Positions 1 through 64,000 of a stretch of 64,000 bases of DNA are shown here, in pieces. A model generated the notes under the pieces. It saw nothing but the letters and a program-made list of their open reading frames with translations. It searched no databases and was not told where the DNA came from. This DNA comes from an uncultured Bacilli bacterium. GTDB taxonomy: Bacteria > Bacillota_I > Bacilli_A > RF39 > UBA660. Each line of letters starts with the position of its first letter. The stretch's first letter is position 1. Position numbers and translations under genes: made by a program. The stretch lies in contig CAKOXC010000004.1 of NCBI GenBank assembly GCA_934129945.1, forward strand, positions 2,579 to 66,578. The letters are read 5' to 3'.

Positions 1-62
1 GCTTATATAAATAATGAAAAAAACTCCTAGACATATTATAAAATAAGAAGGGAGTTTTTATT

Positions 63-254
63 ATGTATCCAAATAATTATCAATATGAAGACAGACAATT
101 TTTCTTTCCTTTTTTAGTCGGAGCAGTAACAGGTGGGGCAGCAGTTGGGTTAACAAGACCAAGACCTGTATATGTAAATCAACCATATTACCCTAATTAT
201 AATTATCCTTATGGTTATTCATCATATGGTTATTATTATCCTAGATATTATTAG
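63..254 (+). CDS. Small Tyr/Pro/Asn-rich protein with a central Gly/Ala hydrophobic segment; hypothetical (composition reminiscent of spore-coat/YjcZ-like proteins)
   Basis: ORF with AGGGAG RBS upstream; extreme Tyr content (YYPNYNYPYGYSSYGYYYPRYY tail); no recognisable catalytic motif. Confidence 0.3.
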   Translation: MYPNNYQYEDRQFFFPFLVGAVTGGAAVGLTRPRPVYVNQPYYPNYNYPYGYSSYGYYYPRYY

Positions 255-1344
255 TTTTTAATCTTAAGATAATTGCTATATAAAGAGAGAATACTACTAA
301 TGATGAACCACCATACGATAAAAATGGAAGACATATTCCCATTATTGGAAGATATCCAATGTTCATAAATATATTGTATAATTGACTAAAAATAAAAACA
401 CTTATAAAGCCACTAGTAAATAACTTAGTGGTTTTATTTTTTGTTTTAAAAATAGAATTAATAAAATATGTATCAATTATAAAATAACATATAATTATAA
501 CTAAACTACAAATAAAACCCATACTACTAACAGCAACAGAAAAAGCAAAATCAGTAGCGGCTTCAGGGATATATATACTTGCCTTATTAATTCCATATCC
601 CCAAATATTTCCATTACCAATAGCAATTAAAGCATTATTAAGTTGCATATTATTTTTCAAATTAAATATTCGATCCATTCGATAAAAAAATGTTGTACCA
701 ATTAAATTAATTAAAGTATCTTGTTTAAAATAAAATAAATAGAAAAATGAGCTTATAAATAAAGCAACTAAAATAAAAATTAATAAAAACCACCATTTAC
801 TAATATCTGATGAAAATAACATAAATAAAGTAATAATTCCTAAAAAAATAATTGCTCCAGTATCAGGTTCTAAGAATATTAAAATACTTGGTATTAAAAA
901 TATTATTAAAACTTTTAACAAGAAAATAAAATCAGTTTTGATATTTTTTCTTTTATATTTTTTTATAATAGTAGTTAAATATAAAGTATAACTTAGCTTC
1001 ATAAATTCACTTGGTTGAAAAGCAATGAAACCAAGGTTAAACCAAGCTCTTGCCCCATTAACAGTATTTCCAAATTTTAAGACTAATAAAAGTAATAAAA
1101 CATTAAATAAGTAAATTATATTAGAAAATTTAAATAACAATTTTATATTTGGAAGAAATAAAATAATTATAATAGAAATAAAGTACCAAATCATTTGTTT
1201 ATTTAAATGATTTACATATATTTTAGAAATATATCTGGAATTATACATGGTTAAAAAACTAATAACCATGAGTATTATTAGAGGAACAAATAATATTAAG
1301 TTTTTCTTATTTAATATTTTTTTCATATAATTATTATGTCTCAT
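241..1344 (-). CDS. SEDS-family peptidoglycan glycosyltransferase (FtsW/RodA/SpoVE family)
   Basis: 367 aa polytopic membrane protein; length and TM-rich composition match the SEDS family; C-terminal GGSS..V pattern typical of FtsW/RodA. Confidence 0.75.
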   Translation of the reverse strand: MRHNNYMKKILNKKNLILFVPLIILMVISFLTMYNSRYISKIYVNHLNKQMIWYFISIIIILFLPNIKLLFKFSNIIYLFNVLLLLLVLKFGNTVNGARAWFNLGFIAFQPSEFMKLSYTLYLTTIIKKYKRKNIKTDFIFLLKVLIIFLIPSILIFLEPDTGAIIFLGIITLFMLFSSDISKWWFLLIFILVALFISSFFYLFYFKQDTLINLIGTTFFYRMDRIFNLKNNMQLNNALIAIGNGNIWGYGINKASIYIPEAATDFAFSVAVSSMGFICSLVIIICYFIIDTYFINSIFKTKNKTTKLFTSGFISVFIFSQLYNIFMNIGYLPIMGICLPFLSYGGSSLVVFSLYIAIILRLKTNNI

Positions 1345-1382
1345 ATTTGGACTTTTATCATAGAATATAGTGAGGTGCTACT

Positions 1383-1679
1383 ATGAATAAAGAATTACCA
1401 AAAGTATTTGCTAATAAGATAGACAAAAAAATTAATAATTCCCAAGATATCTTTTATGAAGAAGAAAAGAAGAGTGAAATAAATGACGTTAGAAATATAG
1501 GTAGAAAAATATCTGATATATTTAATTCTTCTAATTTTGTTTATAAAAGTAAGGTTAAGATCACGACATATGATAAGACATTTACCAAAACTATTGTTGG
1601 TAGAAAGAATAATTATTTATTAACAATGGATAACGAAGCAATTAATATAGATAACATTTTAGATATAGAACAAATATAA
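1383..1679 (+). CDS. Hypothetical protein
   Basis: 98 aa ORF with GGTG RBS-like sequence upstream; no recognisable motif. Confidence 0.35.
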   Translation: MNKELPKVFANKIDKKINNSQDIFYEEEKKSEINDVRNIGRKISDIFNSSNFVYKSKVKITTYDKTFTKTIVGRKNNYLLTMDNEAINIDNILDIEQI

Positions 1680-1701
1680 AAATATAGCTTTCGCTATATT
1701 T

Positions 1702-2019
1702 TTATATGATTTCATCAATATATTTTTTTAATACTCTTGCATCTTTGCCAAAAATTATTTTTAATTGATTATCAATTTCAACTATTCCTTTAGCTCCAAG
1801 TTTTTGAATGGCGTCTTTATCAACTTTTGAAATATCTTTTAAAATAACTTTGAAACGTGACATGTTGCATTCAGCATTAATAATATTATCTTTTCCACCA
1901 AGGTATCCAATCAATTTATTAGCTTCAACACTAAAGTCTTTTTTCATTAATTTAATGACTATTAATGAAATAATTAATAAAGCTAAAATGATAATACCAT
2001 ATTCTATTACCTTATCCAT
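1702..2019 (-). CDS. Membrane-anchored stand-alone PTS EIIB (glucose-type) domain protein
   Basis: N-terminal TM helix, then NIINAECNMSRFKV...KVDKDAIQKLGAKGIVE...IFGKDA, which matches the EIIB-Glc fold including the phospho-Cys position. Confidence 0.6.
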   Translation of the reverse strand: MDKVIEYGIIILALLIISLIVIKLMKKDFSVEANKLIGYLGGKDNIINAECNMSRFKVILKDISKVDKDAIQKLGAKGIVEIDNQLKIIFGKDARVLKKYIDEII

Positions 2020-2108
2020 TTTATCACCTATTAAAATTATACTATAAATATAAAAAAAAAGAAATAACTAAAACAATCACTATTTTGGAAATTTAACATA
2101 AATTAATA

Positions 2109-2573
2109 ATGAGAATACATGAAAGGGTGAAAGATATGTGCAATAACAATAATAAATCAAGTTCTAGTTGTATTGCTGAAATATTAAACGTTATTTTAGT
2201 ATTACAACAAAATGCATGTCCTGACAGTTGTTTGGATTCATGTGACAGACCATCTTTAGGAGGAGGTCCAAATTGCTTAATTTGTAATACAAGACCAATA
2301 ATGTTATATACATGTTGTTCAAATAGTACACCACTTAGCATGCCAACAACTAAAGATTTACCAGCAACTAATGCTGAAGGACAATTATGTTCATGCGTAT
2401 TTAGAGTAGAAAAAGTAGATGGAAATTGCTGTACATGTAGAGTGCTTGCTGATAATCCTGATACTGCAAGTATTAATCCATATATAGCAACAAACTCATT
2501 CTTCACAATTGACTTAGGTTGTGTTTGTTGTATAAAATGCTTAACTGATACTTATATAGAATGTGTTTGCTAA
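2109..2573 (+). CDS. CotY/CotZ-family cysteine-rich spore coat/exosporium protein
   Basis: SCIAEILNVILVLQQNACPDSC...VFRVEKVDGNCCTCRVL...IDLGCVCCIKCL parallels B. subtilis CotZ/CotY (CVCDAVEKILAEQE...FFRVEKL.DCCATL...DLGCFCAIQCL). Confidence 0.7.
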   Translation: MRIHERVKDMCNNNNKSSSSCIAEILNVILVLQQNACPDSCLDSCDRPSLGGGPNCLICNTRPIMLYTCCSNSTPLSMPTTKDLPATNAEGQLCSCVFRVEKVDGNCCTCRVLADNPDTASINPYIATNSFFTIDLGCVCCIKCLTDTYIECVC

Positions 2574-2575
2574 TA

Positions 2576-2608
2576 AAAAAAGACTTTCAAAAACAAGTCT
2601 TTTTTTAA
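2576..2608. terminator. Bidirectional rho-independent terminator between convergent genes
   Basis: Hairpin AGACTT-loop-AAGTCT flanked by an A-run on one side and a T-run on the other. Confidence 0.6.
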
Positions 2609-3447
2609 TTGTTATAAAGTCTAAATAAATCAATACTTGGACGATTATTAAATCTAAATTTATAATCTTGCGTACCAATACCGCTATTAACATACATTTT
2701 TATATTACCAACATTATATACCCCTTTAGTATAATTATCAGAGCCTTTTAAATGAATTAAACCACCAACAAAAGGAATATTAATTAATCCTCCAAGAGAG
2801 TGAGAAGTAAATAAAACATTTACTTTATAATCTTTTATTTTATTTACTATAGTAGGTTCATGAGCAATTAAAATCGTAAAATAATCATTCTCATCACCTA
2901 AAATAGTAAAGGCACTATTATAATCTATTTTACTTTTTAAAATAGATGTTGTTCCTACTATTTTAATTGGAACAGTGTTTTTATAATATACTAGTTCATT
3001 AGAATTATCTAAAATAGTAAAATTAGCATATTTAAATATGGTTTCAAAATCAGTTAAATTACTATAATCTTGATCACCTTTAACAGCATATTTATTTACA
3101 GTATTATCAATTTTACTAAGTTCTTCTTTTAAAGAATTAACATCATTTTCTGTTATTTTAATTGAATTATCAAATAAATCTCCAGCAAAGATAATTAAAT
3201 CTGGTTTCAACTGGTTAATTTTATTAACCAGTTGTTTTATATCTTTTAATGAAGTAGTATTGCCATAATGAATATCAGCAAATTCTACTATTTTAAATCC
3301 TTCAAAAGAAGTTGGAATATCGTTATCAACAACTGGAGTTTCAATTACTTTAACTCCAGTCGTTCCAATATATCTTGCATATAAAACAAAACAAACTATT
3401 ACCAATACTATAAAAATTAAAAAACTTATAATTTTCTTCTTTTTCAT
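2605..3447 (-). CDS. Membrane-anchored calcineurin-like metallophosphoesterase
   Basis: N-terminal TM; motifs FADIHYG, FAGDLFD and GDQDY are typical metallophosphatase motifs I-III; HSLGGLINIP near the C-terminus. Confidence 0.7.
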   Translation of the reverse strand: MKKKKIISFLIFIVLVIVCFVLYARYIGTTGVKVIETPVVDNDIPTSFEGFKIVEFADIHYGNTTSLKDIKQLVNKINQLKPDLIIFAGDLFDNSIKITENDVNSLKEELSKIDNTVNKYAVKGDQDYSNLTDFETIFKYANFTILDNSNELVYYKNTVPIKIVGTTSILKSKIDYNSAFTILGDENDYFTILIAHEPTIVNKIKDYKVNVLFTSHSLGGLINIPFVGGLIHLKGSDNYTKGVYNVGNIKMYVNSGIGTQDYKFRFNNRPSIDLFRLYNN

Positions 3448-3455
3448 AATTCACC

Positions 3456-4157
3456 TTACATTGCTACAAGTATTAAAAATACTGTTAGGGCATTGTGTAA
3501 CATATGAATACACATTGTTGTACAAATATTATCAGTTTCATAATAAGCTTTAGCAAATGCACATCCTAAAGCACTATAAGGAATAATATAAAGAACTTGA
3601 ATCCAGTTTTTTAGCATTTCAGCAAATTGCATTCCTTCAAAAGCAGTATAAACATGAAGTCCTCCAAAAAGTAGTCCTGAAAATATACAATAAGGTAAAC
3701 ATTTACTAAAAGCTTTTCTAAAACCTAGTCTAAATACTATTTCTTCAACTAATGGTCCAACAAAGACCATTGCTATAACAGAATAAATGGGATACATTTT
3801 TAAATATTCACGATTTACAGATTCATTAGTTGGAAGACCACCACTAATAAGATTAATTACTAAATTAGAAGTAACCATTACTAAAAATCCAACAAAGTAA
3901 TATTTAAATCCTGTATCTAAATTCTTTTTATAATCAGTTTTAAATTTTTTAATATCATTAATAATTGTTTTTCTAAATATAAAGAATAAAATTAAGAATA
4001 TAATTATTTCTGCTAAAGATAAGTAAATATTACTAACCATTTTAGAAGAAGACTTAAAATTAGGACCAAAGATTAAACCAAGTATTATTGGTAATGCCTT
4101 AAAATATAATAAAAATACTAATATTCCAATTAAAAAGTTTTTTATTTTTTCTTTCAT
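3456..4157 (-). CDS. CPBP-family (CAAX/Abi) intramembrane metalloprotease
   Basis: Polytopic protein; EEIVFRLGF (EExxxR motif) and FGGLH (FxxxH motif) are diagnostic of CPBP proteases. Confidence 0.75.
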   Translation of the reverse strand: MKEKIKNFLIGILVFLLYFKALPIILGLIFGPNFKSSSKMVSNIYLSLAEIIIFLILFFIFRKTIINDIKKFKTDYKKNLDTGFKYYFVGFLVMVTSNLVINLISGGLPTNESVNREYLKMYPIYSVIAMVFVGPLVEEIVFRLGFRKAFSKCLPYCIFSGLLFGGLHVYTAFEGMQFAEMLKNWIQVLYIIPYSALGCAFAKAYYETDNICTTMCIHMLHNALTVFLILVAM

Positions 4158-4160
4158 ATT

Positions 4161-4613
4161 TTATTCTCCCTTAATATATCCAAGTTTTTGTAATTTAGCT
4201 ATAAGTTTATCAGAAGTAGTATCACCACTAATTCTATTTAATGTAGTTTCTTCTTCACCATTTTTATAAAATACAGTAGTAGGGGTACCACTGATACTTG
4301 CAATAGCATTAACTTTTGCAATATCAGTAGATTTTACTTTAGTTAAATTTAAATCATAGATTTTAATATTATATTTATTACTTACTTCTTTTAACACTGG
4401 AGCATAAGACTCACAATGACTACAACCATCTTGAGTAAATACTAAAACAAATGAATCTTTATTATTTATTTTTTTTTCCAGTTCATCTACATCAATATAA
4501 ACTATATTACCATCATTTTTAACATTATTACTTGTTTTACTTGCAAAATAAAAAACTCCAAAAATTGCAATTATTCCTAAAATTACACCTGTTATTATTA
4601 ATTTATTTTTCAT
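4161..4613 (-). CDS. Membrane-anchored thioredoxin-fold thiol-disulfide oxidoreductase
   Basis: N-terminal TM; CSHC (CxxC) active site in a thioredoxin-like sequence context. Confidence 0.7.
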   Translation of the reverse strand: MKNKLIITGVILGIIAIFGVFYFASKTSNNVKNDGNIVYIDVDELEKKINNKDSFVLVFTQDGCSHCESYAPVLKEVSNKYNIKIYDLNLTKVKSTDIAKVNAIASISGTPTTVFYKNGEEETTLNRISGDTTSDKLIAKLQKLGYIKGE

Positions 4614-4751
4614 TATACTATCACCATTAAAAATATATCATAAATCATTAATCTAGGCAATTATTTTAAGTAATTTAACAAATGATATTTACTTGAAAAT
4701 ACTATGTTCTTGTGCTACAATAAGACCATAGAAATTTAGGTTGGTGATATT

Positions 4752-5504
4752 ATGCGAAAAAATGCAAAGTATATCTTAGTATCTTTGCTGTCATTTTGTT
4801 TTGCAGTAAATGTTAATGCTGCAGAATGTAGTTATGAAAAACAGGTTGAACTTAATAATATTGCATCTACTGTAAAAGCAACTTATGAGGCGGTTGATAT
4901 TGATACAGGAAAAACAGTTAGTTATGTCGATGAAGATGGAATTATTGATACTGATAGACAGGTTCCAGTTAAAGAAAAAGGTTTTAATGTTAAGATATTA
5001 AATCTTACTGAAAATCTATCAATTAAAGTAACTAATGAAACAGAAGGAACAACAAATTATTACTATTATTCAGATTCTGATAACGGTACTATTACTTTAA
5101 GTTCTAAAGTTGCAGATAGAATTTATACATATACAATTACTGTATATGGCACAAAAGATTCATGTGAAGGAATAGAACTACGAAGTTTAAATCTTATAAC
5201 ACCAAAATATAATACATATTCTGATTATTCTTTTTGTAAAGAATATCCAAATTTTGATTATTGTCAAGAATATGTAGTTGATGATAGTTTTAATTTAGAA
5301 GACTTCATTAATAAATCAGCAGCTTATAAAGAAACACAAGATTCTAAAAATAGTAAAGATAATCAAAAAGATAAAGATAATAATAAATCAAATTTTTTTA
5401 AAGAGAATAAAAAATTATTAATTGTATGTGGATCAATCATATTAATAGTGGGGGTTACTACTACTGTGATTATTATCATAAGAAAAAGGAGTAGATTAAT
5501 ATGA
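4752..5504 (+). CDS. Secreted surface protein with C-terminal TM anchor and basic tail; first gene of the pilus/T4SS-like cluster
   Basis: Signal peptide ...VNVNA/AECSY; C-terminal LLIVCGSIILIVGVTTTVIIIIRKRSRLI; the N-terminal ECSY module is shared with the 19346 ORF. Confidence 0.5.
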   Translation: MRKNAKYILVSLLSFCFAVNVNAAECSYEKQVELNNIASTVKATYEAVDIDTGKTVSYVDEDGIIDTDRQVPVKEKGFNVKILNLTENLSIKVTNETEGTTNYYYYSDSDNGTITLSSKVADRIYTYTITVYGTKDSCEGIELRSLNLITPKYNTYSDYSFCKEYPNFDYCQEYVVDDSFNLEDFINKSAAYKETQDSKNSKDNQKDKDNNKSNFFKENKKLLIVCGSIILIVGVTTTVIIIIRKRSRLI

Positions 5505-8332
5505 AAAATATTTTTAAATATATAGGAGTTATGGGTATAGTTGGATTTGTGTCATTATCTAATATAAATGCTTCAACTGTAAGTGTTGAACCAAAGCCTG
5601 GACATGACACAAAGTTTGGATATAAAACTCAAACTCAAACTTTACATACTGAAAATTGTACATATAATATATATTGTCTTGATAAAGGATTACCAAATCA
5701 AAGATCATTTGATGGTTGTAGTATATCAGATGTAACTACTACTGCATTTGGACAAGTAACAGGTGATCATGATTCTAAAGAATACCAGTATAGAGTCATA
5801 GCTAATAACTCTGGTTTAGTAAGAGTTAATTATGCTGATAAAGCTGTGTCAGTATTAAGCCCAGCAGCGCATGGATATGGCAATTTGACTAATAAGACTG
5901 TAAAAAAAAGCGAAATGAAAGAGGCAAATGGAAGCGTATCATATACAACATCTAGTGCTAATGGTTATGGTACTGTAAACGCAACTATAAATCTTGGAAA
6001 AGCTGGTTATGGAGATAAATTTTATATTTCTAGAGGATCAGGAGTTTTAAATGCTATTGATAATGGAAATGGTAGTTATTCTTTAACTATTACTCAAATT
6101 CCAATTGCTGAATGTCAAGGTGCAGAGATTGTTGTAAAAGTAAGAGGAATTTCTTCAAGTTCTTCTAAAGACAGTTCATCAAGTAGTATTTCAATTACAC
6201 CAGGAACAGTTTACTATGTTGACTGTAATGATAAAGATAGACAAAGCTATATACTAGAAATACCTAGTTCTAATCCTAACAGTAGTGGAACTGCTTCAAC
6301 AGTTACATGTGATATAAATGATATTACAAAAAGCTCAACAGGTGGTTTGTCATTCACTTTTACAGTTCCTGATGATGATTGCAACTGTAAAGGTACAACT
6401 ACAATGACAGGAGAATGTGATTCAAACGGTGAAGTTCGAGATTTAGAAGATGAAAACAATTTAAAATCTTGTATTAAACAAGGAGGATTTGCTAGCTATT
6501 GTAATACAAATTTGCAAAAGAAGACTGATGATAATTCTAATAAAAAAGGTAACGTTTTAAGTGAAACAAAGCCTGGGAGTTCTGTAACTTTAACAGATAA
6601 TAATTATTGTAAAGTATATTGTTTAGAAAAGATAGATTTTAATTTACCTGGTACAATAAATACAGATAATGGAAGTTATTTCAAATTGAAAAAAGATTGG
6701 AATAAAGCTAATGATAGTGGAACGAATATGAGTATAAAAGGTACAAGAACTTGTTATACTTCTGAGATTAAAAAGAAGGAATTCATTGAAAAAACTAAGT
6801 CTTTACAAATAAGTATTCGTGATAGTTGGAATGAATATCAAAAAAATAAGAAAAAACAAGAGATAGTTGATAATGCAGGTAAGTATAAAAAAAGTGGTAC
6901 AAAGGATTGTACTTATCCTACTACAGAAGTGCAATATGTTAAAGATGCAAAGGGAAATCTCGTAAAGAATGCTGATGGAACTTATAAAACGACAACTGTA
7001 AATACGACAGGAACAAAACCAAATCCATATACATATTATGAAGCAACTAATGTTAGTTATCCATACGAAAAGGGTACATCAGATGGGGATGGAACATGGA
7101 ATTCTAAATTAGGTACAGATACAGTTAGCTTGACTTGGGGAAATAATCCAACATGTAATGCTGATGGAACTATAACAGAAGATACAGCAAAACCTGAAAT
7201 TACATTAACTACAGAATATGCTAGTCTTTTAAATGATTTAGCTAGTGAAATTCAAAAATATAAATCATGTACTGAATGGAATAATAATTATTGTTTTGAT
7301 CCTGATATAAGTTTTAGTTATGACGAAGTTTATAATAATTTAGTATCTGGTAAAATTGATAAAATAGTTTCAGAAGTTTCAAATCAGACAATTCATTATA
7401 CTAGTGTTAACAATGATTATAAAGATGGAGATAAAACTGACGGTAAAAAAACAGTTCAAAAATATATTTATGTAAATGACACTACTAGTCGTACTCAAAC
7501 TTCTGATATTGATTTAAATACTATTTATATGAAGCAAGAAGTTGTTAAAAAAGCAACTTATAAAGATGCTACAAAGGAAATATATACTTATCATCCATTT
7601 GGAACAATTGTTATTGATAAAAATACAGTAGAGAAAAAAGAAAACTTAAGAAGTTTAGGATATGCTTTCCCAATTGCTTTACAACATGATCCAGATACTG
7701 GAATTTATAATTACTATTTAGCAATTTCTAATATCGGTGTTGGTGGTGATGACGCTGGTGAGTGTAGATATACTAATAAAATAATTGGTGATAGTTGTTC
7801 AATATTTAATACAAAAACTGAAGCAGAGACAGGTAAAGAGTATGTATGCCAATATAAAACAAAGAAATGTCCTGAATGCGAAGTTGAATGTGTTTGCCCA
7901 GATGGTTCTACAAACTGTTATGTTGAAAATAAAGTTTGTAAATTTAAAGAATGTGAAGATTGTAAAGTTGAATGTATAGGTACATGTGTTTGGAATGATG
8001 GAGACACAACAATTTCATATAAAACTATATCTTTAGATGATGTTTATCAAGACGACACACAAATTGGTGGAAACTGGACAGAAGAAGATGTTAAGGCTAT
8101 CCAAGATAAAGGCCAAACAATTTATGAAAATAAACCTGTATTTAAAATTGAATTAACACCTTCACTTATGAATAAAATAAGACAATATAACGAAGATAAT
8201 AAAGAATATAGTAATGATACATTAAGTTGTAGCAATAAGAATTCAAGTGGTGAATATTATTGTACAAGTAGTTTCTTGAAAGATTTTTTAAGTAAGCAAC
8301 ATGCAAATTATACAGATTTTGATAGAAAATAA
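5501..8332 (+). CDS. Large (943 aa) secreted Cys-rich protein, putative pilus-associated adhesin/tip protein
   Basis: Signal peptide; many Cys including CPECEVECVCPDGSTNCYVENKVCKFKECEDCKVEC near the C-terminus; no sortase motif; 4-nt overlap with the upstream gene. Confidence 0.5.
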   Translation: MKNIFKYIGVMGIVGFVSLSNINASTVSVEPKPGHDTKFGYKTQTQTLHTENCTYNIYCLDKGLPNQRSFDGCSISDVTTTAFGQVTGDHDSKEYQYRVIANNSGLVRVNYADKAVSVLSPAAHGYGNLTNKTVKKSEMKEANGSVSYTTSSANGYGTVNATINLGKAGYGDKFYISRGSGVLNAIDNGNGSYSLTITQIPIAECQGAEIVVKVRGISSSSSKDSSSSSISITPGTVYYVDCNDKDRQSYILEIPSSNPNSSGTASTVTCDINDITKSSTGGLSFTFTVPDDDCNCKGTTTMTGECDSNGEVRDLEDENNLKSCIKQGGFASYCNTNLQKKTDDNSNKKGNVLSETKPGSSVTLTDNNYCKVYCLEKIDFNLPGTINTDNGSYFKLKKDWNKANDSGTNMSIKGTRTCYTSEIKKKEFIEKTKSLQISIRDSWNEYQKNKKKQEIVDNAGKYKKSGTKDCTYPTTEVQYVKDAKGNLVKNADGTYKTTTVNTTGTKPNPYTYYEATNVSYPYEKGTSDGDGTWNSKLGTDTVSLTWGNNPTCNADGTITEDTAKPEITLTTEYASLLNDLASEIQKYKSCTEWNNNYCFDPDISFSYDEVYNNLVSGKIDKIVSEVSNQTIHYTSVNNDYKDGDKTDGKKTVQKYIYVNDTTSRTQTSDIDLNTIYMKQEVVKKATYKDATKEIYTYHPFGTIVIDKNTVEKKENLRSLGYAFPIALQHDPDTGIYNYYLAISNIGVGGDDAGECRYTNKIIGDSCSIFNTKTEAETGKEYVCQYKTKKCPECEVECVCPDGSTNCYVENKVCKFKECEDCKVECIGTCVWNDGDTTISYKTISLDDVYQDDTQIGGNWTEEDVKAIQDKGQTIYENKPVFKIELTPSLMNKIRQYNEDNKEYSNDTLSCSNKNSSGEYYCTSSFLKDFLSKQHANYTDFDRK

Positions 8333-8352
8333 CGGAAAGGATTGAATAATAA

Positions 8353-8766
8353 ATGAAAGAAGTTTATTGGGGATATTGGTTAATAGTTTTAGGTGTATTT
8401 ATAACTGTGGTTATGATGATGATAACTAATGTTACAACTTCTAGTACTCAAGATTATTATTTAATCAAAGAAGTTACGGAAGCTTCAATGTTTGATGCTG
8501 TAGATTTAGCTACTTATAGAGAAAATCAAACCTTAAAAATTAATCAAGAAAAATTTGTTGAAAGTTTTATTAGAAGATTTTCTGAAAATGTAAGTTTATC
8601 AACAACATATAATATTGAATTCTACGCAATTCAAGAGCAGCCACCAAAAGTTAGTGTTAAAGTATCGAGTAAATCAAGTGTATTTACAATATCTGGAGAT
8701 AGTAAAAGTTTTGATTTAGTTGATAAAGTTGATGGTATTCTTGAATTACCTAATAATAATAAATAA
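8353..8766 (+). CDS. Bitopic membrane protein (N-terminal TM, extracytoplasmic domain), unknown; minor pilin or assembly factor candidate
   Basis: GGA RBS; YWGYWLIVLGVFITVVMMMI TM helix then soluble domain. Confidence 0.4.
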   Translation: MKEVYWGYWLIVLGVFITVVMMMITNVTTSSTQDYYLIKEVTEASMFDAVDLATYRENQTLKINQEKFVESFIRRFSENVSLSTTYNIEFYAIQEQPPKVSVKVSSKSSVFTISGDSKSFDLVDKVDGILELPNNNK

Positions 8767-8789
8767 AAAGGAATAAAAAGGAGGAAATA

Positions 8790-9647
8790 ATGGCAAATTT
8801 ATTAACAACAATTAAAAGATTTTTAGGTAATAAGAATACAGTAACAATTTTAGGAGTTATAGCCGGTGTATTAGTTATATACATTGGCTATAATTGGCGT
8901 GTAAAGCAAGCTATTAAACCTGTTACTGTACCTTATGCTAAAGTAGAAATATCTTCAAGAACTCAAATTACAGAAGATATGATTGGTTATATGGAGGTAT
9001 CAAGTAGTTTAGTTAACAATAGTCCTAACTTAATACAAAATGCTAGTCAAATAATCAATAATTATGCTGCTTATGGAGTAACTATCCCTGCAAATAGTTT
9101 ATTCTATACATCAGCTATAATGACTGAATCAGAAATGCCTGATTCTGCATTTGCAAATATTCCGGATGGATATACAATTTATTCATTATCTGTAGATTTA
9201 CATGATACATATGGAAACTCAATATACCCTGGTAATTATATTGATTTATATTTAAAAGCTACTGATGATAGTGGAAAAATTATATTTGGTAAATTAATTG
9301 AAAGTATTGAAGTATTAGCTGTAAAAGATAGTCAAGGAAATCATGTTTTTGAAACTACTGTAGAATCAAGAACACCTGCAGAATTATTATTTGCAGTACC
9401 TGATGATATGTACTTATTATTAATGAAAGCTGGATATGTTTCTGGTGGAGTGGATATACTTCCAGTACCAAGAAATGCATCATATTCTGCTAATCCTGGT
9501 GAAACTTCAGTTGCATCAGATTATATTAAGAACTTTATCTTATCTAAAACAGCAACAATCCCTGATAATGTTGTAACTAATACTACAAATAACAGTAATA
9601 CAAATAATGATAATACTACAAACAACAATAATAATAATAACGATTAA
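8790..9647 (+). CDS. cpaB: Flp pilus assembly protein CpaB (SAF + RcpC domains) with Asn-rich low-complexity C-terminal tail
   Basis: N-terminal TM; VTVPYAKVEISSRTQITEDMI (SAF-like); YSLSVDL...YPGNYIDLYL...IEVLAVKD...TPAELLFAVPDDMYLLLMKAGYVSGGVDILPVPR matches the CpaB core. Confidence 0.75.
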   Translation: MANLLTTIKRFLGNKNTVTILGVIAGVLVIYIGYNWRVKQAIKPVTVPYAKVEISSRTQITEDMIGYMEVSSSLVNNSPNLIQNASQIINNYAAYGVTIPANSLFYTSAIMTESEMPDSAFANIPDGYTIYSLSVDLHDTYGNSIYPGNYIDLYLKATDDSGKIIFGKLIESIEVLAVKDSQGNHVFETTVESRTPAELLFAVPDDMYLLLMKAGYVSGGVDILPVPRNASYSANPGETSVASDYIKNFILSKTATIPDNVVTNTTNNSNTNNDNTTNNNNNNND

Positions 9648-9680
9648 TATGATTTAAAGAATAAAAAAGGAGGTGATTTT

Positions 9681-10973
9681 ATGAATGATGCTATATTCTC
9701 TCAGTTAGATTTTGGACCATTAAATGAATTTTTAATGGATGATAATGTTACCGATATTTCTTATAGTAACAATGGTCAAGTATTTTTAAAAACCTTAACT
9801 AAAGGTGTTTATAAAGTTGAAAGACCAGAGATAAATAATGCATTAATGGAAAAATTAGCATTTCAATGTTCTAATGTTATGGGTAAAACATTTAATATGG
9901 CTCATCCTTTTCTAGATGCAGAAAGTACAGAGTTACGTTTAAATTTCGTTCATGAATCAATTGCAACTAATGGAATAGCAGTATTAATTCGTAAAACACC
10001 TGCTAAAATTCGTTTAAATAGAGATAAATTATTAAGAGAAGATTATGTAACAGAGGATTTACTTAACTTCTTAATTGATTGTGTTCATGCTCGTTGTAAT
10101 ATTATAGTAAGTGGTGAAACTGGTTCAGGTAAAACAGAACTAGTCAAATATCTTGCAAGTAATACAAGAGAAGATGAAAAAATTATTTCAATAGAAGATA
10201 CTTTAGAGTTACACTTAGATAGAATTTATCCACATCGTGATATTGTTGCAATGAAAACTAATAATATTGCATCTTATACTGATGTACTTGTTACATGTAT
10301 GAGACAAAACCCAATATGGATATTACTTGCCGAGGTTCGTAGTGCTGAAGCAGTACTTGCAATCCGTAACTCAATATCTTCTGGACACCATATCATGTCA
10401 ACAATTCATGCTGACAAAGCTGCAAGTATTCCAATGCGTATGTATTCATTACTTGAATCAAGTCAAGATACAGATCAATTCTTATCTTCAATTCATAGAT
10501 ATGTTCAATTAGGAATATATGTTAAAGGTTACATGAGTAAAAAATATAATAGATTTCAACGTGAAATACTTGAAGTTTGTGAATTTTATGTTGATGATGA
10601 TAATAAACCATGTACAAATGAAATTTATAAAAAAAGTTTGGATGGAACAATGAGTTTCAATAATCCAACACAACATTTAAAAGATTATTGTAGTATTCAA
10701 GGAATTGATTTAGGTGATGATCCATTCCACTTGGTAACAGAAAAAAAATCAACAAATAATTTAAAAAATCCATTAGAAGAACAAACACCAACCACTTCTA
10801 ATGAAATAAAAAATGTTGATAAAGCTCCTGTTAATCAACAGGTGGAAGTAAAACCTATTAATTCTACTGTGGAAAACCCTACTGTTATCAACAGTGTTCC
10901 TACAAATCAAAATAATAATCAAATAAACAATATATCTAATATAAGTAATATAGATGTATTAGATATTATATAG
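9681..10973 (+). CDS. VirB11/CpaF(TadA)-family secretion ATPase with long low-complexity C-terminal tail
   Basis: Walker A VSGETGSGKTE; Asp box IISIEDTLELHL; Walker B/His box WILLAEVR...HHIMSTIHAD; about 100 aa N/Q/T-rich tail. Confidence 0.85.
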   Translation: MNDAIFSQLDFGPLNEFLMDDNVTDISYSNNGQVFLKTLTKGVYKVERPEINNALMEKLAFQCSNVMGKTFNMAHPFLDAESTELRLNFVHESIATNGIAVLIRKTPAKIRLNRDKLLREDYVTEDLLNFLIDCVHARCNIIVSGETGSGKTELVKYLASNTREDEKIISIEDTLELHLDRIYPHRDIVAMKTNNIASYTDVLVTCMRQNPIWILLAEVRSAEAVLAIRNSISSGHHIMSTIHADKAASIPMRMYSLLESSQDTDQFLSSIHRYVQLGIYVKGYMSKKYNRFQREILEVCEFYVDDDNKPCTNEIYKKSLDGTMSFNNPTQHLKDYCSIQGIDLGDDPFHLVTEKKSTNNLKNPLEEQTPTTSNEIKNVDKAPVNQQVEVKPINSTVENPTVINSVPTNQNNNQINNISNISNIDVLDII

Positions 10974-10995
10974 AATAAGGAAGAGAGGTATAGTA

Positions 10996-11889
10996 ATGGT
11001 ACTTATATTATTATTAGCAATTGCCATATATGTAGTTTCTTATAGATTAAATAAAGGTGAAAATGTTTATAAATTCTTTATTACCTCTGTACAAAATGCA
11101 TATGAAAAATACGCTCCATATTCTTTTAAAGAAGTTAGACAAAAAACTAAAGAATTAGGAAGAGAATATACAGCAAAACAATATGCAATACAAATAAGTA
11201 TAATTGGTGGGTTTGCTGGAGTTATATCATATTTGTATTTTTACAACGTTTTAATAACTATAATTTATGTAATAATAGCTATAGCTTTTATTCCTTATTT
11301 AGCATATTTAAGATGTCAAAAAGTATATAGTGAATATATATTTGAACAAATTCAAATATATACTACTAACGTTATTATGGAATTTAATACTACTCAATCA
11401 TTTGTTAAATCTTTAGAAGGTGTTAGAGATTCTGGTATCCTACTGGATCCAGTTTTACAAGATGTTAAAACTATGATTGATATGTCTTATCAAAATGGTA
11501 CAATTGATGAATCTATTGAATATTTTAATGCTAAATATCCATTCTATATGGTAAAAAATATGAATCAATTGTTTTTACAAATTACTAAAGAAGGTGCTAA
11601 AGATTCTGGTGAAGCATTAGAAAATATGGCAATGGATATAGATGCTTTAGTAGAAGGTGTTTATAGAGACCAAATGGATAGAGTAGAATTCCATAGAAAA
11701 TTCTTAACATTTGGTGTTGCATTATTCTTTCTAGTACTTGCAATGCAATTTTTATTAGGAACAGATTCATATATTGAACTATTAGATATGTTTTATGTTC
11801 AAATAATATTACATTTGATAATAATAATTAATGCTTATTTCTTATTATCTGGTGAAAAATTCTACAATGAAGATGTGGGGGTTGAGTAA
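10996..11889 (+). CDS. GspF/TadB-TadC-like inner-membrane platform protein (paralog 1)
   Basis: Topology of N-terminal TM, cytoplasmic helical domain and C-terminal TM pair; position immediately after the secretion ATPase as in tad loci. Confidence 0.55.
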   Translation: MVLILLLAIAIYVVSYRLNKGENVYKFFITSVQNAYEKYAPYSFKEVRQKTKELGREYTAKQYAIQISIIGGFAGVISYLYFYNVLITIIYVIIAIAFIPYLAYLRCQKVYSEYIFEQIQIYTTNVIMEFNTTQSFVKSLEGVRDSGILLDPVLQDVKTMIDMSYQNGTIDESIEYFNAKYPFYMVKNMNQLFLQITKEGAKDSGEALENMAMDIDALVEGVYRDQMDRVEFHRKFLTFGVALFFLVLAMQFLLGTDSYIELLDMFYVQIILHLIIIINAYFLLSGEKFYNEDVGVE

Positions 11890-11891
11890 TT

Positions 11892-12680
11892 ATGCATATA
11901 GAAATAGTTATTTTAGCAGCAATTATATTATTTGTTTTAAACTATACTGGAAGAATTAACGCTAATAGATTTATTACTGACAATACTGAATATTTTAGAA
12001 AATTAAAAGAAGACGATTGGGATTTTTTAGTAAAAGCTAGATATGGCGATGGAGCAAACCCAGACATATTATTTACTAAGAGAGTTCAAAATGCTGGAAT
12101 AGTATTAGTATTATGCTTATTTATCTTTATTTCTAACTTCAGTTATGCAACATTCTTAGTTTCATTAATTGCAGCCTATTTAATGTTTAAGTCTGGTTAT
12201 AGTAGTATGAAAAAGTATTATAAAAAACATTTGAGTGAAATAGATTCAATGTTACCACATTATTTAAAAAGTTTGGAAATATTAATTCAACACTATACAG
12301 TACCTGTTGCTATTGGTAAATCAATATCTGATGCTCCTGAAATATTTAGAGAAGGACTTCAAGAAATGATTAATGAAATTAATGCTGGTAATGATAAAAT
12401 AGATCCATACATGAATTTTGCTAAAGAATATCCAGTAAGAGATTCAATGAGAATGATGAGACTTTTATATCGTTTAAGTTTAGGTAAACAGGAACATAAA
12501 CAAGAACAATTATTAACATTCTCAAAAACAATATCTAATCTACAACAAAAAGCACGTGAAACACGTTATAAAAATAGATTAGATAAGATGGAAAGCAAAA
12601 CAATGTCAATGTTAATTACTACAGGTTTAGGAGTTATGATACTTTTAATATTTGCAGTATTACAAATGATGAATTTATAA
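11892..12680 (+). CDS. GspF/TadB-TadC-like inner-membrane platform protein (paralog 2)
   Basis: Same topology; T2SSF-like segment ...VPVAIGKSISDAPEIFREGLQEMINEINAGN...; 3-nt gap after the upstream paralog. Confidence 0.55.
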   Translation: MHIEIVILAAIILFVLNYTGRINANRFITDNTEYFRKLKEDDWDFLVKARYGDGANPDILFTKRVQNAGIVLVLCLFIFISNFSYATFLVSLIAAYLMFKSGYSSMKKYYKKHLSEIDSMLPHYLKSLEILIQHYTVPVAIGKSISDAPEIFREGLQEMINEINAGNDKIDPYMNFAKEYPVRDSMRMMRLLYRLSLGKQEHKQEQLLTFSKTISNLQQKARETRYKNRLDKMESKTMSMLITTGLGVMILLIFAVLQMMNL

Positions 12681-12691
12681 TATTTTAAATT

Positions 12692-12718
12692 ATCTCTTTT
12701 ATAAAAGAGATTTTTTTT
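12692..12718 (+). terminator. Rho-independent terminator after the TadC-like gene
   Basis: ATCTCTTTTATAAAAGAGAT hairpin followed by T8. Confidence 0.65.
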
Positions 12719-12751
12719 ATATAATTAAAGTAATAGTTAGGAAGATAGATT

Positions 12752-14239
12752 ATGAAAAAGAAAATAGAATCAATGTCAAGATTTTTTCCGTATATTTTAG
12801 GAATACTAATAATAGCTTTTGTATTAATCCAAAAATTTTCTCAAAATGATTTGTATTTTGATATAAGAACTGGAAAAGATATTTTAAAATATGGAATTGA
12901 TTTCAAAGATCATTTCAGTTTTATACCAGGATTAAAATATTTATACCATCATTGGTTTTATGATTTAATAATATATTTTATTTATACTAAATTTAATTAT
13001 GTTGGAGTATTTATTTTTTTCTATTCTCTGTATGTTTTATTTGGATTAATTTTATTTAAAACTAATTATAAGGCTGATAAGAATAAATTTTTATCATTTA
13101 TAGTTTCTATTATTACTTTATATTTAATGAAAGACTTTTTTGGAACACGAGTTCAATCGATTTCTTATATTATTTTCTTTTTAGAAATAATTTTTATAAA
13201 TAAACTTTATAACACAGGTGAAATAAAGTATTCAATAATATTAATTTTAATGTCAATATTGTTGGTTAACATTCATATGCCAGTTTGGATACTATATTTG
13301 ATTTTTTTCCTTCCATTTATCGCCGAAATATTATTTAGTAAATTTTCTAAATTATATAATAAAAATATTACAAATAAATTAATATTTTGTAATCCAAAGA
13401 ATTTGAAAATATTTTTAATAACTTTTATAGTGGTAATTCTAACAGGGTTAATTTCACCTTATAAATTTATGCCTTATATATTTTTTATCAAAACACTAGG
13501 AAATCCATATTATTCTTATATTGGAGAAATGCAAAAAACAATTTTAATTAATTCTATTCCATTTTTAATTATAGTATTTTGTTCTATTATTACTTTAATT
13601 TTTTGTAAAGTTAAAGCAAGAGACTTTTTCTTGATTTTTGGATTATTATTACTTGCATTATTTGCAAATAGACACAGATCCTACTTCTGTACAATTATTC
13701 CAACATTAATTTATAAAATAATTGTTGAAAACGATTTTAAAATAATAAAATTAAAATTACCTAATTTTAAAGTTAATACTACTCTTATAAGTTTTGTTTT
13801 AACTTTATTACTTATAATTTTATATGTAATGTGTTTCATAACATTAAATTTAAAAAAATTTAATTATCATGAAAATGAAAATTATCCAAATGAAACTATA
13901 AAATATATAAAAAAAAATATAGATAAAAAGAATTTAAGAATATACAATAATTTTAATATTGGATCATATCTTGCTTTTAATGATGTGCTAAATTTTGTTG
14001 ATTCAAGAGCAGAAGTTTTTATGGAAAATTTTAATAATAGTAAAGATATTTTAGAAGACATTTTTATTAATATAAAAAAATATGAAGATTACGAAAAAAT
14101 AATAAAAAAATATAACTTTAACTATATTTTGGTAGAAAAAGGTGAAATTTTAAATAGTTACATAAAAGATAAAGAAGACTATCAATTATTATATAATGAA
14201 AAAAATGAATACTTTTTATATAGTGTAAATCTAAAATAA
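12752..14239 (+). CDS. Large polytopic membrane protein (about 12 TM) with C-terminal soluble domain; possible GT-C-fold glycosyltransferase/pilin-modifying enzyme
   Basis: 495 aa, extremely hydrophobic; architecture resembles ArnT/PMT/YfhO-type lipid-linked-sugar transferases; no motif firmly identified. Confidence 0.4.
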   Translation: MKKKIESMSRFFPYILGILIIAFVLIQKFSQNDLYFDIRTGKDILKYGIDFKDHFSFIPGLKYLYHHWFYDLIIYFIYTKFNYVGVFIFFYSLYVLFGLILFKTNYKADKNKFLSFIVSIITLYLMKDFFGTRVQSISYIIFFLEIIFINKLYNTGEIKYSIILILMSILLVNIHMPVWILYLIFFLPFIAEILFSKFSKLYNKNITNKLIFCNPKNLKIFLITFIVVILTGLISPYKFMPYIFFIKTLGNPYYSYIGEMQKTILINSIPFLIIVFCSIITLIFCKVKARDFFLIFGLLLLALFANRHRSYFCTIIPTLIYKIIVENDFKIIKLKLPNFKVNTTLISFVLTLLLIILYVMCFITLNLKKFNYHENENYPNETIKYIKKNIDKKNLRIYNNFNIGSYLAFNDVLNFVDSRAEVFMENFNNSKDILEDIFINIKKYEDYEKIIKKYNFNYILVEKGEILNSYIKDKEDYQLLYNEKNEYFLYSVNLK

Positions 14240-14255
14240 AAATTTTCGAATAATG

Positions 14256-14284
14256 TTGATAAATTGATTTATTAACGGTATAAT
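14256..14284 (+). promoter_or_regulatory. Near-consensus sigma-A promoter upstream of the pilin-like gene array
   Basis: TTGATA - 17 nt - TATAAT about 45 nt upstream of the 14329 start. Confidence 0.55.
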
Positions 14285-14328
14285 AATAATGTATAAAATT
14301 AAAGATAAAGAAAGAAGGAATTTTATTT

Positions 14329-14556
14329 ATGAAAGAAGCAACAGGAGAATTAAATATGACAGTTGTAACAGTAGTTGCAATAGCAGCAATAGCAGCATTT
14401 TTCTATACATTCGTTTGGCCTGGAATTAAAGATAGTATTAAAAAAAATACTTGCGAAGCACAATGTTCAACAGGTGATAGTAGTTGTGTAAATACTTGTA
14501 TGAACAAAGATAATACCAATACTAATACTAATACTAATACTAATACTCAAGGTTAG
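14329..14556 (+). CDS. Small pilin-like protein (class-III-signal-like N-terminus, Cys-rich C-terminal domain, TN repeat tail)
   Basis: MKEATGELNMTVVTVVAIAAIAAFFYTF: short polar leader, Gly, then hydrophobic helix; 6 Cys; (TN)x6. Confidence 0.55.
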   Translation: MKEATGELNMTVVTVVAIAAIAAFFYTFVWPGIKDSIKKNTCEAQCSTGDSSCVNTCMNKDNTNTNTNTNTNTQG

Positions 14557-14603
14557 GAAATAATTTTTATTAATCATTAGAAAAATAGTAAGAAGGTAAT
14601 ATA

Positions 14604-14840
14604 ATGAAAGAGGCAACAGGAGAACTTAATATGACATTAGTTATTGTAATAGCAGTAGGAATCCTTGCTGCCTTTTTCTATACTGTTATATGGCCTTTAA
14701 TAGGTGATAATTTTGATAGAAATGCTAATTGTAGTAAAGCTATCTGTAAATGTGAAGGTACTTGTAAACAAGATGGGATTGCACAATGTTATATAAAAGG
14801 TAAAAAAAATAATGTTTTTGAGTGTCCTTGGAAAGGTTAA
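14604..14840 (+). CDS. Small pilin-like protein, paralog of the 14329 ORF
   Basis: Identical N-terminus MKEATGELNMT then hydrophobic helix; 8 Cys. Confidence 0.55.
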   Translation: MKEATGELNMTLVIVIAVGILAAFFYTVIWPLIGDNFDRNANCSKAICKCEGTCKQDGIAQCYIKGKKNNVFECPWKG

Positions 14841-14856
14841 TAGATAAGGTGATGTA

Positions 14857-15372
14857 ATGAGAGAAGCAATAGGTGGAACTTGGTTATTTAATTTAGTTAT
14901 TTTCTTTGTATTGCTATTTGCTGGTTATATGTGTTTATCTATTAACTATTCAAAAGCATTTGGTGTTAAGGATAAAATAATAAATGAACTCGAAAGAAAT
15001 GGTGGAGTTAAAGTATTTACAAACAGTAATTATACAGATATAGCTTTAACAAATATTTCTAATTATATGAAAAAAGTTGGCTATAGAACCAAAGGAAGTT
15101 GTAAAGGATACAGTTATGGTTGTACTTTGGACGGAAAATGTACTAGTGTTAATTCTAGTAATACTACAAAATATGCTTTTTGTTTATCTGAAGTAAAAGC
15201 AAATGATGCATATTCTTATGCAGTAAATGGGACTCCTGGAGAATTTATTTATGTAAGTTATTATAAGGTAAAAGTTTTTTATCAATTGGATTTACCTATT
15301 ATAAGAACAGCATTTGATTTCAATATAAAAGGAGATACAAAAATACTTTATAAAACAGCAAATAAACATTAA
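14857..15372 (+). CDS. Pilin-like/pseudopilin-like protein (171 aa)
   Basis: MREAIGGTWLFNLVIFFVLLFAGY leader+helix similar to the small pilins; Cys-containing globular domain. Confidence 0.5.
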   Translation: MREAIGGTWLFNLVIFFVLLFAGYMCLSINYSKAFGVKDKIINELERNGGVKVFTNSNYTDIALTNISNYMKKVGYRTKGSCKGYSYGCTLDGKCTSVNSSNTTKYAFCLSEVKANDAYSYAVNGTPGEFIYVSYYKVKVFYQLDLPIIRTAFDFNIKGDTKILYKTANKH

Positions 15373-15386
15373 TAGAAGGTGGTTAA

Positions 15387-15917
15387 ATGAGAGAAGCAAT
15401 AGGTGGAACGTGGCTTACACAACTTGTAATAATTATTATGTTTGTATTTGTAGCATTTTTAGCACTTTCTATGAATTATTCAAAAGCTTTTAGAGTTAAA
15501 AATGAATTGCTAAGTATTATTGAGAAAAAAGAAGGTATTTCTCAAACAAATAATGTAAATGGTAGTATATTTTTGATTAATAATTATTTGAAAAATAATG
15601 GTTATAGTACAGTTGGAAAGTGTGAAAAAGGAAGCTATGGATTTAATATAAATAGTGTACACGCAACATTAATTAATGATGGAAATAAAAATAAAAAGTT
15701 TAATTATTGTATTTCAAAAACTAAAAGTATTGCATCTAATTTCCCAAATAGAGCATATTATAAAGTTAAAATATTTTTTAAATTTAATCTACCAGTAGTT
15801 GGAGATATTTATACTTTTAAAGTTGATGGTGAAACAAAAGATGTTAATTATCCTAAAGATGGAAAATGTGGAAAAAATGATTCAATACAATGTGTAAAAT
15901 CAAATATTGATACATAG
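15387..15917 (+). CDS. Pilin-like/pseudopilin-like protein (176 aa), paralog of the 14857 ORF
   Basis: MREAIGGTWLTQLVIIIMFVFVAF...NYSKAF shared with the 14857 ORF. Confidence 0.5.
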   Translation: MREAIGGTWLTQLVIIIMFVFVAFLALSMNYSKAFRVKNELLSIIEKKEGISQTNNVNGSIFLINNYLKNNGYSTVGKCEKGSYGFNINSVHATLINDGNKNKKFNYCISKTKSIASNFPNRAYYKVKIFFKFNLPVVGDIYTFKVDGETKDVNYPKDGKCGKNDSIQCVKSNIDT

Positions 15918-15940
15918 AAGAAGAAAAGAGGTAAAAATAT

Positions 15941-16945
15941 ATGAATGTAATTATTTCAAATAAATATCAATCTTTGTTAGCAAATTTAGATATTGATGTA
16001 ATTAAAAGTATAAATGGAGAATTTGATGTTGAGGAAATTGTATCTAATTTTACTAATTTTTTCTTTAATAAAATGATTATAGATGTCACAGCTATAAAAA
16101 ATTATCAAGATATTAATACTTTTCAACAATTATCTGTAGGGCTTGACATGAATAAAATTATTTTACTACTTGATGATTCAGAAATTGTTAATTCCCCAAT
16201 GTTTTTGTCACAATTAGTTTCAATGGGAATTTATAATTTTACAAGAAATATCGATGCTGTTAAGTTTTTAATAGATAACCCTAATAGTTATAAAGATGTT
16301 GCTAGTTATCACCAATTAAGTAATATTCCTGTATCAACTCCTGAGACAGGTGTTTCACAACCTAATTATAATCGCTTAGGTTTACGTGTTATAGGTATTA
16401 AAAATGTTACTAACCATGCTGGTTCAACAACTCTTACTTATTTATTAAAAAAGCATTTGGAAAAATGTTATCAAGTTGTAGCAGTAGAAGTTGATAGCAA
16501 TGATTTTATGTATTTTAATGATAAAACTTTAAAAACAACTACTGCTTTAGACCTTCCATCATTTATTGCTACTAATTCTGGAAATGAAGTTATTTTAGTA
16601 GACTTAAATGATAAAGGTCCAATCAGTTCTTGTACTGAAGTTATTTATTTAATAGAGCCTGGTTTAATTAAATTAAATAAATTAATAAGAAAAGATCATA
16701 AAGCATTTGAAAAATTAAAAGATAAAAAAGTGGTATTAAATCGTAGTATATTAAATGATAGAGATGTTGCTGATTTTGAATATGAGTCAAAAAGTAGGGT
16801 ATTTTATAATATGCCTTATCTTGATGATAAGCTTGATAAAAGTGCTGCTGTTGATGAATTCTTAGTAAAATTAGGATTTAGTCGTCTAGAAAGTGACAAC
16901 GAAGAGTCAAAAGGTAGTAAATTATTTGGCATATTTAAGTCTTAA
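15941..16945 (+). CDS. CpaE/TadZ-like protein (ParA/MinD fold) with degenerate P-loop
   Basis: N-terminal receiver-like region then LRVIGIKNVTNHAGSTTLTYLL...VILVDL, which resembles a MinD-type deviant Walker A/B with the GKT lysine replaced. Confidence 0.4.
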   Translation: MNVIISNKYQSLLANLDIDVIKSINGEFDVEEIVSNFTNFFFNKMIIDVTAIKNYQDINTFQQLSVGLDMNKIILLLDDSEIVNSPMFLSQLVSMGIYNFTRNIDAVKFLIDNPNSYKDVASYHQLSNIPVSTPETGVSQPNYNRLGLRVIGIKNVTNHAGSTTLTYLLKKHLEKCYQVVAVEVDSNDFMYFNDKTLKTTTALDLPSFIATNSGNEVILVDLNDKGPISSCTEVIYLIEPGLIKLNKLIRKDHKAFEKLKDKKVVLNRSILNDRDVADFEYESKSRVFYNMPYLDDKLDKSAAVDEFLVKLGFSRLESDNEESKGSKLFGIFKS

Positions 16946-17005
16946 TACTTGACATAACTTTTTTACTATAATAAAATTAATACATAGAGAGAAGAGGTAT
17001 AGGTT

Positions 17006-17389
17006 ATGAATAATTTATTTTTAATAGCAGGTATTGGTACTGGAACTTTACAAAATGGTTTTTGTTCTGCTTCTGCTGATATTTGGCAAGTAGTTGGATA
17101 TGTATTATTAATATTTAAAATTGTTATTCCAGTAATATTAATTATTATGGGAATGATTGATTTAGGAAAAGCTGTTGTTGCTGGTAAAGATGATGAAATA
17201 AAAAAATATACAAAGTCATTAGCAATCAGAGGAGTTTCAGCAGTATTAATATTCTTTGTTCCTACTATTATCGGATTAATAATGGGTTTAGTTGGTAATT
17301 TTACAACTAGTGGAGCAGAGGCAGATTTTAAAGTTTGTAGAACTTGTATTACTAGTCCTAGTAAATGTGCAGTTACTAATCAAGATTAA
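17006..17389 (+). CDS. VirB2/TrbC-like pilin family protein (paralog A) with CxxC-x5-C tail
   Basis: Two TM helices separated by a short charged loop (IWQVVGYVLLIFKIVIPVILIIMGMIDLGKAVVAGKDDEIKKYTKSLAIRGVSAVLIFFVPTIIGLIMGL), then KVCRTCITSPSKC. Confidence 0.5.
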   Translation: MNNLFLIAGIGTGTLQNGFCSASADIWQVVGYVLLIFKIVIPVILIIMGMIDLGKAVVAGKDDEIKKYTKSLAIRGVSAVLIFFVPTIIGLIMGLVGNFTTSGAEADFKVCRTCITSPSKCAVTNQD

Positions 17390-17413
17390 AAGCATTTTAT
17401 TGCTTTTTTTTTA
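17388..17413 (+). terminator. Weak rho-independent terminator after VirB2-like paralog A
   Basis: AAAGCA-loop-TGCTTT then T9; followed by a TGTTATACTTAAA extended -10-like element. Confidence 0.4.
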
Positions 17414-17455
17414 TTCATTTGTTATACTTAAATAGTATTAAAGTGAGGTTAAAAT

Positions 17456-18085
17456 ATGAAAAAAATTAAAATTGTAATTATGATATTAGCAGTTGTATCT
17501 ACATTAAGTTTTACAAATGTTTATGCAGTTTCTAAAAATAGTAAAACTTATAAAAATTGTATCGCTAAATGTGACAAATTTAAAAATAAAAATGGTAAGG
17601 TAAAGAAAAATCAAAAGCAAGCATATAATGCGTGTATGTCTCCATGTAATGCCAAACTTGATAAAACTGAAGCAAATAAAAATGTTGAAAATTTAAATAA
17701 GAACAAAAATAATAGTAACAAAACTTCTACAACAACTAACCTAGATTTTTGTGCTTCAACAGCTTCAATATGGCAAATAGTAGGTTGGGTATTTTTAATA
17801 GTTAAAATAATTATTCCAGTATTATTAATTATTTTTGGAGTAAAAGATTTTGCGCAAGCTGTAGTATCTTCAAAAGATGATGATATAAAGAAAGCTGCTA
17901 AAGCACTTATGACACGAGGTATAGCGGCTGTTGCTATTTTCTTTGTACCAACTATTGTGAGTTTAATAATGGGATTAATTGTAGATTTTACAAGTAGTGG
18001 TGCAAAAGCAGATTTTGATATTTGTCAATCATGTATGTTAAAGCCATCAGCTTGTGATATAAGTAAAGATGTTGGAAAGCAATAA
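17456..18085 (+). CDS. VirB2/TrbC-like pilin family protein (paralog B) with Cys-rich N-terminal extracellular domain
   Basis: Signal peptide; IWQIVGWVFLIVKIIIPVLLIIFGVKDFAQAVVSSKDDDIKKAAKALMTRGIAAVAIFFVPTIVSLIMGL then DICQSCMLKPSAC. Confidence 0.5.
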   Translation: MKKIKIVIMILAVVSTLSFTNVYAVSKNSKTYKNCIAKCDKFKNKNGKVKKNQKQAYNACMSPCNAKLDKTEANKNVENLNKNKNNSNKTSTTTNLDFCASTASIWQIVGWVFLIVKIIIPVLLIIFGVKDFAQAVVSSKDDDIKKAAKALMTRGIAAVAIFFVPTIVSLIMGLIVDFTSSGAKADFDICQSCMLKPSACDISKDVGKQ

Positions 18086-18105
18086 AATATTGCTTCTTTT
18101 TTTTG
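18075..18105 (+). terminator. Rho-independent terminator after VirB2-like paralog B
   Basis: GAAAGCAATA-loop-TATTGCTTC then T8; followed by a TGGTATACTTAAAA extended -10-like element. Confidence 0.55.
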
Positions 18106-19269
18106 TTTTTGGTATACTTAAAATACAAGAGAATAGGTGATAAAATGAGTGAATTTTTAGATAATTTAAGAAATATGGATGATGAAAGTAAAAAGAAGAT
18201 TAAACTATTAGGAATAGGTTTAATTGGTTTTATTATGTTAATAATAATAATTGCAATAATTGTTGCAATTATTAATCGAAAAACGTCTTATGAGGATATG
18301 GAAATTATCATGAGTAAAGCTGCTTATTCTTATTATCAAGATAATTTAGGAAAATTACCTACTGAGTCTTCAAAGACTTCAGTTGTTGATGAGACAACTT
18401 TAGTTAATGGTAAATACATGAAAAGTATTAAAAAATATACAAAAGATGAAACTTGTAAGGGACGTGTTGAAGTAACATATAATAATGGTGATTTTGATTA
18501 TCAAACATATCTTACATGTAATTCATTTACTACTATTTTATTAAAAGATCAAATAAAAAAAGATAATTTATTAGTAACTAGTGGTGCAGGATTATATGAT
18601 GAAAATGGCATTTTAAGATTTAGAGGTGAAAAGTTAAACAATTATCTTAAAGTAAAAAATACTATTTATAGAATAATAAAGATAGATAATGAAGATAAAA
18701 TTTATATTATTCCTGAAAATATGGATGATAATGATGAAAAAGTTTTTGTTTATTGGGATGATAGATATAATTCTGAGGAACAAATAAATTGTGGTATAAA
18801 TGATTATTCTCTAAGTAGAATTAAAGATTCATTAGATGTTATATATAATAGTTTAGATAAAGAATTAAAAGCAAAAACAACGAATTTTACTGCATGTGTT
18901 GCTAATAGATCAGAAAATGACATAATAAATACAGGAGATATTGAATGTAGTAAAAAAATAGAAAATTCAACAATAAGTTTATTGCCTATTTATGAATATA
19001 TTAGAGCCAGTATAGCTCCAGCATGTCAAACCACATCTTCAAAAGAGTGTAAAAATTATAATTATATGTATACAGATTCATATATGTGGTGGAGTGGAAC
19101 AGGAGATTCAACAAATACTGATAAAATTTATTCGGTAAATTATTCTGGTGAAATTGATAAAGATAGAGGAAATTCTAGAAAAGTTGCTAGATATGTTGTA
19201 GCTTTAAAAGGAAATACTTTATTAAAAGAAGGTAATGGTACTAAAAAAAGTCCATATCAAATTAGATAA
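18103..19269 (+). CDS. Bitopic membrane protein with large extracytoplasmic domain; VirB8/TcpC-like scaffold candidate
   Basis: Short cytoplasmic N-terminus, single TM (LLGIGLIGFIMLIIIIAIIVAII), about 330 aa Cys-containing ectodomain. Confidence 0.35.
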   Translation: MFLVYLKYKRIGDKMSEFLDNLRNMDDESKKKIKLLGIGLIGFIMLIIIIAIIVAIINRKTSYEDMEIIMSKAAYSYYQDNLGKLPTESSKTSVVDETTLVNGKYMKSIKKYTKDETCKGRVEVTYNNGDFDYQTYLTCNSFTTILLKDQIKKDNLLVTSGAGLYDENGILRFRGEKLNNYLKVKNTIYRIIKIDNEDKIYIIPENMDDNDEKVFVYWDDRYNSEEQINCGINDYSLSRIKDSLDVIYNSLDKELKAKTTNFTACVANRSENDIINTGDIECSKKIENSTISLLPIYEYIRASIAPACQTTSSKECKNYNYMYTDSYMWWSGTGDSTNTDKIYSVNYSGEIDKDRGNSRKVARYVVALKGNTLLKEGNGTKKSPYQIR

Positions 19270-19345
19270 AATTTAATGTTTTATCTTTTTTTGCATTTTT
19301 AAGAAAAATATTTATTTTAATAGACAAAGTATTATGATATAATGA

Positions 19346-20491
19346 ATGTATATGAATAGAGGTTTTAATATGGATAAAAAATGCTTGAAATATATTTTTA
19401 ATAGCTTAATTATATTTATTTTATTTGGAATTATTAATGTTGAAGCTTCTGTAGAATGCAGTTACAATTATTCTTATAATAGAAATGATATGATTATAAA
19501 AATAAATTCTGATGGAGCAAAGGTAACCGCTAATAATACTTCAATTGATATTGCTTATGGTAAAGTAGAACAATTATCTTTAGCTGATGGTTCAATAGTA
19601 AATATTAAAGTTGATAATTCTTTAAAAAATAAATTTGCTAGTTTTACAAATTGTTTTGACAGTATTGGATTTGTTGAAACGCTTGAAACAGGTAATTTAA
19701 CAATTAAAGATAGTTGTACTGGTTATGCTGGGGATGCTTCTAAATGTTCAAATTTGCAAGGAACTGGTACAACAACTGGAAATACTACTCAAACAACAAG
19801 TACAAAAACTACTATCAATTTTACTACAACTGATAATGTAAGTGGAGTTTTAGGAGTAAATGAAAATGGTAAGTATTATTTAAAAATAAATAATGATAAC
19901 AATACAATAACATATGATCCTACTGCTGAGTTTGCATTTAATTATGGTAATAAAAGCTATAGAATTGATCCTGATACAAAAGATAATATTTTTAAATCAA
20001 GTTCAAGTTCAGTTAAACTTTATGCCTTAGATTCTGGAACGGGTGGAAATAACTGGCTACTTTCTTTAAATTCAAGTAAAGATGGTTATACAACTCCTGC
20101 TGATGTTAGTGGAAGACAAGATTACAAAGTTAATGTAAAGAAAAATAAAAATAAACTTGATTCAGCTGACTTCAAAGGAATTTGTTCTGAAGACAGTGTA
20201 CGTAAAGTTTTTCAAATTATGGGTTATGTGCTTTTAATTGCTAAAATAGCTGTTCCAATTTGTTTAATTATATTTGGGGTAGTGACACTTGTTAAAGTTG
20301 TAATATCTGGAGAACAAGAAGCATTAAGGAAGGCTGTAAAGAATTTAGGAATAAAAGCTTTAGCAGCTGTTATAATATTTATACTTCCTACAATAATTTA
20401 CTATATAACAAATTTAGTTAGTGGAAATAGTAGTGATACAAAAGTTTATGGATATTGCAAAACATGTTTATTTGAACCTAAAAAATGCTAG
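19346..20491 (+). CDS. Secreted protein with large N-terminal domain fused to a C-terminal VirB2/TrbC-like module (paralog C)
   Basis: Signal peptide; ECSY module as in the 4752 ORF; C-terminus VFQIMGYVLLIAKIAVPICLIIFGVVTLVKVVISGEQEALRKAVKNLGIKALAAVIIFILPTII then GYCKTCLFEPKKC. Confidence 0.5.
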   Translation: MYMNRGFNMDKKCLKYIFNSLIIFILFGIINVEASVECSYNYSYNRNDMIIKINSDGAKVTANNTSIDIAYGKVEQLSLADGSIVNIKVDNSLKNKFASFTNCFDSIGFVETLETGNLTIKDSCTGYAGDASKCSNLQGTGTTTGNTTQTTSTKTTINFTTTDNVSGVLGVNENGKYYLKINNDNNTITYDPTAEFAFNYGNKSYRIDPDTKDNIFKSSSSSVKLYALDSGTGGNNWLLSLNSSKDGYTTPADVSGRQDYKVNVKKNKNKLDSADFKGICSEDSVRKVFQIMGYVLLIAKIAVPICLIIFGVVTLVKVVISGEQEALRKAVKNLGIKALAAVIIFILPTIIYYITNLVSGNSSDTKVYGYCKTCLFEPKKC

Positions 20492-20500
20492 GAGGTTTTT

Positions 20501-20842
20501 ATGAAAAAAATAAAAAATATTTTATTAATAACAATTTGTTTATTTCCATTAAATGTCTTTGCTGGAAGTAATGATTGTGTAGAAATTTTTGGAAAGAATT
20601 CTCAAACTCTTGAATATTTACAAGATATATATTCTTTTTTAAAGTTTCTAGTACCAATAATACTTTTAGCTATGAGTGTTAAAGATTTTGTCTTAGCAAT
20701 TGCTAAAGAGCAAGCTGATGATGTAAAAAAAGCAACTAATACTTTATTTAAAAGAATTATTATTGCAGTATTAATTTTAATTATACCAACAATTTTGAAT
20801 TTCTTCTTAAAGTTGATTGGATATAGTACTTGTACTTTATAA
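20501..20842 (+). CDS. Small VirB2/TrbC-like protein (paralog D)
   Basis: Signal peptide, then a two-TM hairpin with charged loop (FLVPIILLAMSVKDFVLAIAKEQADDVKKATNTLFKRIIIAVLILIIPTIL). Confidence 0.45.
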   Translation: MKKIKNILLITICLFPLNVFAGSNDCVEIFGKNSQTLEYLQDIYSFLKFLVPIILLAMSVKDFVLAIAKEQADDVKKATNTLFKRIIIAVLILIIPTILNFFLKLIGYSTCTL

Positions 20843-20869
20843 ATATAAATAAAAAAGGAGGTAATTATT

Positions 20870-23080
20870 ATGCTAATTGGTAACTTTATGACAAGCTTAT
20901 TTAATGTTGCAAAATATGGATTTTTTAGCATATTTTTATACATAGATTCAGTTGTATATAAAATAGTTAGTATGCTATTTTCAGTATTTTTCTCATTAGC
21001 TGAATTACAACTTTTAAAAGACGATGCTTACCAAGCTATTTCAAGTAGAATTTACTTATTAGTAGGAATAGTTGCCCTTTTTTCAATTACTATTTCATTA
21101 TTAAAAGCGTTAGTTAATCCAGATAATTTAGGTAAAGGAACTATATCTTCATTTAAAAATCTTATAGTTTCAATGTTACTAGTTATTTTAATGCCAACTA
21201 TATTTAAATATGCATTTTCATTTCAAGCAGCAATAATTAACGATGGAGTTATTAATAATCTTTTTAATTTTAGTATAACAACTGGTAAAAATGAAATGGT
21301 TAATGAATGTAATAATCCAAAAGATGTTTCAGTTAATACAGCTGATAATGAAACGTTAAGTTCAGAAATTAATATGACAGTTGATGAATGTCAAGCAAAT
21401 TATATTACAATGACAGTTTTACAAGCATTTTTTTCACCTTCAAATGATAATGTAACTAATAATTATGGTACAACATGGAAAGATGCTAGAAGATATATAT
21501 GGTATACAGGTGATTTTGATTATATAGCCACATTTGCTGAACAAGTAAATAAAGGAGATAGCAATAGTTATATAACATATTATATTATTATTACTACTAT
21601 TGCTGGATTCTTCTTAGGATATGTTGTTTTGTCTTTTTGTCTAGATTTAGGAATAAGAGCATTTAAATTAGCATTTTACGAATTAATTGCTCCATTACCA
21701 ATACTTATGAAAATAGTTCCAGGTCAAGAAGGTAAATTTGACAAATGGAGAAAAGAAGTTGTTAGTACTTTCTTAGAAGTGTTTGTAAGATTAATTATAA
21801 TAAGCTTTATAATATTTATGTGTGGTAATTTATTTGATTTAATAAAAAATTTAAGTTGGGGTGAGACAGGACCAGGATTATTAGCAAAAGCAATTTTAGC
21901 TTTAGGTTTATTTGCCTTTGCAAAACAAGCACCAAAACTATTAAAGGATGCTTTAGGTTTAGACGGTTCAGGTGTAAAATTTGGAATCAAAGGAAAACTT
22001 ACAGATGTACCTGTTGCTGGAAAAGCATTCGCTGCAGGTTACGGTGTGGCTAGTAAATTAAAGAATTCTGCAACAGGAGCTATTTCAGGTGGACTTGGTG
22101 CCGGATGGTCTTCAATGGTAAATAAAAATGGTTTTGCTAATGGATTTAGATATGGAGCTGCAAAAGGTGCTAAAAATGGTGGAAATCAGTTTAACTCTCA
22201 ACGAAGAGATATGTATACTAGATATGGTGGTAAAGGAGTTGCTGGTGCATTTGGTGGTCAAGCGTATTTTGACAAAAAAGCAGATGCTGCTGATAAAGCT
22301 GCTAAAAATGATATTAAAGAAAGATTTAGAAATTCACAAACTTATAATAATATGTTAGATCAAATGTTATTTAGTAAAAATCAAGAAATGATGGCTAATA
22401 GACAGCATCAAGTTGATACTAAAAAGATTCTTGATAATTATAATAAAAATATTAGTGATTATGAAAGTTCAGGAGAGTTTAGTGGTATAATGGCTTCTTT
22501 TGAAAATGAAGCTAGAGAAAAAGCTACAAGAACAGTATCTGAAAAAGTAAAAAGTGGTCAAATGACAGCACAAGAAGGCAAAAATGAAGTTGAAAGATTA
22601 ACTAATTTAATGCAAAAAGCTTCAGCTGTAAATTATTTAAAAGAACAGGCTGCTAAAGGCACAGCTACCGAAGCCTCAAAAAGATATTTATCAGCTGTTG
22701 AAAATTTAACAAGTGCTAAAAATGATTATTTAAATGCTAAAAATCTTCAAACTACTATTTCAGAAGAGGATAAAGAATTAGCTAAAAAAGCTACTGATGA
22801 ATTCTTTAGACATACTGATAATAAGAACAAAGAACTTGGCTCTGGTACTTTAGGAAAAGCGTTCCAAGAAGTATTAAGAAGCGAATACAGTAATAGTTTA
22901 AGTAATAATGATGATGTCTTGAAAATGGCTCAAGCAATGAAAATGGCTCAAGCTGGCGGTGGAGCTCCAAATGGAAGTAATTTAAATCCTAGTGCACCTA
23001 ATGGTGGTGGACCAGGTGGCGGACCAAAACCTGGAGGGCCAGATGCCAAAGGACCAGCTGAACCTGGTGATAAGAAATAA
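20870..23080 (+). CDS. VirB6/TrbL(TcpH)-like polytopic channel protein with Gly/Pro-rich C-terminal tail
   Basis: 736 aa; multiple TM helices in the N-terminal two thirds; coiled-coil region; GGGAPNGSNLNPSAPNGGGPGGGPKPGGPDAKGPAEPG tail as in many TrbL proteins. Confidence 0.55.
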   Translation: MLIGNFMTSLFNVAKYGFFSIFLYIDSVVYKIVSMLFSVFFSLAELQLLKDDAYQAISSRIYLLVGIVALFSITISLLKALVNPDNLGKGTISSFKNLIVSMLLVILMPTIFKYAFSFQAAIINDGVINNLFNFSITTGKNEMVNECNNPKDVSVNTADNETLSSEINMTVDECQANYITMTVLQAFFSPSNDNVTNNYGTTWKDARRYIWYTGDFDYIATFAEQVNKGDSNSYITYYIIITTIAGFFLGYVVLSFCLDLGIRAFKLAFYELIAPLPILMKIVPGQEGKFDKWRKEVVSTFLEVFVRLIIISFIIFMCGNLFDLIKNLSWGETGPGLLAKAILALGLFAFAKQAPKLLKDALGLDGSGVKFGIKGKLTDVPVAGKAFAAGYGVASKLKNSATGAISGGLGAGWSSMVNKNGFANGFRYGAAKGAKNGGNQFNSQRRDMYTRYGGKGVAGAFGGQAYFDKKADAADKAAKNDIKERFRNSQTYNNMLDQMLFSKNQEMMANRQHQVDTKKILDNYNKNISDYESSGEFSGIMASFENEAREKATRTVSEKVKSGQMTAQEGKNEVERLTNLMQKASAVNYLKEQAAKGTATEASKRYLSAVENLTSAKNDYLNAKNLQTTISEEDKELAKKATDEFFRHTDNKNKELGSGTLGKAFQEVLRSEYSNSLSNNDDVLKMAQAMKMAQAGGGAPNGSNLNPSAPNGGGPGGGPKPGGPDAKGPAEPGDKK

Positions 23081-23098
23081 AAGGAGGAATAAAAAGGG

Positions 23099-23410
23099 AT
23101 GAATGGATATTTAATACCTGCCAATTCTAAAAAGTCACAACTTATTTTAGGATTGTTTACAGGAGTAGATTTAGCAATATTTGCTACAGGCTGTACTATA
23201 ACAATATTAGCGCTTATGATAATAAAATCAGCTAATTTTGGGCAAATGATTTTAATTATTTCTCCAGCATTAGTATCTGCTTTCTTAGTTGCTCCTGTAC
23301 CTAATTATCATAATGTTTTACAATTATTAACAAATATTATAATGTTTTATATGAATAGAAGAAGATATTATTGGAGAGGTTGGTGTATAAGAGATGGCGA
23401 AGAAAAGTGA
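23099..23410 (+). CDS. VirB3-like small two-TM membrane protein
   Basis: 103 aa with two hydrophobic helices, sitting immediately upstream of and overlapping the VirB4 gene, as VirB3 does. Confidence 0.45.
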   Translation: MNGYLIPANSKKSQLILGLFTGVDLAIFATGCTITILALMIIKSANFGQMILIISPALVSAFLVAPVPNYHNVLQLLTNIIMFYMNRRRYYWRGWCIRDGEEK

Positions 23411-23960
23411 TACTAGTCAAGTAGTTTCTAAATATGCAGAAGATTGGATGCCAGTTAAAAATATAATGAATGGTATGATTCAATTAGATAATGGACAATA
23501 CGTTACAGGAGTAAAAATTGCACCTAAGAATATATTTATCATGGATGCTGGTGTTCAACAAAATACAATATATAATTTAAGAAATATGTATAATTCAATT
23601 GATTATGAATTTTGGCTTATTGTAGCTGATCGACCTGTTGATATAGGAGTATATTTGTCAACACTTCAAATAGCATATAATAATGCCTCTAATGGTGTTA
23701 CAAGAAAATTAATATTAGAAGATATTAATAAAGCTAATATGTTTATGAGTCAAGAATATAATGTTGTTGATACAGAATACTATATTTTATTTAAAGAAAA
23801 GAAAATGGAATTAGTTCAAAAGAGAATTCACACATTAATTTCGCAACTTGCAAACTGTGGATTACAATCTACACAAACTTCTAACTCTGATTTGAGAATG
23901 ATATTAGATAATTTCTTAAATGGAGGAACACAAACTGGATTTGGAACGGTGATGCCATAA
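23394..23960 (+). CDS. virB4: VirB4-family ATPase, N-terminal domain encoded as a separate ORF
   Basis: DWMPVKNIMNGMIQLDNGQYVTGVKIAPKNIFIMDAGVQQ...FWLIVADRPVDI matches the N-terminal region of Gram-positive VirB4 homologues (Tn916 Orf16/TcpF/PrgJ type). Confidence 0.6.
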   Translation: MAKKSDTSQVVSKYAEDWMPVKNIMNGMIQLDNGQYVTGVKIAPKNIFIMDAGVQQNTIYNLRNMYNSIDYEFWLIVADRPVDIGVYLSTLQIAYNNASNGVTRKLILEDINKANMFMSQEYNVVDTEYYILFKEKKMELVQKRIHTLISQLANCGLQSTQTSNSDLRMILDNFLNGGTQTGFGTVMP

Positions 23961-25744
23961 TGAATTTAAAAAGTCAATTAGCCCCTAAGGGAATAGAATT
24001 TAAACCTACAGAATTTATGATGAGTGGGAAATATTGTACTATACTTACAATAATTTCTTATCCAAAATCAATATATGAAGGTTATCTTGCTAATATAACA
24101 AGTATTTCTGGTGTAAAAATAGCAATTAAACACATTCCAATAGAGTTTTCTACGTTACAAAAAATGTTAAATAAAGAAATTGCTGACTTAAAACAAAGAT
24201 TTCAAACTGAAAATGATAAAACAATTCAAGAGAGAATAAGACAAGATTATGAATCATTAGAAGTTTTTATTCAACAGTTGGCTGCAACTCAAGCACGTAT
24301 ATTTGATTTCCAAATGCATTTATTTATTTCAGCTGATACAAAAGAAGAATTGGAAATGAAAAAGATGCAAGTACGAAACTATATAGATGGTATGGGTATG
24401 CGTGGAGTATCTTTGATGTTTGAACAAGAAAAAGTTTTAAAATCAATCTTACCAATTTTTCCAAAACAAGATGTTGAAAATAGAGTTGGAACTCCAGTGC
24501 CATCTGTTACAATGGCAGCAATGTATCCTTTTATATTTGATAGTATAAAAGATCCAGGAAATGCAACATTATTTGGTGTAGATTTTTCTGGAGGAGTTGT
24601 TTTATTCAATCAATTTTTATATAAAATAAAAAAAGAAAATAACCGAAATAATGCTAATATAATTATTTTAGGTACATCTGGTAGTGGTAAATCGACAGCA
24701 GCAAAATTACTTTTAAGAAACCACTTAAGAAATCAATATAAAGTTGTATGTATAGATCCAGAAGGTGAACTTGCTGAAATGGCAAGAAATATGGGTGGTG
24801 ATTTCTTAGATTTAGGTAAAGGTGGCGCTATGGGTATGATTAACCCATTAGAAATAGTGTCTGATATTGATGAAGATGATATTTCTGAGGGATTAGGTCA
24901 TACAATTATTTCATCATCTTTACTATCTTTAAAAGCATTTATGAAATATTATACACCTTCTATAGAAGAAGATGTCTTAAATATGTTCTCAGAAGTAGTA
25001 CAAGATACATACAAGCGCTATAAAATTGATGAAAATACTGATTTTAAATCTTTAAAATCTGCTGATTATCCAACATTTGATGATGTTTATGCTACGGTAA
25101 AAGGAAGACTTTTATCAATGCCTGATAAAACTCGTGAAAGAGATGTAATGGAACGTTTAGAACTTAAGATTAGACCTTTAGTTAGAGAATTAAGACATTT
25201 CTTTACAGGAATAACAACTCTAGACATTACTAGTGATTTTATAGTATTTAATATAAGGGAACTAATGAATAGTGATGAAAATATTAAAAATGCTTTATTC
25301 TTTAATATTTTGAAGTATGCATGGGGTCAATGTCTTGATAAATCAGTTGATACTGTAATGTGTATTGATGAAGCCCATGTATTATTATCTAGTCGTAATG
25401 AACTTGGTGCTGAATTCTTAGCACAAATTCAAAGACGTGCAAGAAAATACAATACTGGTACAATAATAATTACTCAGCAACCTACAGATTTTGCAGCTCC
25501 TAATGTTATTGTTCATGGTAAAGCAATATTTGATAATGCATCATATTATTTAGTAATGGGACTTCGTAAACAAGCTGTCGAAGATTTGTCAATGTTGATA
25601 GATTTGAATGACAGTGAAAAAGAAGGAATTAAATACTACAATCAAGGTGAAGGTTTGTTTATTTGTGGGAATAAACGTATGAGAATAAATGTTGTAGTGA
25701 CTCAAGAAGAACTAGACTCTTTTGGAGCTGGTGGAGGATTATAA
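23960..25744 (+). CDS. virB4: VirB4-family conjugative ATPase, ATPase domain
   Basis: Walker A IIILGTSGSGKST; Walker B VMCIDEAHVLL; IIITQQPTDF; start overlaps the upstream stop by 1 nt (TAATG). Confidence 0.85.
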   Translation: MNLKSQLAPKGIEFKPTEFMMSGKYCTILTIISYPKSIYEGYLANITSISGVKIAIKHIPIEFSTLQKMLNKEIADLKQRFQTENDKTIQERIRQDYESLEVFIQQLAATQARIFDFQMHLFISADTKEELEMKKMQVRNYIDGMGMRGVSLMFEQEKVLKSILPIFPKQDVENRVGTPVPSVTMAAMYPFIFDSIKDPGNATLFGVDFSGGVVLFNQFLYKIKKENNRNNANIIILGTSGSGKSTAAKLLLRNHLRNQYKVVCIDPEGELAEMARNMGGDFLDLGKGGAMGMINPLEIVSDIDEDDISEGLGHTIISSSLLSLKAFMKYYTPSIEEDVLNMFSEVVQDTYKRYKIDENTDFKSLKSADYPTFDDVYATVKGRLLSMPDKTRERDVMERLELKIRPLVRELRHFFTGITTLDITSDFIVFNIRELMNSDENIKNALFFNILKYAWGQCLDKSVDTVMCIDEAHVLLSSRNELGAEFLAQIQRRARKYNTGTIIITQQPTDFAAPNVIVHGKAIFDNASYYLVMGLRKQAVEDLSMLIDLNDSEKEGIKYYNQGEGLFICGNKRMRINVVVTQEELDSFGAGGGL

Positions 25745-25748
25745 TAGT

Positions 25749-25782
25749 ACTTTACACTATTAAAAAGTGTAAAGTTTTTTTC
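25749..25782 (+). terminator. Rho-independent terminator after VirB4
   Basis: ACTTTACAC-loop-GTGTAAAGT then T7. Confidence 0.65.
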
Positions 25783-25821
25783 CTTATTGTAAAGTAAAAG
25801 AATGTATGTTAAAATATAGTC

Positions 25822-27369
25822 ATGTTAAAGCGAGGGATAATAATGAACTTAGAACAAGTAGAAAAATTATTTTATGAAATAGAATTAGAAAGAGATAATT
25901 TAGAAATAGAAGAAGAAAAAATAGAAACTCAAAATTCTGATTATCAAGTTTGGGCTAAATTTTATAATGACTTAAATAAAAGTAATGCTAATAAAAAGAT
26001 AGAAATCAATTCAATTAATACAACTTTAGAAAAAATAGAACATAAAGAAAAATTACTTGATGGAAAACTAACTCGTAAAGATACAGAAATAAAAAAAGAA
26101 TTGAGTGAAAAAAAAGCAAAACTAGAAGCTGCGATTGAAGAAAATTTAAATAATATGAAAGATGCTTCAAAAACTTGTAAAGATCTTTTAGATTCAAATA
26201 TAAATTTAGAAGCTAGTAAAAATATAAAAAATATAAATAGAAAAATTAACGATAAAGAAAATGCCATAAAAGATATTTATAATGAATGCTATGAATATAT
26301 TAATAACTTTGATAAAAAAATAGAAAATAAAATTAATGATATTAAAGAAGCTGCTATTAATAATGATAATAATTTAATTGTTTCATATTCTATAGAATTA
26401 ACTTCATTACAAGAAGAAAAAAATAAAGAATATTATAATTATCAAAAAATCATTGAATATATTAAAAACAATGGGTTTGATGCTGAAGTAAAAGAGGTTA
26501 AAGAAGTTATTGATGAAATAGATAATGATTTTAGTAAAGCTAATGGTAATAATTCAAATACTTTAGAAAAAGATAATGAAAAAAATGATGAAGAAGAGAT
26601 TAATTCTAATATAGAACCATTAGAAACTGAGGTAGTAAATACTGATGAACCTATAAAAAATGATGAAGATATAGAAGATATAGCCGAAGAACAAGCAGAT
26701 AATCAAGAAGATGAAGAAGAAATAGATAAAGATACAGAAGTATTAACAGGAGATGTTATTGGAACTCCTGAGTCTATTAAAGACGATGAGAATGAAGACA
26801 AAGATATAATAGAGGAAGATATAGAACATGATCATGATGAAAAGCCAAAAACATCAGATGATGAAAAATCTAAAAATTGCGCTGTACAAATCGAATCTAA
26901 TGATAAAGATGTTCAATTAGAAACTTATAACCATTTGAAAAATAAAGTAAATGAGATTATAAATGATTCTAGTACAAAAGAAAATGATTTAGAATTTGCA
27001 AAAAAACGTGAGATGGCTACTGACTCAGTTTTAAAAGAGTATAGAGAGTTCCATGATAACAAAATAAAAGAAGAGAATCAAGAATTAGAAAAAAATATAA
27101 TTAAAACTACTGAAAATTTAATTGGTGAAGAAATACCTGTAGATGTAAATGACGTTTACCAAGATTATAATAAAATAGATGCCATTAAAGAAATTTTTAA
27201 TGATGGAAAAGAAGTTGCTCAAAAAGCTGCTGTAAAAATAAAAAATGTTATAAAACTTGGCAAGGAAAAATCTTCTGTTATTATGAATAATATAAAAAAT
27301 TCAAAAATAGTTGCTGGTGCAATTGATAAATTATCTAATAATCAAGAATTTGGAAAAGGAAGAATATAA
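25822..27369 (+). CDS. Highly acidic coiled-coil protein (515 aa), unknown function
   Basis: E/K/D/N-rich heptad-like sequence throughout; no TM; true start may be the internal Met (MNLEQVEK...). Confidence 0.45.
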   Translation: MLKRGIIMNLEQVEKLFYEIELERDNLEIEEEKIETQNSDYQVWAKFYNDLNKSNANKKIEINSINTTLEKIEHKEKLLDGKLTRKDTEIKKELSEKKAKLEAAIEENLNNMKDASKTCKDLLDSNINLEASKNIKNINRKINDKENAIKDIYNECYEYINNFDKKIENKINDIKEAAINNDNNLIVSYSIELTSLQEEKNKEYYNYQKIIEYIKNNGFDAEVKEVKEVIDEIDNDFSKANGNNSNTLEKDNEKNDEEEINSNIEPLETEVVNTDEPIKNDEDIEDIAEEQADNQEDEEEIDKDTEVLTGDVIGTPESIKDDENEDKDIIEEDIEHDHDEKPKTSDDEKSKNCAVQIESNDKDVQLETYNHLKNKVNEIINDSSTKENDLEFAKKREMATDSVLKEYREFHDNKIKEENQELEKNIIKTTENLIGEEIPVDVNDVYQDYNKIDAIKEIFNDGKEVAQKAAVKIKNVIKLGKEKSSVIMNNIKNSKIVAGAIDKLSNNQEFGKGRI

Positions 27370-27370
27370 A

Positions 27371-27604
27371 ATGGAAAAAGAATATGATGTGGTTGAATTA
27401 GTAAATGGTGTTAGAGTTGCAGTAGTTGATGCGATAAATTATCATAATAGAATTTTTCTTTTAGTTGGAAAATTAGATAAAGAAGACAATATTTCAGAAG
27501 AATTACAAGTGTTTGAGAAAATTGATGATGAAATTTCAGAAGTAAATGATAATGATTTACTTGAAAAATTAATTCAAACATTTGAAAATAGAATTAATGA
27601 TTAA
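27371..27604 (+). CDS. Small acidic protein, DUF1292-like
   Basis: MEKEYDVVELVNGVRVAVVDAINYHNRIFLLVGKLDKED...ELQVFEKIDDE pattern resembles the DUF1292 family. Confidence 0.35.
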   Translation: MEKEYDVVELVNGVRVAVVDAINYHNRIFLLVGKLDKEDNISEELQVFEKIDDEISEVNDNDLLEKLIQTFENRIND

Positions 27605-27628
27605 AAGCTTGAACCTAAGCTTTTTTTC
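27604..27628 (+). terminator. Rho-independent terminator
   Basis: AAGCTT-gaacct-AAGCTT palindromic hairpin then T7. Confidence 0.6.
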
Positions 27629-27718
27629 TTTTTCATTTTTTTAAAAAGTTATTTTGTAATATTTTTCTTTTAAATTAAAGACTTTTTAATAGAAATTTGT
27701 TACAATAAGTATACAAGA

Positions 27719-30154
27719 TTGGTGGTGATTTTTTTGAATAATTCTAATAATGATAATATTTCAAATAATAATCAACAAACTACTAATTTAAATAATAAAA
27801 ATATAAATATGCCAAATAATAAAGTTAATAGAGAAAATCCATCATCTTCACAAGATGTTACACATACACTAGGAAAAGGAGTAGCAACTCATTTTGGTGG
27901 TGGTATTGGTAATAAAATTTATGATGAAGCAAGTAAGACAAAACTTGGTCAGAAAATAGAAAAAAATGCTTCTAAGCAAATTGATAGAAATCCAATTGCA
28001 TCAAAAGTTGCTAATGGATTAAGTAGTGCAGGCGCAACAGATAAAGCAAATAGTGCGATTGATGCTTTAAGTTTTAAGTCAGGTGGAAAATGTTTTAATA
28101 GTAATTTAAATAAAGGTGCAAAAAGTACTAATAAAAAATTAAATAATAATAATTTTTCTGTTAATAGTCCAATTAGAAATAGATCTAGTTTAAATCAACC
28201 AACTCTTTTAAATGATGGACTTGATCAAGCTCCAGATTTTGAAAATATGACTCCTGAAGAAATTGAAGACTATAGATTAAAACAAGAGGAATTGGAGCAA
28301 ATAAACCAAGAAAAAGAAAAAAAAGAAAAAAATGATAAAAGAAAAAAACAGGTAAAATCAATAATTGAATTTTTTGTAAGACATCCTCAATTATTACTTA
28401 TTGTTGGAATAGCATTATTAATAATTTTTGTCCTTATAATTTTAATTTATATGATTTCTTCAGATATGGATTTAGTTGGTAATAGAGGCGTTGGGTATGA
28501 CAACGCAGAACAAGTAAGTGGATATTGTGAAAATATTATTTTAATAAAAGAACATGATGATTTTCCTGGGGCAGCTGTTGCTTCAATAGATGATGTTAAT
28601 TTAGAAGAAACATTTAGATTAAATAATAGAGATGTTAAAAGATATGAATATCAAACTTATTCATTGGAAGAATATGTAAAAGGAGTATTACAAGCAGAAA
28701 CATCAATTATAAAAGAAGAAAAAACATATGAAGTTGCTGCTATTGTAGCAAGAACTTATGCTGTTGAAATAGCTAATAAAAACTGTTATGTTTGGGATAA
28801 TAATAATAAAAGAAGTGAATATAAAAATCCACAAAATTTTAATCATGATAATATAGATAGTGATATTTCAGAAGCAGTTTCTAAAACTACAGGATTAATT
28901 GCATATGATAAAGATCAAATAATAGATATGAGTCAAGATAGTTATTATGATTATTTTTGTTATAATAAAATTACCAATAGTAGTTCGGAAGATCAATCTT
29001 ATTATGAAATGATTCAAGAAAATGAAGAAGAAAATTTATTGATTTCTGTTGATTGGACAAAAGATAATAATAATGTTGCTGATGGTGATGCTAAGAAATG
29101 GAATTTTAGTGGTAAATATAATGGTGGTGGATATAATAATAATTGTCAAAAAAATGGTTTAAGTCTTTATGGTGCAAAATACTTGTTGAATAAAGAGTAT
29201 AATCCTTATGATACGATTAGAGTATTAATGTATTATTATACCTATGATTTAGAATTGAAAAAAGTTGGTTCTTTTATTGCTAGTGATGGATGTTTTTGGT
29301 GGCCAACTGACGGTACAATAATAACTTCAAGGTTTGGATTAAGAGATGCTCCAACAGCTGGTGCTTCAACAAACCATGGTGCAATAGATATTGCTGTTAG
29401 CCAAGGAACTAATGTATATGCAACAGCTAATGGAAAAGTAACCGTTGCAGGAGCTGTATCAGGCTATGGATATGCGGTTTATATTGATCATGGAAATGGA
29501 ATTGTTTCAAGGTATGGACATCTTAGAGCAGATGGTATCAAAGTTTCTGTAGGTCAAAATGTTTCAGCCGGGGATATAATTGCTTTATCAGGTAATACAG
29601 GAATTTCCACAGGACCCCATCTTCATTTTGAAATTAGATTAAATGATGTAAAGGTTGATCCACTAAATTATGTAAGTCCAATCGATCAACGTCCAACTTG
29701 TACAAATTCAGGTGGAACAATAGTTGATACAGGAGAAAATTCTTCTTCAATTTGTATGACTTTAAAAAATAATGGATTTACTTCACCACAAATTGGTGGT
29801 ATTATGGCAAATTTATTTGCAGAATCAGGATTTAATCCTGCATCATTTAACCCTGGTGGTGGTGGACAAGGAGCATATGGTATAGCTCAGTGGCGTGGTA
29901 ATAGACAGGCTGCGTTAAAAAGTTTAGCTAATTATGATACTCTTGAAGTTCAATTATCTTTCTTATTAAGTGAATTAAACTCTTCAGAAGCAGCAGCAAA
30001 AAGTTCCTTATTATCATCAGGTGGTGATGCTAATAGTTTAGCTTATGTTTTCTGTTCAAAATATGAAAGACCTGGCGGAACAATTTGTACAGAAAGACAA
30101 AATTCTGGTAATGGTTTATCTTATTCAAATTATGCTACAAATAATTGTAGTTAG
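27719..30154 (+). CDS. Three-domain secreted peptidoglycan hydrolase (SpoIID/LytB-like + M23 peptidase + phage-tail-lysozyme-like domain); probable start is the TTG at 27734
   Basis: N-terminal TM; YEVAAIVARTYAVE (SpoIID-like); HGAIDIA...GYGYAVYIDHGNGIVSRYGHL...GPHLHFEIR (M23/LytM); GIMANLFAESGFNP...GAYGIAQWRGNRQ (phage tail lysozyme-like). Confidence 0.8.
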   Translation: MVVIFLNNSNNDNISNNNQQTTNLNNKNINMPNNKVNRENPSSSQDVTHTLGKGVATHFGGGIGNKIYDEASKTKLGQKIEKNASKQIDRNPIASKVANGLSSAGATDKANSAIDALSFKSGGKCFNSNLNKGAKSTNKKLNNNNFSVNSPIRNRSSLNQPTLLNDGLDQAPDFENMTPEEIEDYRLKQEELEQINQEKEKKEKNDKRKKQVKSIIEFFVRHPQLLLIVGIALLIIFVLIILIYMISSDMDLVGNRGVGYDNAEQVSGYCENIILIKEHDDFPGAAVASIDDVNLEETFRLNNRDVKRYEYQTYSLEEYVKGVLQAETSIIKEEKTYEVAAIVARTYAVEIANKNCYVWDNNNKRSEYKNPQNFNHDNIDSDISEAVSKTTGLIAYDKDQIIDMSQDSYYDYFCYNKITNSSSEDQSYYEMIQENEEENLLISVDWTKDNNNVADGDAKKWNFSGKYNGGGYNNNCQKNGLSLYGAKYLLNKEYNPYDTIRVLMYYYTYDLELKKVGSFIASDGCFWWPTDGTIITSRFGLRDAPTAGASTNHGAIDIAVSQGTNVYATANGKVTVAGAVSGYGYAVYIDHGNGIVSRYGHLRADGIKVSVGQNVSAGDIIALSGNTGISTGPHLHFEIRLNDVKVDPLNYVSPIDQRPTCTNSGGTIVDTGENSSSICMTLKNNGFTSPQIGGIMANLFAESGFNPASFNPGGGGQGAYGIAQWRGNRQAALKSLANYDTLEVQLSFLLSELNSSEAAAKSSLLSSGGDANSLAYVFCSKYERPGGTICTERQNSGNGLSYSNYATNNCS

Positions 30155-30165
30155 AAAGGAATAAA

Positions 30166-31023
30166 ATGACACAAGAAAATAAAATAAAATTAAAAATAAT
30201 ATTAGTTATATTTTTAATATTTTGTGCTTTGTTTATAGTAATATACATTAATAAAGGTAAAACTAATAATAAAGATAGTAACACATTAAAATTATTAGAA
30301 GTAGATAACTATAATATATATTTTTCAGTTCAAAAAAATCTAAATAAATTTATTGAATATTATGTTAAAAATGAAAAAAGTTCAGTGTATAACATGCTAA
30401 ATGAAAAATATAAAAAAGAAAATAATATTGATTTAAATTCAAACATTAAACTACTAAATACATTTTCTGAAAATGCTTATCTTAAAAATTTAAAAGAAAA
30501 GTACTATAAATTAAATGATAACGTAAATTGTTATTATGTTAAAGGTGATTTATATGAAGATTCTTTTGAAGAAGATAAATTTTTAGAAAATAATATTCAT
30601 TTTTTAGTATTAATTGATTATAATAATATAACATTTGAAATTATTCCAGTTGAATCACTTGAAGATTCTATAAAATGGATAAAAAAATTAAATAAAGATT
30701 ATGAAATTACGAAAAATAATTATAATGCTTTAGAAGGGATAAATGTAATTACTAAAGAAAATATCTGTCTAATGTATTTATCAGATTTTGTTACATTAGC
30801 AACAAATAATCCTAAAGAAGCATATAAATTAGTTGAAAATTTTGATACTTATGACAAGTTTTCTAATTTTTTAAAAACATCAGGTCAAACTTTTGTAGTA
30901 AGTTCGTGTGAAGTTTATAAAAGCAACAAGAAAAATATTTATAGTATTGTTGATGGTAATAAAATTCATTATAGATTTACTGAAAATAATATTATGGATT
31001 ACACGGTTACTATGACAAAATAA
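30166..31023 (+). CDS. Bitopic membrane protein, unknown; VirB8/TcpC-like candidate
   Basis: N-terminal TM then about 250 aa soluble domain; placed between the hydrolase and the coupling protein. Confidence 0.35.
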   Translation: MTQENKIKLKIILVIFLIFCALFIVIYINKGKTNNKDSNTLKLLEVDNYNIYFSVQKNLNKFIEYYVKNEKSSVYNMLNEKYKKENNIDLNSNIKLLNTFSENAYLKNLKEKYYKLNDNVNCYYVKGDLYEDSFEEDKFLENNIHFLVLIDYNNITFEIIPVESLEDSIKWIKKLNKDYEITKNNYNALEGINVITKENICLMYLSDFVTLATNNPKEAYKLVENFDTYDKFSNFLKTSGQTFVVSSCEVYKSNKKNIYSIVDGNKIHYRFTENNIMDYTVTMTK

Positions 31024-31080
31024 TTATTTTAAAAACTATAATTTTATAGTATAATAATAAATGAATCGGAGGAGTTACAA

Positions 31081-33258
31081 ATGAAATTTAGAGTTACTAA
31101 AAAAGATTTAACAATATTTATAGCATTTTGTATTTTATTGTTATATTTATGTGCAATTGCTATATTAAATTTTGAATCATTTGCAAACTCAGGATCTTTT
31201 TATGGGTTGTTACCATTTAAAGCATTTACATTACATTATTTGCCATTAACCTTAGGTATGTTCTTTATATCTTTAATTGTAATTTTTTCTAGTGTTTCTT
31301 CTTATATATTTAATAAAGAAAAAGGCAAAGGTATAGGAGTTAAAATAGGCGAAAAAGAAAATAAGGGATATTCAAGATGGGCTAAAGAAAAAGAAATAGC
31401 TGAAGATAAAGGCGTTGAATGTGTTGATCCAGCCGCTGATACAATTCCAGCCGCTGGAGTACCACTTTTTTATAAAAAAGATAAAGTATACGTAGATAAC
31501 AGTCAGTATCATAACTTAATACTTGGAACTACAGGAAGCGGTAAATCAGAATCTATTGTTAAACCAATGGTAAAATTGTTAGCTAAAAATGGTCAAAGTA
31601 TGATTATTGCTGACCCTAAAGGTGAACTTTATTCTGATACATCTGAAGAATTAAAAAAACGTGGGTACAACATTATTGTTTTAAATTTTAGGGATCCTCA
31701 AAAAGGAAATTCTTGGAATCCATTAACATTACCTTATAGATTTTATAAAGCAGGAAATATTGATAAAGCTACTGAACTTTTAGACGATGTTGCCCTAAAT
31801 ATTTTACAAGATCCTAATAATAAAAATGATCCATTTTGGGAGAAAAGTGCAGCAGACTATTTTTCTGGACTTGCTATGGGATTATTTCAAGATGCTAAAG
31901 AAGAAGAAGTTAATTTAAATTCAATTAATTTAATGAGTACTGTAGGTGAAGAAAGATTTGGAGCAAGTCATTATATTAATGAATATTTTAAAATGAAAGG
32001 TGAATCTTCTTCAGCTTATATATTAGCTTCTGGAACTATTAATTCTCCAAGTGATACTAAGGGTGGAATTTTATCAACTTTCCGCCAAAAAATAAGAACA
32101 TTTTCATCACGTGAATTTTTATCAGAAATGCTATCTTACAGTAATTTTGATATGTCAAAAATAGGGCAAGAAAAAACAGCTGTTTATATGATAATTCATG
32201 ATGAAAAAACTACTTATCATAGTTTACTTACTATATTTATTAAACAATGTTATGAAACTTTAGTAGATGTTGCTAATGAAAATGGTGGTAAATTACCTAT
32301 TAGAACAAACTTTATTCTTGATGAATTTGCTAATATGCCACCACTTAAAGATGTTGGATCTATGGTATCTGCTGCTCGTAGTAGAGATATAAGATTAACA
32401 TTTATTATTCAAAACTTTGCTCAACTTGCTGATGTTTATGGAAAAGAAGTTGCAGAAGTTATAAAAGGAAATTGTAATAATTTAATATATTTATTATCTA
32501 CAGAAATGGCAGCCTTAGAAGAAATTTCTAAAATTTGTGGTGAAGTAAAATCTAAAGAAAAGGATAAAACAGCATCAACTCCATTAATTACTGTAACTGA
32601 TTTACAAAAATTCAAAATGGGCGAAGCACTTCTTTTAAGAAGTAGAAAATATCCATTTAGAACAAAATTAAAAGCTGATTTTGAAATAAATTGGGGAATG
32701 GAGAAAAAAGAAGGAGTTTTACCAGAACGTGAAAAACGTGAGGTAGAATTATTTGATTTAAAAAAATTCGTTTCAGAAGAAAAAAGAAAAAGAATGATGG
32801 AAAATAATAATGGTGATATGTCATTAAATCAAATGAATAATCCATTTGGAGGTATGATGGGAGCTAATCCATTTAGTGGATTAAATCAGACTCCAAGTCC
32901 GATGCCAAACCCTTTTAAACAAAATCCAATGGCTGATATTGATATTGATAAAGTAATGGCAGATATTGATAAAAAGTTAAAAGAACTTGAAGAAGAAGAC
33001 GAAAAAGAAAAAAAACAACAAGCAAAAGTTCAAGAAAATAAAGGTGATAATGTTAATCTTGATAAAGAAATAAAAAAAGAAACACCTGTATTTGAAATTC
33101 CTAAGAGTGATGAAAAAGATAATTCTAAAGTTTCAGATATTTCAAATAATGTTCAAAAGACTGATAAGCCAAAAATAAATGTTGATGTTGATAGTGTTAT
33201 TGTTAATGATAATATTATTACTGATGATGAATTTTTTGATGATTTCTTTCAAGATTAA
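31081..33258 (+). CDS. virD4: VirD4/TraG-family type IV coupling protein (T4CP)
   Basis: Two N-terminal TMs; Walker A LILGTTGSGKSE; Walker B NFILDEFANMPP; acidic/Pro-rich C-terminal tail. Confidence 0.85.
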   Translation: MKFRVTKKDLTIFIAFCILLLYLCAIAILNFESFANSGSFYGLLPFKAFTLHYLPLTLGMFFISLIVIFSSVSSYIFNKEKGKGIGVKIGEKENKGYSRWAKEKEIAEDKGVECVDPAADTIPAAGVPLFYKKDKVYVDNSQYHNLILGTTGSGKSESIVKPMVKLLAKNGQSMIIADPKGELYSDTSEELKKRGYNIIVLNFRDPQKGNSWNPLTLPYRFYKAGNIDKATELLDDVALNILQDPNNKNDPFWEKSAADYFSGLAMGLFQDAKEEEVNLNSINLMSTVGEERFGASHYINEYFKMKGESSSAYILASGTINSPSDTKGGILSTFRQKIRTFSSREFLSEMLSYSNFDMSKIGQEKTAVYMIIHDEKTTYHSLLTIFIKQCYETLVDVANENGGKLPIRTNFILDEFANMPPLKDVGSMVSAARSRDIRLTFIIQNFAQLADVYGKEVAEVIKGNCNNLIYLLSTEMAALEEISKICGEVKSKEKDKTASTPLITVTDLQKFKMGEALLLRSRKYPFRTKLKADFEINWGMEKKEGVLPEREKREVELFDLKKFVSEEKRKRMMENNNGDMSLNQMNNPFGGMMGANPFSGLNQTPSPMPNPFKQNPMADIDIDKVMADIDKKLKELEEEDEKEKKQQAKVQENKGDNVNLDKEIKKETPVFEIPKSDEKDNSKVSDISNNVQKTDKPKINVDVDSVIVNDNIITDDEFFDDFFQD

Positions 33259-33298
33259 AAAAAATTAAAATTTTTTGAAATTTAATAGATTTTGAAAA

Positions 33299-33326
33299 TT
33301 GGTAAAAATAACTTTACCAATTTTTG
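33299..33326 (+). terminator. Rho-independent terminator (first of two) closing the cluster
   Basis: TTGGTAAA-loop-TTTACCAA then T5. Confidence 0.6.
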
Positions 33327-33335
33327 TATTTTTGT

Positions 33336-33364
33336 ATACAGATTTTAAAAATCTGTATTTTTTA
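33336..33364 (+). terminator. Rho-independent terminator (second of two)
   Basis: TACAGATTT-loop-AAATCTGTA then T6. Confidence 0.6.
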
Positions 33365-33440
33365 ATGGCTTCAAATAAGCAAATTTGCAATTTGCATTAT
33401 TTTAAAACACCTGTTATTATGCAAAAAAAGGGGGAAATAT

Positions 33441-34253
33441 ATGAAAAAATTTTACAGTTGTCGTTATGATAGAACATTTAAAGAAGTATTTTTAAATCCC
33501 AAGAATGAAGATTTACTAGAATCCTTACTAGAAGATATATTAAAAGTGAAAATAGAAATAAAAAAAATACTTCCAACAGAGTTAATAGTAGGTAATAATA
33601 TAATAAAATCAAAAAGAGTAGACGCCTTAATACTTGCTACAAATAAAAAGATAGAAATAGAGATAAATGCAAGTATTAATGAATATGTGTATATAAGAAA
33701 TACTGCATATATTTGTAATATATATTCAACTAATGCCTTAGTTGGTGATACATATAATCAAAATATTGATATAATTCAAATAAATCTAACATGGGGACTA
33801 GATTATGAAGAAAGCAAAAGAGAATTTAGAATAATTGATAAAAATGGAAATGTGTATGTAAAAAATTTACTAATAATAGAAATAAATATGGAATATTATA
33901 AAAAAATTTGGTATAGTAAGGATGAAAAAAAGATAAAAGAAAATGAACTTTTAGTAATGTTAGATTTAAATGAAGGGGAGTTAAAGAAAATGCCAAAGAG
34001 TGATAAGATATCAGAAAAATATGTAGAGAGTGTAACAAAAGTAAATAACGATCCATTTTTCCAAGAGTATATGAGTCAAGAAGAAGATCAAAGAAAGATG
34101 CAAAACTCATTAATAAGAGAAGCAGAAGATAAAGGAAAAGAACAAGAAAAAATTAACATAGCAAAGAGTTTAATACAAAGTGGTATGAGTTTAGAAGATG
34201 TTTCTAAACACACAAAAATAGATATTAGTAAATTAAAGAAAATGAACTTTTAG
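33441..34253 (+). mobile_element. Rpn-family recombination-promoting nuclease / PD-(D/E)XK putative transposase gene
   Basis: N-terminus ..DRTFKEVFLNPKNEDLLESLLEDILKVKI.. and helix-rich C-terminal module typical of YhgA/Rpn (transposase_31) proteins. Confidence 0.6.
33938..34128 (+). repeat. Direct repeat copy 1 (about 190 bp, near-identical to 34238-34428)
   Basis: GAAAATGAACTTTTAGTAATGTTAGATTTAAATGAAGGGGAGTTAAAGAAAATGCCAAA... recurs with only a few mismatches. Confidence 0.8.
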
Positions 34254-34428
34254 TAATGTTAGATTTAAATGAAGGGGAGTTAAAGAAAATGCCAAAAAGT
34301 GATAAAATATCAGAAAAATATATAGAGAGTGTAACAATAGTAAATAACGATCCATTTTTTCAAGAATATATGAGTCAAGAGGAAGATCAAAGAAAGATGC
34401 AAAATTCATTAATAAGAGAAGCAGAAGG
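34238..34428 (+). repeat. Direct repeat copy 2
   Basis: See copy 1. Confidence 0.8.
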
Positions 34429-34588
34429 ATCAGGATATGAAAAAGGCATTAAGCTTGGTGAAGAAAAAGGAAAAATTAAAATGGTAAAAAATATGTTAAA
34501 TGAAAAAATTGATATTAATACCATTTCTAAAATAGCAAATTTATCAATTGAAAAGATAAATAAGATTAAGAAGAATTTAGTATCATAA
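34256..34588 (+). pseudogene. Partial tandem duplicate of the Rpn transposase C-terminal module
   Basis: Encodes LDLNEGELKKMPKSDKISEKY... identical to residues about 170-230 of the 33441 ORF, then a diverged C-terminus; lacks the nuclease N-domain. Confidence 0.5.
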
Positions 34589-34690
34589 AAATAAAAAATG
34601 AAAATTAATATTAGTAAGGTTTAACTTACTTTTTTTATAATATTGAATAAAAAATAAAAATAATTCCATACTATAACTAGGTGAAAATCA

Positions 34691-35125
34691 ATGAATAAAG
34701 AGGAATATAAAAAATTAGTAAAAAAGCTTACTCCAAAAGAAGATAAGCTTAAAAATGTTATAGTTGCTTTTTTAATTGGTGGTTTAGTTGGATTTTTAGC
34801 CGAATTATTAACAGAAATATTAATTAATTGTTATTCTTTTGAAAGAGATATTGCATCAATATGGGTGTGTATAACAGTAATATTTTTTGGCAGTATATCA
34901 ACTGCCTTAAATTTTTTCGATGATTTAGTAGCAAAAGCAAAAATGGGTTTGATATTGCCAACTACCGGATTTGCTCATTCGATTACAAGTAGTGCTTTAG
35001 ATTATAAAAAAGATGGTGTTATTTCACTTGGTAGTAATTTCTTTCGTCTTGCAGGAAGCGTAATACTATATGGAATGGTAAGTGCTTTTTTCTTAGCCTT
35101 ATTAAAGGTGATAATTTATGGCTAG
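34691..35125 (+). CDS. spoVAC: Stage V sporulation protein AC
   Basis: 144 aa membrane protein with the SpoVAC-type N-terminus (KKLTPKEDKLKN..AFLIGGLVGF); followed by spoVAD and spoVAEb in canonical order. Confidence 0.75.
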   Translation: MNKEEYKKLVKKLTPKEDKLKNVIVAFLIGGLVGFLAELLTEILINCYSFERDIASIWVCITVIFFGSISTALNFFDDLVAKAKMGLILPTTGFAHSITSSALDYKKDGVISLGSNFFRLAGSVILYGMVSAFFLALLKVIIYG

Positions 35126-36092
35126 TTTAAAATATAATAACTGTTATATAAAAGATTCTTTTTCAATAGTTGGGCCAATGGAAAAAATGGGCCAAATAAA
35201 GAGTTATGATATGGCAATTAATGATTATTATTTTGGTGAAAAAACATTTGAAAAAGCAGAAGTAAAAATGCAACGAACAGCAATTGACAATATACTTATT
35301 AAAAATAGTTTAACTCACTCAAATATTGACGTAGTAGTAGGTGGAGATTTATTTAATCAAATTGGTATAACATCAAATGCTTTAGAAAATTATAACATTT
35401 CTTTTTTAGGAACTTATAGTGCTTGCGCAACATTTGTAGAAAATTTAATAATATCAGCTAATTTATTAAGTAATAAAACAATAAAAAAAGTATTAACAAT
35501 TACATCAGCACACAATTTAACTGCAGAAAAGCAATTTAGATATCCTGTTGAATATGGAAGCCCTAAACATAAATCAAATACATTTACTGCAACTGGCTGT
35601 GTAGCATGCCTTTTAACTAATGAGGTAAATAAAGTAAAAATAGAATCAGCAACAATAGGTCAAGTAATAAATATGGGAATAAAAGATGTAAATAATATGG
35701 GAGCTGTTATGGCACCTGCTGCAGCCAGTAGTATTGTAAAACATTTACAAGAAACTAAAAGAGATGCTAATTACTACGATATAATATTAACTGGAGATTT
35801 AGGTAATGTAGGTAGTGAAATTTTAAAAGAATATATGAATATTAATTACAAAATAAAACTTAAGAATCACATGGATGCAGGAATGCAAATTTATACAGAA
35901 AGCCAAGATGTTAATGCTGGTTCATCAGGCCCTGCTTCTTTACCATTAGTATTATTTAATAAAATTTTAAAAAATAAGAAGTATAAAAAAATATTAATCG
36001 TTGGTACAGGTTCATTACATACACCGACACTTGTTAATCAAAAAAATACAATTGGGGCAATAGCACATATTGTAAGTTTGGAGGTTTTATAA
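35118..36092 (+). CDS. spoVAD: Stage V sporulation protein AD (thiolase-like fold)
   Basis: 324 aa; thiolase-like Cys (YSACATF); canonical position; overlaps spoVAC by 8 nt. Confidence 0.75.
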   Translation: MASLKYNNCYIKDSFSIVGPMEKMGQIKSYDMAINDYYFGEKTFEKAEVKMQRTAIDNILIKNSLTHSNIDVVVGGDLFNQIGITSNALENYNISFLGTYSACATFVENLIISANLLSNKTIKKVLTITSAHNLTAEKQFRYPVEYGSPKHKSNTFTATGCVACLLTNEVNKVKIESATIGQVINMGIKDVNNMGAVMAPAAASSIVKHLQETKRDANYYDIILTGDLGNVGSEILKEYMNINYKIKLKNHMDAGMQIYTESQDVNAGSSGPASLPLVLFNKILKNKKYKKILIVGTGSLHTPTLVNQKNTIGAIAHIVSLEVL

Positions 36093-36439
36093 TGTTAATA
36101 AAAGCATTTTTAATAGCAGGGTTATTTTGTATGATTGCTCAAATAATCCTTGATAATTTTAAAATAACTCCTGGTCATGTTACATCCTTATTCACAGTAA
36201 TTGGAGCTATATTATCATTCTTTGGAATATATGATAATTTAATAAAATATGCTGGAAGTGGTGCTACAGTTTTAATTTCTAATTTCGGTCATATGCTTTA
36301 TACTGGAGCAATTGAAGGATTCAAAAATGAAGGTTTAATAGGGCTTTTCACAGGACTTTTATCAAAATCTTCAGCAGCAATTACAAGTGCAGTAATATTT
36401 GCTTTTATATTTACAATTGTTTTTAAGCCAAAAAGTTAA
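36092..36439 (+). CDS. spoVAEb: Stage V sporulation protein AEb
   Basis: 115 aa membrane protein directly after spoVAD. Confidence 0.7.
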   Translation: MLIKAFLIAGLFCMIAQIILDNFKITPGHVTSLFTVIGAILSFFGIYDNLIKYAGSGATVLISNFGHMLYTGAIEGFKNEGLIGLFTGLLSKSSAAITSAVIFAFIFTIVFKPKS

Positions 36440-36487
36440 GATTAACTTTTTCTTTTTTTTATTTTTTGATATAATAGTTCAAGAAGG

Positions 36488-37453
36488 ATGATAAATATGG
36501 GGAAAAGAAATAAAAAAGAACAGATAGTTATTAATAATGAAGAACTACAAACAACTACTTTAGGTTATCTAGAAGATGAAAAAAGAGGTCCTTTTGGATT
36601 AATATTCTTATTTTTAATATTTATAGTTTTTGCCTTTTTTTTACCAGAGATTACAAATTATGTTAATAAATTAATGGGGAAAAATACAACTGGAATAATT
36701 GAACCTACTATTGACCCTACTAAAAAAGATGATAAAGATAATAATGAAGAAGAGGCAAAAATGTATGATATTGCTGATTCTTTAACGTTTGACTATACAA
36801 GTATTAAATTTTCAGAATTTAAAAAATATGAAGATAATAATAAATATTATATATCTTTTAGATTAGATAATAATAGTGACAAAATGATTGATTTAAGCAA
36901 ATCTAAATATTTTATTGAAACTTATAGTGAAGATAAAACATTATTAGAAAGACATATTTTTAATTATACTAAATTAAATACTAAATCTTATACTACTGAG
37001 ATAATTGAATTAACTTATGATGAGTATAATAAAGCTAATAAAATAATTATTTCATATAAAACATTAGAAGATTATCCAGAAGTATCTTTAAATATTGATA
37101 CTAATTCAGAATATGTATTATCTTGTAGTAATTCAAAAAATAAGTTAATTTATACATTTAATAAAGATAGTAAATTAGTAAGAATTAACGACACAGTTAA
37201 TTATGCAAATGATAACAGTAGCAATTATGCAAATGCTCTAATTAATTATCGTAATCAAGTAGCTAATTTTAACAATATTGATGGTATTTCTTCAAGCTTG
37301 GTAGAAATAACTACTGGGTTTACAGTAACTACTGATGTAAATGTTAAAACAGTTAATTTAAATAGTGTTAATAATAGCAATTACTATGGAACAGATGCTA
37401 TACCAAAAGAAGTTAAATTTGAAATGGAATCAAGAGGTTATAGCTGTAATTAA
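36488..37453 (+). CDS. Hypothetical membrane-anchored protein
   Basis: N-terminal TM (GLIFLFLIFIVFAFFL); Asn-rich ectodomain. Confidence 0.4.
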   Translation: MINMGKRNKKEQIVINNEELQTTTLGYLEDEKRGPFGLIFLFLIFIVFAFFLPEITNYVNKLMGKNTTGIIEPTIDPTKKDDKDNNEEEAKMYDIADSLTFDYTSIKFSEFKKYEDNNKYYISFRLDNNSDKMIDLSKSKYFIETYSEDKTLLERHIFNYTKLNTKSYTTEIIELTYDEYNKANKIIISYKTLEDYPEVSLNIDTNSEYVLSCSNSKNKLIYTFNKDSKLVRINDTVNYANDNSSNYANALINYRNQVANFNNIDGISSSLVEITTGFTVTTDVNVKTVNLNSVNNSNYYGTDAIPKEVKFEMESRGYSCN

Positions 37454-37458
37454 GGGAA

Positions 37459-38187
37459 GTGAGAGTTTTGGATTATAAAATAACAATAAATGACTTTGAA
37501 GGCCCATTAGACCTTCTTTTGCATTTAGTAAAAGAAATGAAAATGGATATCTATGAAATCGATACAAGTGTAATTATTGAAGAGTATTTAAAATATATTG
37601 AAAATATGCAAGATTTAAATATTGATATAGCTAGTGAATTTTTAGTAATGGCTGCTGAATTGATTCATTTAAAAAGTAAAATGTTATTAAACATTAAAGA
37701 AGAAACAGAAGAAACTGATGAATATTCAATAGTGTCAGAAGAAGATTTGAAAAATAAAATTATTGAATATGAAAAATTTAAAAATATGAGTGAGATTTTT
37801 AAAAGCTTAGAAGAAACACGTAATGAAGTTTATACAAAAGTTCCAGAAAATTTAAGTAAAATTACTGACACAACAATAACTAATGATGGAAGTATTACCT
37901 TACAAGATTTAATTGATGCTTTTACTAGTTTTCAAAGTAGATTAAAATATTCTAAGCCATTAAATACTCGAATTACCAAAAAAGAGTTGAGTGTAGCAAA
38001 ACGTCGTGAAAGTATTAGAAATATTCTTTCTAAAAAAAATAAAGTAGAATTTGAAGAATTATTTGAACAATTTGATAAGCCTTATATAGTTGTTACATTC
38101 TTAGCAATATTAGATATGAGTAAAAATGATGAAATATTATTAACGCAAGAAAATAATTTTGATAAAATAATGATTGAAAAGAGATGA
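37459..38187 (+). CDS. scpA: Segregation and condensation protein A
   Basis: GPLDLLLHLVKEMKMDIYEIDTSVIIEEYLKYI is the ScpA signature N-terminus; followed by scpB. Confidence 0.8.
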   Translation: MRVLDYKITINDFEGPLDLLLHLVKEMKMDIYEIDTSVIIEEYLKYIENMQDLNIDIASEFLVMAAELIHLKSKMLLNIKEETEETDEYSIVSEEDLKNKIIEYEKFKNMSEIFKSLEETRNEVYTKVPENLSKITDTTITNDGSITLQDLIDAFTSFQSRLKYSKPLNTRITKKELSVAKRRESIRNILSKKNKVEFEELFEQFDKPYIVVTFLAILDMSKNDEILLTQENNFDKIMIEKR

Positions 38188-38758
38188 TTTGATGAATTTA
38201 GTTGGAGTACTTGAAGGAATTCTTTTCGTAGTAGGGGATGAAGGTATAACTTTAAAAGCAATATGTGAGCTTATGGATATTGATATGAATAAAGCAAAAG
38301 AATTATTAAAAGAATTAAAACAAAGTTATGAAAAAGATGATCGTGGAATAAGAATTAGTTATTTAGGTGATTGCTTTAAATTAACTACTAAAAAAGAACA
38401 CAAAGAGTATTATCAAAAATTAGTTAATAATGGAGAAAGTAATTTACTATCACCATCTGCCTTAGAAGTTTTAGCTATAATAGCATATAATCAACCAATA
38501 ACAAGAGCAGAAGTTGATGAACTAAGAGGTGTTTCTTCAGCATTTATGATAAGAAAATTAGTAGCAAAAGGATTACTTAAAGAAGCTGGTAAATCAACAC
38601 TTCCTGGAAGACCAAATCTTTATAAAACAACCAGTGAGTTCTTAGATTATTTTGGACTTGCAACAATAAATGATTTGCCGGAAATAAACATGAGTAATGA
38701 TGAAAATAATGAAACTGAATTATTCACTTCAATATATAAAGATGATCAAGAAAATTAG
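38174..38758 (+). CDS. scpB: Segregation and condensation protein B
   Basis: LEGILFVVGDEGITL...LEVLAIIAYNQPITRAEVDELRGV matches the ScpB winged-helix repeats. Confidence 0.8.
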   Translation: MKRDDLMNLVGVLEGILFVVGDEGITLKAICELMDIDMNKAKELLKELKQSYEKDDRGIRISYLGDCFKLTTKKEHKEYYQKLVNNGESNLLSPSALEVLAIIAYNQPITRAEVDELRGVSSAFMIRKLVAKGLLKEAGKSTLPGRPNLYKTTSEFLDYFGLATINDLPEINMSNDENNETELFTSIYKDDQEN

Positions 38759-38841
38759 AATATTCTAATTTTTTTATTGTCAAAATTTAAAAATTGTTAT
38801 ATACTGTTATTAGTAATCATTATTATTAAGGAAGAAAGATT

Positions 38842-39207
38842 ATGAGAAATACAAAACAAAAAAAATTAGTTTATGATATTATCTATTCAACCTATGATCA
38901 CTTAGATGCTAAAAGTATTTATAACAAAGCTAAGTTAGAAATGCCTAGTATAAGTTTAGCAACTGTTTATAGAATACTTAATGAACTATGTAATCTAGGT
39001 AAAGTACTTAGAATAACTACTGATAATGAAGATCACTTTGATAGAATAGATACCAAGCATGCTCATTTTATATGTAGTAAATGTAATAAAATAATAGATA
39101 TTTTTGATTATACATTAAAATATAAAATGAATGATAATGTTGTATATAATTATGATTTAGTATTTCATGGTATATGTAATGATTGTAAAAGAAATGAGGT
39201 AAAATAA
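38842..39207 (+). CDS. perR: Fur-family transcriptional regulator, PerR-like
   Basis: Fur-like DNA-binding N-terminus; [11 protein letters not shown]...CNDC metal sites; adjacent to rubrerythrin as in clostridial perR-rbr pairs. Confidence 0.65.
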
Positions 39208-39746
39208 TGGAATTAAAAGGAACTAAAACAGAAAAAAATTTAATGGAAGCATTTGCTGGTGAAAGTCAAGCAAGAAATAAATATACTTATTTTGCATCTA
39301 AAGCAAAAAAAGATGGTTATGAACAAATAGCAGCTATTTTTGAAGAAACTGCTAATAATGAAAAAGAACATGCTAAACTATGGTTTAAATATTTAGAAGG
39401 TGGCGAAATAAAAGATACTAAAGCTAATTTAGAAGCTGCTGCAAATGGAGAAAATTTTGAATGGACAGATATGTATGAAAGAATGGCTATAGAAGCAGAA
39501 GAAGAAGGATTTAATGAAATAGCAGCTAAATTTAGAATGGTCGGAGCTATTGAAAAAGAACATGAAGAAAGATATAGAAAACTATTAAAAAATATAAATG
39601 ATGAAGTAGTATTTTCTAATGATGAAGATTGTATCTGGATTTGTAGAAATTGTGGTCATGTAGTTATTGGTAAAAAAGCACCACTTGTATGTCCAGTATG
39701 TAACCATAAACAAAGTTTCTTTGAAAGAAAAGCAAATAATTATTAA
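39207..39746 (+). CDS. rbr: Rubrerythrin
   Basis: Ferritin-like diiron domain ([17 protein letters not shown]) plus C-terminal rubredoxin-like CRNCGH...CPVC. Confidence 0.85.
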
Positions 39747-39797
39747 TAAAAAATATACTTTGTGTTATAATATCCTCCAAGTAAGGGGGATTTTTAT

Positions 39798-40403
39798 ATG
39801 TATGTAAAAGATAAAGAAATGTATCATTTTCATACACCAAATGAATATGATAATTTATGGTATGTAGGTAATGAAATAATAGTAGATGATAGTTTTAATT
39901 CAATGTTTTATGAAATAGGAATGTCTCAAACATTTACAATAAAAGGTGATGATGACACGTTATATCAAGTTGATTATTATTTAAATGAATTCTTAAAAGA
40001 AATAGATAATAAAAGCAAAGAAGATATTATTGAATTACTAAAAGAAGCTACAAATATAACTCATGATATAGCTTTAAGGGATCGTGAGTTATTAATGGAA
40101 GAATGTCGAAGATTATACTATCCCGATAAAGTTAGTAGAAATCATGCTATGTATTTATGTGATGAAAAATCTTTAGATTTTTGGCAAAGTCAATTATCTA
40201 AAGATACTAGTTTATTTAAATTATCTATAACTGGAAAACTATTTCAAAGTCATAATGATTTAGTTCCAAATCGTGCTTTTTCAGGAGAACTTATGATTGA
40301 AGAAGCTAAAAAATACTGGGAAGCTAATTTAGAAAATTGTGATGAAAGTAAAAGTGAATATCTTTTTCAAGGACATGCTAAAATTCTTAAAAAAATTAAA
40401 TAA
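39798..40403 (+). CDS. Hypothetical protein
   Basis: 201 aa soluble ORF with GGGGG RBS; no recognised motif. Confidence 0.4.
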   Translation: MYVKDKEMYHFHTPNEYDNLWYVGNEIIVDDSFNSMFYEIGMSQTFTIKGDDDTLYQVDYYLNEFLKEIDNKSKEDIIELLKEATNITHDIALRDRELLMEECRRLYYPDKVSRNHAMYLCDEKSLDFWQSQLSKDTSLFKLSITGKLFQSHNDLVPNRAFSGELMIEEAKKYWEANLENCDESKSEYLFQGHAKILKKIK

Positions 40404-40485
40404 TTAATACTCTAATAAATTTGAGTATTTTTTTTTTGGAATAATAATGTTATAATTGACATAAGATAGGTGGTTATATGAAAAT

Positions 40486-41580
40486 ATGAAAAATAAAAAG
40501 ACAAAAAAACATTTCTTTAAAAATTTAAGTAAAAAGAAAAAAATAGCTTTAATAGTTATATCAGTACTATTAGTAATAACAATTGGAATAGGTACATATT
40601 TTTGCTTCTTCTATGACAAAGATAATAGTAGTATTAAAAAAGTTATAGATAAAGTTACTAAAAAAGAAGAAGTAAAAAAGATAACTATAGTAGATCCAGA
40701 TTCAAAAACAAGACCTTATGCAGTAATGATTAATAATCTTGGCGTTGCAAGACCTTATCAAAGTGGATTACAAGATGCATATATGATTTATGAATTTATT
40801 GTTGAAGGTGGAATTACAAGATATCTAGCATTATTTAAAGATGTAAATTTTGATAGAATAGGTACTATAAGAAGTTCTAGACATTATTATCTTGACTATG
40901 TTTTAGAAAATGATGCAATTTATGTACACTGGGGTGGAAGTGAATTTGCTTATAATGATATTAGAAACCTTGGTATTAATAATGTTGATGGTATGACTTA
41001 TGGTGGAAAATATTTTTGGAAAGATAAATCATTAAACGTGTCAACAGAACATACAGCGTATAGTAAAACAGAAATGATTAATAATGCAGTTAATAAATTA
41101 GGTTATCGTAAAGAAACGGATAAAGGATTACTATTAAATTATAGTGTTGATCCAGTTGATCTTTCAAACGATGAAACAAGTATTGATGCAAATAGTATAG
41201 ATATTGTATATTCTAATGTAATTAAAGATCACTATGATTATGATAGTGAAAATAAAGTTTATAAAAGAAGTGTAAATGGTAAAGCACATACTGATTATGT
41301 AACAAAACAACAATATACATTTAAGAATATAATTACATATCAAGTAGAAAATACTATGATAGCTGGTGATTATAAAGGAAGACAAAACTTAAATAATATT
41401 GGTAGTGGTGAAGGATATTATATAAGTGAAGGAAAAGCTGTAAAAATAACTTGGTCAAAATCAAGTAGGGAAGCTAAGACTGTTTATAAATTAAAATCTA
41501 CAGGTGAAGAATTAAAAGTAAATGATGGTAACACATTTATTCAAGTACAACCTTTAAATCAAGAATTAACAATATCATAA
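40486..41580 (+). CDS. DUF3048-family membrane-anchored/lipoprotein
   Basis: N-terminal TM; TRPYAVMINNLGVARPYQSGLQDAYMIYEFIVEGGITRYLALF matches the conserved DUF3048 core. Confidence 0.55.
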   Translation: MKNKKTKKHFFKNLSKKKKIALIVISVLLVITIGIGTYFCFFYDKDNSSIKKVIDKVTKKEEVKKITIVDPDSKTRPYAVMINNLGVARPYQSGLQDAYMIYEFIVEGGITRYLALFKDVNFDRIGTIRSSRHYYLDYVLENDAIYVHWGGSEFAYNDIRNLGINNVDGMTYGGKYFWKDKSLNVSTEHTAYSKTEMINNAVNKLGYRKETDKGLLLNYSVDPVDLSNDETSIDANSIDIVYSNVIKDHYDYDSENKVYKRSVNGKAHTDYVTKQQYTFKNIITYQVENTMIAGDYKGRQNLNNIGSGEGYYISEGKAVKITWSKSSREAKTVYKLKSTGEELKVNDGNTFIQVQPLNQELTIS

Positions 41581-41619
41581 AATAAAATTTAAAGCATATC
41601 TTTTAGTAGGAGGAATTAT

Positions 41620-42000
41620 ATGGATGCATTTACTAATTTTTTAGCAAACAATTATGTGTGGTTTTTAATTATTTCTTTAATATTAATTTTTGCTTTAATT
41701 GGGTATTTAGTTGATTCTAAAGAAATAAAAAGTGGTAAAAAAATAAAAAAACAAAAGGAAGAATTAAAAGTAGTTGATTTTTCTACTATTGATCAAAGTA
41801 AATCTTTAAATCAAAGCATAAAAGAAGAAAATAAAACTGATTTAAATTTAGATAACTATGTCAATAAAACTAATGAGGTTAATAAAACTACAGAAGAAAA
41901 TCTAAATACCTTAAATGATTCTAATGAAAAAAATGGGTTAAATACTATTAACTTAGATGAAGCAGGAGAAATACCTGATTTAGAAGAACCTCAAAAATAA
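41620..42000 (+). CDS. Hypothetical membrane-anchored protein
   Basis: N-terminal TM then an acidic low-complexity region. Confidence 0.35.
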   Translation: MDAFTNFLANNYVWFLIISLILIFALIGYLVDSKEIKSGKKIKKQKEELKVVDFSTIDQSKSLNQSIKEENKTDLNLDNYVNKTNEVNKTTEENLNTLNDSNEKNGLNTINLDEAGEIPDLEEPQK

Positions 42001-42088
42001 GAAAATGAATTTAAATAAAATGTAAATGAATAAAATAAGTATTGAATTACTTATTTTATTTTTTTATAATATTTATAGGGTGATAATA

Positions 42089-42541
42089 ATGGATTATAAA
42101 TATACTTCAAGAAGCGAAAAAGATACAATGGAACTTGCACAAAATATCGAAAGTGAAAAATTTCCAGGAATGATTATCTGCCTTAACGGTGAACTTGGCA
42201 GTGGAAAAACAGTATTTGTTAAAGGATTTGCACAAGCACTTGGAATTGATGAAACAATTACGAGTCCAACATTCAATTTAGTAAAAGAATATTTAAGTGG
42301 AGAAATGCCATTATATCACATGGATGTATATCGTTTGGAAAATTCATGTGAAACAGTTGGATTTGATGATTATTTTAATAAAGATGCAGTTTCAATAGTT
42401 GAGTGGTCAGATATGATTTGTGATTGTCTTCCAGAAGAAAGATTAGAAATTAAATTTAAGGTAATTGATGAGAATACAAGAGTATTATATTTAAAACCAA
42501 TAGGTGAAAAATATATTAACTTGGTTGAATCAGTATTATAG
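42089..42541 (+). CDS. tsaE: tRNA threonylcarbamoyladenosine biosynthesis protein TsaE
   Basis: LNGELGSGKTVFVKGFAQALGI P-loop and downstream TsaE-specific motifs; start chosen at the internal ATG (MDYKYTS...). Confidence 0.8.
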   Translation: MDYKYTSRSEKDTMELAQNIESEKFPGMIICLNGELGSGKTVFVKGFAQALGIDETITSPTFNLVKEYLSGEMPLYHMDVYRLENSCETVGFDDYFNKDAVSIVEWSDMICDCLPEERLEIKFKVIDENTRVLYLKPIGEKYINLVESVL

Positions 42542-42607
42542 AAGAATTATCTTCTTTTTTTTTATTTTTTGTGATAAAATTAATTACTGGTAAGTGGAGT
42601 GATTGAT

Positions 42608-43171
42608 ATGTATTCATTATTTATAGATACACATAACGAATTAATAAAAATTATTTTATTTAAAGATGGTAAAATATTAACTGATAAAGAAAAAATGTCT
42701 AATATGCAACACAGTGTTTATACAATGCCAATGATTGAAGAAACTTTAAAAGAAAATAATATTGAAAGTAGTAATTTAAATGAAATAATTGTTGTAAATG
42801 GACCTGGATCATTTACAGGAGTAAGAATTGGTGTAACAATAGCAAAAACTATGGCTTACTTATTAAATATTCCAATTAAATCTATAGACACTTTAAAAAT
42901 GCAAGCATTATTAATAGATAAAGATAAAAAAATAGTTATTGAAAATGAGAAAAATGGTAAATATTTAGGTATGTTTGATAAAAATAATAATATTATTCAA
43001 AAATATAAATATATGAAAAATAGTGAATTTGAAGAATTTATAAAAGATAATATTATTGATGAAGTAAAAATAAATTATGAGATGTTATATGAAAAATTAA
43101 AGGATGAACAAAATATTAATCCTCATGCAGTAAATCCTTTATATATTAAAGTAATTGAGGTATTAAAATGA
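42608..43171 (+). CDS. tsaB: tRNA threonylcarbamoyladenosine biosynthesis protein TsaB
   Basis: MYSLFIDTHNELIKIILFKDGKIL...VVNGPGSFTGVRIGVTIAKTMAY is the YeaZ/TsaB signature. Confidence 0.75.
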   Translation: MYSLFIDTHNELIKIILFKDGKILTDKEKMSNMQHSVYTMPMIEETLKENNIESSNLNEIIVVNGPGSFTGVRIGVTIAKTMAYLLNIPIKSIDTLKMQALLIDKDKKIVIENEKNGKYLGMFDKNNNIIQKYKYMKNSEFEEFIKDNIIDEVKINYEMLYEKLKDEQNINPHAVNPLYIKVIEVLK

Positions 43172-43599
43172 TAAGGAAAGCTAATATAAAAGATAAAGAA
43201 GATATAATAAGACTTGGTAATTTAGTTAATCATAATTTTTCAAGTGTCTATGACATGGATGAATATTTTTCAAATGATTATAATGTGATTTATTTAGATA
43301 TTGAAAATGGAAAAATAGTTGGTATGATTATGGCAATTATTTTATATGAATCATGTGAAGTACTAAATATTGTAGTAGAGGACAATTTTAGAAGAAAAGG
43401 TATTGCTTCTAATCTTATGGATACATTAATTTCAGAATTTCCTGAAAATATAGAAATACTTACTTTAGAGGTTGATGTAAATAATAAAAATGCTATAAAA
43501 TTATATCAAAAATTTGGTTTAGAAATAATAAATACTAGAAAAGATTATTATGAAAATAGTGATGCCTATTTAATGGGGGTAAAATATGAAAGATGTTAA
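43168..43599 (+). CDS. rimI: Ribosomal-protein-alanine N-acetyltransferase (GNAT)
   Basis: GNAT motif RRKGIASNLM; canonical tsaE-tsaB-rimI-tsaD arrangement. Confidence 0.75.
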   Translation: MIRKANIKDKEDIIRLGNLVNHNFSSVYDMDEYFSNDYNVIYLDIENGKIVGMIMAIILYESCEVLNIVVEDNFRRKGIASNLMDTLISEFPENIEILTLEVDVNNKNAIKLYQKFGLEIINTRKDYYENSDAYLMGVKYERC

Positions 43600-44611
43600 C
43601 ATTTTAGCTATTGAATCATCATGTGATGAAACTTCAATGGCAATTATAAAAAATGGAAGTGAAGTTGTAAGTCTTACAATTTTAACACAAATGGATACAC
43701 ATGCAGAGTTTGGTGGAGTAGTGCCTGAAATTGCTTCACGTATGCATACAGAAAATATTACTATGGTTTTAGATGAAACACTAAAAAAAGCATCTTTATC
43801 TAAAGATGATATAGATGCTATAGCTGTTACTTATGCTCCTGGATTACTTGGAAGTTTACTTGTAGGGTTAGAATGTGCTAAAACAATTGCACTTGTTTGG
43901 AATAAACCATTAATTAAAATTAATCATACAATCGGGCATATTTATGCTAATAATTTAATTAAAAAAATGCAATTTCCTCTTTTAGCTTTAATAGTAAGTG
44001 GTGGACATACCGATATGGTAATTATGAAAGATGATTATGAATTTGAAATTTTAGGTTCTACTTTGGATGATTCTATTGGGGAAGTTTATGATAAAGTTGC
44101 AAGAGTACTTGAATTAAAATATCCTGGTGGCCCTAATGTAGAAAAAATGGCCTTAAATGGAACTTATTCTTATGATTTACCAAAACCAGTAAATGATAGT
44201 ACATATAATTTTAGTTTTAGTGGATTAAAAAGTGCGGTTATTAATTTAGTTCATAATGAAGAACAAAGAAATCATGAAATTAGAAAAGAAGATTTAGCAT
44301 GTAGTTTTCAAACTATTGCTATTGATGAATTAGTTAGAAAAGTAGAGTTGGCTTTAAAAAATACTGGCATTAAAAATATGATTATTGCTGGTGGCGTTTC
44401 TGCTAATAAATATTTAAGAGAGCAAATGAAGATTGTGTGTGAAAAATACAACGTAGATTTAACTGTTCCTGATTTGATTTATTGTACAGATAATGCTGCT
44501 ATGATTGGAGCTGCTGCATATCCTCTTTATTTAAAAAAAGAATTCTGTGGTTTGGATACAAATGCTTCAAGTCAAATATCAATAAAATATTATGATACTT
44601 CAAAAAAATAA
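43586..44611 (+). CDS. tsaD: tRNA N6-adenosine threonylcarbamoyltransferase TsaD
   Basis: ILAIESSCDETSMAI, HMHTEN-like metal site, SGGVSANKYLR: Kae1/TsaD family. Confidence 0.9.
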   Translation: MKDVNILAIESSCDETSMAIIKNGSEVVSLTILTQMDTHAEFGGVVPEIASRMHTENITMVLDETLKKASLSKDDIDAIAVTYAPGLLGSLLVGLECAKTIALVWNKPLIKINHTIGHIYANNLIKKMQFPLLALIVSGGHTDMVIMKDDYEFEILGSTLDDSIGEVYDKVARVLELKYPGGPNVEKMALNGTYSYDLPKPVNDSTYNFSFSGLKSAVINLVHNEEQRNHEIRKEDLACSFQTIAIDELVRKVELALKNTGIKNMIIAGGVSANKYLREQMKIVCEKYNVDLTVPDLIYCTDNAAMIGAAAYPLYLKKEFCGLDTNASSQISIKYYDTSKK

Positions 44612-44709
44612 TGAAAAGTAAAAATGGTGGACAAATATACTTAAATATTCTATAGTAAATAAACATAGTAATTATGTTGTTCAATTTTTTGTATATAATA
44701 TAAAAAAGC

Positions 44710-44745
44710 AGGTGAAGCCAGCCTTAAATGGCAGCTAAAAAAGTA
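44710..44745 (+). ncRNA. Single ToxI/antiQ-like type III antitoxin RNA repeat unit (degenerate array)
   Basis: AGGTGAAGCCAGCCTTAAATGGCAGCTAAAAAAGT resembles, from memory, the about 36-nt ToxI repeat consensus (AGGTGA...CTTTAAGTGCAGCTAGAAA); followed by terminator and toxin gene as in toxIN loci. Confidence 0.4.
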
Positions 44746-44747
44746 GG

Positions 44748-44778
44748 TTAGAGAGCAGACTCTAATCTTTTATTTTTA
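44748..44778 (+). terminator. Rho-independent terminator between antitoxin-RNA repeat and toxin ORF
   Basis: TTAGAG-agcaga-CTCTAA hairpin then T-rich run ATCTTTTATTTTTAT. Confidence 0.5.
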
Positions 44779-44796
44779 TAAAAACAGGGAGGTTAA

Positions 44797-45254
44797 ATGT
44801 ATAAAAAATTAAAAATTGTAAAAGTTAATTCAAAGTATTGCGACTATTTAAGAAAATATGATTGTAGAGTTTCTTTTAATGCTGGTTCTAAATAATTAAG
44901 GCCATTTATTGGGGTACTTTTTAAAAATTGAAAAATACTTTAGACTTAATAAAAATAAAAAATGGTAAATACGGTGTTATAAATTTTAATAATATGATTC
45001 CTGTCTATGAAGAAGTGTATAGTGTATTTGATTTAAATAATAAACCTATTGATAATACAGAAATAAAAAGATTTGAATTATTAAACAATCAGTTACGTTG
45101 GATTAATGAAAATAGAAAAGAAATATTACTTAAATCAAAACTTCTTTATCATTTATATACTACTAATAAACTTCCTGATAACGTAAAAAGTAGATGCTGT
45201 AATTTTCTTATATTAGAAAAAAATTGCTTGAATTATAAAAAAAGCCAAAGATAA
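44797..45254 (+). pseudogene. ToxN/AbiQ-family type III toxin (endoribonuclease), apparently disrupted (two ORF fragments, central segment missing)
   Basis: N-fragment MYKKLKIVKVNSKYCDYLRKYDCRV matches ToxN/AbiQ N-terminus (MKFYTISSKYIEYLKEFDDKV); C-fragment GVINFNNMIPV...CNFLILEKN matches ToxN LINLKFMIPI...CNFSLLEEK; about 40 aa of the middle is absent and the frames differ. Confidence 0.55.
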
Positions 45255-45263
45255 AGGCTTTTT

Positions 45264-47324
45264 TTATAACCAAAACTGTATCATGTTTGATAACTGTTGA
45301 TAAACAGTAGAATTATAATATTTAAGACTATAATTTAAATCTACTGGTATTAAAAAGTAATTGAATAAAGTACTACTTAAAAATAATATAATAAATACTA
45401 AATTTATATAATACTTTTCTTTATCATTAAATTTATCAATATTATTAAATAAAGCAAGTAAGCAAATGGCTGTTGCTAAAAATAATAACCATGAAAAATC
45501 TAACATATATCTTGGTAATATTCCAGCCATTTGAGTATCTAGAATTACCAAAACTACAGCAATTATGTTGCACATAATTGTTAATGTATATACATTAGGG
45601 TTATTTATTAAATTCTTAAATTTCTTTACAAATAATCCTACTATTAGAATTAAGTTACAAGCAATTAATCCACCAAATAATGGCTCAGAAATAGTAACTC
45701 CCATGTACTGAGTATCTACAAAAATTTTATTAATAAACGGGAAAACTAATGATATATCAGGACTTTTAAATAACATATAATAAATTCCTAAGAAAACTCT
45801 ATCTATATTGAAACCTCTTAATGTCATATCATTAGTAGTTAGATTATAATTAGCTCCAAAATCAAAAGGTGATGAAAATCTTATATAGTTATAATACATT
45901 AAAGCAAGTCCTACAAGAGCAAATGGTATTGCAAATACCATTAATTTTTTTAGTAATTCTTTTTCTTTTAAATAATCTTTAAATATTGGAATACAAAATA
46001 AAGAAGTTAAAAGAAGTTGAGGTCTACATCCAGCAACTAGTGCCATTGAAAAAGAACCTAAAAATACTAATTTTAAATTTAATTTACCATAACTTGTTGA
46101 TTTGAGCCATAAATATAATCCTAAAATACTAAAGAATATTGCACTAACTATTGGAACATTATATAGATCAGGTCTTTTTAAAGCATATAGTAAATAAGAA
46201 CCGTTTATCATTAAACTTGTTATTAATAAAAAAGATAATGTAGAAATATTTTTAAAATATTTTTTACATAATTCTTTTAAAAGAAGCAATAATGTAAGTA
46301 GAATAAATACTCCAAAAATAAATATGTAAGTAGAATTTTTTAAGTCATTGTTAGTTATTAAGTAATAAGGAAAGTATGCAATAACTACTGGAACAACACC
46401 AAAATAAACATAATATTTATTATTGTAAAATGCATAATCCCATAAATATTTTTCGTTTTCTTCCAGTAGAATTCTTTCACGGTAATTAGTATCATAAGGA
46501 TTTTTTAAATTTTTTAAAGAATCACTAACTTTATAATCTATATCAACTCTTTTATTTTTAAAAGAATTTGCAAGTTCATTATATTCTAATTGATTAAAGC
46601 CAGTAGGGTTATTAAAATAATTATTAATTTTACTTAAATTATAAAATAGAAATATATTAAAAATAATAAAAGAAGTAATTAAAATATAATTGAATTTTTT
46701 ATTATATTTTTCATTAGTAATTAATTTAAATTTATATAATGAACTTCTAGGTCTTATAAAGTAAATAAAACATAAAGAAATAAATAGTATAAAAAATCTT
46801 AAATAATTAAAAGCGAATGGTTTTACCACATTGGCTGTAAAACCATTTATTTTTATTTCATTTTTAAATTTCAAAAAATCATTATCTTTATATAATTTAA
46901 AACGAATTTTTAATTTATGAGCATTTCCGCTTAAATTTAATTTAACATATTTACTATTTTCAATGTTATTAGTTATTGTCCTTTTAGGAAGACGGTAGTA
47001 AATTTTGTTACCTGTATCTTTGGCGTACAATTTATATTCAACAACATTATCTAAAGATTCTAAGTCTAAATATAAATTGTTAATTTTTTTATAAATATTA
47101 TCTATTACAATATAATTACTTTCATTAGTTATTTTATATGTATTATTACCGGTCTTAACCATACCATTATAACTTGTAACTGATAAATTTAAATTATTTT
47201 TATAAAATAATGATTCATAAAAGCGAAAATTAAATACAAATATTTCTAAGAATAAAGAAATACTTAAAAATAATATTATCTTTTTTATGTAATTTTTTTC
47301 TAATAAACTTTTGATTTTATTCAT
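45264..47324 (-). CDS. Large polytopic membrane protein with N-terminal extracytoplasmic domain; YfhO/GT-C-like candidate
   Basis: 686 aa; N-terminal TM, about 150 aa soluble domain, then at least 10 TM helices; divergently paired with a GT2 gene. Confidence 0.45.
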   Translation of the reverse strand: MNKIKSLLEKNYIKKIILFLSISLFLEIFVFNFRFYESLFYKNNLNLSVTSYNGMVKTGNNTYKITNESNYIVIDNIYKKINNLYLDLESLDNVVEYKLYAKDTGNKIYYRLPKRTITNNIENSKYVKLNLSGNAHKLKIRFKLYKDNDFLKFKNEIKINGFTANVVKPFAFNYLRFFILFISLCFIYFIRPRSSLYKFKLITNEKYNKKFNYILITSFIIFNIFLFYNLSKINNYFNNPTGFNQLEYNELANSFKNKRVDIDYKVSDSLKNLKNPYDTNYRERILLEENEKYLWDYAFYNNKYYVYFGVVPVVIAYFPYYLITNNDLKNSTYIFIFGVFILLTLLLLLKELCKKYFKNISTLSFLLITSLMINGSYLLYALKRPDLYNVPIVSAIFFSILGLYLWLKSTSYGKLNLKLVFLGSFSMALVAGCRPQLLLTSLFCIPIFKDYLKEKELLKKLMVFAIPFALVGLALMYYNYIRFSSPFDFGANYNLTTNDMTLRGFNIDRVFLGIYYMLFKSPDISLVFPFINKIFVDTQYMGVTISEPLFGGLIACNLILIVGLFVKKFKNLINNPNVYTLTIMCNIIAVVLVILDTQMAGILPRYMLDFSWLLFLATAICLLALFNNIDKFNDKEKYYINLVFIILFLSSTLFNYFLIPVDLNYSLKYYNSTVYQQLSNMIQFWL

Positions 47325-47409
47325 ATAAATCTCTCCAGTAAATATTTTAACACATAATTCTTATTTCAAAAACTTAAATTTTAAGATATAATTATTATGG
47401 GGCGATTAT

Positions 47410-48252
47410 ATGAAAAAAATCGGATTTATAATAATTAATTATAATGATTATAAAATTACTAAAAAATTGGTAGATAATATTAAGGATTATAAAGTAATTG
47501 ATGAAATAGTAGTAGTTGATAATAAATCTACTGATAAATCAGTTTTAGAGTTAAAAAAAATAGATAATATTACTTTAATAGCTAATGAAGAAAATTATGG
47601 TTTTGCCAAAGCAATTAATATTGGTTGTAAATATTTAATAAATAAATATAAAGATTGTTATATATTTGTTTCTAATTCAGATATAAGAATTGAAGAAGAA
47701 AATGATTTAAAGGAATTAGTAAAAACTTTTAAAGTTAAAGATATAGCATTAGTTGGACCTGTTATTAAAGAACCAGATGGAGTGGTTCGCGGATGGAAAT
47801 TAACTAGTGTTAATGAAGATATATTAATGAATATACCGTTAATTAATAGAGTATATAGAAATAAATTATTAAATTATAAAGATTCATATTATACAACATT
47901 GTTGTCTTATGTTGATATGGTAAAAGGATGTTTTTTTCTAATTGATTCTAAAGCTTTAGAAAAAATTAATTATTTAGATGAAAATACTTTCCTATATTAT
48001 GAAGAAAATATTTTAGCAAAAAAATTAAAGGTAAAAAAATATAAAACTGTTATAAATAATAAAGTTACTATTTACCACGATCATGCTAAAACTATTAGTA
48101 AAAATATTAATAATATAAATAGATATAAAATTACTAAAGAAAGTTTTATGTATTATGAAAAAAATTATAATGATGCAAATAGTTTACAGATATTTATTCT
48201 AAAAATTTTAAATAATATAAATTTAATTGTAAAAAAAATAAGAAAAAAATAA
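47410..48252 (+). CDS. Family 2 glycosyltransferase
   Basis: IGFIIINYNDYKITKKLVDNI...VVVDNKSTD...GFAKAINIG: GT2 (rhamnosyltransferase-like) N-terminal signature with DxD. Confidence 0.75.
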   Translation: MKKIGFIIINYNDYKITKKLVDNIKDYKVIDEIVVVDNKSTDKSVLELKKIDNITLIANEENYGFAKAINIGCKYLINKYKDCYIFVSNSDIRIEEENDLKELVKTFKVKDIALVGPVIKEPDGVVRGWKLTSVNEDILMNIPLINRVYRNKLLNYKDSYYTTLLSYVDMVKGCFFLIDSKALEKINYLDENTFLYYEENILAKKLKVKKYKTVINNKVTIYHDHAKTISKNINNINRYKITKESFMYYEKNYNDANSLQIFILKILNNINLIVKKIRKK

Positions 48253-48253
48253 G

Positions 48254-48276
48254 TTCTCGTAATGAGAATTTTTTTA
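48254..48276 (+). terminator. Rho-independent terminator after the GT2 gene
   Basis: TTCTC-gtaat-GAGAA hairpin then T7. Confidence 0.55.
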
Positions 48277-48397
48277 ATTTTAGTATAATTTCTTAAAAAA
48301 CTAGACTTTGAAATTTATTTTTCAAAATTTTTATAAAAAGTATTGCAAACATATGTTTGATGTGTTAGTATGTGCTTAGAAACAGGGGGATAAGAAA

Positions 48398-49333
48398 ATG
48401 AAAAATGAAATAATAATTTTTAAAAATCAAAATGTTAAGTTAGAAGTTAATATGAAGGATGACACAGTTTGGTTAAATACCGGACAAATGGCTGAACTAT
48501 TTGGAAGAGATATAAAGACTATTAGAAAACATATTAATAATGCATTGCAAGAAGAATGTGATAATGCAGTTGTCGCAAAATTTGCGACAACTGCAAGTGA
48601 TGGCAAAATATATCAAGTAGATTATTATAATTTAGATATGATTATTTCAGTTGGTTATAGAGTAAAATCTTCTCAAGGTGTTGAATTTAGAAAATGGGCA
48701 ACCAACGTATTAAAAGATTATATGATTAAAGGTTATGCAGTTAATCAAAAAAGATTAGAATATTTAGAAAAGACAATTAAATTAATTGATATAGCTGGGA
48801 GAATTGACCAAAAATTAAATGGTGATGAAGCTTTGGAAATAATTAGAGTGATTAATAATTATTCAAATGCTTTAAATTTACTCGATGATTATGATCATAG
48901 AAAGGTTAGTAAACCTAAAGGAACAAGTAGCGATAATAAAATTAATTACACTGATTGTATGAATATAGTTAATAAATTACGATTTAATAGTAATAGCGAT
49001 TTGTTTGCATTAGAAAGAGATAGAGGACTTGAATCAATAATTAGAAATATTTATGGATCATTTAATGGTCAAGATGTTTATCCTAGTACAGAAGAAAAAG
49101 CCGCTAACTTTTTATATTTAATTACAAAAAATCATACTTTTATTGATGGTAATAAAAGAATAGCTGCGACTTTATTTATATATTTTTTAAGATTCTATAA
49201 TATTTTATATAAAAATGGTAGACAAGTTATTGATAATAATACGCTAGTAGCAATTACTTTATTAATTGCACAGTCTAATCCTAAAGAGAAAGATATATTA
49301 ATAGATTTAGTAATGAACTTTTTAAATGATTAA
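48398..49333 (+). CDS. RhuM-family N-terminal domain fused to Fic/Doc (death-on-curing type) domain
   Basis: N-terminus KNQNVKLEVNMKDDTVWLNTGQMAELFGRDIKTIRKHI (RhuM-like); C-terminus HTFIDGNKRIAATLFIYFL matches the Doc-type Fic motif HxFx(D/N)GNKR. Confidence 0.7.
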   Translation: MKNEIIIFKNQNVKLEVNMKDDTVWLNTGQMAELFGRDIKTIRKHINNALQEECDNAVVAKFATTASDGKIYQVDYYNLDMIISVGYRVKSSQGVEFRKWATNVLKDYMIKGYAVNQKRLEYLEKTIKLIDIAGRIDQKLNGDEALEIIRVINNYSNALNLLDDYDHRKVSKPKGTSSDNKINYTDCMNIVNKLRFNSNSDLFALERDRGLESIIRNIYGSFNGQDVYPSTEEKAANFLYLITKNHTFIDGNKRIAATLFIYFLRFYNILYKNGRQVIDNNTLVAITLLIAQSNPKEKDILIDLVMNFLND

Positions 49334-49363
49334 AAATAAAGAAAATAGAAAGAAGGAAAAGTA

Positions 49364-50205
49364 ATGGAACAAGATAAAATGCATTTAATTAATAAAATAT
49401 TTAATAATGAAACAATAAGAACTATATGGGATAAGGATGAAGAAAAATATTATATAAGTGTTGTAGATATAGTAGGAGTTATATCAGGAAGCAAGGATAA
49501 GCAAGCCTATTGGAGAAAACTTAAGCAGCGTTTAAAAGAAGAAGGAAATGAAACCGTGACAAATTGTCACGCTTTAAAATTAAAAGCTCATGATGGCAAG
49601 TATAGATTAACTGATGTAGTTGGTATTGAAGGAATGTTTAGAATTATAGAATCAATACCAAGTAAAAATGCTGAACCGATAAAACAATGGCTAGCTAAAT
49701 TAGGTAGTGAAAGAGTTGATGAAGTATTTGATCCATCTATAAGCGTACAAAAAGGAATTGATACATATAGAAGAAAAGGTTACGATGAAGATTGGATTCA
49801 AAAAAGAATTAAAGCGACACAAGATAGGAAAAAATTAACTGATGTTTGGAAGAACGGAATAACGAATATGCAATTCTGACTAATGAAATATACAAAAGTT
49901 GGTCAGGAATGAGTGCTAAAGAATATAAACAGTATAAAGGTTTAAGAAAAGAATCTTTAAGAGATAACATGAGTGACATTGAAGTTACACTTGCAGATTT
50001 AGGAGAATTAGCTACTCGTGAAATTGCTAAGAAACGTAATCCACAGAGATTAAAAGAAAACAAAGAAGTAGCTAAACGTGGCGGTAAGATAGCAAATAAT
50101 GCAAGAGTAGATTTAGATAGTGAAATTGGTGAAAACGTTATAACCAAAAATAATGCTTTAAATTATGAATATAACGAAGAAGAACAGAAGAAGAACATTT
50201 ATTAG
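49364..50205 (+). pseudogene. Bro-N domain phage antirepressor-like gene with an apparent frameshift near 49850
   Basis: ORF 49364-49879 (Bro-N: IRTIWDKDEEKYYISVVDIVGV) and ORF 49846-50205 (YAILTNEIYKSWSGMSAKEYKQ...) are successive parts of one protein family in different frames. Restoring one A in GGAAGAAC would join ...TDVWK to ERNNEYAILTNE... Confidence 0.5.
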
Positions 50206-50239
50206 AAAATAAATAAATCTTTTACGCGTTATATATTAA

Positions 50240-50266
50240 TTAGAGTTTAAAACTCTAATTTTTTTA
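50240..50266 (+). terminator. Rho-independent terminator upstream of glmS
   Basis: TAGAGTT-taaa-AACTCTA then T7. Confidence 0.6.
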
Positions 50267-50362
50267 ATAATCTCTTGTTTTAAATTTAAAATGACTTTTA
50301 TAATTATTTTTGATAAAATAATATTATGTTGTATAGTTAGTTTTTAGGAAGGTATAAATTAG

Positions 50363-52144
50363 ATGTGTGGAATAGTAGGATATGTTGGAAAACAACATTG
50401 CATAGATAAAATAATTAACGGTTTAGAATCATTAGAATATAGAGGTTATGACAGTGCTGGAATAGCTTATAAAAAGCAAGACAAGATAATAATAAAAAAA
50501 GCTAAAGGAAAAATAGAAAATTTAAAAAAAATTTTAAATACAAATGAAGAATCTTATTTAGGAATAGGTCATACAAGATGGGCTACTCACGGTAAACCAT
50601 GTAAAGAAAATTCACATCCACATTCTGTTGGTAAAGTTACCTTAGTTCATAATGGTATTATTGAAAACTATGAAGAGTTAAAAAAAGAATTAAAAGAATA
50701 TAAATTTTGTTCTGAAACAGATAGTGAAGTTGTAGCTGCATTAATTGATAAATTATATAAAAGTGAAAAAAACATGGTTAATGTATTAAATAAATTGAAA
50801 GATTATCTTATTGGAAGTTATGCATTAGGCATAATTTTAGAAGGTGATGATAATTTATATGTAATAAGAAAAGATAGTCCTTTAATAATTGGGGTAGCAG
50901 ATGATGGAAATTTTATAGCTAGTGATGTACCCGCTGTTTTAAAATATACAAATAAATATTATTTACTTCTTAATAATGAATATGTAATTTTAACACCGTA
51001 TGATGTAACAATCTATTCTGAAAAAAATAAACAAATAAAAGAATTACTTGCATTTGATGGAAAAATAGATGCTGCAATGAAAAATGGCTATGAACATTTT
51101 ATGCTAAAAGAAATATATGAACAGCCAAAAGTATTAAAAGATACAATAAATGAATATTTAAAAGATAATTGTTTCTTTATGAAAAAATTAAAAGGATTTG
51201 AAAAATACACGGGTATTGATATTGTTGGATGTGGGAGTGCTTACCACGTCGGCATGGTAGGTGGAAGTTTAATTTCAAAATACGGAAATATTCCTGTGAA
51301 TGAATACATAGCTAGTGAATATAGGTATAATAAACATTTTTATACAAAAAATCATTTAATAATTGTTATAAGTCAAAGTGGAGAAACTGCAGACACTTTA
51401 GCTGTTGTTAGAAAAGCAAAAGAAGATGGTATAGAAACTCTTGCTATTGTCAATGTAATAGGATCTTCTATAGCACGTGAAGCAGACGAAGTTATGTATA
51501 TTAAAGCTGGACCAGAAATATCTGTTGCAACAACAAAAGCATATACTTGTCAATTAATAATTTTATCTTTAATAGCAGCATATTTAGGTATAAAGAAAAA
51601 TTTTATAGATGAAAAAATATTAGACGATTTTAGAATAATTAGTAATTTAATAGAAAATTTATTAACAAATATAGAAGAAGAAAAAGAAATTGCAAAAATA
51701 CTTTCTAAGAAAAATGATGTTTATTATTTAGGAAGAAAAATAGATTATGCTTCTTGTTTAGAAGCATCACTAAAGTTAAAAGAAATAAGTTATATTCATT
51801 CAGAAGCTTATGCAGCTGGAGAATTAAAACATGGCACAATAAGTTTAATTGAAGAAAATACTCCAGTTATTAGCATTATTACTGATGATAGTATAAGACT
51901 TAAAACTTTATCAAATGTTAAAGAAGTTTGTGCAAGAGGTGCGTATAGTATAATTATTACAAATGAAGATATTTTAGATAAAAGCCTATATAAAAATTTA
52001 TTAGTAATTCCTAATGTTTCAGATTTTATTGAATGCATAGTTGTTATAATTAAATGTCAATTAATTGCATATTATACGGCTGTTTATAAAAATTGTGATG
52101 TTGATAAACCTAGAAATTTAGCTAAAAGTGTTACAGTGGAGTAG
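50363..52144 (+). CDS. glmS: Glutamine--fructose-6-phosphate aminotransferase
   Basis: MCGIVGYVG N-terminal nucleophile; two SIS domains; C-terminal ...KPRNLAKSVTVE. Confidence 0.95.
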   Translation: MCGIVGYVGKQHCIDKIINGLESLEYRGYDSAGIAYKKQDKIIIKKAKGKIENLKKILNTNEESYLGIGHTRWATHGKPCKENSHPHSVGKVTLVHNGIIENYEELKKELKEYKFCSETDSEVVAALIDKLYKSEKNMVNVLNKLKDYLIGSYALGIILEGDDNLYVIRKDSPLIIGVADDGNFIASDVPAVLKYTNKYYLLLNNEYVILTPYDVTIYSEKNKQIKELLAFDGKIDAAMKNGYEHFMLKEIYEQPKVLKDTINEYLKDNCFFMKKLKGFEKYTGIDIVGCGSAYHVGMVGGSLISKYGNIPVNEYIASEYRYNKHFYTKNHLIIVISQSGETADTLAVVRKAKEDGIETLAIVNVIGSSIAREADEVMYIKAGPEISVATTKAYTCQLIILSLIAAYLGIKKNFIDEKILDDFRIISNLIENLLTNIEEEKEIAKILSKKNDVYYLGRKIDYASCLEASLKLKEISYIHSEAYAAGELKHGTISLIEENTPVISIITDDSIRLKTLSNVKEVCARGAYSIIITNEDILDKSLYKNLLVIPNVSDFIECIVVIIKCQLIAYYTAVYKNCDVDKPRNLAKSVTVE

Positions 52145-52215
52145 AATAAATTACTATAATATAGTGTTTTTAAAAAATAATTGTGTTATAATTAAATAGT
52201 TATGGAGGATTAAAA

Positions 52216-52956
52216 ATGACAAAAGAAAATGATATTGCAATAAAAGTTGAAAATGTTACAAAGTCTTTTAAATTATTCTATGATAAACCAAGTACATTAA
52301 AAGAAAGATTAGTTTTCTGGAATAAGAAAAAAGCTGAAGAACATACTGTTTTAAAAGATATTAGTTTAAACATAAAAAAAGGTGAAACAGTTGCTTTAAT
52401 TGGAGTAAATGGTAGTGGTAAATCTACATTGTTAAAACTAATGACAAAGATAATTTATCCTACTAAAGGAAAAATTACTACAAATGGAAAATTAACATCA
52501 TTACTAGAATTAGGTGCAGGATTCCATCCAGACTTTACAGGAAGAGAAAATATTTATTTTAATGCTGCAATATTTGGACTTACTAAACAAGAAATTGATA
52601 ATAGATTAGACAAAATAATTGAATTTTCAGAATTAGGTGAATTCATAGATTCACCTGTACGTACCTATTCATCAGGAATGTACATGAGACTTGCTTTTTC
52701 TGTAGCGATTAATGTAGATGCTGAAATATTGTTAATTGATGAAATATTAGGTGTTGGTGATCAACATTTTCAAGAAAAATGTTTTGCAAAATTAGAAGAA
52801 TTACGAGATAGTGATAAAACTATAGTTATTGTTTCACATAGCTTAGATTCATTAAAAAAGCTCTGTAAAAGAGCAATATGGATATACGATGGTATTGTGA
52901 AAATGGATGGTAAAACTAATGAAGTATTTGAAAAATATTTAGATACTTGTAAATAG
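52216..52956 (+). CDS. ABC transporter ATP-binding protein, polysaccharide/teichoic-acid exporter type (TagH/Wzt-like)
   Basis: Walker A IGVNGSGKST; signature YSSGMYMRLAF; Walker B ILLIDEIL; 246 aa without a C-terminal carbohydrate-binding domain. Confidence 0.8.
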   Translation: MTKENDIAIKVENVTKSFKLFYDKPSTLKERLVFWNKKKAEEHTVLKDISLNIKKGETVALIGVNGSGKSTLLKLMTKIIYPTKGKITTNGKLTSLLELGAGFHPDFTGRENIYFNAAIFGLTKQEIDNRLDKIIEFSELGEFIDSPVRTYSSGMYMRLAFSVAINVDAEILLIDEILGVGDQHFQEKCFAKLEELRDSDKTIVIVSHSLDSLKKLCKRAIWIYDGIVKMDGKTNEVFEKYLDTCK

Positions 52957-52969
52957 AAAGGAATAAAAA

Positions 52970-53749
52970 ATGAAGCTTTTTAAAGATTTATATGCTTATA
53001 GAGAATTATTGAAAAATAATGTAAAAAAAGATGTTCGAGGAAAATATAAAGGATCATTTTTGGGAGTATTGTGGACATTTATGAACCCATTGTTAATGAC
53101 ATTAGTTTATGCAATAGTTTTCCCATTTTTAATGAAAGGTGCATCATATGAACATTATACAACGTTTTTAATAATAGGTATATTAGCATGGAATTGGTTT
53201 GGAACTTGTATTTCTCAAGGAACGTATTCAGTTTTAGGAAATGGTGGAATTATAAAAAAAGTATATTTTCCAAGAGAAATTTTACCAATTTCAGTTGTAA
53301 CAAGTGGTTTAATCAATTATTTGATTAGTTTAGTAATTATAGCAATATTTTTGATTTGCTCAGGTATAGGATTTAACATTAATATGTTGTGGCTGCCATT
53401 TATAATTGTTACACAATATTTTTTGACTTTAGGAATTGTATTTATAACTAGTGCATTAAATGTTTATGCAAGAGATTTAGAATATTTAGTAAGTTTTTTT
53501 ACTCAAATGTTATTTTATGCCACACCAATTTTATATTCAATGGATATTTTTGGTGATTCTAAAGTTGCAACTTTGATTAATTGTAATCCAATGACATCTA
53601 TAATTAATTCTTATCGAGATGTATTATATTGGGGAAACTTGCCACATATAAAGTCGTTGATTATTGTGTTAATATTTAGCATCTTTTTATGTTTTGTTGG
53701 ATTGAAAATTTTTAGAAAACTTTCTAAAGGCTTTGCAGAAGAAGTATAG
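52970..53749 (+). CDS. ABC-2 family permease (TagG/Wzm-like)
   Basis: 259 aa, 6 TM; ABC-2 type; directly downstream of the ATPase. Confidence 0.75.
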   Translation: MKLFKDLYAYRELLKNNVKKDVRGKYKGSFLGVLWTFMNPLLMTLVYAIVFPFLMKGASYEHYTTFLIIGILAWNWFGTCISQGTYSVLGNGGIIKKVYFPREILPISVVTSGLINYLISLVIIAIFLICSGIGFNINMLWLPFIIVTQYFLTLGIVFITSALNVYARDLEYLVSFFTQMLFYATPILYSMDIFGDSKVATLINCNPMTSIINSYRDVLYWGNLPHIKSLIIVLIFSIFLCFVGLKIFRKLSKGFAEEV

Positions 53750-53772
53750 AAAGTTAGTAGTAGGAGGAGTTT

Positions 53773-55707
53773 ATGGGAAAAAAAGAAGTAGCATTAGTGT
53801 ATGGAATAACTAATAATTATGTTGATAAATTAGCTAATGTATTAATAGGTTTAAATGAAAAAAGTAAGAAGTTTTGGGATGATATTATAATTTTACATAA
53901 TGGCCTTACTGAAAAAAATAAACAAATGTTAAATGAAATTGTTAAGTGTAAATTTATTGAAGTAAAAAGGGATGATTTTATAAATGAAATTAATGAAGAA
54001 GCTATGAATTTATATAGTATAGCAGCTTTCTTTAGATATGAATGCTTCAATATGTTGAATAAATATAAAAAAGTTATATGGTCAGATGTAGATGTTTTAT
54101 ATCAAGGAGATTTGAGTGGTTTAATCGATTATGCTATAGATAAGGACATAGCAGCGGTACAGGCATTAGAAGAATATGCTGTAATAAATAATTTTTATGA
54201 TATTATAGAAAAATATAATATGTTCGTTCCTATGTATAATTCTGGCTTATTGGTTTTGAACGATAAATTATTAAAGTATGGAGATTTATCTGAATGGTGC
54301 TATAAAAAAACTATAGAATATGCTTCATTATTAAAGTGGCCAGATCAAGGAATTATTAATTTGATGATTCAGGAATTTGATATGAGTGTTGATAATATTG
54401 ATATTGATTTATATCATTGTCACCCATCTTTTTTTGATAAAGGTAAAAAAGCAAAAATCGTTCATGCGCATGGTACAAGGAAATTTTGGAATGATGAAGA
54501 ATATAATAGGCGCTATCCATTATGGAATGAATACGGAAAAAAATGGAATTTAATCAAAAAAAGTTATGGAGAAATGCCTTTAGTTTCTGTTATAATGACA
54601 GTATATAAGCGTTATGATTTTTTAAACGAATGTCTAAATAGCATTTTGAATCAAACTTATGATAATTTTGAAATTATATTAGTAATAGAAAAAAGTGAAA
54701 ATCAAGATGAAATAAAAGAATTTGTAGAAAAATATGATGATGATAGAATTAAAATTATTTGTAATGAAAAAAGAGAAGGCTTTCCAAAATCTTTAAATAT
54801 TGCTATTGAAAATTCTAATGGTAAATATATTGCAAGAATGGATGATGATGACATTTCTGTAAATATAAGATTTGAAGAAGAAGTAAGTTTTTTAGAAAAT
54901 AATTTAGATATTGGTATGGTATCTTCGAACGCGGAATTTTTTATGAATTCTACAGGAAAGTGGTTTGATAAAGGCTTAAAAAATGAGGAGATAAAAACTG
55001 AATTATTAGTTGGCTGCCCAATATGTCACCCATCTGTTATGTTTAATAAAAAACTATTTAAAAAATACAATTTGAAATATAATGAAAATTATTTTTCTGA
55101 AGATTTTGAATTGTGGAGCCAGGCAATTAAATATTTAAAAATGGAGAGATTAAATACGGTTTTATTAAAATATAGAGCTTCTGGTTTGAGTTTGACTGGA
55201 TCAAATAATAATGAAAATAAAATAGCAAATTCAACAAAAAATACAATCAAACATCAATTTAAAGAAAATTTAGGGTTGGATTTAACTGACAATGAAATAA
55301 CTGCTATTCAAAAACGCAAAGAAATATTATGCTGCTATGGTAATACTCAATCAATAATTGATTTGAAAAAAAATACAATAAAAAAAATAATTGATAGTAA
55401 TAAAGTACAAAAGTATTATGACGAAAAATTATTAAAAAAAGTATTAAATTATAATCAATATTTTGAAGAGGATAATCAATGTATAAAAAAGAAAAATTAT
55501 GTTAAGTCTGGAGTTAAATTAATAATTAAACCTTTTTATAAAATTTTACAAAAAGTATATAATAAATTATCATATAGTAATATGTTAAGCATGCGTTTAT
55601 ATTTTGATGATATGAATAATAAGATAAACCATATAACTGAAATGACTCATAGATTAGACTGGGACATTAATTATTCTAAAAAGAAAAAAATATGCAAAAA
55701 GAAATAA
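53773..55707 (+). CDS. Two-domain glycosyltransferase (N-terminal GT8-like domain + C-terminal GT2 domain)
   Basis: N-domain VALVYGITNNYVDKL... with DVDVLY (DxD); C-domain PLVSVIMTVYKRYDFLNECLNSILNQTYDNFEIILV (GT2). Confidence 0.7.
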   Translation: MGKKEVALVYGITNNYVDKLANVLIGLNEKSKKFWDDIIILHNGLTEKNKQMLNEIVKCKFIEVKRDDFINEINEEAMNLYSIAAFFRYECFNMLNKYKKVIWSDVDVLYQGDLSGLIDYAIDKDIAAVQALEEYAVINNFYDIIEKYNMFVPMYNSGLLVLNDKLLKYGDLSEWCYKKTIEYASLLKWPDQGIINLMIQEFDMSVDNIDIDLYHCHPSFFDKGKKAKIVHAHGTRKFWNDEEYNRRYPLWNEYGKKWNLIKKSYGEMPLVSVIMTVYKRYDFLNECLNSILNQTYDNFEIILVIEKSENQDEIKEFVEKYDDDRIKIICNEKREGFPKSLNIAIENSNGKYIARMDDDDISVNIRFEEEVSFLENNLDIGMVSSNAEFFMNSTGKWFDKGLKNEEIKTELLVGCPICHPSVMFNKKLFKKYNLKYNENYFSEDFELWSQAIKYLKMERLNTVLLKYRASGLSLTGSNNNENKIANSTKNTIKHQFKENLGLDLTDNEITAIQKRKEILCCYGNTQSIIDLKKNTIKKIIDSNKVQKYYDEKLLKKVLNYNQYFEEDNQCIKKKNYVKSGVKLIIKPFYKILQKVYNKLSYSNMLSMRLYFDDMNNKINHITEMTHRLDWDINYSKKKKICKKK

Positions 55708-56873
55708 ATTTGTTAAATTATTCATGTAAAATGCAAAAATTATTAGATATAAGTAAAAATAATGAATCATTAAAATTTGATAAATCAAAAAAAGTTTTAT
55801 TATTAAATGATACGTACGATGATTTTCATCATGGAAGTTGTGCGACGAGTTATGTAATTAGAGAAAAATTAAAAAATAAATATAATGAATTAAATGTATA
55901 TGGTATTGAAAAACTTAGATTTGTTAAAATTGACATATATGATGTTTTAGATTTTGATAATAAAAAAGTTTTAGAAAAATTTGAAAATAATAATAAAGAA
56001 TTATTAGAATTTATAAAAAATACTGATATAATTGTTGTTAATGGTGAAGGATGTATTTCGCATAATAATGAATTCACAAAAATACTACTATATATCATGT
56101 ATATTTCAAAAGTTTTTTATCATAAAGAAGTTCATTTAATAAACACTTCAATTTATTTAGAAAATGAAGTTGATTTAACTAATATAAACGCATCTGAAGA
56201 ATTAAAAAAAATATTAGTCAAAGTATTAGATGTTTTAAATTCAGTTAAAGTAAGAGATTATATATCATTTGAAACTGTAAAAGAAAATATAAATGATAAT
56301 GTTATTTTAGCTTTTGACAATATTCCATTGTACATAAAAAAATATTATAAAAATGTTTACCCTATAAAAGGAAATTATATATTATTATCTGGAGGCAATA
56401 ATATAAAAAATATAGATTTTGATAAATATATAGAGTTTATTGATAAAATAAAAAAAATTTATAGTGACTGTAAAATGATTTTTTTAATATCAAATGTAAA
56501 AACTGCAAAGTGTAAAGACGATATAGAATTGTTTAACAAGTTAAAAAAAGTATTTGAAAATGAAATTATTTTGTATGAAGCAAACACAATAGATGAGTTT
56601 ATTTCTTGCATTGATAATGCTAAGATATTAGTATCTGGAAGATTTCATCATACGATAGTAGCATTAAATTGCAAAACAAGTTTCTTTGTATTTAACACTA
56701 ATACGCCAAAGATTAAGTCTATTTTGGAAATGTTTGATCAAGAAAAATTTTTGATTACTAAAGATAATATAGATGATTATATAAAAAATATAGATACTAA
56801 AATATTTGGAAGTTTTGATACTAGTGATATTATGATTGAAACAATGAATGAATTAGCAGAAAAAAATTATTAA
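55692..56873 (+). CDS. Hypothetical protein in glycan locus (possible polysaccharide-modifying transferase)
   Basis: 393 aa soluble; Rossmann-like stretches; no firm motif. Confidence 0.3.
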   Translation: MQKEINLLNYSCKMQKLLDISKNNESLKFDKSKKVLLLNDTYDDFHHGSCATSYVIREKLKNKYNELNVYGIEKLRFVKIDIYDVLDFDNKKVLEKFENNNKELLEFIKNTDIIVVNGEGCISHNNEFTKILLYIMYISKVFYHKEVHLINTSIYLENEVDLTNINASEELKKILVKVLDVLNSVKVRDYISFETVKENINDNVILAFDNIPLYIKKYYKNVYPIKGNYILLSGGNNIKNIDFDKYIEFIDKIKKIYSDCKMIFLISNVKTAKCKDDIELFNKLKKVFENEIILYEANTIDEFISCIDNAKILVSGRFHHTIVALNCKTSFFVFNTNTPKIKSILEMFDQEKFLITKDNIDDYIKNIDTKIFGSFDTSDIMIETMNELAEKNY

Positions 56874-56891
56874 AATTAAAAGGAGAAGTAT

Positions 56892-57866
56892 ATGATTATA
56901 ACTAGAACACCATTTAGAGTTAGTCTATGTGGAGGAGGTAGCGATTTACCAAGTTTTTATGAAAAAAATGGAGGTTGTGTTATAAGCACAACTATAAACA
57001 AATATATGTATATTACTGTTCATCCTTCTTTCCAAGAGGATCATACAGTATTAAAATATTCAAAAACTGAAACTGTAAAAAAAATAAATGATATAGAGCA
57101 TCCAATTTTTAAACAATGTTTAAATGATTGTAAAATAAAGGGCGTAGAAATTACATCAATAGCTGACATTCCCCAAGGAACAGGATTGGGATCATCAAGT
57201 GCCTTTACAGTAGGATTATTAAATGCACTTTCATGTTATAAAAGAAAATTTGTTTCAAAAGAAGAAATTGCTAACAAAGCATGTCAAGTTGAAATAGAAG
57301 AATTAGAAAATAAAATTGGTAAGCAAGACCAATATGCTGCTGCGTATGGTGGTCTTAATTATTATCAGTTTAATAAGGATGGCACAGTTTACGTAGAACC
57401 AGTTTTAATGTCAAAAGAAGCGTTTCATAAATTAGAAGATAATCTAATTATGATGTATGTTGGTGGAGTTCATTCTGCTTCTAAAATTTTAAAAGAACAA
57501 TCTAACAATGTTACATCTGGTGATAAGGAAAAAAATCAACTTAAAATGTGTGAATTAACAAAAAAATTAAAATTAGAGCTAGAAAATAATAATGTAGATG
57601 CCGTTGGTGAAATTTTACATGAAAGTTGGATGTTAAAGAAAACATTAGCTTCAGGTATATCCAATCCAAATATTGATAAATGGTATAAAACAGCGATAGA
57701 TAATGGTGCAATAGGTGGAAAATTGTTAGGAGCTGGTGGTGGTGGATTTCTACTATTCTATGTTCCAAAAGAAAAACAAAAACAGGTAATAGCTAGTCTG
57801 CCAGAATTAAAACAATTAGATTTTAAATTTGATCATCAAGGAACAGTACCAATTTTTGTAAGTTAG
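56892..57866 (+). CDS. hddA: GHMP kinase, D-glycero-alpha-D-manno-heptose 7-phosphate kinase-like
   Basis: MIITRTPFRVSLCGGGSDLP N-terminus and PQGTGLGSSSAF GHMP motif; GAGGGGF C-terminus; sits in a heptose-pathway cluster. Confidence 0.7.
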   Translation: MIITRTPFRVSLCGGGSDLPSFYEKNGGCVISTTINKYMYITVHPSFQEDHTVLKYSKTETVKKINDIEHPIFKQCLNDCKIKGVEITSIADIPQGTGLGSSSAFTVGLLNALSCYKRKFVSKEEIANKACQVEIEELENKIGKQDQYAAAYGGLNYYQFNKDGTVYVEPVLMSKEAFHKLEDNLIMMYVGGVHSASKILKEQSNNVTSGDKEKNQLKMCELTKKLKLELENNNVDAVGEILHESWMLKKTLASGISNPNIDKWYKTAIDNGAIGGKLLGAGGGGFLLFYVPKEKQKQVIASLPELKQLDFKFDHQGTVPIFVS

Positions 57867-57875
57867 GAGAGAAAA

Positions 57876-58817
57876 ATGAAAAGTATATTGATAACAGGCG
57901 GCGCAGGATTTATAGGCTGCCATTTAACACAAAAACTATTAGAAGAAGGGAACTATGTAATATGCATAGATGATTTTACTTTAGGAAATGAACAAAATAT
58001 GGTTTCTTTCATAAATGATAAAAATTTTAAATTTATAAAAGAAGATGTAACAAATGTTGATATAATATTAAAAAAACTCGAAAATACTAATATCGATATT
58101 ATATATCATTTGGCAGCAAATTCTGATATTCAAAAAGGTGGTAAAAATCCAGAAGTAGATTTTCATCATACTTTAAAAACAACTTATGCTGCTTTAGAAA
58201 TAGCACGAATTAAAGGAGTAAAAAATTTCTTCTTTGCATCAACATCTGCAATTTATGGTGATCGAAAAGATGAAATTTTAAGTGAAAATTTAGGAAATTT
58301 AAGGCCAATATCATACTATGGTGCATCAAAATTGGCAAGTGAATCTCTAATTTCAGCTTATACATACATGAATGAAATGAATGCTGTAATTTTTAGATTT
58401 CCTAATGTTATTGGACCAAATTTAACTCATGGTGTTATATTTGATTTTGTTCAAAAACTAAAAGCAAATCCTCAAAAATTACAAATTTTAGGAGATGGTA
58501 CACAATCAAAACCATACATTTATGTATGTGATTTAGTTGAAGTTATATTGAAAATGACTAAAGATATATCAGAAGGTGTAGAAATATATAATATTGGTGT
58601 TGAAGGTACAACTTCAGTTACAAAAATAGCAGATATTGTGTGTGAAGAATTAGGATTAAAAAATGTTAAATATGAATATACTGGTGGAAATGTTGGATGG
58701 AAAGGCGATGTACCTAAATTTCAATATGATTTAACAAAAATACATTCTAAAGGTTGGAAGGCATCGCATAATTCTGACGAATCAGTTAAAGAAACAGTAA
58801 AACATTTACATAAATAA
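57876..58817 (+). CDS. NAD-dependent epimerase/dehydratase family protein
   Basis: ILITGGAGFIGCHL Rossmann motif; YGASK (YxxxK) catalytic motif. Confidence 0.8.
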   Translation: MKSILITGGAGFIGCHLTQKLLEEGNYVICIDDFTLGNEQNMVSFINDKNFKFIKEDVTNVDIILKKLENTNIDIIYHLAANSDIQKGGKNPEVDFHHTLKTTYAALEIARIKGVKNFFFASTSAIYGDRKDEILSENLGNLRPISYYGASKLASESLISAYTYMNEMNAVIFRFPNVIGPNLTHGVIFDFVQKLKANPQKLQILGDGTQSKPYIYVCDLVEVILKMTKDISEGVEIYNIGVEGTTSVTKIADIVCEELGLKNVKYEYTGGNVGWKGDVPKFQYDLTKIHSKGWKASHNSDESVKETVKHLHK

Positions 58818-58834
58818 TGAAAATTAAAATGCTG

Positions 58835-59352
58835 TTATTGATATTTTAAATTTCTATTTGCAATATGTGTTATATTTATTCATACAGAGCTTTATTTAAA
58901 AATCAAGTATGGTTTTTATATTCATCAAATGATTTTTAGATTAGCAGTTCCATTCTTCTTTATATGCTCAGGATATTTATATTATTTTATAGGTTATTAT
59001 TTAGGTTTAAATAATATAAAAATTTCAAAGAAAAAATTGATTTTTCCGTTTATTCTATTTACTATTTTCTTATTTTTTTGAAGTTAATATTATAAAAAAT
59101 CATTTATACGAAATTACTCAGTATGAATTTTTGTTGCAACATTGTTATTTCTTATTTTAATAAATATTAATATTAATAAAAACTATAAAATATTTAGAAA
59201 AATGTCCACTTATATGTTTTATTCACATATGCTAATAATTTATCTATTAAAAGTAACAAAGTTTGATAAAGGAATATTATTTGATTTAACAGTTTTATTT
59301 GTAACTATAGTTTTAAGTTATATTGAATATTTAATAATGAAATTATATAAAT
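58835..59352 (+). pseudogene. Decayed acyltransferase-3 family (membrane O-acyltransferase) gene remnant
   Basis: Frame fragments CVIFIHTELY...IFRLAVPFFFICSGYLYYF (AT3 N-terminal signature) and a C-terminal TM fragment, separated by stops/frameshifts; about 0.5 kb total versus about 1 kb expected. Confidence 0.45.
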
Positions 59353-59371
59353 ACAATAGGGAGGTAATTAA

Positions 59372-60679
59372 ATGAAAGCAGTTATAATGGCTGGTGGCAA
59401 AGGAACAAGAATTAGTAGTATTACTACAGATATTCCAAAGGCAATGATGCCAATAGTAGGAATTCCAATTATTTTACATCAAATTAATTGTTTAAAAAAA
59501 TCTGGTATTAATGAAATTTACGTTGTCATAGGTCACTTAGGAAATGTTATAAAAAATTATTTAAAAGACGGTAGTGATTTTAATGTAAAAATTAAATACA
59601 TAGAAGAATCATTACCTCTAGGTACAGGTGGAGCATTATATTATTTAAAAAATTATATTAGTGATGATTTTGTTTTCTTATTTGGTGATGTATTTTTAAG
59701 TGTAGATTTTAATAGAATGATAAATTATCATTGTTCTAAAAAATCTGATGCAACATTATTTGTCCATCCTAATATTCATCCTTATGACAGTGTTTTAGTT
59801 AATAGTGATATTAATGGTAAAATAATAGATATTGATTCAAAAAGAACTGCAAGAGATTATGATTATAAAAATAATGTTAATGCTGGAATATTTATATTTT
59901 CTCCAAAGATATTTAATTATGTTAAAGAACCTGTGAAAACAGACTTAGAAAATAATATAATTGTGCCAATGATTAATGATGGATGTAATATGTTTACTTA
60001 TAAATCTACAGAATATGCAAAAGATATGGGAACACCTGAAAGATATTATGCTGTTAATCAAGATTGTGAATCAGGACTTGTTGAGGCAAGAAATTTGAGT
60101 AATCCACAAAAATGTATTTTTTTAGATAGAGATGGAACTATAAATGAATATGTTGGTTTTTTGAGAAAAAAAGAAGATATGAAATTGATTCCTGGTGTTG
60201 TTGAAGCTATAAGAAAAATTAATAATTCAGAATATTTATGTATTGTTGTAACTAACCAACCAGTAGTTGCGAGAGGTGAAGTTAGTTTTTCAGAATTAAA
60301 TAATATTCATAAGAAACTTGAAACATTATTAGGAAATGAAGGAGTTTATGTGGATGATATTTATTTTTGCCCCCATCATCCACATAAGGGATTTGATGGT
60401 GAAATACCAGAATTAAAATTTGAATGTAATTGTAGAAAGCCAAATACAGGAATGATTGTTGAAGCTGCCAAAAAATATAATATAGATGTAGAAAATTCTT
60501 GGATAATAGGCGATTCAACACTGGATATAATGCTTGGACATAATGCTAATATGAATTCTATTTTAGTAGAAACAGGACAAGCTGGATTAGATGGAAAGTT
60601 TGATGTTGAACCTACTGAAGTTGCAATGGATTTAAATGATGCAGTAGAAAAAATAATGGTAAGAAAGAGAGAAAGATAA
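59372..60679 (+). CDS. hddC-gmhB: Bifunctional D-glycero-alpha-D-manno-heptose-1-phosphate guanylyltransferase / D,D-heptose-1,7-bisphosphate phosphatase (HddC-GmhB fusion)
   Basis: N-terminus MKAVIMAGGKGTRI (NTP-transferase); C-terminus IFLDRDGTIN (HAD DxD), CPHHPH..CNCRKP (GmhB zinc site), IGDS. Confidence 0.8.
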   Translation: MKAVIMAGGKGTRISSITTDIPKAMMPIVGIPIILHQINCLKKSGINEIYVVIGHLGNVIKNYLKDGSDFNVKIKYIEESLPLGTGGALYYLKNYISDDFVFLFGDVFLSVDFNRMINYHCSKKSDATLFVHPNIHPYDSVLVNSDINGKIIDIDSKRTARDYDYKNNVNAGIFIFSPKIFNYVKEPVKTDLENNIIVPMINDGCNMFTYKSTEYAKDMGTPERYYAVNQDCESGLVEARNLSNPQKCIFLDRDGTINEYVGFLRKKEDMKLIPGVVEAIRKINNSEYLCIVVTNQPVVARGEVSFSELNNIHKKLETLLGNEGVYVDDIYFCPHHPHKGFDGEIPELKFECNCRKPNTGMIVEAAKKYNIDVENSWIIGDSTLDIMLGHNANMNSILVETGQAGLDGKFDVEPTEVAMDLNDAVEKIMVRKRER

Positions 60680-61284
60680 TGGATTTTAAAAGCGCTATAA
60701 AAGAATATTATGAAAGAGAAATTAAAATAATTAATAACTTAAATTTAGAAGAAATTAATGATGCTATGAATTTAATTTATAAAACATATAAAAATGATGG
60801 TACTATATACATTTGTGGAAATGGTGGAAGTGCTTCAACAGCATCACATTTTCAAAATGATTTTAATAAAGGCATAAGTGAATATGTTGAAAAAAAATTT
60901 AGATTTCAATGTATCAATGATAATATTTCAACAATGTTGGCTATATCTAATGATATTGGATATGAAGAAGTATTTAGATTTCAACTAAAAAATAAAATTA
61001 CTCCAAATGATATATTTATTGGTATATCAGGAAGTGGAAATTCTAAAAATGTCCTAAATGCAGCCGAATATGCTAAAAAAGTTGGAGCAAAAGTAATTGG
61101 AATTACTGGATATTCGGGTGGAAAATTAAAAGAAATATCTGACTGTAAGATGCATGTTGATATTATGGATATGCAAATTACTGAAGATTTACATATGACT
61201 TTTGATCATATGATGATGAAAATTTTTTATAACTATTTAGTTGCTGGTACTATATCAGGGAATAATGAGCATGATAATCATTAA
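60679..61284 (+). CDS. gmhA: Phosphoheptose isomerase (SIS domain)
   Basis: YICGNGGSASTASHFQNDF is the GmhA signature. Confidence 0.85.
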   Translation: MDFKSAIKEYYEREIKIINNLNLEEINDAMNLIYKTYKNDGTIYICGNGGSASTASHFQNDFNKGISEYVEKKFRFQCINDNISTMLAISNDIGYEEVFRFQLKNKITPNDIFIGISGSGNSKNVLNAAEYAKKVGAKVIGITGYSGGKLKEISDCKMHVDIMDMQITEDLHMTFDHMMMKIFYNYLVAGTISGNNEHDNH

Positions 61285-61299
61285 TTGAGGTGATTTTGA

Positions 61300-62823
61300 A
61301 TGTTAAAAAAATCATTAGCTTTAGCTTATGAATTAAACAATGAATTTGTCGAAGATTTTATTAATCAAGTAAAAAAATATAATGATGAAATTCATGTCGA
61401 TGAATATTTAATATTTTATAGTTGTTTGAGCAATAAAAACTTAAGAAAAATATCAGAAAGTTGTTCATGTACTTTTATCAAAGTTACAAGAATAATTAAA
61501 TCAAAATTCGAAATTTTTAAATATTTAAAAGAATTTGAAACAATTATTTATACAAACATAAATGTTATTTTAACAAAAGATTTTATTGAAAAATACAAGG
61601 TATATGATTTTTCAACAATAATTCTAAAAAAACAATTTGTAGAATATAACTTTAAAAAAATTATAACTAAATACAATATGTTTGATTTTGGACATGACTA
61701 TTCTTTAATTATAATAAATGATAAATTAAAAAATTATTCTAAAATAAGTAAATGGTGTATAAGAAAATCACTAATGTACTATTTTGTGATGTGTGATAGA
61801 ATTGATGCAACATTGGATTTAATGATTCAACATTTTAAAATCGATATAAACCCAATAATAGAGAAAAATAATAATATTAACAAGTTAACTTATGAATATA
61901 AAATGCCACAACATTTTAAAAGAGTTAATGGACCTTTAGTATCTATAATTATGTCGATTTATGATAGAGAAAAATATTATAAAGAAGCAATAAATAGTAT
62001 TTTAAATCAAACATATTTAAATATTGAACTAATAATTGTTTTGGAGTATTCTAATGTTCAAGAAAAAATATATAAAAATTTACTAAAAATTAATGATAAT
62101 AGAATAAAAATAATAAAAAATAAAAAAAAGTTGGGATTTGCTGAATCGTTAAATTTTGCAATAAAAAATGCTAAAGGAAAATATATTGCAAGAATGGATG
62201 ATGATGATATTTCTATAGATAATAGAATAGAAAAACAAGTTAATTATTTAGAAAAAAATAAAGAAGTAGGTATTTTGGGTACATATATGCAATTTTTTGG
62301 ACAAAGTAATTTGGTATGCAAATTAGCAACAGATTATGAAGATTTAAGATTGTTATGTTTGTTTAAAACTCCATTATTTCATCCAACTGTAATATTTAAT
62401 TTAAATGTAATAAAAAAAGACGATTTAGTGTATAACAAAGGAATTTTTGCAGAAGATTATGAATTATGGAGTCGCTTAATAAAAAAATATGTTGTAGAAA
62501 ATCTTCCTGAAGTTTTATATTATTATAGATTAAATGGTGAAAACAATTCTACAAGTGATGATAAAAAAATGAATGAATCTCATCTAAATATTATGAGATA
62601 TCAGATGAAAGAAAATTTAAAATTAGATTTATCTTTTGATGATTTACAAATATTAAATGGTAGGATTGATGTGATTGGCTTTTCTAAAAATAAAGAATAT
62701 GTCTTTAAAAGAAAAGTTAAATTATTAAACATTATAAAAGCAAAAAATTATTATAATGCAGAAAGTATGGAAAAAATAATTACAGAATTTGAAAAATATT
62801 ACCAACAAATAAAATTAAAATAA
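61300..62823 (+). CDS. Two-domain glycosyltransferase (GT8-like + GT2), paralog of the 53773 ORF
   Basis: C-domain PLVSIIMSIYDREKYYKEAINSILNQTYLNIELIIV...ARMDDDDIS nearly identical in motif layout to the 53773 ORF. Confidence 0.7.
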   Translation: MLKKSLALAYELNNEFVEDFINQVKKYNDEIHVDEYLIFYSCLSNKNLRKISESCSCTFIKVTRIIKSKFEIFKYLKEFETIIYTNINVILTKDFIEKYKVYDFSTIILKKQFVEYNFKKIITKYNMFDFGHDYSLIIINDKLKNYSKISKWCIRKSLMYYFVMCDRIDATLDLMIQHFKIDINPIIEKNNNINKLTYEYKMPQHFKRVNGPLVSIIMSIYDREKYYKEAINSILNQTYLNIELIIVLEYSNVQEKIYKNLLKINDNRIKIIKNKKKLGFAESLNFAIKNAKGKYIARMDDDDISIDNRIEKQVNYLEKNKEVGILGTYMQFFGQSNLVCKLATDYEDLRLLCLFKTPLFHPTVIFNLNVIKKDDLVYNKGIFAEDYELWSRLIKKYVVENLPEVLYYYRLNGENNSTSDDKKMNESHLNIMRYQMKENLKLDLSFDDLQILNGRIDVIGFSKNKEYVFKRKVKLLNIIKAKNYYNAESMEKIITEFEKYYQQIKLK

Positions 62824-62889
62824 TTAAAATTTTATAATTAATTTTTTTGTAATTATTTTCAAGTTTAATAGAAAATATGAGGTGAGAAA

Positions 62890-64000
62890 ATGTTAAAGAA
62901 GTGTGATATTTTAATTCCTATATATAACGCTCCTGAATGGGTAAATCTATGTGTTTATTCATTAATTACGAATACGCAAAAAGAATATATAAATAAAATA
63001 TATTTACTTGATGATAATTCTAATGAATATACAAAAAATTTATTGATAAATTTAAAAGATAAGTATCATGATGTAATTGAAATTGTTACTAATAAAACAA
63101 ATTTAGGCTTCGTAAAAAATTGTAATAATGGTATGAAACTATCTATGAATGATAAAAATTCTCAGTGTGTATTATTATTAAATACTGATTGTTTAGTCAG
63201 TAAAAATACCGTTAATAAATTGATGAATCATATAAATTGCAATGATAAAATTGGTCTAATTTGTCCTATTTCTAGTAATGCTGCTAATTTATCATTCGAT
63301 ATTTTTGAAGGTTTTAATTTTAATCAAATGAATGACTTATTTGAAAAAAAATTTATGGGAATAACATTTGATGCATGCACAGTTGTAGGGAATTGTTTAA
63401 TGATAACAAAAAAATGTATTGATACAGTTGGATTTCTTGATGAAGCATATGGTATGGGATATGGTGAAGAAACTGATTATCATTTTAGAAGTTTATCAAA
63501 AGGTTTTGAAGCAAAAGTTGCAATAGATACATATGTTTTTCATAAATCTGAAGTTTCATTTGGAACTTCCAAAGAAAAACAAGAAAGATTAAATAAAAAT
63601 AGACAATTGTTTTTTTCAAAGTGGGGTAAGGAATATAAGCAATGTATTAAAGAATATTTAAAAAATGATCCAATAGAATTTATAAATTCTAAAATTAAGG
63701 ATTATGATAGAAAACCTTTAGTAAATACCCTATTTTATTTACCAGATATTCATCAAAATGCAGGTGGATGCCATGTGGTAACTGATTTAGTAAATTATAT
63801 GGCAATTAATGGATATAACACAAATATATTATATAATAATATTGTTAATTATAAGGAAATAATGTTATTTAAGCCTATTAATATAAAAAATATAGAAAAT
63901 ATTGCTTTTAATCAAATAGTTTCTACAATTTGGGCATCAGTTTATCATGCATATAAAATAGCTAATGATTACAAAGTACCTTTGATTAATTTTGTACAGG
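62890..64000 (+). CDS. Family 2 glycosyltransferase, possibly two-domain; 3' end beyond window
   Basis: CDILIPIYNAPEWVNLCVYSLI...LLDDNSNE GT2 signature; open frame continues to the window edge. Confidence 0.6.
   Translation, partial: MLKKCDILIPIYNAPEWVNLCVYSLITNTQKEYINKIYLLDDNSNEYTKNLLINLKDKYHDVIEIVTNKTNLGFVKNCNNGMKLSMNDKNSQCVLLLNTDCLVSKNTVNKLMNHINCNDKIGLICPISSNAANLSFDIFEGFNFNQMNDLFEKKFMGITFDACTVVGNCLMITKKCIDTVGFLDEAYGMGYGEETDYHFRSLSKGFEAKVAIDTYVFHKSEVSFGTSKEKQERLNKNRQLFFSKWGKEYKQCIKEYLKNDPIEFINSKIKDYDRKPLVNTLFYLPDIHQNAGGCHVVTDLVNYMAINGYNTNILYNNIVNYKEIMLFKPINIKNIENIAFNQIVSTIWASVYHAYKIANDYKVPLINFVQ

Follow-up and report, generated by a model that had tools for sequence, protein, structure and literature searches.

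Downstream of tsaD in the chromosome of an uncultured gut Bacilli species with 24% GC, two short open reading frames (ORFs) in different frames follow a structured motif, and it may be asked whether these elements are two genes with a new RNA in front of them or the parts of one system. The stretch analysed (hereafter, the window) comprised 64,000 nt. Both small ORFs and the motif before them proved to belong to a single dead ToxIN/AbiQ module, and to represent neither two genes nor a new RNA. With a probability of about 0.9, judged from sequence comparison, what remains here is a chromosomal type III toxin-antitoxin module of the ToxIN/AbiQ abortive-infection family that has been inactivated.

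Organisation of the locus

The tsaB-rimI-tsaD genes lie on the plus strand and end at position 44611; a 185-nt intergenic region comes next, followed by the two ORFs. The pseudogenised type III toxin-antitoxin (ToxIN/AbiQ) module occupies positions 44628-45254 of the plus strand, at a fixed site beside tsaD, and is flanked on the other side by a gene for a 686-aa membrane protein. In the 5' to 3' direction, it contains a promoter-like site, one 40-nt ToxI-like unit, a terminator hairpin, a ribosome-binding site (RBS) and a broken toxN gene (Table 1). The 686-aa protein gave no match in Pfam or PADLOC. The position of its gene next to the module was conserved within the species, and a family-2 glycosyltransferase gene came after it.

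Table 1. Features of the decayed toxIN locus (positions in the window)
Feature	Position	Strand	Basis and remarks
Promoter-like site TGGACA-17-TATAGT	44628-44656	+	10/12 consensus matches; putative promoter
Leader, from promoter to antitoxin unit; 3' end is the A-run AAAAAAG	44657-44703	+	Sequence reading
Single ToxI-like antitoxin unit AAAAGCAGGTGAAGCCAGCCTTAAATGGCAGCTAAAAAAG	44704-44743	+	Covariance model R1, 59.6 bits, E = 8e-13
Rho-independent terminator AGGTTAGAG-AGCAGA-CTCTAATCT and T-run	44745-44778 (hairpin 44745-44768)	+	9-bp stem
RBS of toxN, GGGAGG	44787-44792	+	Sequence reading; 4 nt before ATG at 44797
toxN pseudogene, part 1: codons 1-32, then premature TAA at 44893-44895	44797-44895	+	Alignment to intact P0001/P0137
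toxN pseudogene, part 2: codons 34-43 (LRPFIGVLFK), original frame kept	44896-44927	+	Three-frame translation, ortholog alignment
toxN pseudogene, part 3: codons 63-170, -1 frame relative to part 1	44928-45254	+	PF13958, PADLOC AbiQ
A/T-flanked hairpin AAAAAAAGCC-N9-GGCTTTTTTT	45232-45262		Sequence reading; weak Rfam matches to terminator-type sRNAs on both strands
Membrane-protein gene, 686 aa, predicted multi-pass	45264-47324	-	Convergent toward toxN

Of 74 homologous loci, 37 had the arrangement T[ATG]GAC[AT]-16..18-TAYNNT before unit 1, 33 of them with a TGn-extended -10 element; the distance of this arrangement to unit 1 was 14-128 nt and mostly 30-90 nt. A second -10 candidate in the window, TGTATATAAT (44690-44699), is the less likely promoter element, because the arrangement conserved across the family agrees better with TGGACA-17-TATAGT. 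The promoter of the intact conspecific alleles described below is TAGACA-17-TGCTATAGT, and the window version is devoid of the TG of the extended -10 element. The leader that was conserved between the promoter and unit 1 in loci L008-L087 contained the palindromes ACATAAGTGATTATGT and TGCA...TGCATATAAT.

One terminator-like site was found where 0.1 was expected. A terminator between antitoxin and toxin, which is characteristic of type III systems, was kept in all homologous loci. The hairpin at the 3' end of the module is probably a bidirectional terminator common to toxN and the convergent 686-aa gene.

Lesions in the toxin gene

The Pfam family PF13958 (ToxN_toxin) matched both ORFs. Profile positions 1-25 aligned with the first (32 aa; E = 2.3e-4, alone below the gathering score) and positions 59-159 of 159 with the second (108 aa; E = 1.9e-21), which was also matched by the PADLOC AbiQ model (E = 2.3e-16). 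Besides ToxN_toxin, no substantive Pfam match was obtained among the toxin fragments; a match to OSK (E = 0.02) was regarded as noise, being sub-threshold at 14.6 bits against a cut-off of 27. The proposal of the sequence-only reading that a ToxN/AbiQ-like toxin is present here as two out-of-frame fragments was thus borne out, and its suggested alignment of the fragments to ToxN/AbiQ succeeded with PF13958, with PADLOC AbiQ and, via an intact ortholog, with the ToxN chains in the PDB.

The lesions were mapped on alignments with intact conspecific loci of the same gene order (tsaB-rimI-tsaD, toxIN, 686-aa gene). The first is a nonsense codon, GAA to TAA, at 44893-44895 (E33*). The second is a deletion of 55 nt, that is, 18 codons plus 1 nt, which takes out codons 44-61 (INDCEYFAPLSSPKIKHK) and shifts the frame; its junction (44923-44927) lies inside an A-run, and the deleted segment is flanked by AAAA microhomology. 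The 108-aa ORF given by mechanical translation, which starts at TTG, corresponds to the third part of the pseudogene. The earlier estimate that about 40 central residues are missing had come from profile coverage and did not hold, as the gene has lost 18 codons and acquired a premature stop.

The catalytic residues of ToxN are Lys33, Thr52, Ser53 and Lys55, and Ala49-Pro50-Leu51 hold them in place (PMC8860590). In the ortholog-structure alignment, the APLSSPK strand of the intact protein aligned with APLTSPK of ToxN, and Ser54, Ser55 and Lys57 corresponded to Thr52, Ser53 and Lys55. This Ser/Ser/Lys motif falls inside the segment deleted from the window allele. The counterpart of ToxN Lys33 is Arg35, which lies downstream of the premature stop codon. 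The toxin has thus been inactivated in two ways, since the Lys33-aligned residue follows the stop and the catalytic segment is deleted. Conspecific strains encode an intact toxin with the catalytic residues (P0137 and others), but the window does not. As active ToxN cannot be produced from it, a toxin-antitoxin cycle would not be possible in the window, and the remnant is predicted from its sequence to have no remaining toxin-antitoxin function. At most, a short leader-unit-terminator RNA would still be transcribed from it.

A single antitoxin unit with a conserved pseudoknot

A covariance model (R1) was built on 118 distinct aligned units, which had been collected from 79 related loci. Over all 64 kb of the window it detected a single unit; the next match scored 19 bits and lay in an A-rich coding stretch. 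A tandem array of two or more copies upstream of the terminator is thus absent from the window. The unit was identical to unit 1 of the three-unit arrays in loci L019 and L021 and in the intact conspecific loci L097-L104.

Covariation across the 118 distinct units supported an H-type pseudoknot of two interleaved helices. The pseudoknot cells were paired in 95.4% of cases, compared with 78.8% in shuffles and 18-46% in slid controls, and 5 of the 7 pairs showed changes on both sides. Stem 1 (columns 7-9 and 19-21) occurred as AGG/CCU, GAG/CUC, GGG/CCC and UGG/CCA, and stem 2 (columns 14-17 and 31-34) as GCCA/UGGC, UCCA/UGGA, GGCA/UGCC, ACCA/UGGU and the CCGG/CCGG type. The window unit makes all 7 pairs, with AGG (44710-12) and CCT (44722-24) in stem 1 and GCCA (44717-20) and TGGC (44729-32) in stem 2.

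Rfam 15 gave no ToxI match at E ≤ 10 in window positions 44400-45400, where only weak matches to terminator-like sRNAs were returned (45201-45304). The same library gave no match on the intact three-unit array of L019 (2600-3100), which served as the positive control. The negative Rfam result is therefore not evidence against the antitoxin unit, and the Rfam 15 library does not cover this ToxI-like antitoxin class. The Rfam check proposed beforehand was thus negative but missed the intact array as well, and the purpose-built model recognised the window unit (59.6 bits). The single ToxI-like unit, put at about 36 nt in that reading, was recovered as one of 40 nt, and the terminator hairpin described before the toxin was found together with its T-run.

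Intact alleles and loss of two units

A database search with the 108-aa fragment returned an intact 170-aa toxin, P0001, to which the fragment was 98% identical. The P0001 cluster contained further intact 170-aa variants (P0137, P0138, P0139, P0142 and P0145). On the contigs encoding P0137, the gene order was the same as in the window: tsaE, tsaB, rimI, tsaD, toxN, the 686-aa gene and the glycosyltransferase gene. The intact conspecific arrays of L097-L100 and L104 consisted of three units of 35, 37 and 37 nt, and that of L101 of two. In the intact array, unit 1 is AAAAAAGCAGGTGAAGCCAGCCTTAAATGGCAGCT, unit 2 is AAAAAAGTGAGTGAAGCCAGCTCTATAAATGGCAGCT (37 nt) and unit 3 is identical to unit 2, after which the terminator hairpin follows. 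Intact copies with a multi-repeat array, for which a search had been advised, therefore exist at the same chromosomal site in other strains, and comparison with them confirmed that the window holds the remnant of a defence system beside the tsa operon.

The intergenic region measures 185 nt in the window versus 259 nt in the intact conspecifics, and the 74 nt lost are exactly units 2-3. The junction lies within 44725-44744, in sequence common to the units. In many species (L008-L087; L097-L104), unit 1 was 35 nt long with an AGG...CCT stem, and units 2-3 were 37 nt long with a GAG...CTC stem. Because this difference between unit 1 and units 2-3 is compensatory, the units are not simply homogenised copies.

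The Logan contigs L001, L102 and L103, which derive from intact strains, all started at GCCAGCTCTATAAATGG..., and the first base by which the last unit differs from an internal one lies exactly 30 nt further on. Logan contigs are assembled with k = 31, at which value a graph branch at identical tandem units would be expected to start contigs at this position.

The divergence of the window from the intact locus L097 was 0.9% in tsaD, 1.5% in toxN, 1.35% downstream and 7% in the 185-nt intergenic region. All 13 intergenic substitutions relative to the intact conspecifics were located in the promoter and leader (44612-44703), upstream of the unit; one of them removed the TG of the extended -10 element.

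Other decayed alleles in the species

The species proved polymorphic for intact and decayed toxIN alleles, and the decayed ones differed in their lesions. In L002, toxN carried a 91-nt C-terminal deletion, and in L003-L007 and L089-L091 the same 91-nt deletion was combined with one of about 99 nt near the N-terminus; all of these alleles had one unit. The lone unit of L002 (5908-5947) contained a pair-breaking G to A change in stem 2, and that of the L003 group (L003 5894-5933) a pair-breaking T to C change in stem 1, both uncompensated.

Over 2.7 kb downstream of the module, the window differed by 0.8% from L001, which has an intact allele, and by 2.3-3.9% from the other decayed haplotypes. 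Since the window is closer to intact L001 than to the other decayed haplotypes, two or more independent rounds of toxin decay and array collapse must have taken place within the species, provided that the locus has not been scrambled by recombination. A single ancestral collapse common to all decayed haplotypes was rejected on the basis of this downstream divergence and of the differing toxin lesions, although recombination could blur the comparison.

Unit number and toxin state in related loci

A scan with one genome per species yielded 80 loci whose ToxN homologs had identities of 55-69%; metagenome-assembled genomes (MAGs) of uncultured gut Bacilli, Erysipelotrichaceae or "Clostridia" accounted for almost all of them. 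Intact toxIN copies were present in about 74 other MAG species. The upstream layout was the same in all 80 loci, with tandem units of 34-40 nt, A-runs between them and then a hairpin terminator. Several loci had peculiarities. In L064 (~2700-3000), the terminator and toxN were separated by some 300 nt of inserted sequence that contained a small ORF, the modules of L025 and L035 lay directly after tRNA genes, and unit 2 of L026 had a 10-nt insertion in the pseudoknot loop.

Units were counted by nhmmer in the 79 evaluable loci, one more locus being cut by a contig end. Three units were present in 69 loci, two in 6, four in 1 and one in 3. Hence, the statement that functional loci carry 2-5.5 repeats had to be corrected for this clade, in which the usual number is 3. 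In all three single-unit loci the toxin was dead (nonsense codons in L035 and L082, a frameshift in L041), whereas among the 76 loci with at least two units this was true of only two, L010 (two units) and L078 (three units), both with nonsense codons. The difference between 3/3 and 2/76 was significant by Fisher's exact test (p = 1.3e-4; 79 loci). An intact toxin with only two units was found in 5 loci, and the combination of one unit with an intact toxin was not found among the 79 genome loci or the conspecific alleles.

Some of these assignments required inspection. L056, a candidate for a single unit with an intact toxin, was rejected because inspection and nhmmer both gave three units; L085 also had three units by nhmmer. 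The stops in L044 and L075 were not accepted as lesions, as they are natural stop codons within the aligned tail.

Relation to known type III systems

The published definition of a type III locus is a promoter, repeats, a terminator and a toxin (PMC5086642), and the order found here matches it. The intact ortholog P0137 matched the solved ToxN structures 4ATO (Bacillus thuringiensis pAW63; E = 2.6e-20), 2XD0 (Pectobacterium atrosepticum pECA1039, as are 2XDB and 2XDD; E = 1.2e-17) and 7D8O (Escherichia coli; E = 5.4e-16), as well as AbiQ (4GLK; E = 5.1e-7) and the PADLOC AbiQ model (E = 4e-35).

The window locus shares with the ToxIN systems of these three species the toxin fold family PF13958 and the operon order of promoter, tandem 34-40-nt repeats, terminator and toxin; A-rich linkers separate the units there and likewise in this clade. 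The H-type pseudoknot with an AGG...CCU stem is also common to both, and the 5' part of the P. atrosepticum ToxI unit, AGGTGATTTGCTACCTTTAAG (primer TRB57, PMC5772629), resembles the start of the window unit. There are also differences. The P. atrosepticum array has 5.5 repeats (PMC5772629) versus three units in the live relatives of this clade. In the window, the toxin is a pseudogene with one unit left, the unit sequence is matched by no Rfam 15 model, and the locus occupies a fixed chromosomal position beside tsaD in uncultured gut Bacilli. The toxin has low identity to the solved ToxN proteins and resembles them only as a member of the same family.

AbiQ/antiQ of Lactococcus lactis pSRQ900 (4GLK), which acts as an abortive-infection defence, has a toxin of the same superfamily and the same repeat-terminator-toxin layout, but AbiQ is farther by sequence from the intact ortholog than ToxN_Bt or ToxN_Pa. 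CptIN and TenpIN (Blower et al. 2012, PMC3401426) are likewise organised as repeats, a terminator and an endoribonuclease toxin, but their toxin families differ from that of the window. Because ToxN_toxin was the only substantive Pfam match, the locus belongs to the ToxIN family rather than to CptIN or TenpIN. It may be concluded that the remnant is an ordinary defence-gene relic, a newly found decayed member of a family that is already known.

Possible course of the decay

From the literature on the ToxIN family (PMC5086642, PMC8860590, PMC5772629), the working form of the module may be pictured as follows. One promoter would give a transcript of the leader and three tandem units of 35-37 nt with A-runs between them. 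Most transcripts would stop at the terminator, and occasional read-through would supply the 170-aa ToxN endoribonuclease. By analogy, ToxN would cut the precursor at the A-rich linkers, where the cleavage site is placed by the same analogy, and the active site of ToxN would then be blocked by binding of each pseudoknotted unit. Phage infection would upset this balance and free the toxin, an RNase that kills the cell.

In the lineage of the window, toxN was killed by the stop at codon 33 and by the 55-nt slippage deletion. The array went from three units to one by inter-repeat recombination, so that the surviving unit has the 5' part of unit 1 fused to the 3' terminus of the last one. Loss of the toxin most likely came first, after which the useless array contracted neutrally to one copy, which would be the end state because repeat recombination cannot shrink an array any further. 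This order is favoured because L078 and L010 have dead toxins with more than one unit, as intermediates of such a course would, because live toxins occur with two units in 5 loci, and because the lone units of the older haplotypes have themselves decayed.

The reverse order, which would be the more interesting one, is considered rather unlikely. Under it, collapse of the array would cut the antitoxin dose, a live toxin would become harmful, and inactivating mutations would be selected, repeatedly, in this and other species. The lack of a one-unit locus with an intact toxin among the 79 genome loci and the conspecific alleles is in keeping with such a course, and copy number seems to be under selection, given that 69 of the 79 loci have retained three units. 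On the other hand, L078 and L010 show that toxin death can precede collapse, and the 5 loci with two units and an intact toxin also speak against this order. An over-expressed single ToxI repeat, reportedly, can neutralise ToxN (Blower et al., 2009). In the 2012 study of that group, single repeats were cloned and tested as antitoxins (PMC3401426). At the same time, several monomers per transcript have been proposed to help set the antitoxin:toxin ratio (PMC5086642), which would agree with collapse as the first step. The stronger generalisation, that in this clade a live ToxN is never kept with fewer than two antitoxin units and that array contraction is a recurrent trigger of toxin loss, is doubtful. 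If true, the array copy number would be a built-in fuse of this defence system.

It is also very improbable that the lone unit, with its promoter and terminator, is maintained as an orphan antitoxin against related ToxN proteins on phages or plasmids, in an anti-addiction or immunity role. The promoter-like site, the unit and the terminator do survive in every decayed haplotype next to a toxN gene with large deletions, and the window unit does not differ from unit 1 of a functional array; the unit, terminator and RBS, which are identical or nearly so to those of the intact allele, would also fit a residual role for the lone RNA. However, the unit is only 40 nt long, and its chance survival is expected at a divergence of 0.8-4%. 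In the older haplotypes (L002 and the L003 group) it bears uncompensated pair-breaking changes. Moreover, the window promoter has no extended -10 TG, the promoter and leader upstream of the unit hold all 13 intergenic substitutions (7% compared with about 1% in the coding flanks), and excision of the unit from its precursor would require the missing ToxN.

Finally, the window allele (32-aa and 108-aa products) recurred with an identical TsaD on at least 21 contigs of metaSPAdes and MEGAHIT style from various samples, including Hadza gut metagenomes, and the 108-aa product was recorded on 51 contigs. That the lesions are sequencing or assembly errors and toxN is really intact can be dismissed almost entirely: although the sequence here is very rich in A/T and contains homopolymer runs, and although repeats can be collapsed by MAG and short-read assemblies, the nonsense codon, the 55-nt deletion and the single unit were identical on these contigs across samples and assemblers, a 55-nt deletion and a G to T substitution are not homopolymer errors, and the same assembler types recovered the intact three-unit allele in other samples.

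Significance

The present findings leave the current understanding of type III system function unchanged. The alignment of the units (A3) and model R1 could seed an Rfam model for this antitoxin class. The comparison set of about 80 loci from MAGs of uncultured gut Bacilli and Clostridia may serve researchers of type III systems, as it offers a series from nature in which the coupling between repeat number and toxin integrity can be studied.
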